Below are positions 1-64,000 of a DNA stretch of 64,000 nucleotides, one piece after another. The notes beneath the pieces are model-generated. The model did no database searches, was not told where the DNA came from, and saw only the letters and a list, made by a program, of their open reading frames with translations. Position 1 is the first letter of the stretch, and the number at the start of each line of letters is the position of its first letter. The stretch comes from Chloroflexota bacterium (lineage in GTDB: Bacteria > Chloroflexota > UBA11872 > VXOZ01). The stretch spans positions 2,432,001-2,496,000 of the forward strand of contig OZ219802.1 in the NCBI GenBank assembly GCA_964291655.2, in the 5' to 3' direction. The position numbers and the translations under genes were made by a program.

Positions 1-532
1 GGTTGACGACCACGGAGGCAAGCTCCGGCTCGTCGCCAAAACGGCCAAGCTCGTCTTCCAATTCGAACCTGTCGCGGGCCAAGTAGATATGCGGCACGTG
101 AACGGGATCAAAGTAGCACGCAAGCAAGGCTTCGAAATCGTTTGCCGCCGCGTTGGGCGTGACGGTGACGGTCATGTCAATCGTAGCCGGTTCTGCGATC
201 TCATAGCGGATAGCCATTTCCGGATGCGCTGGGTCTTGCAGTGCCCACCGCAAGGTCACACTGCTTTCGTCCGCCTCGATATGGCGCTCGCCTTGGCGCG
301 GATTGCCGAGATCGCTATCCATGCCGGTGGCGGCTGACGGGTCGCGGTGCATGAAGCGGTACAGGTTGAGGATGGCGTAGAGCGGATGCACGAACTCGAT
401 GCCGGTGGACTTGTGCACAAGGTGGGTGAGACCGTGATGCGGAAACTCATTGCCGGGACGCAACGTGCCTTGTATCTCGGCGGTCTCGAAAGCGTAGACC
501 TTCTCTTCCGGGCGGTAGTCCAGAGTTGCCAT
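1..532 (-). CDS. Hypothetical protein, partial (runs off left edge)
   Basis: Manual translation from ATG at 532 (SD-like GAAAGGA upstream) gives MATLDYRPEEKVYAFETAEIQGTLRPGNEFPHHGLTHLVHKSTGIEFVHP..., open to the window edge; absent from the ORF track because it has no stop in the window. Confidence 0.75.
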   Translation of the reverse strand, partial: MATLDYRPEEKVYAFETAEIQGTLRPGNEFPHHGLTHLVHKSTGIEFVHPLYAILNLYRFMHRDPSAATGMDSDLGNPRQGERHIEADESSVTLRWALQDPAHPEMAIRYEIAEPATIDMTVTVTPNAAANDFEALLACYFDPVHVPHIYLARDRFELEDELGRFGDEPELASVVVN

Positions 533-752
533 TTATGTGATTGTCCTTTCCCGGTCTAGTCTGCCAGTGAGATCGCTCGCCTCGCAGCACGATGCGCTTC
601 TACAGTAGCACACGATGGCGCCATGCCTTTGCACAGCCCGGTAACGCGATTGAGCGAGGGCAGAGAATACTGCGGTGCACAGCATCAGTGGGAGCTCGTG
701 TTGATTCACGTTGAGAACTTTACCAGCCGCAGCTTGCACACCGCTTTTTGCG

Positions 753-786
753 CCGGGGCTACGAGACAAATGCCCCGTAGCCCCGG
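753..786 (-). terminator. Strong hairpin downstream of SBP gene (terminator/REP-like)
   Basis: CCGGGGCTACG...CGTAGCCCCGG perfect 11-bp inverted repeat. Confidence 0.45.
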
Positions 787-848
787 TAACTCGCCCCCCA
801 GTACGGTATTCCGCAATGAAACTAGAGATTGCGGGTCGTGCTCGCGAG

Positions 849-2276
849 CTAAGACGTGGCCGCGTCGAACAGCGCGTTCGTCTCGTCCGCCATGTTCTTG
901 AGGCCTTCCTCCACGCCGACGGCGCCGGCGAAGATCTCTGGCGCCCACACGCCCATGGGGCCAAGCATCTCGCCCCAGGAGACGACGTCGTGGGTTGGCA
1001 GATTCGTGGTCCACTCGAACATCTCAAACGCGGCGATGCGGTTCGCGGGCCCGTCGGTGACCTCCGGATCGTAGTAGAGCTGCGCCGAGTCATCCCGCGC
1101 CGGCCGCAACACGTCCGCCCGCGCCAATATATCCTGAGAGTCCTTCGTCAACATGTTGGCGAAGACACCCCACGCCTGGTCGGGGGACTTGGAGTTGGTA
1201 TTCATACACCAGCCGACAATGTTGGTGGTGCCGCCCGGGTTGCCGGTGTTGGGCGAAGCAGCCACGTAGCCGTAGTCCCAGGTGAAGCCGGAGCCGGGCC
1301 AGGCCTCGTTCAGGAACTTGACGTTGTTGGAAGCCGCCGTCCAAAGGACGACTTGACCGCTGCCAAAGAGGGCAAAACGACCGCCGCGGCCCGCCATGCC
1401 TTGGCTCAGGTCAGCAATCTGGTCGCGGGACGGCGAAACGCGATGCTTGAGCGCCAAGTCTACGCAGAAGTGCCACGCCTCCGCCGATTCCGGGCTGTCG
1501 ATGACGCAGCGCAAATCGTCGCTCAAGAAGTCGCCGCCGTTGGCGCGCACGTAGTTCAGCCAGCCTTGTTCGAGGGCATCGGCCGCGAACATGCCGTAGC
1601 GCGTGACGTTGTCGCCCTCGCTCTCCGTGAGCTTGATGGCGTACTCCTGGAGCAAGTCCCAATTCCAGTCCGTGCCGAGCTCAGACGGTACCGCGAAGCC
1701 GCCCTCATTTATGGCGTCTTCATTGAAGAGCGTGATGATGCTCGTCATCATGCCCGGCACGCCGAACATCTTCTCGCCTTTGTAGGTGTAGAAGTCGATG
1801 CCGGTTTTCCAGGCGTTGGCGGCAAAATCCTGGGCAATGGGGTCGGCCCTGAATTGCGCGGTAATGTCGGCAGGAATCTCCTTATTGGACCACGCGAAGT
1901 AGTTCACGCTGTTCATCAGGTAGATGTCCGGGCCCGTGCCGCCAACGAAGGCCGCCTGCAAATTATCCCAGTAACCGGAAACCGCTTCCGCGGTCACGCT
2001 GACGTTGGGATTGGTTTCCGAGTAATTCGCGCCCATCTGTTCCACGGAAGCTACAGGGTCCGGCCACCAGACCCAGACTTTGATCTCGGCGGCTTCAGCC
2101 TGGGGCTGTTCGGCAGGCTTTTCCGCTTCCTGCTCAGCCGGCGCTTCCTCGGACGGCATGGCCGTGCCGGCCTGTCCGCACGCGGCGAGCAAGGCGGCAG
2201 TTAGTGCCGCACCGCCGCCCGCGAGGATCTGCCGGCGTGACGGTTGTAGTCGCACGGAACGATCATTGGTATCCAC
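849..2276 (-). CDS. Carbohydrate ABC transporter substrate-binding lipoprotein (family 1), Tat-type signal
   Basis: SRRQIL twin-arginine motif, lipobox LAAC, GTGPDIY and DWNWD motifs typical of SBP_bac_1; GTG start at 2276 chosen from the upstream AGAGGAG SD. Confidence 0.9.
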   Translation of the reverse strand: MDTNDRSVRLQPSRRQILAGGGAALTAALLAACGQAGTAMPSEEAPAEQEAEKPAEQPQAEAAEIKVWVWWPDPVASVEQMGANYSETNPNVSVTAEAVSGYWDNLQAAFVGGTGPDIYLMNSVNYFAWSNKEIPADITAQFRADPIAQDFAANAWKTGIDFYTYKGEKMFGVPGMMTSIITLFNEDAINEGGFAVPSELGTDWNWDLLQEYAIKLTESEGDNVTRYGMFAADALEQGWLNYVRANGGDFLSDDLRCVIDSPESAEAWHFCVDLALKHRVSPSRDQIADLSQGMAGRGGRFALFGSGQVVLWTAASNNVKFLNEAWPGSGFTWDYGYVAASPNTGNPGGTTNIVGWCMNTNSKSPDQAWGVFANMLTKDSQDILARADVLRPARDDSAQLYYDPEVTDGPANRIAAFEMFEWTTNLPTHDVVSWGEMLGPMGVWAPEIFAGAVGVEEGLKNMADETNALFDAATS

Positions 2277-2669
2277 GATACAGCTTTCTCCTCTTCTTGA
2301 AAGAGTCATCTCTGTACGGGGTATTTGCGCGATGGAGACACCACGGTAACGCGCCGGATGCCTGCTCCGTGTACGTGATCTCCTTTCCCAAAGCTGTTGC
2401 CAAATCAAGATGCTGTGGTAATGGTATAGCGCCTAAGAAGGGTTGTCAAGAACTTTTATTTCAAATTGAGAGAAGGGCTCCAATCCGGCCGGCCAATAAG
2501 TCCCTTTCCCAATGGGTCGACGTAGGGGAGACTCAGTCAACTGCTAGCGAAGGTTTTGTCAACTTTTTGCTAGTTTCGGGTAAAGCAATACTAAGGCGGA
2601 GAAGAGCCAAACTTCCGCTGCCTCCAAGTAAACAAGGAGCGAAGGTGCGTGCCAATCCCAAGCGTGTGG

Positions 2670-3725
2670 CTACGTGCGCGGCCAGCGGGCGGCGAGCGGC
2701 GGCATGGCGGGAAACGGCGCGTGGGGCGCTGTTTGGTACCAGTAAGCCACCGAGGCGATGTCGTCGGTGAGCGGCTCGAACTTGCGGTTCAGCCACCAGC
2801 CGAGGGCTTGCACGGTTACTTTTAAGTCCTGCTTGAAGCGGATGGGATCCATGATGTGCCAGCGGTACATGCCGTGAAGCGGTACCTCAACCGGATCCTG
2901 GCGGTAGAGCGGATAGCCGAGGAAAGGCGTTGAGAATGTCCGGTCGCCGAAATTCCACGCCCCGCCAAAGTAGTCCTCCGTGCCCGTGCCGCAGATGGTC
3001 GGATGGTCGGAGTCGCCGTCCATATAGAACTTCACCTCGCCCTCGCCCCACCAGCCGTTGGAAAACTGCGACCACGCGATGAACGTGCCGACGTACTGCC
3101 CCTGTCCGGAGACGCCGTCGAGGAGCACATGTTCGGGGTATTCGCGGGTGGTCATGGACCGCCGCCATTGGGCGTGGAAGTAGGCTGCGTTCTCCGGCAC
3201 CGGGGCCAGTGCGTACGTGATCTGATAATAGAATCCCGGGATTACTTCCCAGTAGTTGTTTTCTATCGTGATGCGCGCGCTGCGGCGGAAGGGCATCGGC
3301 CAATAGGAGTTGAACCCGCCCGTGGGGTTCACGGCAATGGGCAGGGAGTTCACATCGTAACGCAGGGCGTGGCCGTTGCAGAAGAAGTCGCCCAGCGGCA
3401 CCTCGACCGAGGGAGTCTCTTCGCCGTCCCAGTAGCAGCGCAGAACCGTGCTGCGATACGCCTGGGGGCGAACGGTGAGCCAGATGTGCTGGATGGTGCC
3501 CGGCCCTTCAATTTCGGCGAGGGTCGTGGTGGATTGCGGCGGCAGCTCGATCTTGGGACGCACTTTCCAACCGGGCCCCAGCAAAGAAGCCGCGCTATTA
3601 TCGTCAGGCACCGCCTTCGCGCCGCCGCCCCGCTCGCCGTTAGGGTTTTCCGCCGAAATCGAGCGCGTCTCGGCATCCGAGAGCAGCGCGATGCTATGCA
3701 AACCCATCTGCAGTCCGTCGAACAT
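2670..3725 (-). CDS. DUF2961 / glycoside hydrolase family 172 protein
   Basis: TRSISAENPNGERGGG, GPGTIQHIW, WWGEGEVKFY, GTGTEDYFGGAW and YRWHIMDPIRF motifs. Confidence 0.9.
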   Translation of the reverse strand: MFDGLQMGLHSIALLSDAETRSISAENPNGERGGGAKAVPDDNSAASLLGPGWKVRPKIELPPQSTTTLAEIEGPGTIQHIWLTVRPQAYRSTVLRCYWDGEETPSVEVPLGDFFCNGHALRYDVNSLPIAVNPTGGFNSYWPMPFRRSARITIENNYWEVIPGFYYQITYALAPVPENAAYFHAQWRRSMTTREYPEHVLLDGVSGQGQYVGTFIAWSQFSNGWWGEGEVKFYMDGDSDHPTICGTGTEDYFGGAWNFGDRTFSTPFLGYPLYRQDPVEVPLHGMYRWHIMDPIRFKQDLKVTVQALGWWLNRKFEPLTDDIASVAYWYQTAPHAPFPAMPPLAARWPRT

Positions 3726-3807
3726 GATGTTGATCTCCTTTTGTGCACTGGCTAACGACGGAGACTGTGTGCCAGCCAACCCTTTAACTCTCAGAGTCGC
3801 GCTAATC

Positions 3808-4178
3808 CGTCATTCCCGCGCAGGCGGGAATCCATCTTCTCTTCGCCAGCGGACTGTCACTCCCGCGGATGCGACTATTGACAGTCTACTTAACACGTCC
3901 CCTTCATCCGTCATTGCCATGAAAATAGTACGACAGACTCCGTCATTCCCGCGCAAGCGCGCCCCCGCGCGGGGGCGCGGAATCAATCTTCGCCGCGCAC
4001 ACCCTGGATTCCGGCCCCGTATCGTGGTACGGGGCAGGCTTTTCGCCGGAATGACGGTCAAGGAGTCGCACGTTTGTCTTCATTTCCTTGTGTGGCCTCG
4101 CAAGGCCATGGTGATTCCCATGCAGTTGGGGAGCCAGCATCTCAATTCAGATGGACTCCCGCTTTCGCGTGAGTGACG
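3808..4178. repeat. Cluster of REP-like palindromes (CGTCATTCCCGCG..GCGGGAATCCA family) in both orientations
   Basis: Copies near 3808, 3941, 4005-4057 (inverted) and 4151-4178 (inverted); same family at 27740 and 57629. Confidence 0.75.
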
Positions 4179-4282
4179 ATTTTAGGGCCGCAACCGCCAG
4201 CCAGGAGACTACCCATCTGCTCGCGATAGACCGTCTCGCTCAGGCACCGACGCGCAAGCCACAGGGGAAAATAGTATCGCGC

Positions 4283-5623
4283 CTATGCCAATGAACTTAG
4301 CAACTCCAGTGCCGTCTCTTGCATGGCCTGCGCCGTGCCGGGGCCGCCGATGGCCGAGCGGGAGGGCCACGTCTCGTAGGCGCCCAGCGCTAGCTGCTCG
4401 TCGGTGGCCACGTACCCAAGATAGTCGTTTGCCAGACCTATAACGAACTGCGGCGCGAAGGGAGTGCCTTCTTTGATCGCGAGACCGACTTCGACGAATA
4501 TCTCGCCCGGCAAGGCGGCAAAGCCGGCGGGGCCGACACGAAATGCCTGTAACGTCGAGGTCAAGACTTGCGGCATCGTGTGCAACACTTTGACTTCGCG
4601 GGCGTAGGCCGCCGCCCAGCGCGGGTAGATCGGCTGGCCGGTGACCGCAGAGAACGGCCCCTCTGTATACTCAAAGTTGCCGCTCAGCACCTTTTCCGCA
4701 ATTGCTACGTCCTGGTCAGTGGTCTGTTTGCGGGGAAAGTCGAACGCGCTGACCGCTGCGCCCAGCGCCACGTGGTCGTGCATTTGCATCAACTGAAACT
4801 CAGTCAACACGTGGCCTGCCAGCACCTTTGCCATCCGCGCAGCCTGCGCGTGCCCTCGGTGCGGCCAGGGCGTGAAGACGTTCGTATTATTGATGTTGCC
4901 GGAAGCGCCGTTGAAGAGCAGACCCACCGTCTGCGGCCCGAGCAGGTGTTGGATCGCGCGGAAGAAGTGTCCATAGTAGTCGGCGGAAATCTCTGTGCCG
5001 CTATCCGTGCCTACGTAGTGCAAAGCGTAGTTACCCAACACGGCCAGCGGTTCACCTTCGCTGCTCTCGACGTAGCAGAGCGTGAATGCGGGATCCGTAG
5101 TGCCGGCGGGTCGCAAGACGTCCGGGTTGCCCACGCCGGGGTTGAATTGCACCTGTCCGTTGCGCATGTGAAAGCGGCGGTTGAAGACAAGGCGGGGCTC
5201 TTGCACGTTGGCAAAGCCGATGCGGGCCGGTTGCAGGCGCTGCACGGCAAGCTCAACGGAGTCGGCGATCTTCCGTGTTGCCCATTCGGTGTACTCAGTC
5301 TGCTCGTCCATGAATCCAATGCTCACGGTGGCAGGGGCGGAGTGCGTGTGGGTCGAGGCAATGAGCACGTGCTCGGGCGGTATGTGCGAGCGCGCCGCAA
5401 TGCGCTCCTTTGCGGCATCCATCATGGCACGCGAAATCATCGTGAGGTCGCAGAGCACGAAGGCGAGTTGCCGCACGCCGTCATCCAGCACCAATGCCTT
5501 GGCGAGCAGGTCGTCATGGACGGTATCGGCGTGGGTCACGTCGCGAAACGCACCGCGCATGGCGATGCCCAGCCAGGGCGTAATGTTTGCCGTCGCCGCG
5601 CCCGCGCGCAGTCTATCAGCCAT
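4283..5623 (-). CDS. Neutral/alkaline ceramidase-like hydrolase
   Basis: LRAGAATANITP, HDDLLAKALVLDDG, STHTHSAP, ISADY, NGASGN, LPGEIF and GLANDYLGY motifs. Confidence 0.8.
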   Translation of the reverse strand: MADRLRAGAATANITPWLGIAMRGAFRDVTHADTVHDDLLAKALVLDDGVRQLAFVLCDLTMISRAMMDAAKERIAARSHIPPEHVLIASTHTHSAPATVSIGFMDEQTEYTEWATRKIADSVELAVQRLQPARIGFANVQEPRLVFNRRFHMRNGQVQFNPGVGNPDVLRPAGTTDPAFTLCYVESSEGEPLAVLGNYALHYVGTDSGTEISADYYGHFFRAIQHLLGPQTVGLLFNGASGNINNTNVFTPWPHRGHAQAARMAKVLAGHVLTEFQLMQMHDHVALGAAVSAFDFPRKQTTDQDVAIAEKVLSGNFEYTEGPFSAVTGQPIYPRWAAAYAREVKVLHTMPQVLTSTLQAFRVGPAGFAALPGEIFVEVGLAIKEGTPFAPQFVIGLANDYLGYVATDEQLALGAYETWPSRSAIGGPGTAQAMQETALELLSSLA

Positions 5624-6160
5624 GTCGCTGTTCCTCCACCATTGCTCTTAGTATTTTGATGGCCTCGCATCGATGCGGCACACTTAGGAAGTGGCGCGGG
5701 GGCTTGTCACTTGCAAAATCTCGTTTGCAGGAAGCTCGACCCGGCCACACCGCCTTACAGAACAAAACAGCCAGATAGTCTGCCCTCTCAAGCCGGTCGG
5801 ACGCAGGTTTCAAACCTGCGCTACCGGAACGACGGGGCACCCTGAGCGCCGCTCTCTACAATGCAATGGGCAATGCACGAGCGCTTGAAAATCTCCCCAT
5901 ACGTACGCCAACTGGCTAGGGGTAGGATACCATGATCGCCTTCAGGGCCGGCTTAACATGAGCCGGACCTTCCTACCGATGCTCTAAGGATAGCGGGAGC
6001 TCCAAGGGTTTGGTAATCTGGAAGAAGAGGGACACCGCAAAGCGGAGACCCTTATATGACACGAGAACCAAGTCATTGAGAAAGTCAATAGACGTCTTCG
6101 TCCTTGGGTGCAGCCTGATCGACGCGATTGCCTCCAAGGCTGACTGAACGCCGGAAAGGA

Positions 6161-7147
6161 ATGGCTAGGCAGATGGCAACTTCCTACCACGATGTCGTCG
6201 TAATAGGCGCGGGACCCGCGGGGCTGTGCGCCGGGCTGTACACGGCGCGGGCGCGGCTGGATACGGTAATCCTCGAAAAAATGGCCCCCGGCGGACAGCT
6301 CATCAACACTTCATTGATCGAGGACTACCCAGGATTTGAGTCTATAGACGCGGCCGATCTCATCGAGAAGATGGTCTCGCACACCCAGGCGTTCGGCGCG
6401 CAGATCCTCACTGCTGAGGTCGCGGAGGTCTACTCGGACGACTGGCAGAAGGTCGTGCGTACGACGGACGGTGACGAGTACCGCGCCGGCGCCGTGATCA
6501 TCTCATCCGGCGGTTCGCCGACGCCGTTGAATATCCCAGGCGAGTTCGAATACGCGGGCCGGGGCGTCTCGTACTGCGCGGTCTGCGACGGCGCTTTCTT
6601 CCGCGATCGCGTGATTACGGTGGTTGGCGGGGGCGACTCGGCGGTGGAGGAGGGCCTCTTTCTCACCCGATTCGCTAGCAAACTCTATCTCGTGCATCGG
6701 CGGGAAAAACTGCGTGCCCAGCAGATCATTCAAGAGCGCTTCATGGCTGCGCCAAATACCGAGATAATCTGGGATACGGTGGCGGACGAGATCGTTGGCG
6801 ATGACGGCGCGGTCACCGGCATGCGCTTGCGCAACGTGAAGACAGGCGAGGAATGGGTGCACGAGACTGGCGGGGTCTTCATTTTCATCGGGTTCGATCC
6901 CAACACCGACTTCATCAAGGATGCGGTGGAGCGGGACGAGAATGGCTATCTCATTGCCGGCTTGCATATGGAGACCGACGTGCCGGGGCTCTTCATCGCC
7001 GGTGACGTGCGCACACAATTGACGAAGCAAATTACCACCGCAGTGGGCGATGCGACCACGGCTGCCGTGGCGGCAACGCACTATCTGGAGGACTTGTACG
7101 CCACCGTGCCGCGCCCTGAGACGGCGGCAACGGAAGTCTCTGCCTAA
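6161..7147 (+). CDS. trxB: Thioredoxin-disulfide reductase
   Basis: GAGPAG FAD motif, GRGVSYCAVCDG redox motif, GGGDSA NADPH motif. Confidence 0.96.
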   Translation: MARQMATSYHDVVVIGAGPAGLCAGLYTARARLDTVILEKMAPGGQLINTSLIEDYPGFESIDAADLIEKMVSHTQAFGAQILTAEVAEVYSDDWQKVVRTTDGDEYRAGAVIISSGGSPTPLNIPGEFEYAGRGVSYCAVCDGAFFRDRVITVVGGGDSAVEEGLFLTRFASKLYLVHRREKLRAQQIIQERFMAAPNTEIIWDTVADEIVGDDGAVTGMRLRNVKTGEEWVHETGGVFIFIGFDPNTDFIKDAVERDENGYLIAGLHMETDVPGLFIAGDVRTQLTKQITTAVGDATTAAVAATHYLEDLYATVPRPETAATEVSA

Positions 7148-7605
7148 TGCCGTTGCACGGGGCGCTCAGTTGCAGGGGAGACCGCATTTAGACCTCAGCA
7201 TCCGCCTCTTCATGGTGGGTGCCTTGCCGCAGCAAAGTGACCGAGGTGCGGAGGCCGTCTATAATAGAGCAAATCGCCGCACCGGTACGGAGCGCAAACG
7301 AAGGGGAGTGGGAGAACGCAGGATTGGATCGGCCGGTTTGTGTGGCGCGACTGGTGGGGAGACTACCTAGGACAACAGTCTTAGATTTCTCGCTGCGCTC
7401 GAAATGACAGTTCGCTTGGGATTGGGGTTAGTGTAAGGATTGGCCGCAAGGGAGCGGATAGGATGTGGCTCGATGCGTCGGTGAGCAGCGATTAAACTGC
7501 GTTGAATTTATAGCGCCGGTGACGACTCTTGGTGCTGTTTCTCTGACAAGAACGCGAATCTAGCAGTTACGATACGATAGAACGAATTGACAAAAGGAGT
7601 AATGT

Positions 7606-8226
7606 ATGCTCATTCCGTACGTCATTGAGACGACGAACCGCGGCGAACGCGGCATGGACATTTTTTCCCGGCTGCTGCGGGATAGGATCATTTTCTTAGG
7701 AACCCCGGTTGACGATAACGTGGCGAACATCATCATCGCCCAGATGCTCTTGCTTTCAAGTGAAGATGGTGACGCCGACATTGGTCTTTACATAAATTCT
7801 CCCGGCGGCAGCGTGCATTCAGGACTGGCGATCTACGACGCCATGCAATACATCAAGAATGACGTGGCGACCTACTGCATGGGCCTGTCGGCCAGCATTG
7901 CCGCCTTACTACTTGCCGGTGGCGCGTCGGGTAAGCGGTTTTCTCTGCCGAATTCGCGCATGCTGATCCATCAACCATGGACGCAAGCCTCACGGCCTTT
8001 GCAGGCGTCCGACCTCGAGATCGAGGCGCGTGAAATTTTGCGCACCCGTAACCAGGTGAATTCGATTATTGCGCAACACACGGGGCAGGAACTCGCGAAG
8101 ATCGAGCGTGATAGCGAGCGAGACTTCTGGATGGACCCCGTAGAGGCCAAGGACTATGGACTGATCGATGACGTCTTGCCGTCCGCCATCAAGACGCCTC
8201 AGACCGACGGAGTAGCCAGCAATTAG
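7606..8226 (+). CDS. clpP: ATP-dependent Clp protease proteolytic subunit
   Basis: [25 protein letters not shown] (catalytic Ser), IHQP. Confidence 0.97.
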
Positions 8227-8265
8227 GATGACCAATCCAGCGCCGCAACACGAAGGAGATTAGCG

Positions 8266-9585
8266 TTGCCAAGTAGTCGTGACTCTCGGGGCCAATATCG
8301 CTGCTCGTTTTGCAATAAAGCGCAAGAGGAAGTACGCCGGCTGATTTCCGGCCAAAACGGTGTTTATATTTGCGATGAGTGTGTAGACCTCTGTCGTGAA
8401 CTGATTCATGAGGAGCAGGCCTCTTCAAGCCAGCGGAAAGGCAGCGCCAGTCCTGCACGATTACTCAGTCCCAAAGAGATTCATGAGTTCCTCAATCAAT
8501 ATGTAGTGGGCCAAGAGCACGCAAAGAAGGTGCTGGCGGTAGCGGTCTACAATCACTACAAGCGCGTGGCGAGCGGCGAATCGAACAGTGACGTTGAGCT
8601 GGGCAAGAGCAATGTGCTCCTCATTGGGCCTACCGGCTGCGGCAAGACGTTGCTGGCGCGCACTCTGGCGCGCATCCTCGGGGTGCCTTTCTGCATAGCC
8701 GACGCGACGTCGCTGACCGAAGCCGGGTACGTTGGCGAGGACGTGGAGAACATCCTGCTACGCTTGATCCAGGCAGCGGATTACGATACTGCCGCGGCGG
8801 AGCGTGGCATAGTCTTCATCGACGAGATTGATAAGATCGCCCGCAAGGCCGACAATCCTTCCATTACGCGGGATGTTTCCGGCGAGGGTGTGCAGCAAGC
8901 ACTGCTCAAGATCATCGAGGGTACGGTGGCGAATGTGCCCCCGCAGGGCGGCCGCAAGCACCCGCACCAAGAGTTTATCCAGATTGATACCACCGACATC
9001 CTCTTTGTCTGCGGCGGCGCTTTCGAAGGTCTGGACGAGGTCATCGCGAAACGTGTCGGCAGTAACCAGCGTATCGGCTTCGGCGCTATGGACGCTGCTG
9101 AGCGCGCAGAAGAGCAGAGGAACCTCCTCCGGCAGATCTCGCCGGACGATCTCCTGAAGTACGGCCTAATCCCCGAATTCGTAGGCCGTCTCCCAGTGAC
9201 GGTGGCCTTAGATGCGCTCACGCATGATGAGTTGATCCAAGTCCTCACCGAGCCGCGCGATGCTCCCGTCCGTCAGTATCAGCACTTGTTCGCAATTGAC
9301 GACATCGAGCTCACATTCCAGGACGATGCCCTGGAGGAAGCGGCGCAGATGGCGCAGAATCTCAAGACCGGCGCGCGTGCGCTGCAGACGATCATGGAAG
9401 AGGCGCTGCTGGAGGTAATGTACGATCTGCCGTCCCGCAATGACGTGAGCGAGGTCATCGTGACTGCTGATGTCATTGCCAAGCGCGCGCAACCGATGCT
9501 GGTGGCATCTGAGAGTAAGCGCTCGGCGCCGTCCGGAGAGCATGAAGCCACGCTTCTGGATGAAGATACGTCAGCGACAGCCTAG
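8266..9585 (+). CDS. clpX: ATP-dependent Clp protease ATP-binding subunit ClpX
   Basis: C4 zinc finger [30 protein letters not shown] loop. Confidence 0.97.
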
Positions 9586-9623
9586 GCGGTGCGTCACACT
9601 CCACTGCCGCTGCGCTTGCCGGG

Positions 9624-10493
9624 CTAACCTGAATCCTCGCTGAAGAAGAGCGATCGGCCGTTCAGCGGCTGCGTTGGTCTGGCATTGTCGGCGTAGAGCG
9701 CGGCAAACTGCGCAAGCTGCTCTGCCGAGGCTTCCACCGGCTCTCTCAAGACGAACCAGCTCACGTCTTCAGTGCATGGGGGCGTCGTCAGCGAACCAAC
9801 GTAGCTAAAGTAGGCGAGGTCCGCTGGCAGCAAGTCCGTGGCATCTACCGTGTTCCCTTCCACAAGCCGCTTCTCGCCCTTCTGAGTCGGCATGTTGTCC
9901 CAGACCTTCTGCAGAGCTTCGTTGCGCTGCCCTTCCGTAAGAAAGATGCCAACTACTGCGAGACTCCCGTCGGCGCCTTGATGCACAAGGTGCAGTTCCA
10001 TGTCGGCGGGCATTCCGTCAACCGTGTGCTCGCTCGCGCGGTGAAAGTGAAACTGCAACAAGGCATACTGCTTGCCATCAGCAGCCAGCGTGCTGCCTGG
10101 CACGTAGCTCACCTGAATCGTATGTCCGTTGTTGACAACGTCTAGCGGCGTTGGCGTGTAACGGAACGCAAGATCGTGCGGCTTCGTCTCCGTGTCACCA
10201 CTCAAGTCTATGGGTGACTGCGACACTCCATCTTTGCATGCTGCGAATTCAGGAGAGAGATCCCCCCAGCGCGCTGGGCCCGTCTCGCCGGTATAGCCCC
10301 AGGACGCGGGATGGGTTGGCTCCTTCTCGTTGGAATACGGCGGCTCCTCAGCGGATGCCGCGATGCCGGCGGCGTCGTTTTCCTTTCCCAGCGCGCGCCA
10401 CAAGAAGGATATAGCGGCGATCCCCGCCAACACCAAAGTGACTATTCCAACAGCTATCGGTCTTCTAAACAACATTCTATCGACCAGTCTCAC
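9624..10493 (-). CDS. Alpha-class carbonic anhydrase with N-terminal membrane anchor
   Basis: WGY..GP..WG, QSPID, NNGHT, QFHFH..SEH, MELHLVH, GSLTTPPCTE. Confidence 0.93.
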   Translation of the reverse strand: MRLVDRMLFRRPIAVGIVTLVLAGIAAISFLWRALGKENDAAGIAASAEEPPYSNEKEPTHPASWGYTGETGPARWGDLSPEFAACKDGVSQSPIDLSGDTETKPHDLAFRYTPTPLDVVNNGHTIQVSYVPGSTLAADGKQYALLQFHFHRASEHTVDGMPADMELHLVHQGADGSLAVVGIFLTEGQRNEALQKVWDNMPTQKGEKRLVEGNTVDATDLLPADLAYFSYVGSLTTPPCTEDVSWFVLREPVEASAEQLAQFAALYADNARPTQPLNGRSLFFSEDSG

Positions 10494-10615
10494 GCTCGCA
10501 TCACCTCGCTGTACGTTTGGATGAATTCACCACACCTGATGGACAATAACGTGCGCCGACCCTAGCATGCAAGTTTCAGTGTCTCTAGGGAAGCAATGCA
10601 CGTCAATCTCTTCAC

Positions 10616-12076
10616 TCAGAGTGCAGCCGGTCTGCGCGTTGTCGGAGCGGCCTGCGTCTCGCTGCTGTCACTTTGGCGCATACCGGGAACGGCCAACGAG
10701 ATTGCCAGGATGAAGATCACAATGACCGCGCCCGCAACGCTTACGACTTGTGGCGCGCTCCAGCGGTCTACCAGCATGCCCATCGGCAGAGCAGCCATGG
10801 GCATCAGTGAGAACGTCATCATGTAAATGCTCATCACGCGTCCGTAGTAAGCCTGGTCGGTTTGCAGCATCACCAACGTATTGTTGAGAGACATGTAGGC
10901 ATTTGCCGTAAGCCCGACGATTCCCACCATCAAGAGGCTCAACGGCAGCCAATCGCTGTAGGCAAAGAGCACCAGCGAAATGCCAAACAGCCCGCCGAAT
11001 ACCACTTGCAGCACTTTCGCGTGCTGGCCAGCCGCAAGATACGCCACGAGCAATGAGCCCAGCACGCCGCCCACGCCGGTCGCTGAATTCAAGAAGCCGA
11101 GCCAGCGCGCGTCCACGCCGAGCACGTCCTCCTGAAATACGGGGAGGAGCATCTGGTAGGGTCGCCCCAGCAGCAACGGGATGAAGGCGAGGCTCATGAG
11201 CAACAGCAGTGTACGCTCAGTGAAGACGTACCTGAAGCCGTCAAACATCTGCGCTGAAAACCTGCCGGCAGCGGCCTTTTTGTCGCTCTCCAGCGTTTTG
11301 GGCAACCGCATGATAAAGAGGGTAGACACCCCATAGCATACCGCCGTAATATCGAACGCCCCGGCCGTGCCCAACCCGGGCGTGACAATGACGATTCCCG
11401 CTACTGCAGGCCCCAGTATCGTCATCATGTTGCGACCGGAATTATTGAGCGCGATGGCGTTGCCAAGCCGCTCGCGTCCCACCAGCGCGGGGATCAGCGA
11501 GGAACGCGTGGGCATGCCGAGTGAAAACGCGATACCTTGCAGAAAACCAAACACGATCAGATGCCAGATGGCAATCCAACCTGTGTGGATAAGGAGCGCT
11601 AGCAGAACGGAAACCGCAAGCATGAAGACTTGCGAGCCAATCAAGAGACGGCGCTTGTCAACGCGGTCGGCCAGCACACCGGCAATGGGTGAAAAGAACA
11701 GCATCGGCAGCCCCATGGCAAAACTGACCAGACCGAGGATACCGGCAGAGCCGCTGAGGTCGTATGCCAGGTACCCGCGAGAAATGATGGCAACTTGCAG
11801 GCCGGCGAACGAGACGAGCATGCCCAGCCACATGTCACGGTAAGCAGGAACCGATAGCGCCTCGAACGTGCGTGATATGAATGGCAGTCTCGGCGACGTT
11901 TTGCCGCCGGTTTCATTTCCCTCCGCTGCTTCGGAACTCTCCGGCTTCGGCGTCGAGGATTGGACGTTCAGCGTGTGATTCCTTCTCAATTTTCGCGGCT
12001 GGTGTATGGCCGTTGCGCTTGCGCATGCGTCAGTAAACTCGTCACTTCCGTACGCGAGCATGCGGCTGCGTGGCAA
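10616..12076 (-). CDS. MFS transporter (start uncertain)
   Basis: About 12 hydrophobic segments, motif A GVLADRVDKRR; real start may be further downstream (11989 TTG or 11971 CTG). Confidence 0.88.
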   Translation of the reverse strand: MPRSRMLAYGSDEFTDACASATAIHQPRKLRRNHTLNVQSSTPKPESSEAAEGNETGGKTSPRLPFISRTFEALSVPAYRDMWLGMLVSFAGLQVAIISRGYLAYDLSGSAGILGLVSFAMGLPMLFFSPIAGVLADRVDKRRLLIGSQVFMLAVSVLLALLIHTGWIAIWHLIVFGFLQGIAFSLGMPTRSSLIPALVGRERLGNAIALNNSGRNMMTILGPAVAGIVIVTPGLGTAGAFDITAVCYGVSTLFIMRLPKTLESDKKAAAGRFSAQMFDGFRYVFTERTLLLLMSLAFIPLLLGRPYQMLLPVFQEDVLGVDARWLGFLNSATGVGGVLGSLLVAYLAAGQHAKVLQVVFGGLFGISLVLFAYSDWLPLSLLMVGIVGLTANAYMSLNNTLVMLQTDQAYYGRVMSIYMMTFSLMPMAALPMGMLVDRWSAPQVVSVAGAVIVIFILAISLAVPGMRQSDSSETQAAPTTRRPAAL

Positions 12077-12262
12077 CTAGCTTTTTGACGTGCACGTTAA
12101 CGTGCATTCTAAGCGGCAGAAGGTCATTCTGCAAACGGGAGGACCTGCTCACCTGCAGGGGCACAGTGCGCTTGGCGCGTATTGGCGAATGCGACCGGCG
12201 TTGGACGGCAATTGGCGGCATCAATGTGCAACTCAAAGGCTGCAAAGTGATTAGCCGTATCC

Positions 12263-13435
12263 TCACCCTTCAGCTCTGCCGGTGTATGTGCGCCCGCTAT
12301 CGCCTTCTCCGAGCGTTGCTTCGACTCCCAACTCTCGGGAGAGTTCCAGGAAGCGAACGAGATCTTCGTGATTGAGCACGCCCAGCAGCTCGTCACCGCG
12401 CATGACAAGCAATTGGCGTGCGGTGTGCTCGTCGAACAGATCGAAGGCCTGAAGGATGGACTCGTCCGGGCCCACGGTAATCAGCGAAGACGAGGCTATA
12501 GCTTGACCCACGGTTGTCTCCGGCCAGGCGCTTTGCGGCACGTTGCGCGCATCGCCAATGGTGATGACTCCGATCGCGTGACCGTCCTGCACAACCGGCA
12601 CAGAGCGAACACCATCGCGTAGGAGCATGGTGAGCACGACGCGGTCCATGGTCTCATCGGGGCGTACGATAGCTGGATTGGCGCGCATCAGGCTGGTTAC
12701 GGGTATGTCGCGGAGCGCCTCGTCCCGTGAGAATTGGCGGCGATTTGCCGCTGCTGCGCCATTCAGGAACCAGCCGATGAAAATCAACCAGACTCCGGTT
12801 AAGTAGACGCCCCGAATGAAGAAGATTAGGCCGAAGGCGATCAGGCCGATTGCAAAGACCTGTCCGACGATGGTGGCAATGGTGGTCCCTCTGCGCATGC
12901 TGCCAGTGATTCCCCAAACGATGGCGCGGAATACTCTGCCGCCGTCCAGCGGAAAGCCGGGGAGCAGATTGAAAAGGGCAAGTCCGCCGTTTATGAAGGC
13001 CAATTGTGTCAAAAGGACTCGTGCGGGCACGTCCAGCGGCAAGGTAATGCTTAGAACCAGGAAGATGAGGGCAAGGAGTAGGCTGCTCGCGGGCCCCACC
13101 ACGGCGATGAAGAATTCGTCACTAGGCCGTCGCGGCTCGGACTTGAGCACGGCGGCGCCGCCAAAGATGAAGAGTGTGATGCTCTCTACCTTCATGCCGC
13201 GCGCCAGCGCCATGAAGGAATGAGCAAACTCGTGAAAGAGCACCGAACCGAAGATGAGCAGCGCGGCCAAGCTCCCCACAATCCAATACGTCAATTCGGT
13301 CCAGCCAAAATAACCGAATGGAAACATAGTACGCGGCACTGACCAGGCGATGAGCAAGAACGCCAAGAACCACGTGTAGTGGACCCGTACCGTGATGCCT
13401 GCAATGGAAAAGAGCTTCATTGCCCTTGGGTTCAT
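12263..13435 (-). CDS. Site-2 protease (M50) with C-terminal CBS pair
   Basis: HEFAH, NLLPGFPLDGGR, tandem CBS domains. Confidence 0.93.
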   Translation of the reverse strand: MNPRAMKLFSIAGITVRVHYTWFLAFLLIAWSVPRTMFPFGYFGWTELTYWIVGSLAALLIFGSVLFHEFAHSFMALARGMKVESITLFIFGGAAVLKSEPRRPSDEFFIAVVGPASSLLLALIFLVLSITLPLDVPARVLLTQLAFINGGLALFNLLPGFPLDGGRVFRAIVWGITGSMRRGTTIATIVGQVFAIGLIAFGLIFFIRGVYLTGVWLIFIGWFLNGAAAANRRQFSRDEALRDIPVTSLMRANPAIVRPDETMDRVVLTMLLRDGVRSVPVVQDGHAIGVITIGDARNVPQSAWPETTVGQAIASSSLITVGPDESILQAFDLFDEHTARQLLVMRGDELLGVLNHEDLVRFLELSRELGVEATLGEGDSGRTYTGRAEG

Positions 13436-13632
13436 AGAAATCCTGCCATGCCTGCGCCACACACTTTGATTTCACTGTACCGCAAGTAGGGGCAAGGCGT
13501 GGTTCACTCGCAAGAATGCCGCTACACATCGGCTGCGGGAAGAGCCTGCGAGTCGAGCATGCCTGCAGTGGAAGCTCTCAGGCGGATGCACCCGACTGGA
13601 GTATGCGACGAGAATCGGAAATGGCGGCGCGC

Positions 13633-14097
13633 CTACAGTTTCTGCAGCAGGTTCGCCATTTCCAGGGCGGCCATGGCAGCGTCGAAGCCTTTGTTGCCGA
13701 GCTTGGCGCCGGATCGTTCCATGGCTTGTTCGAGGGTTTCGGCCGCAATCAGGCCGTTGATGACGGGGATATCGGCGGCCAGCGCGACGTGGGCAATGCC
13801 GCTCGCCGCACCGTCGGCCACGTGCTCGAAGTGCACGGTAGCGCCGCGAATCACAACGCCCAAGCAGATGATAGCGCCGTAGCTCTGACTTGCAGCGAGG
13901 CGCTGGGCGGCAACCGGGATTTCCAAAGAGCCGGGCACGCGTACGATGTCTATCGCGCCATCCTGTACGCCATGACGCTTGAGACCGTCCACAGCACCCT
14001 GGATCAGGCGGTCTACGAAGAGTTCGTTGAATCGCGCCGCTACGATGGCAAAGCGGTGGTCGCCGGCTTCGAGCGTACCTTCAATCATACGTGCCAC
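13633..14097 (-). CDS. ribH: 6,7-dimethyl-8-ribityllumazine synthase
   Basis: ARFNE, VPGSLEIP, LGVVIRGAT.HF, GNKG. Confidence 0.96.
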   Translation of the reverse strand: MARMIEGTLEAGDHRFAIVAARFNELFVDRLIQGAVDGLKRHGVQDGAIDIVRVPGSLEIPVAAQRLAASQSYGAIICLGVVIRGATVHFEHVADGAASGIAHVALAADIPVINGLIAAETLEQAMERSGAKLGNKGFDAAMAALEMANLLQKL

Positions 14098-14104
14098 CGT
14101 TCTC

Positions 14105-15322
14105 TTACTCCGTGTCCTGGGTGATAAACGACAGATCGTGACCCAGTCTATCACGTTTCGTCTGCAGATAGCGCAGGTTTTCGCTGTTCGGTTGCACGCT
14201 GAGGGGTACCCGCTCGACCATTTCCAGGCCGTAGATGCTAAGCGCCGCCTCCTTGATAGGACTGTTGGTGAGCAAGCGCACCTTGTGCGCTCCCAGGTCC
14301 TTGAGCACCTGGCAGCCGAAGCCGTAGTTGCGCTGGTCAGCCCCCAGCCCGAGGCGATGATTGGCTTCTACGGTATCCAATCCTTCGTCCTGCAATTCAT
14401 ACGCGCGCATCTTGTTCATGAGTCCGATGCCGCGGCCTTCTTGATTTAGATAGAGGACAATGCCCGTGCCTTCCTCCTGCACCATCTGCATAGCCAAGCG
14501 CAGTTGCATGCCGCAATCACAGCGTAACGACCCGAGCGCATCGCCGGTGGCACATTGAGAGTGCACACGCACCAGCACCGGTTCATCCGGCGTGATCGTG
14601 CCGGTGACTAGCGCGATGCCTTCTTGCCAGTCGGCAGTGCTCTCGTAGGCAAGTGCCGTAAACTCTCCATAGTCCGTCGGGATGCGGGTGCAGGCGACGC
14701 GGCGCGCAATCGTCTCCGTGCGGTAGCGGTATTCGATGAGGTCGGCAATGCTAATGATGGTGATGCCATGCCTGGCGGCGAATTCCTTGAGTTGCGGCAA
14801 GCGCATCATCGTGCCGTCTTCGTCCATGATTTCGCAGACCACCGCCCCCGGGTAGAGGCCGGCAAGCTTGGTAAGGTCTATGCTGGCTTCGGTATGACCG
14901 GCGCGCACCAGCACCCCGCCATCACAGGCGCGCAGGGGAAACGTGTGACCCGGCATGATAAGGTCGCTCGGTTTGGTGTTGGGATTCACCAGCGCCTTGA
15001 TGGTGGTAGCTCGATCTGAAGCGGAAATTCCACTGGCCACACCGTGCCGCGACTCCACGGAAACGGTGAACGCGGTGCCGTACATGGTGTCGTTGTTCGA
15101 AACCATCAGCGGGATGCGCAGTTCGTCCAAGCGTTGGGCGGTGAGCGGCGCGCAAATGAGGCCACGCCCGTACTTCGCCATGAAATTGACCTTCTCGGCC
15201 GTGATCTTCTCGGCCGCAATGCAAAGATCGCCTTCATTCTCGCGGTCCTTGTCATCGATGACAATGACGAAGTTGCCTTGGCGAAATTCCTCAATGGCCT
15301 CTTCAATCGTAGCTAGTGGCAT
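14105..15322 (-). CDS. ribBA: Bifunctional DHBP synthase / GTP cyclohydrolase II
   Basis: DDKDRENEGD, GISASDRA, GHTEA, RVHSQC..GD..GSLRCDCG, QEGRGIG. Confidence 0.96.
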   Translation of the reverse strand: MPLATIEEAIEEFRQGNFVIVIDDKDRENEGDLCIAAEKITAEKVNFMAKYGRGLICAPLTAQRLDELRIPLMVSNNDTMYGTAFTVSVESRHGVASGISASDRATTIKALVNPNTKPSDLIMPGHTFPLRACDGGVLVRAGHTEASIDLTKLAGLYPGAVVCEIMDEDGTMMRLPQLKEFAARHGITIISIADLIEYRYRTETIARRVACTRIPTDYGEFTALAYESTADWQEGIALVTGTITPDEPVLVRVHSQCATGDALGSLRCDCGMQLRLAMQMVQEEGTGIVLYLNQEGRGIGLMNKMRAYELQDEGLDTVEANHRLGLGADQRNYGFGCQVLKDLGAHKVRLLTNSPIKEAALSIYGLEMVERVPLSVQPNSENLRYLQTKRDRLGHDLSFITQDTE

Positions 15323-15515
15323 GCGAATGCTCTTTCCGTTCCCTTTACGACTGCCTGCAACAATGCAGCGCAATCGAGTCGCACTTTGCGCTGGAAGACC
15401 TGTGAGTTCTGTGCCGTATGTGGGAAACCGACTGTAGATGAGTCACGTTGATTCGTCTTTCGCTTCGTTTCCGATAGGGCGCGCCAATGAGAATTCGAGT
15501 TGTAGGCGATGGCGC

Positions 15516-15830
15516 CTAGGGTAGTAACTTTAAGGCCGCCACGATCAGCCCACCCACCGCTACCTGTAGCAATGCAAGCTGAAGTATTAGGTTGTTCATA
15601 CGGAGTTCAAGCGTTGCTGTTAGCCGCAATTCCAATGCTTGCAGGTCGCCTTTGGTTGACCGTTCCAAGGCTTGCAAGTCCGCTTTGGTTGCCATGTCCG
15701 CGATATCGGACTTTGTTGCCAAAGCGCCGTAGCCCTCGCCGCCCACGTCTATCAAGGCTTTGGCTTGGCGCTCCGTGAAGCCCGCGGCAACAAGGACTTC
15801 AAACGCCTTGTGCGTGTCGAATACTGCCAG
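15516..15830 (-). CDS. DUF1640/CCDC90-like coiled-coil protein with C-terminal TM helix
   Basis: Frame extends upstream of the track ORF to LAVFDTHKAFEVLVAAGFTERQAKAL, followed by LATKSDI/MATKADL/STKGDL repeats; the only in-frame start before an upstream TGA is CTG at 15830. Confidence 0.75.
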   Translation of the reverse strand: MAVFDTHKAFEVLVAAGFTERQAKALIDVGGEGYGALATKSDIADMATKADLQALERSTKGDLQALELRLTATLELRMNNLILQLALLQVAVGGLIVAALKLLP

Positions 15831-15862
15831 CGGTCATGCTTCCTAGCTTCTTGCGTCGATTG

Positions 15863-16462
15863 CTACCGGCCCTGGTCGTGTACTAGCAACCGTTCGACGT
15901 ACTTTGCAAACAGGTCTACTTCCAAGTTTACCCGGGCGCCGAGCGTCTGGCGCGTCAGGTTCGTATGTTCCTGAGTATATTGTACCAGGGAGACTGCAAA
16001 GTCCTGCGCGTTTACCTCGGAAACGGTGAGACTGACACCATCTACGGCAACCGAGCCTTTCACGATCAGATAGCGGAGCACTTCCGGCGGCGCGGTAAAC
16101 CGCATTACCACAGAGTCGCCCACTGGTGTTCGCGCAAGGATTGTGCCGGTAGCGTCTACGTGCCCTTGAACTATGTGTCCGCCCAGGCTATCGCCGACGC
16201 GCAATGCCGGTTCCAAGTTTACGCGGTCACCTGGAGAGAGGTCGCCTAATCCTGTACGAGAGAGGGTTTCCGGCGTAAGTTTGCACGCAAACGCTGGTGG
16301 TTCAAGTGTAGCCACGGTGAGGCACGTGCCGTTCACGGCAACGCTCTCGCCGGGGCTGAGGGTACTGGCGATCTCCGGGGCCGCAATCTCCAACTCCGCC
16401 CCATCAGCCGAAGCAGCGAGGTGGGTTACGGTGCCAAGCGCTGTGATTATGCCGGTAAACAT
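15863..16462 (-). CDS. ribE: Riboflavin synthase (alpha chain)
   Basis: MFTGII start, SVAVNGTCLTV, GGHIVQGHVD, KGSVAVDGVSLTV. Confidence 0.96.
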   Translation of the reverse strand: MFTGIITALGTVTHLAASADGAELEIAAPEIASTLSPGESVAVNGTCLTVATLEPPAFACKLTPETLSRTGLGDLSPGDRVNLEPALRVGDSLGGHIVQGHVDATGTILARTPVGDSVVMRFTAPPEVLRYLIVKGSVAVDGVSLTVSEVNAQDFAVSLVQYTQEHTNLTRQTLGARVNLEVDLFAKYVERLLVHDQGR

Positions 16463-16525
16463 GGTAAACCTCTCCGCCTCTTGTTGATTATAGCGGTAAG
16501 GGTGCGAAGGGTTTGCTGCGCAGTT

Positions 16526-17686
16526 CTAGCAGTCCACATCGCTAAGATCGGCGGTCAGAAGCACGTCTGGGCCAATTTGCGCTACAGACGAAAAGCTAAA
16601 GCGTCGTATGGCAGCGGCCTCATTTCCATCGGGACCGGCAAGCAGCGACGGCGCATTGTCATTGCCAACCAGGATCGGCGCGACAAAGAGCAGGAACTTT
16701 TGCACACAGCCGGCATCCAGAAAGGCCGCAGCCAGAGTGGGACCGCCTTCCAAGAGTACGGATCGGACACCTTCCGCCCCCAGCCGCCGCATGAAGCTTG
16801 GCACGTCAACCCTCTCGTCCACAGACGGCAGCGGCCACACGTCGGCGTTGCGCGTGCGATACTGCTTCAGCCGGTCGGCTGCGGCTGCATTCGTTGTAAC
16901 GACTGTCGTCGCGCCGGGGAGATCCGGGCCGAGAACTCTGGCACTTACCGGCGTTCTACCGCTGCTATCGAGGATGTAACGACGGGGGTGACGCACGTCC
17001 GCTCGCGCCAGGCGCGTGGTCAACTGCGGGTCATCGGCAATGACCGTGTTCACGCCGACGACAATAGCGTCGCTGCGGTCGCGCAGTTCATGCACCATGG
17101 TGCGCGCGGCTTCACTTGTCAAATAGGTCGTTTCATTGTCGCCCGTCGCCACTTTGCCGTCAGCGCTCATGGCCATTTTCAAGGTGACGAACGGCAGGCC
17201 GGTTCTCATGCTGTAGAGGTACGCTGCGTGGCACTGCCGAGCCTGCTCCGCGTTGACCCCAACACGTACTTGAATCCCTGCGGTTCGCAGACGTGCCACT
17301 CCTTGGCCGTTGACCCGGGGATGAGGATCGAGGACGCCAATGCTGACGCGTCGAATGCCGGCGGCAATGATTGCCGCCGTACACGGCGGCGTGCGCCCCT
17401 GAAATGCGCAGGGCTCAAGTGTCACGTAGAGGTCGGCTCCTCTGGCGGCATCGCCGGCGTGGTTGAGCGCCGCGACTTCCGCGTGAGCCTGGCCGGGCGG
17501 CTGCGTGGCCCCTTCACCCACTACACTACCGTCCCGCACGATAACGGCGCCGACCGCAGGATTAGGCGACGTGCGCCCTTGCGCCTGTTCTGCCAATTCG
17601 AGGGCGCGAGTCATGTGGTCATTGGACATACTAATGGCCTGCGGCGTGTCGGGAGGAGGCACACGAGTCTTAGCCGTAGCGAACAT
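16526..17686 (-). CDS. ribD: Bifunctional deaminase/reductase RibD (start may be 17629)
   Basis: PNPAVGAV, HAE, TLEPC..GRTPPC, DDPQLTTR, EGGPTL. Confidence 0.95.
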   Translation of the reverse strand: MFATAKTRVPPPDTPQAISMSNDHMTRALELAEQAQGRTSPNPAVGAVIVRDGSVVGEGATQPPGQAHAEVAALNHAGDAARGADLYVTLEPCAFQGRTPPCTAAIIAAGIRRVSIGVLDPHPRVNGQGVARLRTAGIQVRVGVNAEQARQCHAAYLYSMRTGLPFVTLKMAMSADGKVATGDNETTYLTSEAARTMVHELRDRSDAIVVGVNTVIADDPQLTTRLARADVRHPRRYILDSSGRTPVSARVLGPDLPGATTVVTTNAAAADRLKQYRTRNADVWPLPSVDERVDVPSFMRRLGAEGVRSVLLEGGPTLAAAFLDAGCVQKFLLFVAPILVGNDNAPSLLAGPDGNEAAAIRRFSFSSVAQIGPDVLLTADLSDVDC

Positions 17687-17704
17687 GGGGCGGTTCGGCC
17701 GGTC

Positions 17705-18865
17705 TCATACCACGGCCATGGCGCGCAACTGGCTCACGATACCTGGCAGTAGCTCCAGCACGTGTTCGATCTCGTCCGGCGTGTTCCTGTGACCCACGCT
17801 CAAACGCAGCGCGCCCCGCGCACGGTGCAGCGGGATGCCCATCGCTTGCAGCACGTGAGAAGGTTCCAACGAGGTGGCGGAGCAGGCTGATCCGGCAGAG
17901 GCGCAGACATTGTGCATGTCGAGGTTGAGGAGAATGCTTTCGCCTTCAATGTTTGCGAACGTGAGACTGGCAATGTGCGGCAGCCGCTGGGTAGGATGGC
18001 CGGTGCGCTCTGCGATCTCAATCCCCTCGCAAACGCTGCCAAGCAGGCGGTCCCGCAACGCCCGGCAATGCGCATTGCGTTCATCGCGGTGTGCCTGGGA
18101 CAGCGAAAGCGCCTTCGCCATGCCTACGGCGTAGGGCACGTTTTCCGTGCCGGAGCGTCGGTTGCGCTCTTGTCCGCCGCCCTGGACCAAGGGGATGAGC
18201 GGCGTGCCGCGCCGCGTGAAGAGTGCGCCGATACCTTTCGGCCCATAGAATTTATGGGCAGCAATTGACATAAGGTCAATGTCCAGCTCTTCAACGTCCA
18301 GATCCATGCAACCGACGGCCTGCACGGCGTCAGTGTGCACGACAATGTCCTCGTTTAGTTCCCGTGCCGACACTATCGCCTCTTGCAGGGGTTGGACGGT
18401 GCCGACCTCATTGTTGGCGATCATCATGCTGAGCAGGACGGTATCCGGACGTACGGCGGCACGCAGCGCGTCCAGGTCTACGATGCCGTGCCGGTCAACC
18501 GGAAGATAGGTTACCTCGAAGCCTTCCCTCTCCAACCTGTGGCATGTGTGCAGCACCGCGTGGTGTTCGATCTGCGTAGTGATAACGTGCCTGCCCTCGT
18601 CACGCCGGGCGTACGCCACACCCTTCAGGGCAAGATTTGCGCCCTCGCTGCCGCTGCCGGTGAAGACGATTTCATTGGGACTGCACAAGAAGACATCGGC
18701 AATGTCCTCCCGCGCTTCCTCCACCGCCCGCTTGGCCTGGCGCGCAATACTGTAGATGCCGGAAGGGTTGCCCCACTGCTCAGTGAGATAGGGCAGCATG
18801 GCGTCGAGAACAGCCGGGTCAACCGGCGTCGTTGCGGCGTGGTCGAGGTAGATTAGGTCGCTCAT
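17705..18865 (-). CDS. iscS: Cysteine desulfurase (IscS/NifS type)
   Basis: YLDHAATTP, HTDAVQ, AHKFYGPKG (PLP Lys), RSGTEN, SAGSAC. Confidence 0.9.
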   Translation of the reverse strand: MSDLIYLDHAATTPVDPAVLDAMLPYLTEQWGNPSGIYSIARQAKRAVEEAREDIADVFLCSPNEIVFTGSGSEGANLALKGVAYARRDEGRHVITTQIEHHAVLHTCHRLEREGFEVTYLPVDRHGIVDLDALRAAVRPDTVLLSMMIANNEVGTVQPLQEAIVSARELNEDIVVHTDAVQAVGCMDLDVEELDIDLMSIAAHKFYGPKGIGALFTRRGTPLIPLVQGGGQERNRRSGTENVPYAVGMAKALSLSQAHRDERNAHCRALRDRLLGSVCEGIEIAERTGHPTQRLPHIASLTFANIEGESILLNLDMHNVCASAGSACSATSLEPSHVLQAMGIPLHRARGALRLSVGHRNTPDEIEHVLELLPGIVSQLRAMAVV

Positions 18866-19093
18866 GAATTACGCTCCTCCTACGCGAGGAGTATACACTC
18901 TCTGTCCCAAGCAAACGACGGAGCAAGTACCCGCACAGGCACCGGTGTGACTGGGTTCAAGGCGTGAACGGGTGCGTTTTCAACTCTACGTGACTCAAGT
19001 ATAGTAGCCGCGCTTTTCGGTTGCCAAGAAGTAAATTGGATTCGTAAGAGCGCAAGGCGCTAAACAAGACCCACCACTCCGTTCTGTTTCTGC

Positions 19094-19141
19094 CGACGGA
19101 GCCGTCGTACGACGGAGCCTGCGTACGACGGAGCCTTCGTA
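19094..19141. repeat. Tandem repeat, 3 x 16 nt (CGACGGAGCCNNCGTA)
   Basis: cgacggagccgtcgta / cgacggagcctgcgta / cgacggagccttcgta. Confidence 0.85.
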
Positions 19142-19163
19142 GCGAAGCACAATTCTTCAGGCG

Positions 19164-19967
19164 CTAGATGCCGGCGATGTCCCGTCGTCGGAAGATGAGC
19201 ACTGCCAACGCAAGGAAGACGAGGCTGGCGCCCAGCAGCACCGCGGGGTCTTGGAAAGAAATGTCCTCCCGCAAGACGGCCAGCGGTTCGAAGTAGTTGA
19301 AAGGACCCAAGATGCGGTAATCGTAGAGGTTCTCGACAATGTCTGTCATGGCATCGAAGAAATAGGCGCCTACTGTGAAGACGGCACCAAGCACGCCTGC
19401 AAGACGGCGCGAGGGCAACGAAGCGGACAGGAAAAGCGAAAAGCAATAGAAGAGCGCGCCCATGCCGAACGCGTTGAGCATGACAAGAGCAAGCCGGTCG
19501 AGCTCCAAGGTGGCTTCGTCCACGAAGCCGATGCTTACCCAGAGCACCACGCCTATAATCACGAGCACTAGGACGAGGCTCAAGAGAGTTGCGGCTGTCT
19601 TGTGCAGAACAACTTGGCTGCGCGAAATAGGCAGGGAGAGCAGGGTATCCATGGTGCCGCGCTCTTCTTCGCCGCGCAGCGCACCGGTGCCCTCGATGAT
19701 GGCGAAAATGGCCAGGATCAACGGCAGGATGATCAAGTACTGCGATACCAGATAGCCGTCAAATTCTGTTAGCGAAAGCACGCCGCCCGTAAAGGCCTTG
19801 TAGGCGTCGGGCAGGTTCTTCATAGCTTCCTCAAGCTCAGCGCCGCTCGCTGCGAAACTGGGATAAATGGCGATTACCAGCAGTGCGAGCGCGCCCAGAC
19901 CTAGCCCGTAGGCCAGTACGGGAATGCGCTGGTCACGCAGAGTCTTGAGCAGAAGATTCCGCAGCAT
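19164..19967 (-). CDS. ABC-2 type transporter permease
   Basis: GEEERGTMDTLLSLPISR motif, about 6 TM segments. Confidence 0.9.
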   Translation of the reverse strand: MLRNLLLKTLRDQRIPVLAYGLGLGALALLVIAIYPSFAASGAELEEAMKNLPDAYKAFTGGVLSLTEFDGYLVSQYLIILPLILAIFAIIEGTGALRGEEERGTMDTLLSLPISRSQVVLHKTAATLLSLVLVLVIIGVVLWVSIGFVDEATLELDRLALVMLNAFGMGALFYCFSLFLSASLPSRRLAGVLGAVFTVGAYFFDAMTDIVENLYDYRILGPFNYFEPLAVLREDISFQDPAVLLGASLVFLALAVLIFRRRDIAGI

Positions 19968-20868
19968 GGGCTTCCTCTCGGGTTTCGTAATACTGGAGAA
20001 AGATGTCTTCGAGGCGTCGTTCCTGGTACTCGATGTCTACCACAGTGTAGCGCGCCGCTTCTATGAGCGCGCCGGCCAAGTTGCCCTGGATCAGCGCAAT
20101 CACGGTGGTGTCTTCCTGGGACTCTTTTTGCACGCCCTCTAGTCCGCTAAGGAAGTCGGCCTGTGGAGGTTCGGCGAATTCCAAGCGTAAACGCCGCACT
20201 TGCTTCTCTTGGATGGCTTCCAAGGTGTCGCTCAGAATGAGCGTGCCGTCGCGGATCACGCCCACACGGTCGCAGATGCGCTCTACCTCGTCCAGATTGT
20301 GACTGGAAAAGAATACTGTGCCCCCTTGCTCGCGGTATTCATCCAGAATGCCGTACAATTCCTGCTGCATGAGCGGATCGAGTCCGCTGGTGGCTTCATC
20401 GAAGAGAATCAAGTCCGGCCGGTGCATGAGCGCCTGCAACACGCCGAGTTTCTGCTTGTTGCCCCGCGACAATGTGCCGATGCGCCGATTAAGTTCGGCA
20501 TCCAACCGCTCGGCCAATTCGTGCACGTACGACATGTCCGTTACGCCACGCACAGTACCGAAGAACCGCAGGAGTTGCCTACCGGTAAGATTCTCATACA
20601 TGCGCAGTTCACCGGGCAGGAATCCGACGCGGGCACGGATGGCTTTCGACTGGCCCTGCACATCCATGCCGAGGATCGTGGCTGCGCCGCGGGTGGGACG
20701 GATAAGATCGAGCAGCAGGCGGACGGTGGTCGTTTTGCCTGCCCCGTTGGGTCCCACGAAGCCGTAGATTTCTCCGCGTCGCACGTCAAGATCAAGGTCT
20801 ATAACGCCACGACTCTTGCCGTAGAATTTCGTTAGCTGGCGCGTTTCAATTGCCAGTTCTTGTGCCAC
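19933..20868 (-). CDS. ABC transporter ATP-binding protein
   Basis: GPNGAGKTT, LSRGNKQK, DEATSGLDP. Confidence 0.93.
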   Translation of the reverse strand: MAQELAIETRQLTKFYGKSRGVIDLDLDVRRGEIYGFVGPNGAGKTTTVRLLLDLIRPTRGAATILGMDVQGQSKAIRARVGFLPGELRMYENLTGRQLLRFFGTVRGVTDMSYVHELAERLDAELNRRIGTLSRGNKQKLGVLQALMHRPDLILFDEATSGLDPLMQQELYGILDEYREQGGTVFFSSHNLDEVERICDRVGVIRDGTLILSDTLEAIQEKQVRRLRLEFAEPPQADFLSGLEGVQKESQEDTTVIALIQGNLAGALIEAARYTVVDIEYQERRLEDIFLQYYETREEAHAAESSAQDSA

Positions 20869-21447
20869 TGGAAGTGTCCTCTCTGCGCGAGCCCGTGATG
20901 AAGGTAACGAATGTCAGCATTGGATGCAGCGAACGCCGTATGCGGAGGCGCGTGCTCTCAACCGCTTGTGGTTCATCATGCGCTGTCAACCCGTTCGCAA
21001 TGTGCGGTTAGATTCCCAAGCGTGGAGGAATTCCATCATTAGACGCCGCACGAACAGCATGCGGAGTTTCCGTTTTATCGCTTTGCCGATGGGTGTGTCC
21101 GTGAACACATTCACGGCGTCGTTAAACTGTCTCTTAGCTAATTATAGCCCATACGTATTATGCATCGCAGATGGGGAGGCGGGAGAGCGAAGGCAGCTTG
21201 TGGCGCTTGTGCGCGGCCCGACGGGCCCGCTTGACGTATCTTAAAGCCGGATTTGCTTGTATGTGGAGCACGGTGTCGTCTATAGTGGCGCACCAGCAAC
21301 GCCGCCTGCTCTGTCGTGTCTCTTAGGTACTTCTCAGACTATGCAGGTAGAATGAGATGCGGTTCCAAAGAGAGAGACCGCAAAGAGCCCACGGGCAGCG
21401 CACTATTAAAGATCACTTCATGACTTGCCACAGCGGAGGGTTGCGAT

Positions 21448-22296
21448 ATGGACAAGATGGATAGACGAGCATGGGTCGGGATATCAGCCTTAGGGGTAGG
21501 CGTGCTCGTCCTGCTCCTCGTGATTTTCTCGTCGGTCCGGGACACAGGCCAACAACTCCTGAATCTCTTTCGGGTGCAAGAGGTGCAAACGGTCCAGATC
21601 ACGCAGGAATTCTTGGATTCCTTGCCGGAGCCGGACGCAGAGCTTATTCAATGGGTCGAAGAGCCTTCAGGCGATGGAGAGGCGCGTGAAGTCACGTTAG
21701 CCGAAGCAGAGGATGCCTTGGGCTTTCGTTTGGCTCAGGTCGCCGATTTGCCGGACAATCTGCAAACCGACCCCAAAGTCACGATTACTGACGCGGAAGA
21801 AGCCTCGTTTACTATCGATTTGCCTACCGCGCGCAACTACATCTGGGCGCTAGGCGGTGACGGCGCAATTCTGCCCGACACTATGGAGGGTGCGGTCTTT
21901 GGCGTCACAATGCCCCAGGTGGGCATGCTGTTCTATGCTGCGAAAGAGAATCCCGAGCAGGGCGTGCGCCTGATCCAGACCACCAGCCCGACACTCGCGG
22001 TCCCCGGTGAGATCGACATGGATGCCATACGCGCTGGGCTCTTGGAGCTGGAAATTCTGCCTCAGGACCTGGCCGCGCAATTGCGGGCGGTAAGCGACTG
22101 GGAGAGCACGCTGCTGCTGCCGTTGGTCGAGGGTATGTCAGAGGAAGTGAATTTCGGCTCTGCGACTGCGGTGCGTTTCTTTGGTGTGGATGATGATGAC
22201 CGGATGCTGGTGTGGGTGGCCCAGGATCGGATACACGTCCTCAGCACGAACATCCCCGAGCTTGATTTGACCGCTCTGGCTGAGAACGTCAGATAG
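21448..22296 (+). CDS. Hypothetical membrane-anchored protein
   Basis: GGAGG SD, single N-terminal TM, acidic extracytoplasmic domain (LLNLFRVQ.V, TLAEAE..LGF). Confidence 0.75.
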   Translation: MDKMDRRAWVGISALGVGVLVLLLVIFSSVRDTGQQLLNLFRVQEVQTVQITQEFLDSLPEPDAELIQWVEEPSGDGEAREVTLAEAEDALGFRLAQVADLPDNLQTDPKVTITDAEEASFTIDLPTARNYIWALGGDGAILPDTMEGAVFGVTMPQVGMLFYAAKENPEQGVRLIQTTSPTLAVPGEIDMDAIRAGLLELEILPQDLAAQLRAVSDWESTLLLPLVEGMSEEVNFGSATAVRFFGVDDDDRMLVWVAQDRIHVLSTNIPELDLTALAENVR

Positions 22297-22625
22297 CGAA
22301 ACTCAGCTACAGACGACCGTGTGGACTGATGCTGTCCTCATTTTGGCGTCTTGGCTGCGTGTTGCGGCTAGGTTGGCCTAGAGAGCTATCACCAGCAGTC
22401 CAGCTTGCCCTCGATTGGAATCCATTGAACGTCTCGGCCGCCGGTGAGTACGTGCGTGCACCTTGGCATTGAATACGCTGACCTTAGGCAAGGTGGGCGT
22501 CGCATTGCACACCGCAACTGAGGCCCGTGTGATGTTGGGGTAATCTCCAGGTGCACGGCAGGGAGGCGTTGGGGTACGCTAGACTCAAAGTGCAGTTTTG
22601 GGTGATTCCCGCAAGGAGGCCTTTT

Positions 22626-23303
22626 GTGGAATACGAGATCCTACACCGACCGTCGTATGCGCTGCTCAACATGCAATTGAATGCCGGCGAGAACGTGAGC
22701 GCCGAGGCCGGCGCTATGGTCAGCATGTCGAGCGGCATCGAGATCGAGACCAGTATGCGCGGCGGACTGTTAGGCGGACTGCGACGCAAATTCCTGGGTG
22801 GCGAGTCTTTCTTCATAAACACGTTCAACGCGGCGCAGAGCGGAGAAGTGAATTTTGCCCCCAGTCTTCCCGGCGACATCTATGCGGTTGAACTCAACAA
22901 CGAAGTGATATTTGCCCAGTCCGGCTCATTCATCGCCTCGACGGCCGGGGTGGAAGTGGACTCGTCGTGGGGCGGCGCCAAGACGTTCTTTTCCGGTGAA
23001 GGCCTCTTTCTTCTCAAGATTAGCGGCAGCGGCGTCGTGTTCCTCTCCAGCTACGGCGCAATCCACGAAATTGCCCTGGAGGCAGGGCAGTCCTACACCG
23101 TGGACACGGGGCACATGGTCTCATTCGCCGAGGGTGTCGGCTACAGCGTACGCCGCGTGGGCGGCATGAAGTCCACGCTCTTCAGCGGCGAGGGCCTGGT
23201 GGTGGAGCTGACCGGCCCCGGCACGGTAACGATCCAGTCCCGCAGCACCGACGCCTTCCTCGCCTGGCTCATACCGCACTTGCCGAGTGGAGACTCCGGG
23301 TAA
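22626..23303 (+). CDS. AIM24 / TIGR00266 family protein
   Basis: AEAGAMVSM, GGESFFIN, FSGEGLF, VDTGHMV; AAGGAGG SD before GTG. Confidence 0.9.
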   Translation: MEYEILHRPSYALLNMQLNAGENVSAEAGAMVSMSSGIEIETSMRGGLLGGLRRKFLGGESFFINTFNAAQSGEVNFAPSLPGDIYAVELNNEVIFAQSGSFIASTAGVEVDSSWGGAKTFFSGEGLFLLKISGSGVVFLSSYGAIHEIALEAGQSYTVDTGHMVSFAEGVGYSVRRVGGMKSTLFSGEGLVVELTGPGTVTIQSRSTDAFLAWLIPHLPSGDSG

Positions 23304-23378
23304 GTATAACGTCTAGAGCCGGAGATCGATTTAATACCCTCGCATACTCGGGGCATTTGCACCGAGTAGTCCCTTCGT

Positions 23379-23615
23379 TCAAGCGCTTGTCACCGGACGT
23401 GCCTGCGAAGGCAGTACCGTAGCGATGGCTACGGTCTGGTCGTCAAGAGCCTCGAACTCCACGACGTATGCCGGGGTGTCCTGGTGAATGTGCACTATGG
23501 TGCCAACATCGCCTGGTTGCAGTTGCTCGTGACGGTCACCACAAACGGCGACGGTGAGAACGATCTGCTCGTGTTCTTTGAACGTTGGCTCACTTCCAAC
23601 GAGACTCGTGCCCAT
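23379..23615 (-). CDS. DUF4926 family protein
   Basis: GDVGTIVHIH...AYVVEF...TVAIATV pattern; start uncertain. Confidence 0.7.
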   Translation of the reverse strand: MGTSLVGSEPTFKEHEQIVLTVAVCGDRHEQLQPGDVGTIVHIHQDTPAYVVEFEALDDQTVAIATVLPSQARPVTSA

Positions 23616-23711
23616 AACATAATAGGTGACTGTACTTGAAGCGTTCTCTGCGTCTCGATTGCTGCGTAGGTTTAGGTGATTTCTAGGTAACACAGCAATT
23701 GCAAAGCAGAG

Positions 23712-24413
23712 TCAGGAAGATTCGCCATTCCCTGAGTTCCACGCCCGGCTGCCTTTGACGTGCAGGTAGCTGGCGCCGGCTTCGATCCAGGCTTCGCGGT
23801 AGGCGTAGAGAGTTTTCTCATTCGCGCCCGCGACTGAGCGCACTTCTTCAGCAGTCTTATGGAGCCACGGCACGTTGTCGGCGACTTCTTCCGGACGCTC
23901 CAATAAGAATTGGCGCATCTCCGCCAGCTTGGCGAGGCCGCCGGGCACGTCCGGCCCGGTGATCTCCTGCATCTGCTGCGCTACGGCTATGAGGGCGTCC
24001 GCGGCTTCCTTGTACACGTCCCAGCGGCGGTGCATGCGCTCCATCATGTGCTGGATGTCGTCAAGAAGCTCAGTAACGTGCGCGACGTCGGACTGCACGC
24101 GTGCGGGCTCTTCCTCCTCGATGCGCTTCAATTCATCGATGCTGCCGCACACGTCGGTGTAGTGGGTCTGGCGCGCGGCGTCTCCCTCCGACATGTCCGG
24201 CACGAATTGGTTTCCGCCGGCCCAGCGCACGCGGGGCAACTCCATCATGCCGCCGTCTTCGAAATAGACTAATGGCGGTTGGTTGTGGCCGGCCTCTTCG
24301 ATGTGCGCGCGGCCCAGGGCGACCTTTTCGAGAATCTTCTCACGGTGCGGCGATGGCGGCAGCCAACGCTCGTCGATGTCAGTTGCAGCGACTCTCTCTT
24401 GTACCTGACTCAT
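23712..24413 (-). CDS. Hypothetical protein (helical C-terminal half)
   Basis: 233-aa ORF with AGGAG SD and GC3-rich codon usage; no family recognised. Confidence 0.8.
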   Translation of the reverse strand: MSQVQERVAATDIDERWLPPSPHREKILEKVALGRAHIEEAGHNQPPLVYFEDGGMMELPRVRWAGGNQFVPDMSEGDAARQTHYTDVCGSIDELKRIEEEEPARVQSDVAHVTELLDDIQHMMERMHRRWDVYKEAADALIAVAQQMQEITGPDVPGGLAKLAEMRQFLLERPEEVADNVPWLHKTAEEVRSVAGANEKTLYAYREAWIEAGASYLHVKGSRAWNSGNGESS

Positions 24414-24524
24414 CTCCTGAACTCCTTAACTTGGTCCACGAAACGCATGTGGCACGAATGACATTTCCTGCTCAGTCGGCTTGCTCAAGCTTCTCAACTC
24501 CTTCCCTGCTAGTATACTACCGCT

Positions 24525-25139
24525 ATGGAAATCGTCATCCCGGAACTGCAATTCACGCCTGAACGCCGCGTCTCGGTGATGCAGCCCCATGCCGTCACCC
24601 TGCGGGGAGCGGCAGTAACGCTGCGGCCCATGGGTGAAGGCGATTGGGACAGTCTACTTAAGTGGAATAGCGATCCCGCGGTGATGGAACTCGCCGATCA
24701 CAACCCCTTTGAGGAGAGCTCCTTAGAGGAATTACAAACTATCTACCGCTGGATTTCGACCCATGCCTACTGTTTCATCATGGAGGCAGATGGGAATCCC
24801 ATCGGCGAGTGCTGGCTACAACAGATGAATCTGCAGCGGATCGTTGCGCAGTTTCCCAATAAGGACCTGCGCCGCATCGACCTTATGATCGGCGAGAAGG
24901 AGCTGTGGGGACGCGGCTATGGGACGGATGCAATAGGGCTGCTTGTTGACTTTGGTTTTCAGGACGAGCGCGCCGACGCCATATTCGCTCCCGTCATGGC
25001 GGATAACCACCGCAGCCAGCGCGCCTTCCAGAAGAACGGCTTCACGTGCCTCAAGCGTTTTCAAGAACCGGACGGTAGCATCAACACCGATCTGGTCTTG
25101 TGGCGGACTGAGTATGCGACTGCCATTCCGCACGAGTGA
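24525..25139 (+). CDS. GNAT (RimJ/RimL-like) N-acetyltransferase
   Basis: VTLRPM, WGRGYGT, N.RSQRAFQKNGF. Confidence 0.88.
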   Translation: MEIVIPELQFTPERRVSVMQPHAVTLRGAAVTLRPMGEGDWDSLLKWNSDPAVMELADHNPFEESSLEELQTIYRWISTHAYCFIMEADGNPIGECWLQQMNLQRIVAQFPNKDLRRIDLMIGEKELWGRGYGTDAIGLLVDFGFQDERADAIFAPVMADNHRSQRAFQKNGFTCLKRFQEPDGSINTDLVLWRTEYATAIPHE

Positions 25140-25213
25140 TGTCTGTAGAGTTACTCGTGTAGCACATGAGCCACGTGTTTAGAGATTGGCTCTCGAACCC
25201 GCGGACTCTTCTG

Positions 25214-26257
25214 CTACGCCGCAGTAACCGTAATGCCGGTTCCCTCGCCAACCTTGCCGATGATCCAGAGCGGCTCGTTGGCGGCGCGGAATTCTTCTAC
25301 CAGTTGGGGTTGCTGATGAGGCGGTACCGCTGCCAGGAGGCCGCCGCTGGTCTGGGGATCGAAGAGGAGCTCGGCGAGCGCGGATGGAATGTCCCCGTCC
25401 AGGGTAAGTAGCCCTTCGTCTTCCAGGTGCGCGCGGTTGCGGTCCAGACCGCCGGGCACCACGTCCTCCCGGGCGTATTCCAGCGCACCGCTCAGCATCG
25501 GAATCGCCTGTGCGGCAAATTCAAAGCGTACCTTGCCGTGGCGCGCCATCTCCATAGCGTGGCCGAGCAGGCCGTAGCCGGTCACGTCGGTGCAAGCGTG
25601 GACAGTGAATTGTTGGAGTAGGCGCGCGGCCCCGCCATTCAGGCGGCACATGCTGGCGACAGCTTCTTCAAGATGTCCGGGCGCGACGCCGCCGCGCTTG
25701 AGAGCCGTGGTAATCACGCCGGTGCCAATCGGCTTCGTAAGGACCAACAGGTCGCCCGGCTGGGCACCGGCCTTGGTGAAGATGCGTTCGGGATGTACCT
25801 GCCCCGTGACAGCCAAGCCGTACTTTGGTTCTTCGTCAGTCACCGTGTGTCCGCCCGCGATCACCGCGCCGGCCTCGATCACCTTGTCCGCGCCGCCCTG
25901 GAAGATGCGGCTCAGGATGTCCAGATCGAGGTCGTCGGGAAAGCCTGCGAGGTTCAGGGCAAAGAGCGGCTCGCCCCCCATGGCATACACATCGCTCAGG
26001 GCGTTGGCGGCCGCAATCTGTCCGAAAGCGTAGGGATCGTCGACGACCGGCGGGAAGAAGTCCGCCGTACTGATGATGGCCTGTTCGTCGCTCATACGAT
26101 AAACGGCGGCATCGTCAGGCGCGGTGAGACCTACCAGCAGATTGCTATCGGATTGTGAAGGAAAGGCGCGCAGTACCTGCGCGAGCTCGGCGGGGCCGAG
26201 TTTGCCCGCTCACCCGGCGCAGGAAGCCAGGCTGGTTAGTCTGACCGGTGATGACAT
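25214..26257 (-). CDS. selD: Selenide, water dikinase SelD; selenoprotein with in-frame UGA (Sec16)
   Basis: ATG at 26257 with GAGGAG SD: MSSPVRLTSLASCAG-U-AGKLGP...DDAAVY, in frame with the track ORF (DFFPPVVDDP, NALSDVYAMGG, TDVTGYGLLGH, DPQTSGGLL); TGA at 26212-26210. Confidence 0.94.
26181..26209 (-). promoter_or_regulatory. SECIS-like hairpin of selD
   Basis: Immediately 3' of the UGA: GCGGGCAAA-CUCGGC-CCC-GCCGAG-CUCGC. Confidence 0.65.
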
Positions 26258-26349
26258 AGGGTTGCTCCTCAGCGGTTTTGAACGCGGACTGAATGCGTGT
26301 GGGCAACGGTGCCGTCGACGACTTTCTTGCCTTTACCAAGACCACCCGC

Positions 26350-26524
26350 ACCGTTCGGCCTGAGCTTGTCGACGACCGGGTTGGAACAGAGAGACTTGGC
26401 GCATGACTTACGTATCTCATTTCGCCGTTCATGCTTCGACAAGCTCAGCACGAACGGCTAGTGGGCTCAGCACGAACGGCTGGCGGGCTCAGCTCAAACG
26501 GCTGGCGTGCTCAGCAGGAACGGC
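26350..26524. repeat. REP-like CTTCGACAAGCTCAG element with a 22-nt tandem array (about 4 units)
   Basis: Units at 26443, 26465, 26487 and 26509 (GCTCAGCACGAACGGCTRGYGG); inverted copy at about 26350-26372. Confidence 0.8.
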
Positions 26525-26733
26525 AAGCGCGCCCACCGCATACCGAACCGGCAAACACCCCAAGACTCCTCTTTCTTGAAAGTATAGCAACTCCCCATGA
26601 AGGGAAGAGTTCTGGCTGACTTTGGGGACACCTGTCAACCAGCAATTGCAATTTGCAGGCAGCGAATTTACTGCCGCTGGTGATGTATATTCCTGACGAT
26701 CCCCGTTTCTTGCGGCCACTTCAAAGGCTGTAG

Positions 26734-27582
26734 TTAGGCAAAGTCGCGCCACGAATACTGCGCTCGGAAACCGAGGTCGTGTTTCGCTTTGGCGTTGGTG
26801 ATGCCTGATTCCGTGCAGGTAAGATGGGCCGCTATCTGCTCGGTGCCGGGGAAGACGAGTGGCGAAGCTTCAGCGAGGGGAATTGGACAGAACGCGTCAT
26901 CGGCCACGATGTAATAGGCGCCGTGCACGGCGCTTTCCGTCTCCAACGCCAGGCGAAACCCCACCGCCAGGTCGCGTACGTCCGCGTAGCCCCAAAAGCC
27001 ACCATAGAAGGCGTTGAGATTCGCCTCCATCGCTGCCAGTCGCTCCGGCCACGTCTCCGGCATGACCACGTGGGACGGACGGATTGAAACGGCGGGAATG
27101 CCGGTGCGCCGATGCGCCATGTCCACGATATCTTCCCCGACTACTTTGGAGAGACCGTACGGGTCTTGCGGCAGATTCGGGTGGTTTTCATCCACCGGCA
27201 GGTAGTGCGGGACAAAGTCGCGGTAGCGGAAGCTCATGCCGAGCACGTTGATGCTGCTCGTGGCGACGATCTTCTTGAGGCCCAGCGTGGCGGCAGCCTC
27301 GCACACATTATAGGTTCCCATCACATTTGTACGGAACACGTACGAGTTGGCGAGGGTCCCAGGCGAAGGGATGGCCGAAAGGTGCACTACGGCCCCGGCA
27401 GGGGCCAGAAGCTCGAATATCGTACCCTCGTCTTCGTGGTCGCCGACGCGATAGTGGACGCCGGCTTCGGGCTCCGTTGGCGCAACACGATCGAACGAGA
27501 CGATCTCGTGCCCGTGCTGCACAAGCTCCCTTACAACGTACTGTCCGATGTTACCGCTGCCGCCTGTCACAACTACCTTCAT
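26734..27582 (-). CDS. NAD-dependent epimerase/dehydratase (extended SDR)
   Basis: TGGSGNIG, YGLSK (YxxxK), DVRDLA. Confidence 0.9.
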   Translation of the reverse strand: MKVVVTGGSGNIGQYVVRELVQHGHEIVSFDRVAPTEPEAGVHYRVGDHEDEGTIFELLAPAGAVVHLSAIPSPGTLANSYVFRTNVMGTYNVCEAAATLGLKKIVATSSINVLGMSFRYRDFVPHYLPVDENHPNLPQDPYGLSKVVGEDIVDMAHRRTGIPAVSIRPSHVVMPETWPERLAAMEANLNAFYGGFWGYADVRDLAVGFRLALETESAVHGAYYIVADDAFCPIPLAEASPLVFPGTEQIAAHLTCTESGITNAKAKHDLGFRAQYSWRDFA

Positions 27583-27990
27583 GGGTTGTCCTCCTGGTGG
27601 GAAATTTTGCGTAACTTCGGCCGCAGGCGCTTGAATTACTCCCTCTCCCTGGGAGGCCGTCTCACAAATGCATCGCTCGGTGTAGACTTGCCCTTCGACA
27701 GGTTCTAACCCACTCCCGCCGGAGACTTTTGTGTAACTCCGTCATTCCGGCGAAAGCCGGAATCCAGAGCGCCTTTACAACTAAAGATAGCATGATTTCA
27801 AGTCATTTCACCCCTTTCCCAACCTTCCCCTTCAAAGGTGAAGGGCTATGCAAAGGTCTCCGCCGGGAGAGGGGATCTTTCCGCCCCGGCAAGGTTCATT
27901 AGGATTCTCCTGGTGGGCAGGGAGAATGCTCGCATTGGATTGAGTCTTGGTCGTACTCCACGATGTGCAGGTTGCTGTGCTTCGTCGCCA

Positions 27991-28202
27991 ATCGCCAAAC
28001 CTCACCTACTATTGTAAGCGTTTGAACGCCAGGCCGAACGCTTGCCGGCAAACACTGAAATCAGCACTGATCCTCTCGTGGCTATCCAATCACTGAGTAG
28101 AGTGCTAGCGACGAATTCCTGTGACTATAGGCAAGAATATACTCAGTCTGGAGGAATCCGCATGGAGCCACATGCTACCCTATGGTAGGTGAGGTTAGCA
28201 AT
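27991..28202. other. Unassigned highly base-paired element (candidate ncRNA or MITE)
   Basis: Terminal inverted repeat 27991-28012 / 28182-28202 enclosing several nested stems. Confidence 0.4.
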
Positions 28203-28383
28203 CACATAATCTTATTGCCGCAGGCTGTTGACTGTCACGTGCACGTTAGTATAGGTTGAGATACGAAATGTGAGTGTCTTGGGAGCGTGGCACTTGGTAT
28301 AGCAGCGAAGGCAACATCAAGTGAGGCAGCTTCCCGACCCAAGCAAAAGTGGCGCCTCAATCAAGAAAGAAAGAGGAGAGGGT

Positions 28384-29241
28384 ATGAGTGCGATTGCCAT
28401 CGTAACTGATAGCACGAGCGACCTCGATCCCACGATTGCCGCCGAGCAGCACATAACCTTAGTGCCGGCGCACGTGCGTTTCGGAGATATCGATTACAAG
28501 GACGGTGTGGACATCACGGGCGAGCAATTCTATACAATGCTCACCGAGGCTCAGGACCTGCCCCAGACATCGCAACCCTCAGTAGGTGAATTCGCCGAGG
28601 TCTACGAGCGATTGGCGCAGGACCACGACCATATCGTGTCGCTTCACGTATCCGGCAAGCTGAGCGGCACCATGCAGTCGGCGCTGACAGCCGCGCAGCA
28701 GTTTGAGGGCGAGACTTCCTGCAATATTCATGTGATTGATACGCAATCGGCCTCGATAGGCTTGGCGTACATAGCGTGCGAAGCGGCGCGGCTCGTTGGT
28801 GAAGACGCGGAAGTCGATCACGTCGTAAGTCGCGTCAAGAGTGTCGCCGACCTTATGCACGTCGCCTTTACCCCGGATACATTGGAGTATCTGCGGCGCG
28901 GCGGTCGCCTCGGGGCGGCCTCTCACTTGGTTGGATCGCTACTTCGCATCAAGCCGGTACTCATTCTTGAGGATGGCGCAATTGAAGCGCTTGATAAGGT
29001 GCGCACGCGGTCGCGTGTCGTCGAGCGCATGGTGCGCTTTGTGGAATCAGTTGCCGGCCCAGAAGGAACGCTCACGCATCTTGGCGTGATGCACGCCAAT
29101 GACCCGGATTTCGCGGCCGAGTTGCAAGAGGCGATCTTGGGCCGCGTTTCTGCGGAGAGAGTCATGAACGGGTCAATTGGACCGGCCATCGGCACGCACG
29201 CGGGACCGGGGGCTGTCGGCATATCATTTCATAAGGAGTAA
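28384..29241 (+). CDS. DegV family fatty-acid binding protein (FakB-like)
   Basis: IVTDSTSDL, TSQPS, SGKLSGT, YLRRGGRL, IKPVL, HAGPGA. Confidence 0.94.
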   Translation: MSAIAIVTDSTSDLDPTIAAEQHITLVPAHVRFGDIDYKDGVDITGEQFYTMLTEAQDLPQTSQPSVGEFAEVYERLAQDHDHIVSLHVSGKLSGTMQSALTAAQQFEGETSCNIHVIDTQSASIGLAYIACEAARLVGEDAEVDHVVSRVKSVADLMHVAFTPDTLEYLRRGGRLGAASHLVGSLLRIKPVLILEDGAIEALDKVRTRSRVVERMVRFVESVAGPEGTLTHLGVMHANDPDFAAELQEAILGRVSAERVMNGSIGPAIGTHAGPGAVGISFHKE

Positions 29242-29250
29242 GTCGCATCT

Positions 29251-30609
29251 ATGCGCGAACGCATCGAAGACGCGCTAAAGCAACATACCGCGGACTACGT
29301 GGAGGTCCGCATCGAGGAAACGCAGTCCACGAATATTACCTACCGGGGCAAGGACTTGGAGGAGGTGGGTACAACCACGCAGCTTGGCGGCTCTGTGCGC
29401 GCCGCAGTTAACGGCGGCTGGGGCTTTGTTTCCTTCAATCGGATCGATGGTCTGCAAGAAAAAGTGTCTCAAGCTGTCAGTCAAGCGCGTCTTGTAGGCA
29501 ACGAAAAAACGGAATTGGCCGACGTGCCGCCGGTACAGGACGTGGTGCGGGTCTCCATGCAGCGTGATCCACGTGAGGTCGCGCTGGCGGAGAAGAAGCA
29601 CCTTATGGACTCGTATGTGGAAGAAATCTGGCGGACGCCCAAGATTCAGACTTCCACGGTGCGCTATGGCGACGGCTACCGTAAGCAGTATTTCGGTAAC
29701 TCAAGTGGAACATACATTGAACAAGAGCGGGGACGCGTAACTGCTCATTTCGGCGTCGTCGCGCGTGATAACGGCAATGTGCAGCAAGCACGGTCAGGCT
29801 TTGCCAGCAGCGAGGACTATGGCGTCGTGGAAGGACATCACGACGAGGTGCGTGAAACGGCCGAAAAAGCCGTGGGGATGCTCGCTGCCACACCGCCAAA
29901 GGGCGGGGAGTTCATGGTGATTCTCGACTCCACCCTGGCGGGTGTTTTTGCGCACGAGGCGTTTGGGCACTTATCGGAAGCCGATCACGTGTATGAGAAC
30001 GACAAGCTCAAAGAGATCATGGTCCTGGGCCGCACATTCGGCGGCAAGTACCTCAACATCATAGACAGCGGACGGGTGCAGGGCCTCACCGGCTCGTTCG
30101 CGTACGATGACGAAGGGGTGCCTACGGGCAAGCAATACCTGATCCGCGAAGGCGATTTGGTGGGGCGGCTGCACTCACGGGAGACCGCGGGCAAGATGAA
30201 CGAAGCCCCTACGGGCAATGCCCGCGCCCAGAGCTACCGTGTGCCGCCGCTGGTCCGCATGCGCAATACGGCTATCGAGCCGGGTGAGACTCCTCTGGAG
30301 GATATGCTGGCGGAGGTGAAGGACGGCGTCTACTGCAAGAACTGGTACGGCGGCCAGACAAGCATGGAGATGTTCACGTTCTCGTGCATGGAGGCCTATG
30401 CCATCCGGGATGGTAAGTTGGCCGAGCCGCTGCGTGGCGTAAATCTTTCCGGCAATGTCTTCACGACGTTGGAGAACATCGTCGCCGTGGGCAACGATTT
30501 TGCGTGGGACCCCGCGGGCGGAACGTGCGGCAAGGGCGGCCAGTCGGCACCGGTGGGCGACGGCAGCCCCCACGTACTCATTAGCAAGTGCTTGGTGGGA
30601 GGTCAGTAG
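29251..30609 (+). CDS. tldD: TldD family metalloprotease
   Basis: HEAFGHLSEAD, YDDEG, TGNARA, RMRNT, C-terminal CGKGGQ. Confidence 0.92.
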   Translation: MRERIEDALKQHTADYVEVRIEETQSTNITYRGKDLEEVGTTTQLGGSVRAAVNGGWGFVSFNRIDGLQEKVSQAVSQARLVGNEKTELADVPPVQDVVRVSMQRDPREVALAEKKHLMDSYVEEIWRTPKIQTSTVRYGDGYRKQYFGNSSGTYIEQERGRVTAHFGVVARDNGNVQQARSGFASSEDYGVVEGHHDEVRETAEKAVGMLAATPPKGGEFMVILDSTLAGVFAHEAFGHLSEADHVYENDKLKEIMVLGRTFGGKYLNIIDSGRVQGLTGSFAYDDEGVPTGKQYLIREGDLVGRLHSRETAGKMNEAPTGNARAQSYRVPPLVRMRNTAIEPGETPLEDMLAEVKDGVYCKNWYGGQTSMEMFTFSCMEAYAIRDGKLAEPLRGVNLSGNVFTTLENIVAVGNDFAWDPAGGTCGKGGQSAPVGDGSPHVLISKCLVGGQ

Positions 30610-30613
30610 TCGT

Positions 30614-31936
30614 ATGCTCGATGCATTGCTCGATAAAGCCAAGAAAACGGCTGAAGTAGCCGAGGTGCTCTTCTACGAATCTACGGAACTCCCTATCTCC
30701 TTTGAAGCCAACCGCATGAAGTCCATAAACGCTCGGGAGTCAAGCGGCATGGCGTTGCGCATCATCAAGGATGGGCGCATCGGCTTGGGCTACTCAACCA
30801 AGTTAGGTGGGCCCGGCGATCTGGACGCTCTCGTGGCGAGCGCGGTCGAGTCCGCGCAGTTTGGGGCCGAAGCTCAGTTCACCTTGCCAAGCACCTATAC
30901 GACGAACGGTGTCACCATCTTCGATCCCGGGGTGGAAGCTCTTGCGCTGGATAGTCTTGTGGCGCTCGGCTCAGAGGCGCTTGACTTGCTGCGCAACCAC
31001 GACGATGAGTTTCTGTGCGACGTAGGCGCGTCGAAACGCATCACACACGTCCGGTTGCTCAACTCTCTCGGCGGCGGCACGGATTACCGCAAGTCCGTAG
31101 TGTCCCTGGGGGCCAGCATCAATTTGACGCGGGGTGAGGACATCCTGGACGTCTGGCACTACTCCCTATCGTGTCAGGCTGACGTGGACCCACAGGCGGT
31201 GGCGCAACGCATAATCCAGCGGGTCGAGGCCGCACGGGAGCATGCGGCAGTTTCCACGAAGCACATGCCCGTGCTCTTTACTCCGCAAGGTCTCGGCTCT
31301 ACGCTCATGGTGCCGCTCCGGCAGGCGTTTAGTGGGAAGACGGTGTTGCAGGGCGCTTCTCCCTTGAGCGACAAGCTGGGCGAGCAAGTATTCGACGAGA
31401 AGTTGAACGTCTACGACGACGGTACGATTGACAATGCCGTCGGCTCCTCCCCCACCGACGATGAAGGCATAGCTTTGCAGCGCACCCCGCTCATCGAGAA
31501 CGGCCACGTCTGCACCTTCATCTATGACCTGCAGACTGCGGGGCTGGCCGGCGCCGAGCCGACAGGCAACGGCGAGCGTTCCCCGGACTCGTTACCGACA
31601 CCGGGATATCACAATGTCGTTGTGACACCCGGTGACGGCGGGAGCCTGCAGGACCTTATTGGCGGCATAGACGAAGGCATACTGGTCGAATTCACCATGG
31701 GCGCGTCGATGGGAAATCTCTTTTCGGGTGATTTCTCCGGCAACGTGCACTTGGGTTACAAGATTGAAAACGGCAAGCTCGCAGGCCGCGTGAAAGATAC
31801 GATGGTGGCAGGCAATAGCTATGAGGCGCTGAAGAACATCGCGGCCATTGGCAGCGAGCCGGAATGGGTTGGCGGCAGCTTCTACGCGCCTCCGATACTA
31901 GTGGCGGACTTGAGCGTAAGCACCCGTGCGGATTAG
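30614..31936 (+). CDS. pmbA: PmbA/TldE family protein
   Basis: DDEG, TGNG, SGDFS; lacks HExxxH; directly downstream of tldD. Confidence 0.88.
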   Translation: MLDALLDKAKKTAEVAEVLFYESTELPISFEANRMKSINARESSGMALRIIKDGRIGLGYSTKLGGPGDLDALVASAVESAQFGAEAQFTLPSTYTTNGVTIFDPGVEALALDSLVALGSEALDLLRNHDDEFLCDVGASKRITHVRLLNSLGGGTDYRKSVVSLGASINLTRGEDILDVWHYSLSCQADVDPQAVAQRIIQRVEAAREHAAVSTKHMPVLFTPQGLGSTLMVPLRQAFSGKTVLQGASPLSDKLGEQVFDEKLNVYDDGTIDNAVGSSPTDDEGIALQRTPLIENGHVCTFIYDLQTAGLAGAEPTGNGERSPDSLPTPGYHNVVVTPGDGGSLQDLIGGIDEGILVEFTMGASMGNLFSGDFSGNVHLGYKIENGKLAGRVKDTMVAGNSYEALKNIAAIGSEPEWVGGSFYAPPILVADLSVSTRAD

Positions 31937-32122
31937 CCGGATCTAAGCAGCGAAGCCGTGACTAAGCCGATTCCCGAGTGTAAGTTGACTTTAAGGTGCG
32001 ACTAAGTTGGGTTGTTTCCAAGTGTCTTTCGCTTGGGCGCTGCACTCCAATAAGATCACCTTCGGATGAGAGCAGAGATTCTTCCTAGAGTTGGCAGAAA
32101 GTGCCCCGTATGCTAGTAAAGT

Positions 32123-32142
32123 ATATCATAATGTGATATGCT
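32123..32142 (+). promoter_or_regulatory. Palindromic operator overlapping the extended -10 of hicAB
   Basis: ATATCA-TAATG-TGATAT palindrome overlapping TGn-TATGCT. Confidence 0.5.
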
Positions 32143-32148
32143 TTTCGC

Positions 32149-32403
32149 ATGAGAAGGAAGCATCGCAGGACTTTGGCGGCGCTATTCCGCCGGCCGACTC
32201 AGTCAGGCATCCGATGGGACGATATTGAGTCGCTGCTTCTGGCCTGTGGGGCATACATCCAGGAACGAGAGGGTTCAAGAGTCTATATTGAGTTGGATAA
32301 CGTTGTCGCACATTTTCACCGGCCACATCCTGAAAAAGAGGTCAGAAAGGGCGCGGTGAACTCCATGTGGAGATTCTTGAGAGAGGCTGGGATCGAGCCA
32401 TGA
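32149..32403 (+). CDS. hicA: HicA family toxin
   Basis: TLAALF..P....IRW.DIESLL..GA...E.EGSRV, FHRPHP. Confidence 0.9.
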   Translation: MRRKHRRTLAALFRRPTQSGIRWDDIESLLLACGAYIQEREGSRVYIELDNVVAHFHRPHPEKEVRKGAVNSMWRFLREAGIEP

Positions 32404-32726
32404 TGAAGTACAAAGGCTATAGCGCGGCTGTTAGCTTCGATTACGAGGCGGGAGTCTTTCAAGGTGAGGTGGTGGACACGCGTGACGTGATCGTCTTTGA
32501 AGGCGACTCCGTGGCGCAACTTGAGAGAGAGTTTCGGTTCTCCATAGACGACTACTTGGCTGCATGTGCTGAGCGGGGCCGGATTCCGGATCGACCGTTC
32601 TCAGGGCGGGTTCCGCTGCGTTTAGCGCCAGAGATTCATCGTGCAGCTACGACCGCAGCGCGAGCGGAAGGCAAGAGTCTTAATGCTTGGCTGGCCGAAA
32701 CTATTGAAAGGGCGGCATCGGGCTAA
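32400..32726 (+). CDS. hicB: HicB family antitoxin
   Basis: MMKYKGY, F.SIDDYL, PFSGRVPLRL..E.H, SLNAW; ATGA overlap with hicA. Confidence 0.92.
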   Translation: MMKYKGYSAAVSFDYEAGVFQGEVVDTRDVIVFEGDSVAQLEREFRFSIDDYLAACAERGRIPDRPFSGRVPLRLAPEIHRAATTAARAEGKSLNAWLAETIERAASG

Positions 32727-32793
32727 TCAACTATAATCTGCCTGCATGAAGCGATGTAGGTAGCACTACGAATCTATCTAGGAGACGTATCCG

Positions 32794-33639
32794 ATGGCGG
32801 CAGATAGCACAGGGGACGAACGGCGCGGCGAGTTTCTCGACGAGCTCTTCGGCCTCAGTGGAGAAGTGGCGGTCGTAGGCGGCGGCACGGGAGTTCTGGG
32901 TGGCGAGATTGCCGAGTATCTGGGCAAGGCTGGAGCTCGTGTCGCGGTGCTGGGACGCAACCAGGAAGAGGGCCAACGCCGAGTCAAGGTCATCGCGGAA
33001 GCCGGTGGAGAAGCAATCTTCGTATCCTACGTTGCAACAGACGCGGAGTCGGTCGCGAAAGCGCACGCGCAGGTGCGGGACGCGTTCGGAACGGTTACGG
33101 TGGCGGTAAATGCGGTTGGCGGCAACCACCCGTCCGCTGTCGTCAGCGGGGACCAGGCATTCGAGGATCTCACGCTGGAAGCAGTGCGTGACAACCTCGA
33201 TCTCAATCTCACGTCGGCCTGGCTGGCCTGCCAGGAGTTCGGTCCGGCCATGCTGGCGAACGGACGCGGCAGCGTCATCAACATCGGGTCCATGGCGGGC
33301 GGCGAGCGGCCGCTCTCACGGGTGCCGGTGTACGCCATCGCCAAGTCGGGAGTGGCAACGCTGACATACTTCCTGGCCCGGGAGTGGCAGGGCATTGTGC
33401 GTGTCAATATGATCGTCCCCGGCTTCTTCGAGACGACGCAGAATCGTTCCTTGCTGCGCAATCCAGACGGCAGCCTCAGCGAGCGCGGTGATCAAATCGC
33501 CGCCCACACCCCCATGGGACGCTTTGGCGAGCCCGCCGAGCTTGGCGGAGCGGCAGTCTATCTTGCATCCAACGCCAGCGCTTTTACGACCGGGCTGGCC
33601 TTTGTGGTAGATGGCGGGTTCTCAGTGCAGTCGATTTGA
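32794..33639 (+). CDS. Short-chain dehydrogenase (D-mannonate/gluconate oxidoreductase-like)
   Basis: GGTGVLG, YAIAK, PGFF, HTPMGRFG, VDGGF. Confidence 0.88.
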   Translation: MAADSTGDERRGEFLDELFGLSGEVAVVGGGTGVLGGEIAEYLGKAGARVAVLGRNQEEGQRRVKVIAEAGGEAIFVSYVATDAESVAKAHAQVRDAFGTVTVAVNAVGGNHPSAVVSGDQAFEDLTLEAVRDNLDLNLTSAWLACQEFGPAMLANGRGSVINIGSMAGGERPLSRVPVYAIAKSGVATLTYFLAREWQGIVRVNMIVPGFFETTQNRSLLRNPDGSLSERGDQIAAHTPMGRFGEPAELGGAAVYLASNASAFTTGLAFVVDGGFSVQSI

Positions 33640-33726
33640 GGCAGGGTAGAGACGAGGCGAGACCAACGACGGGGAACCGTTGGGGGCGCCCACCAATTGC
33701 TTAGGGAAAGTGGGCTGACTTGCGCG

Positions 33727-33756
33727 TTGACGGCAGATTTGCCGCTTACATATAAT
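33727..33756 (+). promoter_or_regulatory. Sigma70-type promoter of tRNA-Leu
   Basis: TTGACG-18 nt-TATAAT. Confidence 0.7.
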
Positions 33757-33777
33757 CAGAGTGGAGTAACACCGCAT

Positions 33778-33865
33778 GCCGAAGTGGCGGAATTGGAAGA
33801 CGCGCTAGCTTGAGGGGCTAGTGGGCTTTACGCTCGTAAGGGTTCGAGTCCCTTCTTCGGCACCA
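33778..33865 (+). tRNA. tRNA-Leu (anticodon GAG)
   Basis: Acceptor stem GCCGAAG/CTTCGGC, anticodon arm CTAGC-TTGAGGG-GCTAG, long variable arm, GGTTCGAGTCC, encoded CCA. Confidence 0.96.
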
Positions 33866-33873
33866 GATGGTAC

Positions 33874-33911
33874 AGAAAGAGAAGCCACGATCGTGGCTTC
33901 TCTTTTCTTTT
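33874..33911 (+). terminator. Intrinsic terminator after tRNA-Leu
   Basis: GAGAAGCCACG-AT-CGTGGCTTCTC hairpin followed by a T-rich tract. Confidence 0.75.
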
Positions 33912-34193
33912 CTAGTGGCTCGCTTGAAACTGGCGTTGGGTGCGCGGGTTAGCCAGTTGGCGCTGCTATTTGCCAGCTATTTGTCGCGCCGGCCAAGCAA
34001 GGTGTCCGGTCAGCCAACGGTCACTCCACTCAACCTTGCGCCATACGCAGAAGGCGACTACTCTGCGCAGTGCATGTGAATTGCGGGGCCTGCGGTTGGA
34101 GACTCCGGCCCAATCCCATCAAGTTATCGTCAGGCCCCAAGCCTGGGATATCGGTATGATCCACTTGGGTCGCATCCCGTTCGGCAGCCGGGA

Positions 34194-34904
34194 CTAGCGC
34201 ACAGTGAAGAGCATGCGGCCGCAGCTATCGCAGTAGACAACCTCTTGGTTCTGCTGGGTGCGGCGTAGTTGCGTGTCAGGGAGCGCAATGTGGCAGAATG
34301 TGCACCGGCCCTGGGATACAGGCACCAGGACGTTGCCGCCAAGGCGTGACCGCAGCGATTCGTAGACTGCAACGAGAGCGGGGTCGTTCTGGCCCAGCAA
34401 TGCGGCGCGTTCTTTGTCTCGCGCTGGGATTGCCACCGCTAACTCTTGCAGACGCGCGCCAAATTCCTTCTGTTTGGTGGCAAACGTCGCTTCAAGCGCA
34501 TCAAGGTGGGACTGTTGCTCATCCTGCGCGTCTGCGGTTTCTTCAGCAACGACCATGGCTTGGAGCGCCTGTTCTTCGCGCACGGCGCGCTGCTGCATGA
34601 GTTGCGAGATGTCCGCTTGCAAGGCCTCCAGTTCCCGTGCGCTAACCACGCTGCCACTGTAGAGGCGCTTCGACTTCTCCTCTACCCCTGCGGTAATGGT
34701 CGCCAGTGCCAGTTCGGAATCCCGCAGCGCAGCGCTCGCCTGCTCCTGCGATTTCGTCAGCGTCGCAAGTTTGCGGCGAGCCGCTTCGATTTCCCCATGA
34801 TCGGCGAGAGCGGATTCGATCTGACTAACCTCAGTGCGGAACGCGTCCAACTGAAGATCAATCTCTTGTAGAGTCTGTAAGCTCTCGAAAGCAAGTACAG
34901 GCAT
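34194..34904 (-). CDS. Coiled-coil protein with C4 zinc ribbon (CT398/DUF164-like)
   Basis: LQEID start, long coiled coil, C-terminal CTFC...CDSCGRML. Confidence 0.88.
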   Translation of the reverse strand: MPVLAFESLQTLQEIDLQLDAFRTEVSQIESALADHGEIEAARRKLATLTKSQEQASAALRDSELALATITAGVEEKSKRLYSGSVVSARELEALQADISQLMQQRAVREEQALQAMVVAEETADAQDEQQSHLDALEATFATKQKEFGARLQELAVAIPARDKERAALLGQNDPALVAVYESLRSRLGGNVLVPVSQGRCTFCHIALPDTQLRRTQQNQEVVYCDSCGRMLFTVR

Positions 34905-35267
34905 TGCGCTGATCCTGTGCAAATAAACGGCTCTCCCGCCATTATACAATTCTCATCCCCCGTAGAGTGTGCTATGCTCTTGTGCAGTAGTCTGGGCAAG
35001 GCCGCTAAGGCGTTTTCGTACGCGGCAAGTGGGTAGAGCGGCCGCCACGGAACGACAAGCCAAATGAGACTGGGACGGCACGAAGGACAAGGTTCCTTTT
35101 GTGTGTCGGCAGTCTTGCTATGATGCCGCGTGGGTAGCTTGGCGACTTGTGATAATGGTATTATTTGGCATACCATTGGAATACTAAGCCAGATAAATGC
35201 GGATATTGAAGTGCGTGATGTAGCTCACCTTGCCGACAGCGCTGCACTCGAGAATACAGGAGGGACC

Positions 35268-36197
35268 ATGAGACGGCTGAAGTTGCCATTCATCTATCGG
35301 ATAGCAATCCTAAGTTTTGTTCTGCTTATTGCCGGGGCAGCCTGCGGTGTGGAAGAAAGACTCGATGCGCAAGAGACGCCAATCAGTGCAAACCCGAGCC
35401 TTGTGGCCACGGCACAGGCGCGCGCGATAGCCGAGGCGGAAGAGAGCCGGCGCGACTTGCCGCTGCGTATGGAAGTCGATGAGGCTGCTGCGGGCAACGC
35501 CGAAATCGGTGTGGCGCTCAACTCCTACAAAGGCTCCGTCTTCGTGAACGGTCGCCGCATGCCGCAACCCTCTACTCTTGGTGGCAATACGTTCGTGGTC
35601 TGGGTTGGCGCCGAGCGCAATGGCACTATCGTATTTGAGAACGGCGGAGCGCTGATTTCCGACATTTCCCGTGTTGCTACTCTTTGGACGTATACGACGT
35701 TTGACGCGGTAAAGGCGATCTATATTACCGCTGAAGAGCATGCGTTAGTGGCACAACCTTCGACTGCGATAGAAGATGCAGCTCTCCGGCTCATCTTGGC
35801 GCGACCAATGATCATGCGTCCCGGCAGGCTATTTCAACTGCAGCCAACCGAGCTTGGCGGTGACGTTAATACAATAGTGCGTATTGGTGTCAATGGTGGA
35901 ATCTCAATAACCTTTGCCGGGCTCAAGCAGCCGCGTGAGTACGGCGATAAGTTCCTCGTTTTCTGGGTTCTCGATACGCTGAGCGAGGATCCGCTAACCT
36001 ACAACGGCTCGTGGCTCACCGTGACGCCAAATGGGGATTCTCAGATTGTCATGACGGCCCCGCCCGAGACCAAGGGCATGCGGCAGTATAATCGGTTGCT
36101 CATAACCGCTGAAAATCTTACTGACGTGAGGGGACCGAGTGGTGAACTGGTCATCTTCACGTTGGATAACGAGACGCCTTTCTGGGAGACGATCTAG
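35268..36197 (+). CDS. Hypothetical lipoprotein
   Basis: AGGAGG SD, signal peptide ending in the lipobox-like GAACG. Confidence 0.75.
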   Translation: MRRLKLPFIYRIAILSFVLLIAGAACGVEERLDAQETPISANPSLVATAQARAIAEAEESRRDLPLRMEVDEAAAGNAEIGVALNSYKGSVFVNGRRMPQPSTLGGNTFVVWVGAERNGTIVFENGGALISDISRVATLWTYTTFDAVKAIYITAEEHALVAQPSTAIEDAALRLILARPMIMRPGRLFQLQPTELGGDVNTIVRIGVNGGISITFAGLKQPREYGDKFLVFWVLDTLSEDPLTYNGSWLTVTPNGDSQIVMTAPPETKGMRQYNRLLITAENLTDVRGPSGELVIFTLDNETPFWETI

Positions 36198-36364
36198 GCT
36201 GGCGTGTTGCAGCGGCTTTGTGCGGGAAGACTGCAAGCTCGTCCGGTGCTGCTGTGGCGCTATAAAGAGCAAGATTGAGGCTGCCCCAAACAGTGAGCCA
36301 TTGATCTACGCCTAGGAGTCACGAACGGTAGAGAGACTGCAGGCGGGTGCATCGAGGAGAACTC

Positions 36365-37627
36365 ATGGCTAACTTGCCCAGTATGGTTCACGTGCGACAG
36401 CGCTTCTCTACGGACCAGATCGAAGACCTCACGGGTACCATACGCGCCGAGTTGGCGCGGGTGGGCCTGGACAGAGTCGTTATTCCCGGTATGGAAGTCG
36501 CTATCACGGCCGGCAGCCGTGGCATTACCCGCATTCCGGAGATCATCCGCACGGTAGCCGAGGCAGTGCGAGCGGCCGGCGCTACCCCCTTCATCGTGCC
36601 GGCCATGGGCAGCCACGGCGGCGCTATTGCGGAGGGGCAGGCTGCTGTGCTGCGGGACTACGGCATCACCGAAGAGTCAACGGGAGCAGAAGTCCGCGCC
36701 ACGATGGATGTGGCAAACCTGGGCACAACGGTAAATGGCGCGTCGGTCTACTTTGATCGCAACGCCTATAGTGCCGACGCAGTGATTGTCGTTGCTCGCG
36801 TGAAGCCCCACACAAGTTTCCGCGGCCCGGTGGAGAGCGGCCTCTGCAAGATGATAACGGTGGGCCTGGGCAAGCAGAGGGGCGCGGAGCAGATGCACGC
36901 CCACGGCTTGGCGGAGACAATTCCGCAGGCCGCCGCCCATGCAATTGAGAAGTCGAATATCGTCCTCGGCCTCGGCGTCGTCGAAAACGGCTACGACCAA
37001 CCACACACGATCAGGGCTGCCCTGGCGGAAGACATCTACGAGACCGATAGAGAACTGCAGACCCTTTCAAAGACCCTCTTGCCGCGTGTGCCGTTCGATG
37101 AGCTTGATCTCCTCATAGTGGACGTGATGGGCAAGAACATCTCGGGAGCGGGCATGGATCCAAACGTCATTGGGCTCAACCGCGGCATGACTATGGACCG
37201 TCACCCCAACTACAAGCGTGTGCTGGTGCGCGACCTGACGCCGGAATCGCACGGCAATTCGGTGGGCATCGGCCACGCCGACTTCGTGACGAAACGCCTG
37301 GCCGACAAGATCAACTACTACGATCTTTACATGAACGCCCTCACCGCCAACAACCCGGCCGTGGCCAAGATTCCCATTACTCTGGAGACAGACAAGGTCG
37401 CGATTGAGACGGCCTTCAAGTCGGCCTGCACCGACGTGGCGGAACCCCGCGTCGTCCGCATCTACAGCACGCTCCATTTAGATTATCTCCTCTTCTCCGA
37501 GGCGCTCATTCCCATGGCGCAGGAGAACCCCGACCTGGAAATTCTCGACAAGCCCTATGAGTGGCAGTTCGACGCCGCCGGCAATCTGGTAGAGGCCGGA
37601 CTGCTCCACCAGCCGCAGAGCGCTTAG
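36365..37627 (+). CDS. Lactate racemase (LarA) N-terminal-like / DUF2088 family protein
   Basis: AITAGSRGI, PAMGSHGGA, RVKPHT.F, ESGLCKM, GKNISGAGMDPN. Confidence 0.8.
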   Translation: MANLPSMVHVRQRFSTDQIEDLTGTIRAELARVGLDRVVIPGMEVAITAGSRGITRIPEIIRTVAEAVRAAGATPFIVPAMGSHGGAIAEGQAAVLRDYGITEESTGAEVRATMDVANLGTTVNGASVYFDRNAYSADAVIVVARVKPHTSFRGPVESGLCKMITVGLGKQRGAEQMHAHGLAETIPQAAAHAIEKSNIVLGLGVVENGYDQPHTIRAALAEDIYETDRELQTLSKTLLPRVPFDELDLLIVDVMGKNISGAGMDPNVIGLNRGMTMDRHPNYKRVLVRDLTPESHGNSVGIGHADFVTKRLADKINYYDLYMNALTANNPAVAKIPITLETDKVAIETAFKSACTDVAEPRVVRIYSTLHLDYLLFSEALIPMAQENPDLEILDKPYEWQFDAAGNLVEAGLLHQPQSA

Positions 37628-37927
37628 ACGAGAGACCCAGGCAGCACGTCCACGTGGGTGATGCTTGATGCCCCACGTGGCCCCCTTGATGGCACTGCTC
37701 TTGACACAACTCTAGTTTGGTCGAGCGATTGCCGCCATGGGTCGTGGCAGAAAGAGCCCAGCGACGTACGCAGGTGGGTTCCGCATTTCTACGTCTTGGC
37801 AGAATCCTCGCATTAAATGGTACTGACATACCAATCATTCGCGTCTAGAAATAGTTCTCGAATGGTACAATTGCAAGGTGGAAGCTAGGATGTGGGATCG
37901 CGTTCGAGCCGGTGGGAGAATCACGAA

Positions 37928-38131
37928 GTGGAGATCAACTGGGAATTCGCCGCAACAATAGGAACGGTTATCGCGGCGGCCATAGGTCTGGTTTGGCGAT
38001 TCGAGACTCGCATCTCTGGAATTGAGAGCCGGCTTGGAGACCGCATGACTGATCTGTTCGACCGGGTTTCTCGCAATGAGGGAAAGCTTGAAGGCAACCT
38101 TATGCAAGCAAGCGGACGTGGGGAAACTTGA
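37928..38131 (+). CDS. Small hypothetical protein (TM helix plus coiled coil)
   Basis: VEINWEFAATIGTVIAAAIGLVWRFETRISGIESRL...; start uncertain. Confidence 0.5.
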   Translation: MEINWEFAATIGTVIAAAIGLVWRFETRISGIESRLGDRMTDLFDRVSRNEGKLEGNLMQASGRGET

Positions 38132-38299
38132 GAGACGTAATAAATTCTCCATGTAGAAACGGCGCCTAGGCGTAGCAGCCTTGCTACTTGGGATTCGAGC
38201 GAGCACGATCCGGTGCGCGTGAAAACTGCAAATTCACTTTGAAGAATCGCTGCCGTATGGTTGCCTAGGTCATCCGGCATGATATGATTAAGTATGTAT

Positions 38300-38673
38300 G
38301 GGGATGAGTGGATTCGACAGGGCTGGGAGGCCTGGAACTGCGAGCCGAGGTGCTATCACCCTCGTTAATCAGATAGCAACTTTTTTAAGTGCCAACAAGC
38401 ACAATTTTGCTCTCGCGGCCTAAATAGAGCTGTGACGTCCATCTGCTCTTCCTCCGGTGAGCGCAGCGTGGGCGACCTTTTAGCCGGAGTGCCGCAGTCC
38501 ATGCGGATAATATCCGCCGCCTTCGGGGACTGTGAAAGACAAACGGAGGCTAATTCTCAGAGGTTTTCGTCCGCTCGTGCTCTGGGAATGAAACCCAAAA
38601 GCTGACTACGCTCGTAGAGGTTGCAGGAAGAACAGCTTTGGACGGGGAGTTCGACCCTCCCCCATCTCCACCA
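38300..38673 (+). ncRNA. ssrA: tmRNA
   Basis: 5' GGGGATGA..GGATTCGAC, 3' GTTCGACC..CCATCTCCACCA; tag frame 38391-38423 encodes ANKHNFALAA*. Confidence 0.96.
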
Positions 38674-38844
38674 AAGAGACAGTCAATTGCAAGTCTGCCC
38701 TATAGACTACCGGCGGCTTGCACCATTTGCTCAGGCATGACGAGGTTGTCATCGTTGTATCGTGGCTGCCGCTAGGCGGTGGTTCTAAGTTCTTGAGACC
38801 AGTGTTTCACTGTGTGGCAGAAGACGTTAATCTGAGGCCCGTTA

Positions 38845-38853
38845 TGCTATAAT
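38845..38853 (+). promoter_or_regulatory. Extended -10 promoter of the HesB-like gene
   Basis: TG-C-TATAAT about 60 nt before the GTG start. Confidence 0.55.
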
Positions 38854-38915
38854 GCCGATGCGAGGAGCTGACTCAAGAGCATTTCGCGTTAGGTTGGAAG
38901 AAAGAGAGCGACAAC

Positions 38916-39227
38916 GTGATTACGGTTACGGACTTGGCGGCGGCTGAATTACAGCGGCTTATGACGGATAACGACATGGATGATGCCAAGCTGCGCATCT
39001 TTGTGCAGAGCGAGTGCGGCTGCGGCAAGGTGAACTTCGGCATGGGCTTCGACCAGCAGGTTGAAGATAACGATCAGGTGGTTGACTCTTCCGGGGTCGG
39101 GGTGGTGATGGATCCGCAGGCGTTCGCGGCGCTGGATGGCGCATCGGTGGAGTTTGTGAGTGAAGGCGCGCGCCGCGGTTTTACCATAAGCGGGGTGGAT
39201 ACCGCCGGCTGAGGCGGCGGTGAATAG
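38916..39227 (+). CDS. HesB/IscA-family A-type Fe-S carrier; candidate selenoprotein (UGA 39210-39212, then GGGE, TAG)
   Basis: ITVTD.AA..L, LRIFV, CGCG, MGFD, LDGASVEF, GFTI; ends at 39212 if UGA is a stop or at 39227 with readthrough. Confidence 0.85.
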
Positions 39228-39249
39228 AAAGCCCGTGTAGGCTTTCACC
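39213..39249 (+). promoter_or_regulatory. Candidate SECIS hairpin downstream of the HesB UGA
   Basis: GAAAGCC-CGTGTA-GGCTTTC, loop 21 nt after the UGA with G at loop position 2 followed by U; no U-tract. Confidence 0.55.
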
Positions 39250-39299
39250 AAGGCAAGATCGGACAATAAGGAGCATTTGGCTTTTCCTGGCTGAACAGG

Positions 39300-39710
39300 G
39301 AAGCGGAATGCTCCTTTCGCTTTGCCGTCAGCAACGCGTCAGAAGCGTGCGGAATCTTGCGCTGCGGCCAGTCGATGGCCATGATCCTGGACAGGTGCGG
39401 TCCCAGGGACAGCGACTGCGGCGCTACCGAAGACATCGTGCATCCACTACGGCCCCTCACAGTCTTGCTCATGCTGCTCGGCATCAGCATGCTCCAGAGC
39501 TTACCCTTTCACCGCCGGGCCTTGGGCTCGCTGGAACACTTCCACCGCTCGCTCAGGTGCGAGGCGCTCACCGGCCGCAACTCTTCAATCCTCGCGCACT
39601 GCCGGCGTGTATTCGAAACTTGGCGCGACTTCGCAGACTGAGGGCAGCCTAATCAACCTGAAGCGCCTTCACTCTGCCCTCGATATTGAAACTCTGGTAT
39701 TGCCAACTGG
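39300..39710 (+). pseudogene. Decayed IS481-like transposase (integrase core) fragment
   Basis: LTVLLMLLGISMLQSLPFHRRALGSLEHFHRSLRCE...CRRVFETWRDF, then after a frameshift/stop NLKRLHSALDI, resembling the IS481/IS3 pattern PYHPQT.GK.ERFHRTLK.E...YN..RPH.AL. Confidence 0.65.
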
Positions 39711-39712
39711 GG

Positions 39713-40882
39713 CTACACCTCCGCGCGCCGGTCTTCCCAGGCATGCCAGTAGAGGGTCTCGATTTCCTCGTGCGATGCTTGGCGGGGGTTGCTGGCAGCG
39801 TTGGGGTCCCGGGAGCCGTTGGCAACCATGTGGGGAAGCGCTTGGGACAATTGCTCTTTCGTTACCCCAACTTCCTGTAGTGATGCCGGTATGCCAGCCT
39901 GGGTACGCAGCTTTTTCAGGGCCTCGACGAGGCAGGCAATGGGTCTATCTCCGCCCAGGCCAAGCCGCGCGGCCAGTTCGGTGTAGAGATCTGCTGCTGC
40001 CTGCGCGTTGAAGGCGACGACGTGCGGCAAGAGCAGCGCATTGGCGCGGCCATGGGAGATGCCGAAAGCCGGCGTGACTTGGTGCGAAAGCGCGTGGCAA
40101 AGTCCCAGTCCGGCGCGCATAGTAGCGCCGGCCATGGTCGCGGCCACGTGCATCTCGGCGCGGGCAGGCGAGTTTCTTGATTGTTGTACGGAAGCGGGCA
40201 GGTGCGCTATGACAGCGGCAATCGCCGCGCTTGCCAGACCTTGCGTCAGGCGATGGGATTCCACACAGGCGTACGATTCTACCGCATGCGCCAGCGCGTC
40301 GTAGCCGCTGTCTGCCGCCACGTGGTGCGGCATGGTGGCTGGCACCGCCGGATCGAGGATGGCCGCGTCGGGCGGGCCGGTAAAGAGGATTCGCTTAACC
40401 GGGGGTTGTGCGGCGGTCTCTGTAATCACCGCTCCCCGGCTGACTTCCGAGCCGGTGCCACTGGTGGAAGGAATGGCGATGCAAGCGATTTGGCCGGCCT
40501 CGCGCGGCGGCGGATTGAAGCCCGCGGCCACGAGCTCCGGCACGGATGTGTTTGGGGTTTCGCAGGCGGCACGGATAGTCTTGGTGACATCCAGCGTAGA
40601 GCCGCCGCCCAGGCCGACGATCGTATCCGGCGCAAACTCCTCGGCAAGTGCCACGCCCGCGGCGCAGGTCTCCTGCGATGGGTCGGGCTCGACGGCGTCG
40701 AATGTGGTCGTGGCTGCGCCCGCCTGGTGCGCCAGGCCGCAGACGCGTTCGGTGAATCCCAACTGCGTCATCGCGGGATCCGCCACCACCATCACCCGCT
40801 TGCCGCAGAGTGACGGCAGCACGTCTAACGCGCCGTCGCCAAGATGAATCTCGGTAGCGATTGAAAAAGACTGGATCTCCAC
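39713..40882 (-). CDS. Iron-containing alcohol dehydrogenase
   Basis: GLGGGSTLD, PSTSGTGSE, DALAHAVE, HALSH, HGRAN; AGGAGG SD before GTG. Confidence 0.92.
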   Translation of the reverse strand: MEIQSFSIATEIHLGDGALDVLPSLCGKRVMVVADPAMTQLGFTERVCGLAHQAGAATTTFDAVEPDPSQETCAAGVALAEEFAPDTIVGLGGGSTLDVTKTIRAACETPNTSVPELVAAGFNPPPREAGQIACIAIPSTSGTGSEVSRGAVITETAAQPPVKRILFTGPPDAAILDPAVPATMPHHVAADSGYDALAHAVESYACVESHRLTQGLASAAIAAVIAHLPASVQQSRNSPARAEMHVAATMAGATMRAGLGLCHALSHQVTPAFGISHGRANALLLPHVVAFNAQAAADLYTELAARLGLGGDRPIACLVEALKKLRTQAGIPASLQEVGVTKEQLSQALPHMVANGSRDPNAASNPRQASHEEIETLYWHAWEDRRAEV

Positions 40883-41312
40883 AAGCAGTAGTCCTCCTAT
40901 GTCTTGAGTCAACGAACCTAAGCTGCCAAGATGGAATGCATACGTCTAAGTTGGCCGGTTAGAGTTGAGGTCATTCTACTCTCTGAAGCGCGGTGCTGCA
41001 CCAAAGAAACGCCGAGAGATGTATCGCTGCGTTGATTGCGTACGTCTCCATAAGCGAAATAGTGAGCGTGATTGTGCTAGGCAACTGCAGCAAAGAACAC
41101 ATGCGGCATTTTTCCGCTCAAGGTGTCGGCCCTAGGTGTTTGCCTATTGGGGGATATTCATACCAGGTGAATCTTCTGGATTCGACACCTTCCGCTTGAC
41201 TCGTTGTATGGATGATTGCGACAATAATTCCTAGGAGTTTACTAGGAATTCGACAATTGCCCATAAACAGGATACAAGAGAATCGTCGGTTTCCATTGTG
41301 AAAGGATTGCTG

Positions 41313-43157
41313 ATGGCTACAACTACACCGCGAAGTACCCCGGTTGAGCACGAAGCTGTTGGTGAGAATGGGCTGCTCCGTGTGTCTGCGCTGGCGGACT
41401 TGCAGGAGCAGGGCGTTGTGACGGCGACGGGGCAGGGACATACCATTGCCGTGTTCTGGCACAACGAGCAGGCGTACGCCGTGGACAATCGCTGTCCCCA
41501 TATGGGCTTTCCGCTGGCGCGGGGTATCTGCGAGGATGGTGTGCTGACCTGTTACTGGCACTACGCGCGTTTCGACCTCGATTCGGGCGGCGCATTCGAC
41601 ATTTGGGCCGGTGACGTGCGCACCTATCCCGTAACTGTGCACGAGGGCGCGGTGTGGGTAGACCTGCGCGAGACAGAGAACGTAGACGAGCGGTACGCGC
41701 AGGAGGCGACTCGCCTGGCAAAGGCATTGGAACAGGGCATTTCGCTCAACCAAGCTAAAGCCGTGTTGGCTTTGCTTGATTTGAAACCCGCGGACGCGAC
41801 GAAGCGAATTGTCGCAACTACCGCCGCATACGGGCTTCAAAGAGGTTCGAGCCGCAATCCGGGAGGTTGGGGAGACGGTCTCACTATCCTAACGGCTATG
41901 GCAAACCTGCAGCCGCATCTCCTGGCAGACGACCGGCCGCTCTCCCTCTACCACGGCACGCGCCGCGTGAGCGACGACGCTATGAACCGGCAGGAACGGA
42001 TCATGCTCGATCCGCTGCCTACTGAGGCGATACCGAGCGGGCGCTTGAAGCGTTGGTTTCGGGAATACGTCGAGGTGCGCGACGCGGACGCGGCTGAGCG
42101 CACGCTGCGCACGGCCATAGCAGCAGGCTGGACGCCGGAGCAATTGCTCGACATGCTGGCCGCCGCTGCCACGGACCACTACTACCGCGACTTCTCCCAC
42201 GTCATGGATACGTTGGCCAAGGCTGCGGAACTCTTGGACATCATCGGTTGGGAGCATGCTGCGGACGTGTTGCCTGCCCTTACCAGCCAGTGGGCGCAAG
42301 CGACGCGGGAAGAAGAGCGCAACACCTGGCACCGCCCGGAGAACCTCGTGGCAATTGTAGAATCGGCGGAGGCAGAGCTCGGCACAGCCGTGGACTTCAC
42401 CGCGCAGCCGACGGGTGGCTGGAACGAGGATCTCGTCGAGGCGTTACTTGGCGACGATCCACAGGCCGGCTCCACCGCGCTGCTGGCGGCGTTTCGCGAG
42501 GGCTTGGCCCTGGCGGATGCGGCACAGGCGCTGGCGTATGCCGCGGCGTTGCGTCTCACGCGCTTTGCCGTCAGCAATGAGTTCGGCGATTGGGATACGG
42601 CCCTGCACCACTTTACCTACTGCGCGTCCCTGGCCCAAGTCGCCAAACGCGCGCCGTCCGTGGAACTGGCGCGCGGCGTGCTGCACGGCGCGATGGTGGT
42701 GTATCAAGCCCGCTTCCTCAATATGCCTGCGGCGCGTTTGCCTAATGCAAATGCCTTAGCAGCGTTGCCAGCCGATCCCGCTGTCTTGCAGGAACAACTG
42801 CTGGCGTACTGCGAGCGGCAAGGCGGCGTGGATGAGGCCGGTGCGGTGACCTATCGCTATCTGACGCTCGGCCATGAGCCGGCGCCCTTGATTGCAACTC
42901 TTGGCCATGCGGTCCTGCGCGAAGACCCCGGCTTCCACGACTTTCAGATGCTGGAAGAGGGGGTGCACTTGGCGCAGGACCTCGCCGCATCCGGTCACGC
43001 TGATGCCTCATACCAGACGCTGGTAGCAATTGCCCGCTGGCAGGCGGCCCACGCCCCTACCCGCCGCGCCACCACGCAGACGTACACCATCGCCCGCCGC
43101 CTTCATAGAGGCGAGGCCGTGTATGCCGATGCCGATGACAACGGTAGCGGATCGTGA
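41313..43157 (+). CDS. Rieske [2Fe-2S] ferredoxin domain fused to a large helical repeat domain
   Basis: NRCPHMG...TCYWH Rieske motif; the remainder is helical with His-containing repeats. Confidence 0.85.
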   Translation: MATTTPRSTPVEHEAVGENGLLRVSALADLQEQGVVTATGQGHTIAVFWHNEQAYAVDNRCPHMGFPLARGICEDGVLTCYWHYARFDLDSGGAFDIWAGDVRTYPVTVHEGAVWVDLRETENVDERYAQEATRLAKALEQGISLNQAKAVLALLDLKPADATKRIVATTAAYGLQRGSSRNPGGWGDGLTILTAMANLQPHLLADDRPLSLYHGTRRVSDDAMNRQERIMLDPLPTEAIPSGRLKRWFREYVEVRDADAAERTLRTAIAAGWTPEQLLDMLAAAATDHYYRDFSHVMDTLAKAAELLDIIGWEHAADVLPALTSQWAQATREEERNTWHRPENLVAIVESAEAELGTAVDFTAQPTGGWNEDLVEALLGDDPQAGSTALLAAFREGLALADAAQALAYAAALRLTRFAVSNEFGDWDTALHHFTYCASLAQVAKRAPSVELARGVLHGAMVVYQARFLNMPAARLPNANALAALPADPAVLQEQLLAYCERQGGVDEAGAVTYRYLTLGHEPAPLIATLGHAVLREDPGFHDFQMLEEGVHLAQDLAASGHADASYQTLVAIARWQAAHAPTRRATTQTYTIARRLHRGEAVYADADDNGSGS

Positions 43158-43199
43158 GAGCTTTAACTGAGTTGAAATAGCGGCACTTGCCCGCGCTTG

Positions 43200-46100
43200 C
43201 TACCGGATGCGGTCTCCGGCGAGAATGAGTATGCGTGCTAAGTCCGGCATTTCCTCCACGCGGCCCGCTTCAGCGTTCCACGCCAGACGCTGTCGCTGGA
43301 AATACTGCACGGTGCGGCCCAGCGTTGGGTCGTAGAGTTCCTCGGTTACGGGAAAGCCGAACCGCTCCAGGCCGCCATTGGCATTGAAGTACGCGAGGAA
43401 CCCGTGCCCCACGTAGTGACCGGTTTCCGGGAAGTACTGCACCGTCGGCGGCAGTTCCTCGCTTGGTTCCGCCTCTCGCGGCTCATGCGCGTCCCACAGC
43501 GTCAATAGTTCGTCGCCCAACAGACCCAACATGACCGCATGGGGAGTGCCGGCGAGTTGCGGACGGTACTCGAACCGGGCCTTCTCGAAGTACTGCACGG
43601 TCAGCCCGGCGCGCTGGAACTCATGGGTCACTGGGTAACCAAACCGCGCCACGCCGCCATGAGCGTCGAAGTACTCTTTGAACGCGAAGCCCACGTGCTT
43701 CCCTGTGGGGTAGTAGTAGCGGAGGCCGTTCTTCAAGTCTCGGCTCGGCGGTGTTGCTGCGATCACGGCAAAGAGACCGGGCTGCTGGGTAACGCTAATC
43801 AGCAGGCGGCCACTGGTGCGGGTTGGCAGCGGTTGCCACTGCTGCCGTATTGCATTCCACCGCGCCCAGTACACGTCGGCCGGCGTCACGCCCGGCGGCA
43901 GCCGCGGCCCAGGCAGGTAAGCGCTCAGTTCCAGCGGCCAGTCCAGGCGCGTGATGGCAGCGCCGGCACCATCGCGCAGAGAGAGTCTCGTGACCGTGTG
44001 GCCTACAAGGCTCTGCACCACGCCGTCGCGGTACTCGCGGCGCTTAATGAACTGCCCGCCTATCCGCACCATGGGCGTCATATCCAGCATTGCCGTGGTG
44101 CTACCCACCGGCACGCGTTCGAGCGGCGCCGGCGGGGTGACAAACAGATGCGCGCTCATGAAGGTGTCCACCGCCAAGCCCCCAGGCGCCCGTATCTGCG
44201 GTAGGGGATAGACTACGCCTCCTAAGAAGTCGGCCAGCAAGCGGTACATGGGTTTAAGCGGCGGATACGGGCTAAGGGCGTCCTGGAAAGTGAGGTCCAG
44301 CGGCAGAGCAGCCGGCACAACGCGCACATCTCGGGCGGCTGCGAAGGCTACCGACGCCGGTTGTCCGGCGGGCCCCGGCACGGATTGCAGCATCAGCGGT
44401 GGCGCATGCAGTACCGACACGTGGCTGGCGTGGGTGGTTACGCGGCGGTATTCGGGCTCGCTGGTATTCCGCTTGCCGCTCACGGTGATCATGAGCGGAA
44501 GCGGCTCCGGCCACTGAAGGCTGAGAGGCTCGAGCCGGACCGTCTCGTTGCGTATGTTAAGGTTCCTCCCGGCTGCCACTGCTGCCGGCTGCCAGCGGAA
44601 GCGCGCCGGACCGTAGTCAAGCCGCAGAACCACGGTCTCGCCGGGGCTGAGCGTACCGTCGTCGACTGCTTGGCGACCAATGCCCAGTGAAGGTGACTGC
44701 CAGTGCAGATTGGTCAGCAGCCAGTACCGGCTGGTGTTCGTGACGATGAGCGTGTAGTGGGCGTCCTGCCCGGCGACTAACGGTTCTTCGCTGCCTCTCA
44801 GTTCAACCTGCAGCGGTGAGCCCCGCCGCCCCGACATTGCTGTAGCGAGGACTTCGCCCTCAATGCTAGCTTCCCCCGTGACACTGCCTTGGTTTTGAGC
44901 CGCCGTCGGCTCGTGTCCACCCACGAAGGTCTCAGCTCCCGGGGCCCGCGCGTCTGGCACGTGGGTGAGGGCCATCGCGCCGGTCTGCTCGCTGGCCACG
45001 ATCACGGAGAGTATTTTCGGTTCCCGGCGAAACTTTGCCGACTCGGGTGGTATCTGCACTATTGCGGTCTCGCCGGGGCGGAGCCTACCTTTGTCGCCTA
45101 CTTGGCGACGAATGCGCAACGAGGAAATCCGCAAGTGCAAGCCGGTCAGCCACCGATACCGGCTGGCATTCGTGATGACGAGCTTGTAATGGGACATTTG
45201 CCCATCGCTTGCGGGATTCTGGCTCCTTCTCAATTCGACGCGCAGCAGCGCTGTAGACGGCGGTCCCGCCGTCGCTTTGACGTTGACTTCGTCTCTGACG
45301 CTGACTTCGTCTCTGACGCCGACTTCGTCCTCGACGCTGGCCTCGTCTGCGGTCTCTGTCCCTGGTTCGCCGAGGGTCAAGAGCATTCCTGGCGCCAACG
45401 CCTGCACGTCCACCACATGGGTAACCGTCGCCGCGACGGTCTCTTGGCTGTCGGCGATGACCGTGAGGGGCAGCGACGCCGGCCAGGGTACCGCCATGCG
45501 CGTCGGCTGGGTGGTAGTGCCATCACCAAGGACCTGGGATAGCGCGAGTTCCGCCGCGCCGCGGCGGGGGCTGAGCGGCCCATAGGCGAGTAGAATGCTG
45601 ACAGACCGGCCGGGCTCGAGCTCGCCGGGACGTTCCCACGGCCAGCCGGTGGGAAGCATCTGGGGACCTATCGCCAGCGTCGGCAACCGCCAGGTGATGT
45701 TGGTCAGAGTCTGTCCTCCCGAGTTCTTTAACGTCAGGGTACAGCGGAGGGTGTCGCCCTCGTTCAGCGGACCGGCCGGACATGTCAACGTGACGGTCAA
45801 GCGCGGTGGCCGGTTGCTCCGCGAGTTATCAGATGTGGTTCCGCCGGGGTGAGCGCCGGGGCAGGCAATCCCTTCATTGAGCTTGACCGGCAGCCCGGCC
45901 ATGCTGGCCGGAATGCCGCCCGTGAGTTGGTTGCCCCGAAAATCTGCCTCACTCAGGGCCGTGAGCGCGCCGAGGGAGTACGGAATGGTACCGGTAAACT
46001 GATTGCAGTGGAGCCACAGATACTGCACATTGGTGAGCTTGCCCAACTCGGCAGGTATGCTGCCGCTCAGCCTATTGTCGGGCATGAGGAGCCAAGTCAG

Positions 46101-46796
46101 AGCGGATAGGTTGCCCAACTGTGCGGGAATGGTGCCGTTGAGAGCCTTGTTGATCAGGACTAGGTTAAGGACACGTTGCGGCGTGCCACCGACTAAAATG
46201 CCGTCCCAACTGGAGATGCTCGTGTTCGCGTCCCAGTTCAGGTTGGCGGTCCCCATCAAGGTATCTTCCCCGGCCAGCAGTGCCGCGCAATCGGCGACCA
46301 ACCCAGCGTTGTTCGTGGGGTCGGACACCGCCCTGCCGGTGGTGCAGGCGGAAGCGAAGGTTGCCGTGGTGGAAAACTGGGTGGCGGTGAGGTTCTTTGC
46401 GCTGTCGCTGATGCTCTGCGCCACTCCGGCGGGCACATCCACCGTCACGCTGCCGTTGTTGCCGGCTGTCGGCGCGATGGTCACGCGGTACACCGTGGCG
46501 CTGTCCGCCGTGAAGTCGGTGGGGCTGCCGTTCCCCACCGTGACATCGCTCTGGGCGAATCCGGTGACGCCTTCCGAGAAGATGACAGTTACCTCGAAGG
46601 CTGCGCCGGTGACCTCCGCCGGTCCGGTGATGGTCACCGTTGCCGCTGCGGCTTGCGCACTTTGAAATGGAATCGCGTTGCTGAGCAGCAACGCCAGTAC
46701 CAAGATTGCTTTCCGTACGGGTGTTTTACCGGCACACACCAAGCCGGTGCGACGCGCCCAAGAAAGGACACGGCAGCGCAACGAGTCTTGCGTCAT
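43200..46796 (-). CDS. Large secreted/surface protein: Ig-like, plant-type LRRs, repeated beta domains and Chloroflexi-type C-terminal repeats
   Basis: Signal peptide; FEVTVIFSEGVTGF Ig-like domain; LxxNxLxGxIPxxLGxL repeats; three LTN/GLHW..L.PGE domains; two YFPETGH / GG..RFG.P.T.E / VQYF.R repeats. Confidence 0.85.
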   Translation of the reverse strand: MTQDSLRCRVLSWARRTGLVCAGKTPVRKAILVLALLLSNAIPFQSAQAAAATVTITGPAEVTGAAFEVTVIFSEGVTGFAQSDVTVGNGSPTDFTADSATVYRVTIAPTAGNNGSVTVDVPAGVAQSISDSAKNLTATQFSTTATFASACTTGRAVSDPTNNAGLVADCAALLAGEDTLMGTANLNWDANTSISSWDGILVGGTPQRVLNLVLINKALNGTIPAQLGNLSALTWLLMPDNRLSGSIPAELGKLTNVQYLWLHCNQFTGTIPYSLGALTALSEADFRGNQLTGGIPASMAGLPVKLNEGIACPGAHPGGTTSDNSRSNRPPRLTVTLTCPAGPLNEGDTLRCTLTLKNSGGQTLTNITWRLPTLAIGPQMLPTGWPWERPGELEPGRSVSILLAYGPLSPRRGAAELALSQVLGDGTTTQPTRMAVPWPASLPLTVIADSQETVAATVTHVVDVQALAPGMLLTLGEPGTETADEASVEDEVGVRDEVSVRDEVNVKATAGPPSTALLRVELRRSQNPASDGQMSHYKLVITNASRYRWLTGLHLRISSLRIRRQVGDKGRLRPGETAIVQIPPESAKFRREPKILSVIVASEQTGAMALTHVPDARAPGAETFVGGHEPTAAQNQGSVTGEASIEGEVLATAMSGRRGSPLQVELRGSEEPLVAGQDAHYTLIVTNTSRYWLLTNLHWQSPSLGIGRQAVDDGTLSPGETVVLRLDYGPARFRWQPAAVAAGRNLNIRNETVRLEPLSLQWPEPLPLMITVSGKRNTSEPEYRRVTTHASHVSVLHAPPLMLQSVPGPAGQPASVAFAAARDVRVVPAALPLDLTFQDALSPYPPLKPMYRLLADFLGGVVYPLPQIRAPGGLAVDTFMSAHLFVTPPAPLERVPVGSTTAMLDMTPMVRIGGQFIKRREYRDGVVQSLVGHTVTRLSLRDGAGAAITRLDWPLELSAYLPGPRLPPGVTPADVYWARWNAIRQQWQPLPTRTSGRLLISVTQQPGLFAVIAATPPSRDLKNGLRYYYPTGKHVGFAFKEYFDAHGGVARFGYPVTHEFQRAGLTVQYFEKARFEYRPQLAGTPHAVMLGLLGDELLTLWDAHEPREAEPSEELPPTVQYFPETGHYVGHGFLAYFNANGGLERFGFPVTEELYDPTLGRTVQYFQRQRLAWNAEAGRVEEMPDLARILILAGDRIR
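45279..45350. repeat. Intragenic tandem repeat, 4 x 18 nt (ADEASV/EDEVGV/RDEVSV/RDEVNV)
   Basis: gacgttgacttcgtctct / gacgctgacttcgtctct / gacgccgacttcgtcctc / gacgctggcctcgtctgc. Confidence 0.8.
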
Positions 46797-47629
46797 GCGC
46801 CGCCACCCGCTTCACGCCTTACGCATCCCACTTTGCTACCCACAGCTATTAACAGTGTACTTTACCTATACGGCTAGTAGTTGCTCGCAAAATATCCGTT
46901 AAGTTGAACACCTAATATACTAGATATATTAAACACATGCAATAGTCAGAATATACTTACAGGTTTGGACTGGATTATAGGGGTATAAGTAACAACATGC
47001 GAACCAAGACTTATGGTGGTTTTGCAATGTGTCACTCTAAGGTGGAAGCAATGAGGAATTTGGCGTGGGATGTTGGAAGAAATTCCTCTCCGTGTGAAAC
47101 ACGGGGCCGCTGCCTGCGCGGAATTGTAGAGGTCAGCTAATTCGTCGACAGGCATGAATACAAAGGACACTCAACGCAGTACTAAACATGACAAGCACAC
47201 ATGTCTTTCCGATCGAGGCGTTATGAAAGGTTGAGCCTACTTCACTGAATTTAGAGGACTGAGTCTCGTGGACAATATTCGACGTTGATCCAAACCTCTG
47301 CAAACCTTTTTCGACGCTGTGATCAAGAAAACGTGCTCCGTGAACTCTTCAAAGTGGAAGGCGAATACTGTAGACGAAGTACTCAACACGTACGGAGAGT
47401 GACAAGAAACGCAATTGCCGCACTAGTTTCAAGGCTAGACCTACCGATTGCGCAGTCAGATTGATGCACAAGCGGCTCAGTAAGGAACACCTGCTTCACG
47501 CGGCACGCTGGGCTGTGGCAACCCACACCGGCGGCTGACTAGAGTACAATAATGAATGCAGGAAGCGTGCTGACATTGGGCGCACTTCCCCACGAAATGG
47601 GTTCGCCGCAGAAATAGTGAGAGACTGGT

Positions 47630-49030
47630 ATGGCTGGCAAGACGCTATTCGAAAAGGTTTGGGAAAGTCATGTGGTGCATGAGGAGCCAGACGGGCCGGC
47701 ACTGCTTTACGTTGATTTGCACCTCGTGCATGAAGTTACATCGGCGCAGGCATTTGAGGGACTGCGGCTGGGCGGCCGCACCGTTCGGCGTCCCGCTCTG
47801 ACAGTGGCAACGGTCGACCACAACGTGCCCACTACAGACCGGGGGCAGCATATTGAAGACGACATTTCTCGTCGTCAAATCGAGACTATGGAGCAGAATG
47901 CAACGGAGTTTGGCCTGACGTTCTACGGGTACCGCAGCCCGAACCAAGGCATCGTGCACATCATTGGGCCGGAATTGGGCTACACGCAGCCCGGCAAGTT
48001 AATCGTCTGCGGCGACAGCCACACCTCTACGCACGGTGCGTTTGGCGCGTTTGCCCTTGGTATCGGCACGTCTGAGGTCGAGCACGTGTTGGCCACCCAA
48101 TGCCTGATACAAAAGAAGCCCAAGACCATGGAAGTGCGGGTGGATGGGACGCTGCCGCAGGGGGTCACGGCCAAGGACGTGATTCTCGGCATCATCGGGC
48201 GCATTGGGGTGGACGGCGGCGTGGGCCACGTCATTGAGTACACCGGTGAGGTAATTCGCTCGCTCTCCATGGAAGGCCGCATGACGATTTGCAACATGTC
48301 CATCGAGGGAGGCGCGCGTGCGGGCATGATCGCGCCTGACGAGAAGACGTTTGCCTATCTCAAGGGGCGCAAGCATGCGCCGCAAGGCAAAGACTGGGAA
48401 GAGGCGCTCGCACATTGGCGGACGCTATCAACCGATGCCGACGCCACCTACGATAGCGTCATTGAGATTGATGCCGCCACCCTCGTGCCCCACGTTACTT
48501 GGGGCACGAATCCTGGCCAGGTGGTTCCCGTAACCGGCTCTGTGCCCAGTCCCGGCGAGATGGCATCGCCGGACGAGCAGGCCACTGCCGAGCGGGCGCT
48601 GACGTACATGGGGCTGGAGGGCGGCACGCCTATTCAGGATATCGCCGTTGATCGCGTCTTTCTGGGATCGTGCACCAACGCTCGGTTGGAAGACCTGCGC
48701 GCGGCGGCCGGCATCGTGCGCGGCAAGCGGGTGCATCCCAATGTGCGGGCGATGGTGGTGCCGGGCTCGACGATGCTCAAGCAGAAAGCGGAATCAGAAG
48801 GTCTAAACGAGGTCTTTCAAGCTGCCGGATTCGAATGGCGCGAGGCCGGCTGCTCCATGTGCCTGGGCATGAACCCGGATATTCTCGCCCCCGGCGAGCG
48901 TTGCGCTTCCACCTCCAACCGCAACTTCGAGGGCCGCCAGGGCAAGGGCGGTCGCACCCATCTCGTCAGTCCGCAAATGGCCGCCGCCGCCGCGATTGCG
49001 GGGCGATTTGTAGACGTGCGGGAGTGGTAG
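47630..49030 (+). CDS. leuC: 3-isopropylmalate dehydratase large subunit
   Basis: [46 protein letters not shown]. Confidence 0.97.
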
Positions 49031-49188
49031 GCAACGGGAAAAACCAAACAGCACTTGAATTGGCACGCGAATAGTCGATGAGCCTGCAAGCAAAGGTGAT
49101 GTCAAGGAACGAGCATGTTGGCCTTGATCGCGCGCTAGTAACCGCCCACCCTTGATGCGGGTAAACTCCACTTTATAGAGAAAGAACG

Positions 49189-49797
49189 ATGGATCCATTT
49201 GTAAAACACACCGGCACAGTAGCCGCTCTCGACCGCGCCAGTGTCGATACCGACCAGATTATTCCGAAGCAGTTTCTCAAGCGCATCGAGCGCACGGGAT
49301 ACGGTCCGTTTGCCTTCTTCGACTGGCGCTACTTCGAGGACGGCACGACGCTGAACCCGGACTTCGAATTGAATGACGCTCGTTACGAGGGCGCGAGCAT
49401 TCTCGTGACCGGCAGGAACTTTGGCTGCGGCTCCTCGCGGGAACATGCGGCATGGGCACTGAAAGAATTTGGATTTCTGACGATCATTGCCCCGAGTTTT
49501 GCCGATATCTTTGCCAACAACGCGGTGGAGAACGGTATGCTCACGGTGGTCCTGCCACCGGAAGACGTAGCCACGCTCACAGAACGGGCCCAGACCATGG
49601 ATGGGTACAGATTGACGGTGGACCTGGCAAACACCACAGTACAAGACGACCATAGCTTTGCGGCATCGTTCCCGATCGATGCTACCGTTCAGCACCGCCT
49701 GCTCAACGGTCTGGACGCGGTAGGGCTTACGCTGCAGCAGGAAGACGCCATTAGCGCGTTTGAGGAACAGCGGCCGGCATGGCTGGGGACATCCTAA
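49189..49797 (+). CDS. leuD: 3-isopropylmalate dehydratase small subunit
   Basis: DTDQIIPKQFL, NFGCGSSREHA, SFADIF. Confidence 0.97.
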   Translation: MDPFVKHTGTVAALDRASVDTDQIIPKQFLKRIERTGYGPFAFFDWRYFEDGTTLNPDFELNDARYEGASILVTGRNFGCGSSREHAAWALKEFGFLTIIAPSFADIFANNAVENGMLTVVLPPEDVATLTERAQTMDGYRLTVDLANTTVQDDHSFAASFPIDATVQHRLLNGLDAVGLTLQQEDAISAFEEQRPAWLGTS

Positions 49798-50213
49798 GCG
49801 GGAATATCTGCTAGTTTGGCAATAGTGAAGGCCGCGCCGGGAAACCGATGCGGCCTTTCGATTCACATGTGAACTTATGACAGCTAGCGCTTTTCTTGAG
49901 CGAATTGTTCTGTGCCACCAATGGAGGACTTTAGATTCCGCGCTTCGCTCGGAATGACATGATCAGTCAACACTGCCATTTGGTGAGAGCAATCTGCCAA
50001 CGAAATTCTCAACATTGACCGAAATGACACACCAACTTCAACAGCGGGAACTGAGCGTTGTAAATGTGCACAGCCAGCATCATGAGTCGAAGTAAGGGGT
50101 TCTCCGGCTCTCACAGTCATGTCCAGAGCCGCTCAGCAGAGGTTGGGAAGCCGCTAACGTACTTTCCTCGGCGGAATGTAGCACGGGGGCTTGTCCTCCG
50201 CTCGGCGGCAGGA

Positions 50214-51212
50214 TCACTCACTTTCGTGCGGGCGTAGCAGGGACGCGACTACAGAACCCCCCAAGAGCACACCAACCACCGCCAGTGAGTAGACCGGCTG
50301 TCCATGGAATGCCGATGCTACCACTTCGATTCCTTCCAGCACGGGGGTAAAAAAGTGGTCGCCCTTGGGTACGCCGTGAAAGTCTCCTACGACCATCTTG
50401 ATGCCCACGAAAACGAGCACGAGGCCAAGACCCACACCGAGATAGTGGAACCGGTCCATCAGGTTGGCGAGGAGGAAATACAGCGCGCGCAGGCCGAGAA
50501 TGGCGAAGATGTTCGCCGAATAGACGATGAAGGGTTCGCGCGTGATGGCGAAGATTGCGGGCACGGAATCCAGGGCAAAGACCACGTCGGTAACGTTCAC
50601 AACGAGCAACACGAGCAGCAGGGGCGTTGCCAGCCAGCGGCCGTCGATCTTTACGATGTAGCTGCCGCCGTGGTAGTTTTCGGTGCTCGGGAGAATCTTG
50701 CGAAAGATGCGGACAGCGAAGTTGCGCTCGGGATCGGTGTCTTCGTCGCCTTTGATCAAAATGCGAATACCGGTATAGATGAGGAAGCCGCCAAAGACGA
50801 AGATCATCCAATGGAAGGTTGCCAAAAGGGCGGCGCCGACCAGGATGAACGCGCCGCGTAGGATGATGGCGGCGAGAATTCCCCAAAAGAGCACGTTGTA
50901 GCGATACTCATTGGGTACCGCAAAGTACGTGAAAATGATCAAGAAGACGAAGAGGTTATCGACACTCAGGGTCCACTCAATGAGATAACCGGTGATAAAC
51001 TCAGTGCCGCGCTCGGGCCCGGCAAAGATGAACATGCCGACGGCAAAGGCCAAAGCAAGGCTGACCCAAATGGCGACCCACGTCGCGGCCTCACGCGGTT
51101 TGATGACATGCGCGCCGCGATGGAATACCACGAGGTCAAGGATGAGGAGGGTGACAACAACAGCGGTAAAGCCGATCCAGAGTATTGGTGAGTTGAACGT
51201 TCCAAGCATCAT
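50214..51212 (-). CDS. TerC/Alx family membrane protein
   Basis: EWTLSVDNLFVF, FALDSVPAIF, NIFAILGLRALYF. Confidence 0.93.
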   Translation of the reverse strand: MMLGTFNSPILWIGFTAVVVTLLILDLVVFHRGAHVIKPREAATWVAIWVSLALAFAVGMFIFAGPERGTEFITGYLIEWTLSVDNLFVFLIIFTYFAVPNEYRYNVLFWGILAAIILRGAFILVGAALLATFHWMIFVFGGFLIYTGIRILIKGDEDTDPERNFAVRIFRKILPSTENYHGGSYIVKIDGRWLATPLLLVLLVVNVTDVVFALDSVPAIFAITREPFIVYSANIFAILGLRALYFLLANLMDRFHYLGVGLGLVLVFVGIKMVVGDFHGVPKGDHFFTPVLEGIEVVASAFHGQPVYSLAVVGVLLGGSVVASLLRPHESE

Positions 51213-51239
51213 TGCTTCCTTCGAAAGAGTAGGAAAGAG

Positions 51240-51345
51240 CTAAGGTCTATTCTCCGCGTGCACGACACAATTAAGGCACCGGAGGTACGGTGCCGGTCTC
51301 CCATTCAAGGGAGAGAAGTGACTAGCGGGAGCACTTCTCCTATAG
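51240..51345 (-). promoter_or_regulatory. Probable yybP-ykoY (Mn2+) riboswitch
   Basis: UAGGAGAAGUGCUCCCGC..GUCA..two hairpins..GCGGAGAAUAGACCUUAG directly upstream of terC; resembles the GGGGAGUA...GUCA...AAGACCU consensus. Confidence 0.65.
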
Positions 51346-51524
51346 TAGCGCAACGACCATGGTAGCGTCACTTTCCGGCAGGACGGGTGCAGTCGCAAGC
51401 AGCCTTGCTTGCTGGGGGCACCTGAAAGACAGCTCTAGAGGATGGGACAAGACTGTCAGAGGGAAGAGTGTATAATTGAATGTAGAACTTGCAATATTAC
51501 ACAAGACCGGGGTATGCTCTGTCC

Positions 51525-52721
51525 ATGGTCAGACGTGAAATCACTCCCCGTCTCATTAGCCTGTTCAAGCAATACCCTTTTGTGATTATGACCGGCCCGC
51601 GTCAATCTGGGAAGACGACGCTGTGCCGCTCGGTTTTCCCTAACTTGGCATACATAAATCTTGAAGCACCCGACCAACGTGAGTTTGCAGAGTCAGATCC
51701 GAGAGCATTTCTCGCGCGGCTTGACGGTGGCGCGATACTCGACGAGATTCAGCGCGTGCCAAGTCTCCTGTCGTACCTGCAAGTAAACGCAGATGAGAAG
51801 AGGCGCAACAGCCTCTTTGTGCTGACTGGCAGCGAGCAATTCCGGCTCTCAGATGCCATAAGCCAGTCGTTGGCAGGACGGACGGCATTGCTGCGGCTAT
51901 TGCCGTTCTCTTTGGCCGAGCGAAAACAGACAGGGGCAAGCATCGAAGTGGATGACATCCTCTTTTCGGGGTTCTATCCGCGCATTCACGACCATGGACT
52001 GGACCCGCATCAGGCCCTTGGCGACTATTTCGAGACCTATGTTGAGCGTGACGTGCGGCGAATAGGAGAGATTCGCAACCTAACCAGTTTTCAACGATTT
52101 GTGCGCCTGTGCGCCGGACGTGTGGGACAATTGGTCAATCTCTCATCGCTGGGGGCTGACGCGGGGGTCTCACACACGACCGCACGCCAATGGCTCACGG
52201 TGTTGGAAGCCAGCTACATTGTATTCCAGTTGCAGCCGTTTCACTCCAACGCGCAGAAACGACTGATCAAGTCACCGAAGCTCTATTTCTACGACGTTGG
52301 GCTGGTGAGCTATCTCATTGGCATTGAAAACTCTAAGCAGATAGCGACGCACCCCTTGCGTGGACCTCTCTTCGAGAATGCAGTCGTCTTGGAAGCCCTC
52401 AAGCACCGGTTCAATCGCGGCCTGCAATCCAATCTTTCGTTTTTCCGCAACGTCCAGGGTCTGGAATGTGACCTTTTCTACGAGACCGGGCAGGGCATCG
52501 GAGCCATTGAGATAAAGTCCGGTGCTACCGTTGCTTCAGACTATTTCAATTCTCTCAATCGCGTTGCCAAGCGGATGCCAGACGTTACTGCTAAGTTTGT
52601 CGTGTTCGGCGGCACGGATCGCCAATCACGCACCAATGGGGAGGTTATTCCCTTGGGTGACTTCGGTGGTGTTCTTGAACGCTTGGAAGTCGCGCAAGCG
52701 TTTGGCGGCACTGTGGAATAG
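51525..52721 (+). CDS. AAA_14 + DUF4143 ATP-binding protein
   Basis: GPRQSGKTT, DEIQR, LTGS, SLAGR, KSPKLYFYDVG, ECD..IEIKS. Confidence 0.92.
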   Translation: MVRREITPRLISLFKQYPFVIMTGPRQSGKTTLCRSVFPNLAYINLEAPDQREFAESDPRAFLARLDGGAILDEIQRVPSLLSYLQVNADEKRRNSLFVLTGSEQFRLSDAISQSLAGRTALLRLLPFSLAERKQTGASIEVDDILFSGFYPRIHDHGLDPHQALGDYFETYVERDVRRIGEIRNLTSFQRFVRLCAGRVGQLVNLSSLGADAGVSHTTARQWLTVLEASYIVFQLQPFHSNAQKRLIKSPKLYFYDVGLVSYLIGIENSKQIATHPLRGPLFENAVVLEALKHRFNRGLQSNLSFFRNVQGLECDLFYETGQGIGAIEIKSGATVASDYFNSLNRVAKRMPDVTAKFVVFGGTDRQSRTNGEVIPLGDFGGVLERLEVAQAFGGTVE

Positions 52722-52745
52722 AACTTGGGATTGACGCCGACTACG

Positions 52746-53588
52746 CTATTTGTCGCTGCCTAGCTCCAAGGCATCAATGAGCCGCGTGGCGCCGATGCGG
52801 ACGGCGAGTGAGGCGAGGGCCGGTCCCGCGATGGTGGCTAGCTCTACCATGGTATCGTCGTCGGCGATGCTTACGTAGTCCACGTTTGCCAGCGGTTCGC
52901 AGGCCAGCACCGTTCGCATTGCGGCACGCAAGGCGTCGGCGTCGCGTTCTCCCGCGATAAATCGCCTTTCTGCTTCTTGCAACGAACGATAGACTACTCT
53001 TGCCGCTTGGCGTTCGTGCGGTTTCAGATGGACGTTCCGGCTTGCAAAGGCGAGGCCATCCGGTTCCCGTACCGTTGCAACCGGCACTATGGTAGTGGGG
53101 ATGTCGAGGTCGCGAACCATGCGTTGCAACACGCGGAGTTGCTGAGCGTCTTTGCGGCCCAAGTAAGCGCGGTGAGGCTGCGTGATGTTGAGCAGCTTGC
53201 AGACAACCGTGGTGACGCCCCGGAAGTGGCCGGGCCGCGCTGCCCCCTCCAAGCTGTCAGTAAGATTCTCGACCTCAACGAATGAGCTGAAGTCTTTCGC
53301 GTACATTGTTCCAGCTTCCGGCGCGAATACGACGTCTACGCCCCATGATTCGAACATGGCAAGGTCGCGGGACAGGTCGCGGGGGTAGGTAGCAAAGTCC
53401 TCATTCGAGCCGAATTGCAGAGAGTTTACGAATAGCGTCGCCCAACAGTGGTCGTTTTGGGTTCGGGCGGCGTGCACCAACGCCATGTGGCCGGCGTGCA
53501 AATACCCCATGGTCGGCACAAGTCCGACGCTGCCTAGCGCTTCCTGGCGGGCGGCGCGTACTGCTGGGATCGTGCGCAGAATCTGCAT
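52746..53588 (-). CDS. panC: Pantoate--beta-alanine ligase
   Basis: VPTMGYLHAGH, RPGHFRGV, GRKDAQQ, RE.DGLA.SRN, RLID. Confidence 0.95.
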   Translation of the reverse strand: MQILRTIPAVRAARQEALGSVGLVPTMGYLHAGHMALVHAARTQNDHCWATLFVNSLQFGSNEDFATYPRDLSRDLAMFESWGVDVVFAPEAGTMYAKDFSSFVEVENLTDSLEGAARPGHFRGVTTVVCKLLNITQPHRAYLGRKDAQQLRVLQRMVRDLDIPTTIVPVATVREPDGLAFASRNVHLKPHERQAARVVYRSLQEAERRFIAGERDADALRAAMRTVLACEPLANVDYVSIADDDTMVELATIAGPALASLAVRIGATRLIDALELGSDK

Positions 53589-53633
53589 GTGAGCGTGCTT
53601 CGTGGTTGTGGGCGGCTGGGAGCGCCTTTGATC

Positions 53634-53847
53634 TCGTGCGCGGAACGCGTAACTCGTCCTTCGACAGGCTCAAAGCCTGCCCCGTGCTCGATACAGCGTA
53701 TCGACACGATACGGGGGCGAACGGGACTCAACGATTTCGTGCGCGGAACGCGTCTCTTGCCCTTTCGACAGGCTCAGAGCCTGCCCCGTACTCGATACAG
53801 CGTATCGACACGATACGGGGGCGAACGGGTCTTTTACTCTCGTGCGC
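53634..53847. repeat. Tandem ~103-nt composite REP-like repeat between panB and panC
   Basis: Two copies of TCGTGCGCGGAACGCG..CTTCGACAGGCTCA.AGCCTGCCCCGT.CTCGATACAGCGTATCGACACGATACGGGGGCGAACGGG, plus the start of a third. Confidence 0.85.
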
Positions 53848-53862
53848 AGAGTGGACACCCCA

Positions 53863-54735
53863 TTAGTCTTCGTCAGAGGCTGTTACTAGCGTCTCTTTGC
53901 GTAAGGCTCGCGCGACTTCGTTGGGCAGCATAAAACTGTGTTCACGCGTGGGAAACGTCCCGCTTTCAACGTCCTGCACGTAGTGGCTCACCGCTGCGCG
54001 CATTTCGTCTCCCAATTTCGCGTATGCCTTGGCATGCCGCGGGTGCACGGCGTGTGGATTCAACCCGAGGAGGTCGTGCAAGACCTGTATTTGACCGTCG
54101 CAGTGGACGCCCGCGCCGATGCCGATCGTGGGGATGGAAATAGACTCCGTAATCTTCTGCGCTAGCGTCGCCGGAATGCTCTCGAGGACTAGGGCAAAGG
54201 CACCGGCGCGTTCAAGGGCAAGTGCATCGCTTTGGAGTTCTTCCGCTTCGGCCAGCGTGCGCCCCTGGGCACGGTAGCCGCCAAGTTGGTGCACCGACTG
54301 TGGTGTGAGGCCCAGGTGTCCCATCACCGGAATGCCGGCATCCACCAAATGCGCCGTTACGGTGACGGTTTGCTTGCCGCCTTCCAGCTTTACGCCTTGT
54401 GCGCCACCCTCCTGGATCAATTGCCCGGCATTGAGCAGCGCTCGCTCGTTTGATACCTGGTAGGACAGGAAAGGCATATCGGCGATCACAATGGCGCGGC
54501 GCGTACCGCGCACCACGGCCTGGGTGTGGCGCAGAATGTCGTCCACGGTAACCGGCAGGGTATTCTCATAGCCCAACACCGTGTTGCCCAAACTGTCACC
54601 CACAAGAATTGCGGGCACACCGGCAGCTTCGACAAAGTGCGCCATCGGGGCGTCGTATGCCGTCAGCATCACGATTCTGCGCCCTTCCGCCTTCATCTGT
54701 TTTAGGTCGGCGGTGGTAACGCGCTGGGTACTCAT
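53863..54735 (-). CDS. panB: 3-methyl-2-oxobutanoate hydroxymethyltransferase
   Basis: MLTAYD, LVGDSLG, DMPFLSY, VKLEGG, GHLGLTPQS, IGIGAG. Confidence 0.96.
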   Translation of the reverse strand: MSTQRVTTADLKQMKAEGRRIVMLTAYDAPMAHFVEAAGVPAILVGDSLGNTVLGYENTLPVTVDDILRHTQAVVRGTRRAIVIADMPFLSYQVSNERALLNAGQLIQEGGAQGVKLEGGKQTVTVTAHLVDAGIPVMGHLGLTPQSVHQLGGYRAQGRTLAEAEELQSDALALERAGAFALVLESIPATLAQKITESISIPTIGIGAGVHCDGQIQVLHDLLGLNPHAVHPRHAKAYAKLGDEMRAAVSHYVQDVESGTFPTREHSFMLPNEVARALRKETLVTASDED

Positions 54736-55709
54736 AGTGTTCCTCGGTTCTTGAGCATCGCGCTGAGATGTGACTGTAACTCTCGTGCGACAGCATCTCT
54801 GCCAGCGGTTGATGCGAGATTATTGTATATCATCGCGAGTGCCATTGCAGCGTAGGTGAACGAATGTTGCGGTGCAGTGGCGGCTATGGCTTCAAGGTTC
54901 TTCTCTACTGTTGCCCAATCCCCACGTGCCACGGGGCCTGTGAGCGCCTCCGCGGGGCCGAGTCGGCGGAGGTTATGCACGGTGCCTTGCAGCAACGGCG
55001 TCAAAGCCTGGAGGGCTTCCGTCTCGGGCTTTCCCATCGCCTGCCAAAGCGCGACACCGGCTTGAGTCAGGGCTACCGAGTAATTTGAAACCAGCACCGC
55101 AGCGGCGTGATAAGCGGGTCGCGCATCAGGAGGCACGTAGCCCCACGTGCACGCAAGGTCGGCAGCTATGGCCGCCAGCCGCCCGAGAAGCGGCTCTTTC
55201 GCCTCAATAGCCACGAATGAGCCGGGCAGGTTTGTGAAGGCCGCTTGTGAGTCCGGGAGCGTCTGCAGGGGATGGAACGCGCCGGGCATGGCGCCGTTGC
55301 GTGCGACTGCGCCGAGAGCGGAAGCCGGTAGCGCGCCGCTGCAATGGACCACGCCTTGTCCCTCCCGCCAGTCTGCGGCGCAGGCAACTTCGCCTATGGC
55401 GTCGTCAGGGGTGGTAATGAAAACCAAATCACAGTAGTCCGCAACACCTTGTGCGGTGGTCGACTCACAGGCAGGCAGGGCAGCGGCGAGCAGTTCGGCA
55501 TGAACAGGGGTCTTGCCGGCTACGGCGCGAACGGCGTAGCCTCGTTCGGCAAGAAGTCGTGCTAGCCCTGTACCTACGCGTCCGGGCCCGATCACGCCAA
55601 TGTTCATCGCTGTCAACCCTGGGAAGCGATGCGCTGCATTAAGTGGGAGAAGTCTAACGCCATCGCCGAATTCAAACCTGGTACGTGGAGGACTGCTACC
55701 GGCGGTCAC
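54732..55709 (-). CDS. Rossmann-like + DUF2520 protein (PanG-type ketopantoate reductase candidate); start may be 55607
   Basis: GPGRVG, PDDAI, HCSGA, HPLQT, YHAAA...SN, ALTGPVARGD; adjacent to panB. Confidence 0.82.
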   Translation of the reverse strand: MTAGSSPPRTRFEFGDGVRLLPLNAAHRFPGLTAMNIGVIGPGRVGTGLARLLAERGYAVRAVAGKTPVHAELLAAALPACESTTAQGVADYCDLVFITTPDDAIGEVACAADWREGQGVVHCSGALPASALGAVARNGAMPGAFHPLQTLPDSQAAFTNLPGSFVAIEAKEPLLGRLAAIAADLACTWGYVPPDARPAYHAAAVLVSNYSVALTQAGVALWQAMGKPETEALQALTPLLQGTVHNLRRLGPAEALTGPVARGDWATVEKNLEAIAATAPQHSFTYAAMALAMIYNNLASTAGRDAVARELQSHLSAMLKNRGTL

Positions 55710-56236
55710 CGGATCATGGCATCAATGCGGTCGCCGATGACTTCCAGCGTCTGTATGGGAAAAGTGCCCGTTTCCACGATGTTCTTGAGATCAGCCAGGA
55801 GGGTCTTGACTTCCTCGATCTGCTCAATCTGACCGAGAGAGCCCAATTTGGCCGCGGCGTTGAGCGATCGCTCCACTTCGGCCAGTTCGCGCACTGCAAG
55901 CCCGCTCTGGCGCTCCCGCAGATGCACTCGCGCGCGGCTGATGCGCACGGACGCTCGCAAGAGATGGTTCTGGAATTGCAGCACTGCGACCTGCTGATTG
56001 AGAGCATCTGTCCGCTCCTCAACGCCGGAGACGCGCAAATCCACTAGGCTAGTGACCTGCGCCGCGTTCTGCGCTTGGTCGGCTGCGGTCTGTATGGTGG
56101 GACGGTCGCGCCAAAGGAGAATGCCGAGCGCCAGGGCCGCTACGCCTGCGGCAACGCCGATCAAGGCGAGCGCTAGTGTGATTACTCTGATCCAGCTTCC
56201 GAGCCGGGCTGCCAAAGATGTTTTCGCATTTGCCAT
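55706..56236 (-). CDS. Hypothetical membrane-anchored coiled-coil protein
   Basis: N-terminal TM, heptad-like C-terminus, AGGAG SD. Confidence 0.75.
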   Translation of the reverse strand: MANAKTSLAARLGSWIRVITLALALIGVAAGVAALALGILLWRDRPTIQTAADQAQNAAQVTSLVDLRVSGVEERTDALNQQVAVLQFQNHLLRASVRISRARVHLRERQSGLAVRELAEVERSLNAAAKLGSLGQIEQIEEVKTLLADLKNIVETGTFPIQTLEVIGDRIDAMIR

Positions 56237-56609
56237 GCTGTGGTTCTGCTCCTAGAGGGGGGGGGGTGGGACGACATGAAGTCTACCCTTAAAGCATACC
56301 AAAGTGCGGCAGGAATGCGTACGGAACGAAGGGCGAGTGAACGTGCGTTGCGGAACAGTGACCCTCGTCACTCGGGCGCAGGCCGGAGACCGGAAAGTGA
56401 GAGGAGAACGGCGTCCAGCGGAGAACGGACTGATGGATTCTAACGTCCTCTGCATTCCATAGCAATGATCCGGAGCCATGACACTGGCAACGAATCAGTC
56501 AAGTCTGGAGTGTTTGACGGTCACCGTGTGTCTACGCTGTGGGGAAGAGTCACCTGCCACTGCTATTGCTCTGTGCATAATGGCAATAGCGACCGTGTCG
56601 AGACCGGCT

Positions 56610-57122
56610 CTACTCGTTCTGCGGTTCCAGCGGCATGGCATAGAACACCTGACGTGCCACTTCCTCGAAGCCAAGGTCGGGGTAGAGGTGGAGGCCGATG
56701 GGATTCTGGTCCAGGGTTTCGATGCGGGCAAGAGATAACTTCTGGTCGCGAAAGTACTGGATGCAGTGCTCCAGCATTTTACGGCCGATCCCCTTGCCGC
56801 GAAGCTTCTCGTCTACTGCCATATCAGGAATCTGCCCGGCGCTGTTTCTGCGATTGATGCGCGTCGTGGCAAAGGCTATAACTTCACCGTCGTGTTCGGC
56901 CACAAAACAGTCTTCGGGATGATCGGTGAGATCCATGGCTACCATGGGCCATTTGCGTTCGCCCCATGGGAGCGGCAAGAGGCCGGGCCAGGACTTTTCG
57001 ATATTGTGCTCGATGCTCACGCCGGAAAAGGCGGCGATGGTGAGTTCCTTTACGCGCGCTTCGTCTTCCGGCCGATACGTTCGTATGCTCATTTCATCTA
57101 GGAATTTCTCGTCAACTGGCAT
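56610..57122 (-). CDS. GNAT family N-acetyltransferase
   Basis: MAVD..LRGKGIG, N..G.HLY..LGF. Confidence 0.88.
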   Translation of the reverse strand: MPVDEKFLDEMSIRTYRPEDEARVKELTIAAFSGVSIEHNIEKSWPGLLPLPWGERKWPMVAMDLTDHPEDCFVAEHDGEVIAFATTRINRRNSAGQIPDMAVDEKLRGKGIGRKMLEHCIQYFRDQKLSLARIETLDQNPIGLHLYPDLGFEEVARQVFYAMPLEPQNE

Positions 57123-57299
57123 TATTCACCGTCCAGATATTCTCTGTTTTCTTCGACTTCCTGACCCTTGCCGGTTTAAGCAGCGTGTCGTTTCGGCTGC
57201 GGTGGCAATTCGTAGAGACGTCGCCACATACTTTGACGCCCAAGCTGCATTGTTTTGCGTGGCCATGTCCGGTTTGTTGAAATTTTCGCGGAACCGTAC

Positions 57300-57657
57300 C
57301 TAGCGGGGGGCAAGCCCCGATGCGGTCGCATTGACCACCCAGGCAAGGAGCATGGCGTTCTCAGTGCCCCAACATCTTCGGTAGCGCAGGCCCTTCGACA
57401 GGCTCAGGACACGTTTACAACCTGCGTCTGCGGCAGGGTCGATTGTTGTACGCCCTTTTTGCTAAGGCGACACCGTTGGGGAATACGTCCCGTGCCGCTT
57501 ATTCGAGCGGGGGACAAGCCCCCGCGCTACAGTGGCAATCTCCGCCAAACAAGTGACCGGACCCCGCCAATAATGGGAAGAGTCACCCCATCCATCATCC
57601 CCGTACCTTCCGACAATCCCGTACCATCCGTCATTCCCGCGAAAGCGGGAATCCATC
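57300..57657. repeat. Mosaic of REP-like palindromes with an 18-nt degenerate tandem
   Basis: GCGGGGGACAAGCCCCCGCGCTAC (about 57507), CCCTTCGACAGGCTCAGG (about 57391), 18-nt units at 57588/57606/57624 leading into CGTCATTCCCGCGAAAGCGGGAATCCA. Confidence 0.75.
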
Positions 57658-57800
57658 CGCTCTGCTTCATCTAGAGTCGCTACAGTCGCAAGCCACGTGC
57701 AACACCAGGAGATTACGTCACCTTCGAATCACTATCTATAGTGAGAGACGACTGCGAACCAATGTGCGTGGTCCCCTCCATACAGCGGGATCCGTGTTTA

Positions 57801-58550
57801 TCAGACTCCCCTGCCGCCGTCGATGACGAGCGTTTGGCCGGTTACCCACTCGGCGTTGCAGATGAGGTAGTGTGTCGCGCTGGCGATGTCCTCCGGCGTG
57901 CCCAGGCGCTGCGTAATGGTGGACTGGCGAATCTCCTCATTGCGTTCGGGGTGACCTTCCGTCCAGCGCGTATAGATAAGACCGGGCGCTACGCTATTCA
58001 CAAGAATCTCCGGGCCGAGGGCGGCGGCCATCGACTTGGTAAGAGCAATCATGGCGGCTTTGGATGCGGCATACGGCACCGAACTCCCGCCACCGGTAAT
58101 GCCGGCTACTGAGGAGATGTTGACAATGCGGCCGCTGCCCTGCGCCTTCATGATGGGCGTGACCGCACGGATACCGTAGAACGCGCCTTTCACGTTGACG
58201 GCAAAGATGCGGTCCCATAGTTCGTCCGTCAGCTTGTCGAGTTCGGTATGTTTGATGAACTGCGTATACCCGGCGTTGTTTACGAGGGCGTCCACGCGTC
58301 CGAAAGAATCATGGGCGAACGCCACCATCTCTTTGACCTTGTCTTCGTCGGCCACGTCGGCCTTGAAGGTTACGCCCTGGCCGCCTGCCGCGGTAGCGTC
58401 GCGGGCAGTCTGTTCGGCTTCCTTTTCAGATCTGGAGTAGTTGACGACGACACTCGCCCCTTCGCGCGCGAGCGATAGGCAGACGGCACGGCCGATGCCG
58501 GTTGCGCCGCCGGTGACAATAGCGCTTTTTCCCTCTAATTGCATAGACAC
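57801..58550 (-). CDS. SDR family oxidoreductase (FabG-like)
   Basis: TGGATGIG, NNAG, YAASK, VTGQTLVIDGG. Confidence 0.92.
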   Translation of the reverse strand: MSMQLEGKSAIVTGGATGIGRAVCLSLAREGASVVVNYSRSEKEAEQTARDATAAGGQGVTFKADVADEDKVKEMVAFAHDSFGRVDALVNNAGYTQFIKHTELDKLTDELWDRIFAVNVKGAFYGIRAVTPIMKAQGSGRIVNISSVAGITGGGSSVPYAASKAAMIALTKSMAAALGPEILVNSVAPGLIYTRWTEGHPERNEEIRQSTITQRLGTPEDIASATHYLICNAEWVTGQTLVIDGGRGV

Positions 58551-58557
58551 ATTCTCC

Positions 58558-58935
58558 TTAGCGAATGATGAACCAGAGTCCGGCCATAAGCAGCAACCCT
58601 ATCCAACAGGTTGCCAGCATGAGCATGCGGGCGGCAAAGGGACTGTCCTTCACGAGGAATGCAATCACCGCACCGTTGAAGATTGTCAGTAACGTCACAC
58701 CGAGCGGCAAACGATAGAGATAGACCTTGTTGGCCACCAGATCGGCTTGTCCCTGCGCGTTGAAGAGAATGGGCAGCCGTTCCGGGAGCTCCGGGAAGAT
58801 GGTCAATATGGCCCCGAGCAAGGCGAGGTTGATCAGCACGGCAAGGACTAGCAGAAAGTAGAACGCTTTGTCCTTCCAAAACCGGTAGGTAGGGGCAAGC
58901 TCAGTCTCTAGGTTGCCGTGTGTCTGCTCTGCCAT
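58558..58935 (-). CDS. Small membrane protein (DUF1648-like)
   Basis: Three TM segments, LPERLPILFNAQGQAD motif; GGAGG SD. Confidence 0.65.
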   Translation of the reverse strand: MAEQTHGNLETELAPTYRFWKDKAFYFLLVLAVLINLALLGAILTIFPELPERLPILFNAQGQADLVANKVYLYRLPLGVTLLTIFNGAVIAFLVKDSPFAARMLMLATCWIGLLLMAGLWFIIR

Positions 58936-59088
58936 CCTGCCTCCTCGCCGGCGTCTCCCGAGACGCGTGTGCCATTTTGTCACAGCGTGCAATCCGAGCA
59001 TGCGGCGAAATGGCGATACGGAGTGATCGAGCTTGTGGCGAGGCTGGACGCTTAACTACCGTAGGGAGCAAGCGGACGTCACCTGCTC

Positions 59089-60069
59089 CTACCCTACGCT
59101 GGCGCCAACAGGGTAGACGGCAGCGCACCAGTCGCTGTACTTCGGACTGCGGTTGCGCACCGCTTTAAAGAAGACCTCTTGGAGGCGGGCCGCTACCGGG
59201 CCGATTTCGCCGCTGCCGATAGTCCTGCCGTCCACCTCGCCAATGGCCGAAATCTGTGCGGCCGTGCCGGTAAAGAAGAGTTCATCGGCGATGTAGAGCT
59301 CGGAACGCGCGATGCGCCGTTCCACCACTTCTATGCCGAGTTCTTCCCTGGCCAGAGTCATCACCGCGTGGCGTGTGATGCCCTCCAGAATATTGGAATC
59401 CGGTCCGGTGGTAATGAGCTTGCCATCGCGCAACATGAAGATATTTTCGCCGGGGCCCTCCGAAACCGAGCCGTCGCCGTTCAACATGATGGCTTCGTCG
59501 AAGCCCAATTCCTTGGCTTGAGAGGTAGCGAGGGCGGAATTGATGTAGAGACCCGTCACCTTGGCGCGGGGCGGTATCACGTTGTCGTCGATGCGCCGCC
59601 ACGGTGAGATGGTGACGCGGATCGGCTTGTCCAGGTCTAAGTATGCCCCAAAAGGCACGGTAAACATGAAGAAGTCGTCGGGGACGTGCTCCAACTCGCC
59701 GTCAGGAGCCGTGCGCACCAGCGAAAGTCCCACCTGCTCGGCGCTCTTGTAAACGAGCGGTCGCACGTACACGTCTTCCCTGTAGCCGGACTTTGCCACG
59801 AGGTCGCACGCAAGCTGCGTGAGCTCTTCGGGGCTGAGACGTACCTTCATGCGCAAGATGTGCGCCGAACGATGCAGGCGTTCGAAGTGCTCACGCGCGC
59901 GAAAGAGATAGACCTGCTCATCTTCCGGCACCCAATAGCCCCGAATGCCCTCAAAGCAGCCGGTGCCGTAGTTGAGCGCGTGAGTCATGATGCCTACTTT
60001 GGCGTCACCAAGCGGCACCACATTCCCTTCAAAATACGCGAACGGTTCTCCCACAACCGACCTCCTCAT
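59089..60069 (-). CDS. ilvE: Branched-chain amino acid aminotransferase
   Basis: HALNYGTGCFEGIR, AKVTGLY, SEGPGENIF, LEGITR, FFTGTAA. Confidence 0.94.
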   Translation of the reverse strand: MRRSVVGEPFAYFEGNVVPLGDAKVGIMTHALNYGTGCFEGIRGYWVPEDEQVYLFRAREHFERLHRSAHILRMKVRLSPEELTQLACDLVAKSGYREDVYVRPLVYKSAEQVGLSLVRTAPDGELEHVPDDFFMFTVPFGAYLDLDKPIRVTISPWRRIDDNVIPPRAKVTGLYINSALATSQAKELGFDEAIMLNGDGSVSEGPGENIFMLRDGKLITTGPDSNILEGITRHAVMTLAREELGIEVVERRIARSELYIADELFFTGTAAQISAIGEVDGRTIGSGEIGPVAARLQEVFFKAVRNRSPKYSDWCAAVYPVGASVG

Positions 60070-60455
60070 GAGCCCTCTAGCGCAAATGCTTACGCTCTAT
60101 CATGCTACATTTGTGGAGTCTGTGTAAACCCTGTGCATGCTGTCCTGTACAAGGGCGTTAGAACCAGTGTTGGCAGAATCCTCACTCTACAAAAGAACGT
60201 TGAGAGAATCTGTCATTCCTGTAGATGTCAGGCAATTCGTTGACAGAATCAATGTTAGGAACGTGAAGACTATTCGCCCTGCATGCCCCCACACACATTT
60301 CATTCCGATCGGAGCGCAGCGCAGTGTCGCTCTGAGCGCGGAATCTGGGATCATAGCTATGCTCTCTTGCTCAGTCTTGAGCCCTAGAATTCGTGCGCTT
60401 AACCACACCATCCTGCACTCCGTCCGGCATGGCGTTCTCTGCCACTGAGCCTTCG

Positions 60456-62261
60456 CTAGCGGTATGCGGCCGCCTGGAGCCGGTAGAGCTCTGCATACTC
60501 GCCCCCGGATGACAACAGCGCGTCATGAGTGCCCTGCTCGACCAAGCGGCCCTCACGCAGTACCAGAATCCGGTCGGCAATCTGACACGATGCCAGTCGA
60601 TGGGAAATGAGGACGGCGGTGCGATCTTGCGCCATGTCGGCAAAGTGGGCGTAGACCGCCGCTTCCGCCTTGGCGTCGAGGGCCGAGGCAGGTTCATCCA
60701 AAATGAGAATCTCGGCCGGCCGAAAGTAAGCGCGTGCTATCGCGAGCTTCTGCCACTGCCCCACCGATAGTTCCGCGCCGGCATGAAACTCCTTGCCCAA
60801 CGGTGTGTCTAGTCCACGTGGCAACTCTGCCGCCACCTCCTGCGCGCCACTGCGGGCGAGGACGGATTCGAGGTGTGCTCTATCTTCGGCTCCTTCCAGC
60901 CAGCCGAAGGTGATGTTCTCCTCTACGGTAGTCTGGTAACGGAGGAAATCCTGAAAGACAGTCCCGAACTTCTTGTACCAATCAGCAAGTGCAATTTCAG
61001 AAAGGTCAACTCCATCTATAAGTATACGGCCTGACGTCGGACTATACAGGCCCATCAGGAGCTTGACGAGCGTGGTCTTGCCCGCGCCGTTTTCACCCAC
61101 GAGCGCGATCCGCTCGCCGGGCCGGAGCGAGAGATTGAGGCCGGAAAGGGCAGGTCGCTCCGCTCCCGGATAGGTGAATGAGACGTTGTCCAAGACGATG
61201 GGTGCGGTCAGCGGCTGACGCAGCCTGCGGCCTGCCTTAAAGTCAATACATGGGCTATCTATCAGCGTGAAGAAATCTTGCAGATAGCGGAGATCGTTAT
61301 ACACCAGGGACCCGCCCCAGATCAGATCCGAGTAAGTCATTTGGAAGCTCTCAATCGCCGCAAATAGCGCAACCGCCGTACCGACACTGATGTGGCCATT
61401 GACCAATAGGCCCACACTTAGTCCCAACGCCAAAACGTGTACCAGGCCATTCAGTCCATCGGATACCACTGTGCGCCTCTCCTCGCGGGCCGCAAGTTGT
61501 AGCCGCTCTTGGTGAAGAGCTTGGCGAAGCTCCCTAGCCTGATCAAGCAACCACCGCCCTAAACTGAATAGCCGCACCTCGGCGGCTGCCTCCCGACCGG
61601 TCATCAATCCCGTGTATACGGCGAGGCGGCGTTCTCGTGGAGTCTGTGCGCGCTGCATGAGGTACTTTTGGCGGAGCAGGCGCTCGCGCAGCAGCACGCC
61701 TGGCGTTGTTCCGATTGCCAGCAACACCGGCAGTCCCCAGTGGAATTGCCCGAGGTACACGAGCAGGGACGTGAGCGTTACCACTTGTGAAAGACTCTCC
61801 CAAGAGAAGTGCATGGTCGAACCCAGACGTTCGACCGTTCTGCGCCGCACATGATGCAAGAGGTCGTAATGCTCGTTGTGTTCGAACCACTCCAGCGGCA
61901 TGGCCTGGGCCTGTTGCATACAGCGTTCGTCAATAAACGCAGCCAACACTTCCTGGTGGTATAGAGCCAGCGTATCCCTGCCGTAAAGCACGGCAGCGTG
62001 GGCGAGGGCAAGCAGGGCGAGGGCGAGCCCCCAGTAGAGAGCGGTACTAACCGGCGCGTTGCCTTCTAATACCTGCTGGGCCGTCTCTACGAGCCGGCGC
62101 AATACATGCACGTCTGCCACGATGAACAGCCCCATGCCGGCGCTTATGACGGTCAGAAGTGCTGCGCCTCTGGCATCGGCGGTCAGTACCAAGCCTACCG
62201 TCCGCGGTAGGTACGTTAGGCGCTGCCAGGAACGAGCACTGTTGTTCTGTGAATAGCTCAT
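60456..62261 (-). CDS. ABC exporter, fused permease/ATP-binding
   Basis: GENGAGKTT, LSVGQWQK, DEPASALD; N-terminal TMD. Confidence 0.92.
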   Translation of the reverse strand: MSYSQNNSARSWQRLTYLPRTVGLVLTADARGAALLTVISAGMGLFIVADVHVLRRLVETAQQVLEGNAPVSTALYWGLALALLALAHAAVLYGRDTLALYHQEVLAAFIDERCMQQAQAMPLEWFEHNEHYDLLHHVRRRTVERLGSTMHFSWESLSQVVTLTSLLVYLGQFHWGLPVLLAIGTTPGVLLRERLLRQKYLMQRAQTPRERRLAVYTGLMTGREAAAEVRLFSLGRWLLDQARELRQALHQERLQLAAREERRTVVSDGLNGLVHVLALGLSVGLLVNGHISVGTAVALFAAIESFQMTYSDLIWGGSLVYNDLRYLQDFFTLIDSPCIDFKAGRRLRQPLTAPIVLDNVSFTYPGAERPALSGLNLSLRPGERIALVGENGAGKTTLVKLLMGLYSPTSGRILIDGVDLSEIALADWYKKFGTVFQDFLRYQTTVEENITFGWLEGAEDRAHLESVLARSGAQEVAAELPRGLDTPLGKEFHAGAELSVGQWQKLAIARAYFRPAEILILDEPASALDAKAEAAVYAHFADMAQDRTAVLISHRLASCQIADRILVLREGRLVEQGTHDALLSSGGEYAELYRLQAAAYR

Positions 62262-64000
62262 CAGCCGCGCTCCGTGTTTGCGGGGGCGTTGTACCAGTGC
62301 GCTTGCAGGCGAAACATCTGAGCATACACGCCGCCGAGGGATAGCAAAGTCGTGTGGTCGCCTTCCTCAACAATGCGGCCGTTGGCGAGCACCACGATTC
62401 TGTCGGCCAGCCGGGCCGCCCCGAGGCGATGCGAGACGAGGATCGCGGTGCGACCGGCGGCCACCTGAACAAACTGACGGTAGAACTCGACCTCGGCTCG
62501 TGGGTCCAAGGCGGCGGTGGGCTCATCAAGCGCAACGATCTGGGCGTCACGCAAATAGGCCCGCGCGAGCGCCAAGCGCTGCCATTGACCGGAGGAGAGT
62601 TCCATACCGCCCGGCCACTCTTTGCCGAGGTACGTCGCGTAGCCGGACGGCAGTTCCGAGACAAACCCGTCTATGCCGCTCTTTACTGCAGCGGCGGCGA
62701 TGCGCGGATGAATGGTATCACGAGCTTGGACACCTTGCGCAAGCAAAGTTGAATCGCCATAGGCGATGTTCTCAAACACCGTTGTGGGAAAGCGGACGAA
62801 GTCCTGGAAGATAGCGGTTGCTTCGCGCCGCCACGTTGCGGGATGAATGGTAGCCAGGTCCGCGCCATCTACGGTGATAGTCCCCTGGGTAGGTTGATAG
62901 AGTCCTAAGAGCAAGCGCACCAGCGTGGTCTTGCCCGCGCCGTTCTCGCCTACGAGCGCGAACCGCTCACCGGGCCGTAGCGACAACTCAAGGTCAGTCA
63001 GGGCCGGTCGATCTGCGCCCGGGTAGGTGAAGCTCACACGGTGAAACTGAATAGCCTGGCGCAACGGTCGGCGTAGTTCTTGCTCTTCACCCTGTGCTGC
63101 CGGGGGGTCTGAATCTAGGGCAAGAAAGTCTTGCAGATACTCCGCATACTGTAGATTGGAGTACACATTCCCCAGAGCGGCAGAGACGTTGTCGGCGAGG
63201 GTGCGAAAGCGGCTCAATCCGTACAAGAGCGCAACCACGCTGCCCAGCGTAATGTTGCCGCTGAGGGCGACCAGCAGAACGAGCACGACAACCAGCGCTA
63301 CGCCCTCTTGCGCGGCTACACTCGCCAACCCTGGCAGCGCCATCCTACGTTGGGCGGCCATCATCTCCCCCAAGAACCGCTGAAAGACGCCGCGGCGGCG
63401 GCGGAGCAGGTAGTCGGCAAGACCGGACAGCCGCAGTTCGGGGACCGCTTCGCGGCTGGTGAGCAAGCGCGACCAATAGGCCATTTCGCGCCACCGAGGC
63501 GAGTTCCGGTACGTGACTTCAACCATATGTCGTTCGATCACGGATTGCACGATAGATCGCAACGCCATCACGGCTACCAAGGCCACACCAGTGAGCCAAT
63601 GGGCACTGAAGAATATCACCATTAACCCGGTAGCGCCGACCAGCGAAGTCAGCAGCCACGACAGGTTCTCGAGAAGATCGCTGAGGGCGCTGCCCGCTTC
63701 TATTCCGGCTACCTGCAGTTTGGTGTAGTATTCTTCCCGTTCGAAGGTACTTAGTGGGAGAGAGATGGCCTTCTCACACACCATGTGCTGTACCGCAGCG
63801 CCGAGGCGCAAGCCTGTCAGTTGACTGAGGTAGTCACCAAGTGCGCCGTCGAGGCTCCGGATGACAAAGGCTACCAGCAGCACCAGCAACCAGGGGATGA
63901 TGGCGGACCATACACCGGACTGGTCGATGCTTGAGCGCGGCAGAGCGTCGATGAGGCCACTGATGGCCCATACGACGAGCGGCGTGGTGGCCCCGGAAGC
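62261..64000 (-). CDS. ABC exporter, fused permease/ATP-binding (5' end beyond the window)
   Basis: GENGAGKTT, LSSGQWQR, DEPTAALDP; TGATG coupling to the downstream paralog. Confidence 0.9.
   Translation of the reverse strand, partial: ASGATTPLVVWAISGLIDALPRSSIDQSGVWSAIIPWLLVLLVAFVIRSLDGALGDYLSQLTGLRLGAAVQHMVCEKAISLPLSTFEREEYYTKLQVAGIEAGSALSDLLENLSWLLTSLVGATGLMVIFFSAHWLTGVALVAVMALRSIVQSVIERHMVEVTYRNSPRWREMAYWSRLLTSREAVPELRLSGLADYLLRRRRGVFQRFLGEMMAAQRRMALPGLASVAAQEGVALVVVLVLLVALSGNITLGSVVALLYGLSRFRTLADNVSAALGNVYSNLQYAEYLQDFLALDSDPPAAQGEEQELRRPLRQAIQFHRVSFTYPGADRPALTDLELSLRPGERFALVGENGAGKTTLVRLLLGLYQPTQGTITVDGADLATIHPATWRREATAIFQDFVRFPTTVFENIAYGDSTLLAQGVQARDTIHPRIAAAAVKSGIDGFVSELPSGYATYLGKEWPGGMELSSGQWQRLALARAYLRDAQIVALDEPTAALDPRAEVEFYRQFVQVAAGRTAILVSHRLGAARLADRIVVLANGRIVEEGDHTTLLSLGGVYAQMFRLQAHWYNAPANTERG

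Follow-up and report, generated by a model that had tools for sequence, protein, structure and literature searches.

A predicted C-terminal selenocysteine in an unannotated HesB/IscA-fold gene from one genus of uncultured Chloroflexota

The window analyzed here, a stretch of 64,000 nucleotides from a Chloroflexota bacterium (contig OZ219802.1, positions 2,432,001 to 2,496,000), carries on its plus strand an A-type carrier-like gene of the HesB/IscA fold at 38916..39227. According to gene callers, its open reading frame starts with a GTG at 38916 and stops at a TGA at 39210-39212, giving a product of 98 amino acids with the C terminus GFTISGVDTAG. If this in-frame TGA (39210..39212, +) is read as selenocysteine (Sec), the frame continues as U99-GGGE to a TAG at 39225-39227, the Gly-Gly-Gly-Glu tail and true stop occupying 39213..39227 (+), and the protein comprises 103 amino acids. 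A preliminary description of this DNA had proposed such a readthrough, and the translation reproduces both ends of the protein as well as the N-terminal ECGCG that holds C34 and C36 (39015..39023, +). Since the loss at the C terminus amounts to five residues only, gene callers would hide the selenoprotein completely.

Upstream of the gene lies the tmRNA gene (38300..38673, +), an arrangement that recurs with the same orientation in 16 of 16 loci of 20 kb. On the other side of the tmRNA gene, a low-complexity intergenic stretch (37630-38290) with short ORFs that have no Pfam match may be the remnant of an element integrated near ssrA. The extended -10-like motif TGCTATAAT (38845..38853, +) is a candidate promoter, the same 9-mer being present upstream in eight of nine relatives; a sigma-70 scan, which requires a -35 box, found nothing for the gene. 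Downstream of the Sec gene, 13 of the 17 genus loci have rnhA, which in this genome is located elsewhere (C2:1031377-1031841), so that the interval 39320-39700 has been rearranged. No Fe-S genes adjoin the Sec gene, its neighbors across the genus loci being tmRNA and rnhA. Regarding expression, an RNA run labeled as sponge metagenome (X9) contains a 352-nt contig from a 94%-identical relative, with 22 differences, that spans 38898-39249 and hence the gene plus the hairpin described below; this contig has no cover on either side, may be library DNA, and shows presence rather than ends or levels. The other three of the four RNA runs mapped cover the tmRNA only, absence of cover elsewhere being no evidence either way, and the small shares in the 15 RNA or possibly-RNA runs listed come probably from tmRNA as well. 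Three of 18 RNA-run or neighbor observations carry no weight for function.

The ortholog is present in 17 of 17 genus genomes with 82-98% identity, always with a single TGA at codon 99, and no TAA or TAG occurs at this codon among the 17. The three codons that follow encode glycine in all of them, and the N-terminal pair is likewise encoded throughout as TGC-GGN-TGC. The true stop, on the other hand, varies, being TAA or TAG at codon 103 in seven genomes and TAG at codon 104 in the remaining 10. These 17 Sec genes are not independent, since all of them belong to one genus, and the invariance of the GGC codons after the TGA is partly codon bias, as Gly37 and Gly75 likewise have GGC throughout. 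A control comparison took in seven real neighboring genes at up to 16 loci, with 10 shadow ORFs set aside. In six of them the stop codon varies and 0-1 of the next 11 bases are invariant, whereas the carrier gene keeps its TGA in 16 of 16 loci together with eight of the 11 following bases.

The seventh control gene (29251-30609), which overlaps the next gene, keeps its TAG in 13 of 13 loci and five of the 11 following bases. A conserved stop codon has a precedent in the neighborhood, a point for the alternative that the TGA of the carrier gene is a true stop of a 98-amino-acid truncated paralog, with the GGGE codons and a hairpin at the mRNA 3′ end persisting as vestiges in a young genus. Moreover, Cys-less degenerate carriers exist, one of them in this genome, and every database version (P0002-P0009) terminates just before the Sec codon, although the latter reflects gene calling only. 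However, TGA accounts for just 30% of the stops in the genome (482 of 1590), and a Cys ortholog that is described below has an identical tail.

A bacterial-type SECIS candidate is located at 39227..39246 (+). It consists of a 7-bp stem (GAAAGCC paired with GGCUUUC) and the loop CGUGUA (39234-39239), which starts 21 nt after the UGA and has G at its second position followed by U, exactly as first described. Two refinements are needed. The additional lower pairing GGU/ACC, also proposed at first, forms in this genome but is absent from the consensus structure of the 17 orthologs. Also, the element was said to straddle the real stop codon, which is barely the case here, the G of the TAG being the first base of the stem, and does not hold for the seven orthologs with the stop one codon earlier, in which the stem is wholly 3′ of it. 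Being almost wholly in the 3′ UTR, the hairpin is unconstrained by coding. Folded alone (39222-39252), it reaches -10.1 kcal/mol with a z score of -4.25, none of 200 shuffles being as stable, but longer stretches of 46 and 61 nt from the UGA are unexceptional (z of just -1.22 and -0.87).

The 7-bp hairpin with a CGUG loop is conserved in 17 of 17 genus genomes, and the ortholog alignment places indels only past the hairpin or inside its loop. Across 13 distinct sequences, pairing holds in 91 of 91 cells of the stem, with one C-G/U-G change and one A-U/G-C compensatory pair; this last pair may be a single event, and 309 of 500 shuffles likewise attain one. The hairpins were also evaluated under the bacterial SECIS criteria taken from PMC13188914 (loop of 3-9 nt, stem of 4-16 bp, G at loop position 1-2 followed by G or U, spacing of 16-37 nt, and energy ≤ -7.5), using a custom script that considers contiguous stems only. 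The model recovers 16 of the 17 orthologs, including this gene at -8.6, and one ortholog at -5.9 falls short of the energy threshold, a point in favor of the true-stop explanation. The background at the stops of long ORFs is 11 of 680 for TGA, 27 of 1018 for TAG, and 11 of 521 for TAA, and none of 19 Cys homologs passes (0 of 18 four-Cys genes, nor the Cys ortholog L142).

A second long stem-loop lies at 39268..39316 (+), with -34.1 kcal/mol and a z score of -5.15. Similar hairpins occur in both relatives that were folded (z of -3.99 and -5.07), and its 5′ arm is conserved in the genus. This element, which was unflagged by the terminator scan, is a better candidate for the transcript end than the SECIS-like hairpin. 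The first hairpin was in turn rejected as a terminator, given its fixed UGA spacing, the stronger separate hairpin downstream, and the absence of a U-tract; in agreement with the preliminary description, nothing terminator-like was found in 38600-39800. Another hairpin, enclosing the UGA, was set aside; it forms in this genome but its 5′ arm varies among orthologs. With regard to the TGA as a true stop, a spacing of 21 nt between the UGA and the loop in all 17 orthologs despite indels just beyond, together with the separate downstream hairpin, argues against it, and we consider it very improbable. The TGA, four codons before the real end of this iron-sulfur-carrier-like gene, is almost certainly read as Sec.

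The genome, which is 97.6% complete, encodes selA (562 bits), selB (357 bits), and tRNA-Sec (67 bits), all above cut-off. The window itself holds selD (25313..26242, -), also above cut-off (TIGR00476, 383 bits), with one in-frame TGA in the context CAG-U-AGK and a GUA-loop hairpin downstream, so that its SelD is indeed predicted to contain Sec, as had been noticed before. Among the other 16 genus genomes, selB is present in 15 and absent solely from one that is 69% complete. Some 2 kb upstream of selB and in the same orientation is a canonical ErpA-like gene (both within C1:661397-665659, -), and the SUF genes are about 1.6 kb away from tRNA-Sec (all within C2:574849-581417).

A coding-potential scan of all in-frame TGAs in the genome gave 75 candidates, seven of which were chosen by eye as clear Sec genes. 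Pfam assigns four of these to AhpC/TSA-redoxin, one to OsmC, and one to a phosphatase fold, and leaves one without a match. The G of the loop is the 23rd base after the UGA in the carrier gene, in a TlpA-like gene, and in the phosphatase-fold gene alike; the other five of the seven failed a strict test for a 6-bp stem. Apart from the phosphatase-fold gene, the candidates lie at C1:187974 and at C2:821661, 822599 (-), 968008, 1286878, and 1327989, and comprise a TlpA-like protein with TPRs (UGC), three lipoprotein-like redoxins (UxxC), an OsmC-like protein (UxxT-like), and a membrane Trx-like protein, the one without a Pfam match. The phosphatase-fold gene (C2:2297120-2297578, +; L111:1620-2078; PF22784, PF00782) has its TGA at the position of the catalytic Cys (H-U-GSGFG) and the Arg replaced, and seven Cys homologs elsewhere have HCxxGxGRT. 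Its TGA and an 8-bp GUA-loop hairpin are present in 17 of 17 genus genomes, and such a Sec gene is absent from Table 1 of PMC13188914 and was likewise not returned by the literature search.

To assign the carrier protein to a family, it was scored with C in place of U. It passes PF01521 (42 bits, cut-off 26.3) and TIGR00049 (62.8 bits, cut-off 58.8) and remains below cut-off for the IscA, SufA, and ErpA equivalogs, for NF038090 (43.6 against 85 bits), and for TIGR01911 (22.5 against 66.35 bits). The AlphaFold model, obtained from a 75-row alignment, has a pLDDT of 83.7, with residues 98-103 under 50. A structure search with this model returned nine PDB chains at E ≤ 0.001, all of them IscA/SufA/ErpA/DsrR-like (IscA, SufA, HI1723, AQ_1857, DsrR); the best match is IscA (PDB code: 1r94) with a TM score of 0.79, and the range across A-type carriers is 0.68-0.79. 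The genome also encodes two paralogs, a canonical ErpA-like carrier (C1:665357-665659) and a Cys-less HesB-fold protein. The latter (L029; C2:768178-768438, -) has an acidic tail, adjoins two tRNA-Ser genes, and has a terminal TGA with no SECIS-like hairpin.

In the alignments, C36 corresponds to the canonical first Cys of the carriers and C34 to an insertion shared with a four-Cys subfamily, whereas at the C-terminal CxC, U99 stands at the first Cys and G101 has taken the place of the second. The Sec column holds Cys in 13 of 13 four-Cys rows in one alignment (A5) and is at least 90% conserved in another (A7). The motif of A-type carriers is given as Cys-Xn-Cys-X-Cys in PMC7144353, in whose available text Sec and the four-Cys form go unmentioned; the present protein departs from this motif, its third position being Gly in 17 of 17 orthologs, and the NPN that precedes the canonical C-terminal CxC is also missing. 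Based on these positions, nothing has been swapped end for end. The reversed ligand layout of the preliminary description is then apt as a description (CxC...U against C...CxC) but not as a history, C36 being the normal Cys and C34 deriving from the four-Cys subfamily. Its central proposal, that the UGA is read as Sec where the C-terminal ligand stands and that the SECIS lies at the real stop or beyond it, is upheld by the presence of selABC, the alignment of the TGA with a conserved Cys, and the conserved hairpin.

A natural Cys counterpart comes from a metagenome contig (L142, one of seven loci), which carries an ortholog's 3′ half with 63% identity across 59 columns and, like the Sec gene in most genus loci, has rnhA downstream. 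This sequence has TGC at the Sec codon and the tail G-C-GGGE-stop, as in the Sec genes, and the identity of the tail shows that the frame runs through the TGA. Also, since a tail with a single chalcogen exists in Cys form, the loss of the last Cys is not tied to Sec. The contig lacks the 5′ half of L142 and with it the region of the N-terminal CxC.

The four-Cys subfamily has an N-terminal CGCG, a C-terminal GCGCG, and often a His tail, and occurs in Chloroflexota and other bacteria (L112, L121-L137; P0014-P0031 and others). By eye, about 20 of 148 proteins listed from a profile search of 1.84 billion representatives are of this form, as are 18 of the 19 best non-genus loci in a search of 401 Chloroflexota genomes. 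No dedicated NCBIfam model exists for it, and it was not found in the literature examined either. The inserted N-terminal CxC is common to this subfamily and the Sec genes, four-Cys members are the best non-genus matches in both searches, and in P0014, P0017, and P0019 the GF is followed by nine residues and Cys, just as it is followed here by nine residues and U. However, the four-Cys relatives keep both C-terminal Cys residues and have neither a TGA nor a SECIS-like hairpin (0 of 18).

The simplest path suggested by these sequences would start from a four-Cys ancestor (CxC...CxC), proceed through loss of the last Cys to a C-GGGE tail, and end with the change of the remaining Cys to Sec in the genus. 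The trees support this path moderately. With all columns, the Sec clade falls within a group in which 37 of 38 rows are four-Cys (SH-aLRT 90); without the motif columns, three four-Cys rows are its sister (SH-aLRT 84), and the four-Cys group breaks up. L142 and the JGI protein P0013 group with the Sec genes in both cases (SH-aLRT 93 with all columns and 98 with the motif columns removed), both trees being unrooted quick searches on 83-107 columns. Alternatively, L142 could be a reversion from Sec to Cys. P0013, with 99 amino acids and about 60% identity, has the N-terminal ECGCG and ends in GGG without Cys, and may possibly represent a second TGA-truncated Sec lineage; a search for its coding DNA did not recover it.

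So far, the Sec variant is confined to one genus of uncultured Chloroflexota. A search for related loci across 185,579 species gave 15 genus loci and 15 distant canonical matches, and 44 genomes of the same class contain no ortholog. In the 401 Chloroflexota genomes, the TGA appears only in 11 genus rows among the matches listed, beyond which there are 218 weaker matches. Two protein searches found only genus members and P0013.

Regarding function, we infer that the protein most probably carries Fe or Fe-S on the IscA fold, with Cys, Cys, and Sec as ligands, and Sec recoding and carrier function taken jointly are, on balance, somewhat probable. For recoding, SelB-GTP-Sec-tRNA would bind the 7-bp hairpin situated 21 nt past the UGA, residue 99 would be incorporated as Sec, and translation would stop four codons on at the TAG; without selenium, the 98-amino-acid product would have no C-terminal ligand. 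In the folded protein, C34 and C36 at the tip of a β-hairpin and Sec99 on a flexible Gly-rich tail would offer three chalcogen ligands for iron or a cluster; as in IscA, binding would probably take place at the interface between the two subunits of a dimer. Binding between subunits is reported for cyanobacterial IscA (via PMC10301553). The selenolate of Sec99 would then be the ligand that moves and exchanges while a cluster is loaded or handed over. Housekeeping functions would be covered by the ErpA-like paralog and the SUF system, and the Sec protein is probably accessory, because the genome has sufB, sufD-like, and SufU/NifU-like genes in addition to the canonical ErpA-like carrier and the Cys-less paralog. 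More tentatively, and as a possibility that we rate a little short of probable, the selenolate on the C-terminal arm could be a direct and exchangeable ligand of the Fe-S cluster that is handed on (Cys, Cys, Sec), with the SECIS moved almost entirely into the 3′ UTR and with Sec arising independently in the HesB fold via the four-Cys subfamily.

A different use of the same residues would be a redox or S/Se relay, in which Sec99 exchanges with the C34-x-C36 dithiol through a selenenylsulfide or perselenide. The C-terminal Sec arms of other oxidoreductases provide the analogy, and the flexible tail (pLDDT under 50) agrees with it. In addition, L142 lies directly upstream of a YruB-family glutaredoxin-like gene, which is followed by rnhA, and most other Sec candidates of the genome are redoxin or OsmC proteins. 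In the same direction, most uncharacterized selenoproteins probably serve in redox roles according to PMC13188914, and no function is clearly assigned to the known HesB-like selenoprotein (PMC11097638). Nonetheless, glutaredoxin is present in none of the 17 genus loci searched, and the whole IscA core is kept along with the three ligand positions. Also, CxC, as opposed to CxxC, is unusual as a redox motif. On this evidence a relay seems unlikely.

A third function for a selenoprotein of this kind would be to bind or buffer a soft metal or metalloid (Cu, Hg, As, or Zn) instead of iron. The His-rich tails that are frequent in the four-Cys relatives point in this direction, as do the metal genes that adjoin two of 18 four-Cys loci, a CsoR/RicR-like repressor with a copper P-type ATPase at L124 and an arsenite-methyltransferase-like gene at L121. 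However, the neighbors are unrelated in the other 16 loci (E ≤ 1e-12, within about 1.5 kb), and the Sec genes have neither a His tail nor a metal-resistance neighbor. Soft-metal binding is considered distinctly improbable, and the Fe/Fe-S carrier is the preferred function.

If the selenolate does act as an exchangeable cluster ligand, the protein could serve as nature's own test of which of a carrier's ligands departs first and why selenium was chosen. For A-type carriers, the roles of the three Cys ligands and whether the cargo is iron or a cluster remain matters of debate (PMC10301553). Since nature provides a Cys/Sec pair that has just one ligand at the C terminus, this ligand could be viewed directly by Se EXAFS and 77Se NMR. 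Moreover, a compact SECIS outside the coding sequence would constitute a natural design for C-terminal Sec insertion. These prospects concern one genus of uncultured bacteria.

The 2026 inventory of 119 prokaryotic selenoprotein families has in its Table 1 one HesB-like entry, with UxGP, one Sec, and TIGR01911, and treats a differing Sec position as a separate subfamily (PMC13188914). Since this inventory splits families by Sec position and lists HesB-like proteins only with UxGP, the carrier gene would be a new entry. A single HesB-like family is also given in PMC9312934 and PMC1794560, what the HesB-like selenoprotein does is called unclear in PMC11097638, and HesB is not named in the text of PMC13326102 (BSepDB), a silence that carries no weight. 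A literature search whose coverage left out subscription journals found no report of a C-terminal Sec in the IscA/HesB fold. The gene is almost certainly an unannotated selenoprotein gene. It would differ from the other HesB/IscA selenoproteins in the position of Sec, has a counterpart with Cys in nature, and probably descends from four-Cys proteins.

A comparison with the known Sec-containing models agrees with the earlier claim that the protein is distinct from the catalogued HesB-like selenoproteins. The CC/Se motif selenoprotein (NF041239) is not among the 11 NCBIfam matches at E ≤ 1, and its CxxU is absent here; a search for NF041239 members in Chloroflexota genomes gave no matches anywhere, the controls being silent too. 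The IscA_HesB_Se family (NF038090) shares the HesB/IscA fold and one Sec, presumably at an N-terminal position, but the protein described here falls below its cut-off. The HesB-like selenoprotein (TIGR01911) likewise has the HesB/IscA fold and one Sec, but its UxGP is absent here, where Sec is surrounded by G-U-G-G-G, and its Sec cannot sit at residue 99, because the model has 92 positions and the match ends at residue 91. No member of either family exceeds the cut-off in 151-201 Chloroflexota genomes (0 of 151 for NF038090). Finally, with the A-type carriers IscA, SufA, and ErpA (PDB codes: 1r94, 2d2a, 2apn, and 1x0g), the protein has the fold in common, and C36 and residue 99 align with their first and second conserved Cys. 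In contrast to these carriers, its CxC...U-G-G pattern comprises an extra N-terminal Cys, Sec in place of the second Cys, and Gly in place of the third.
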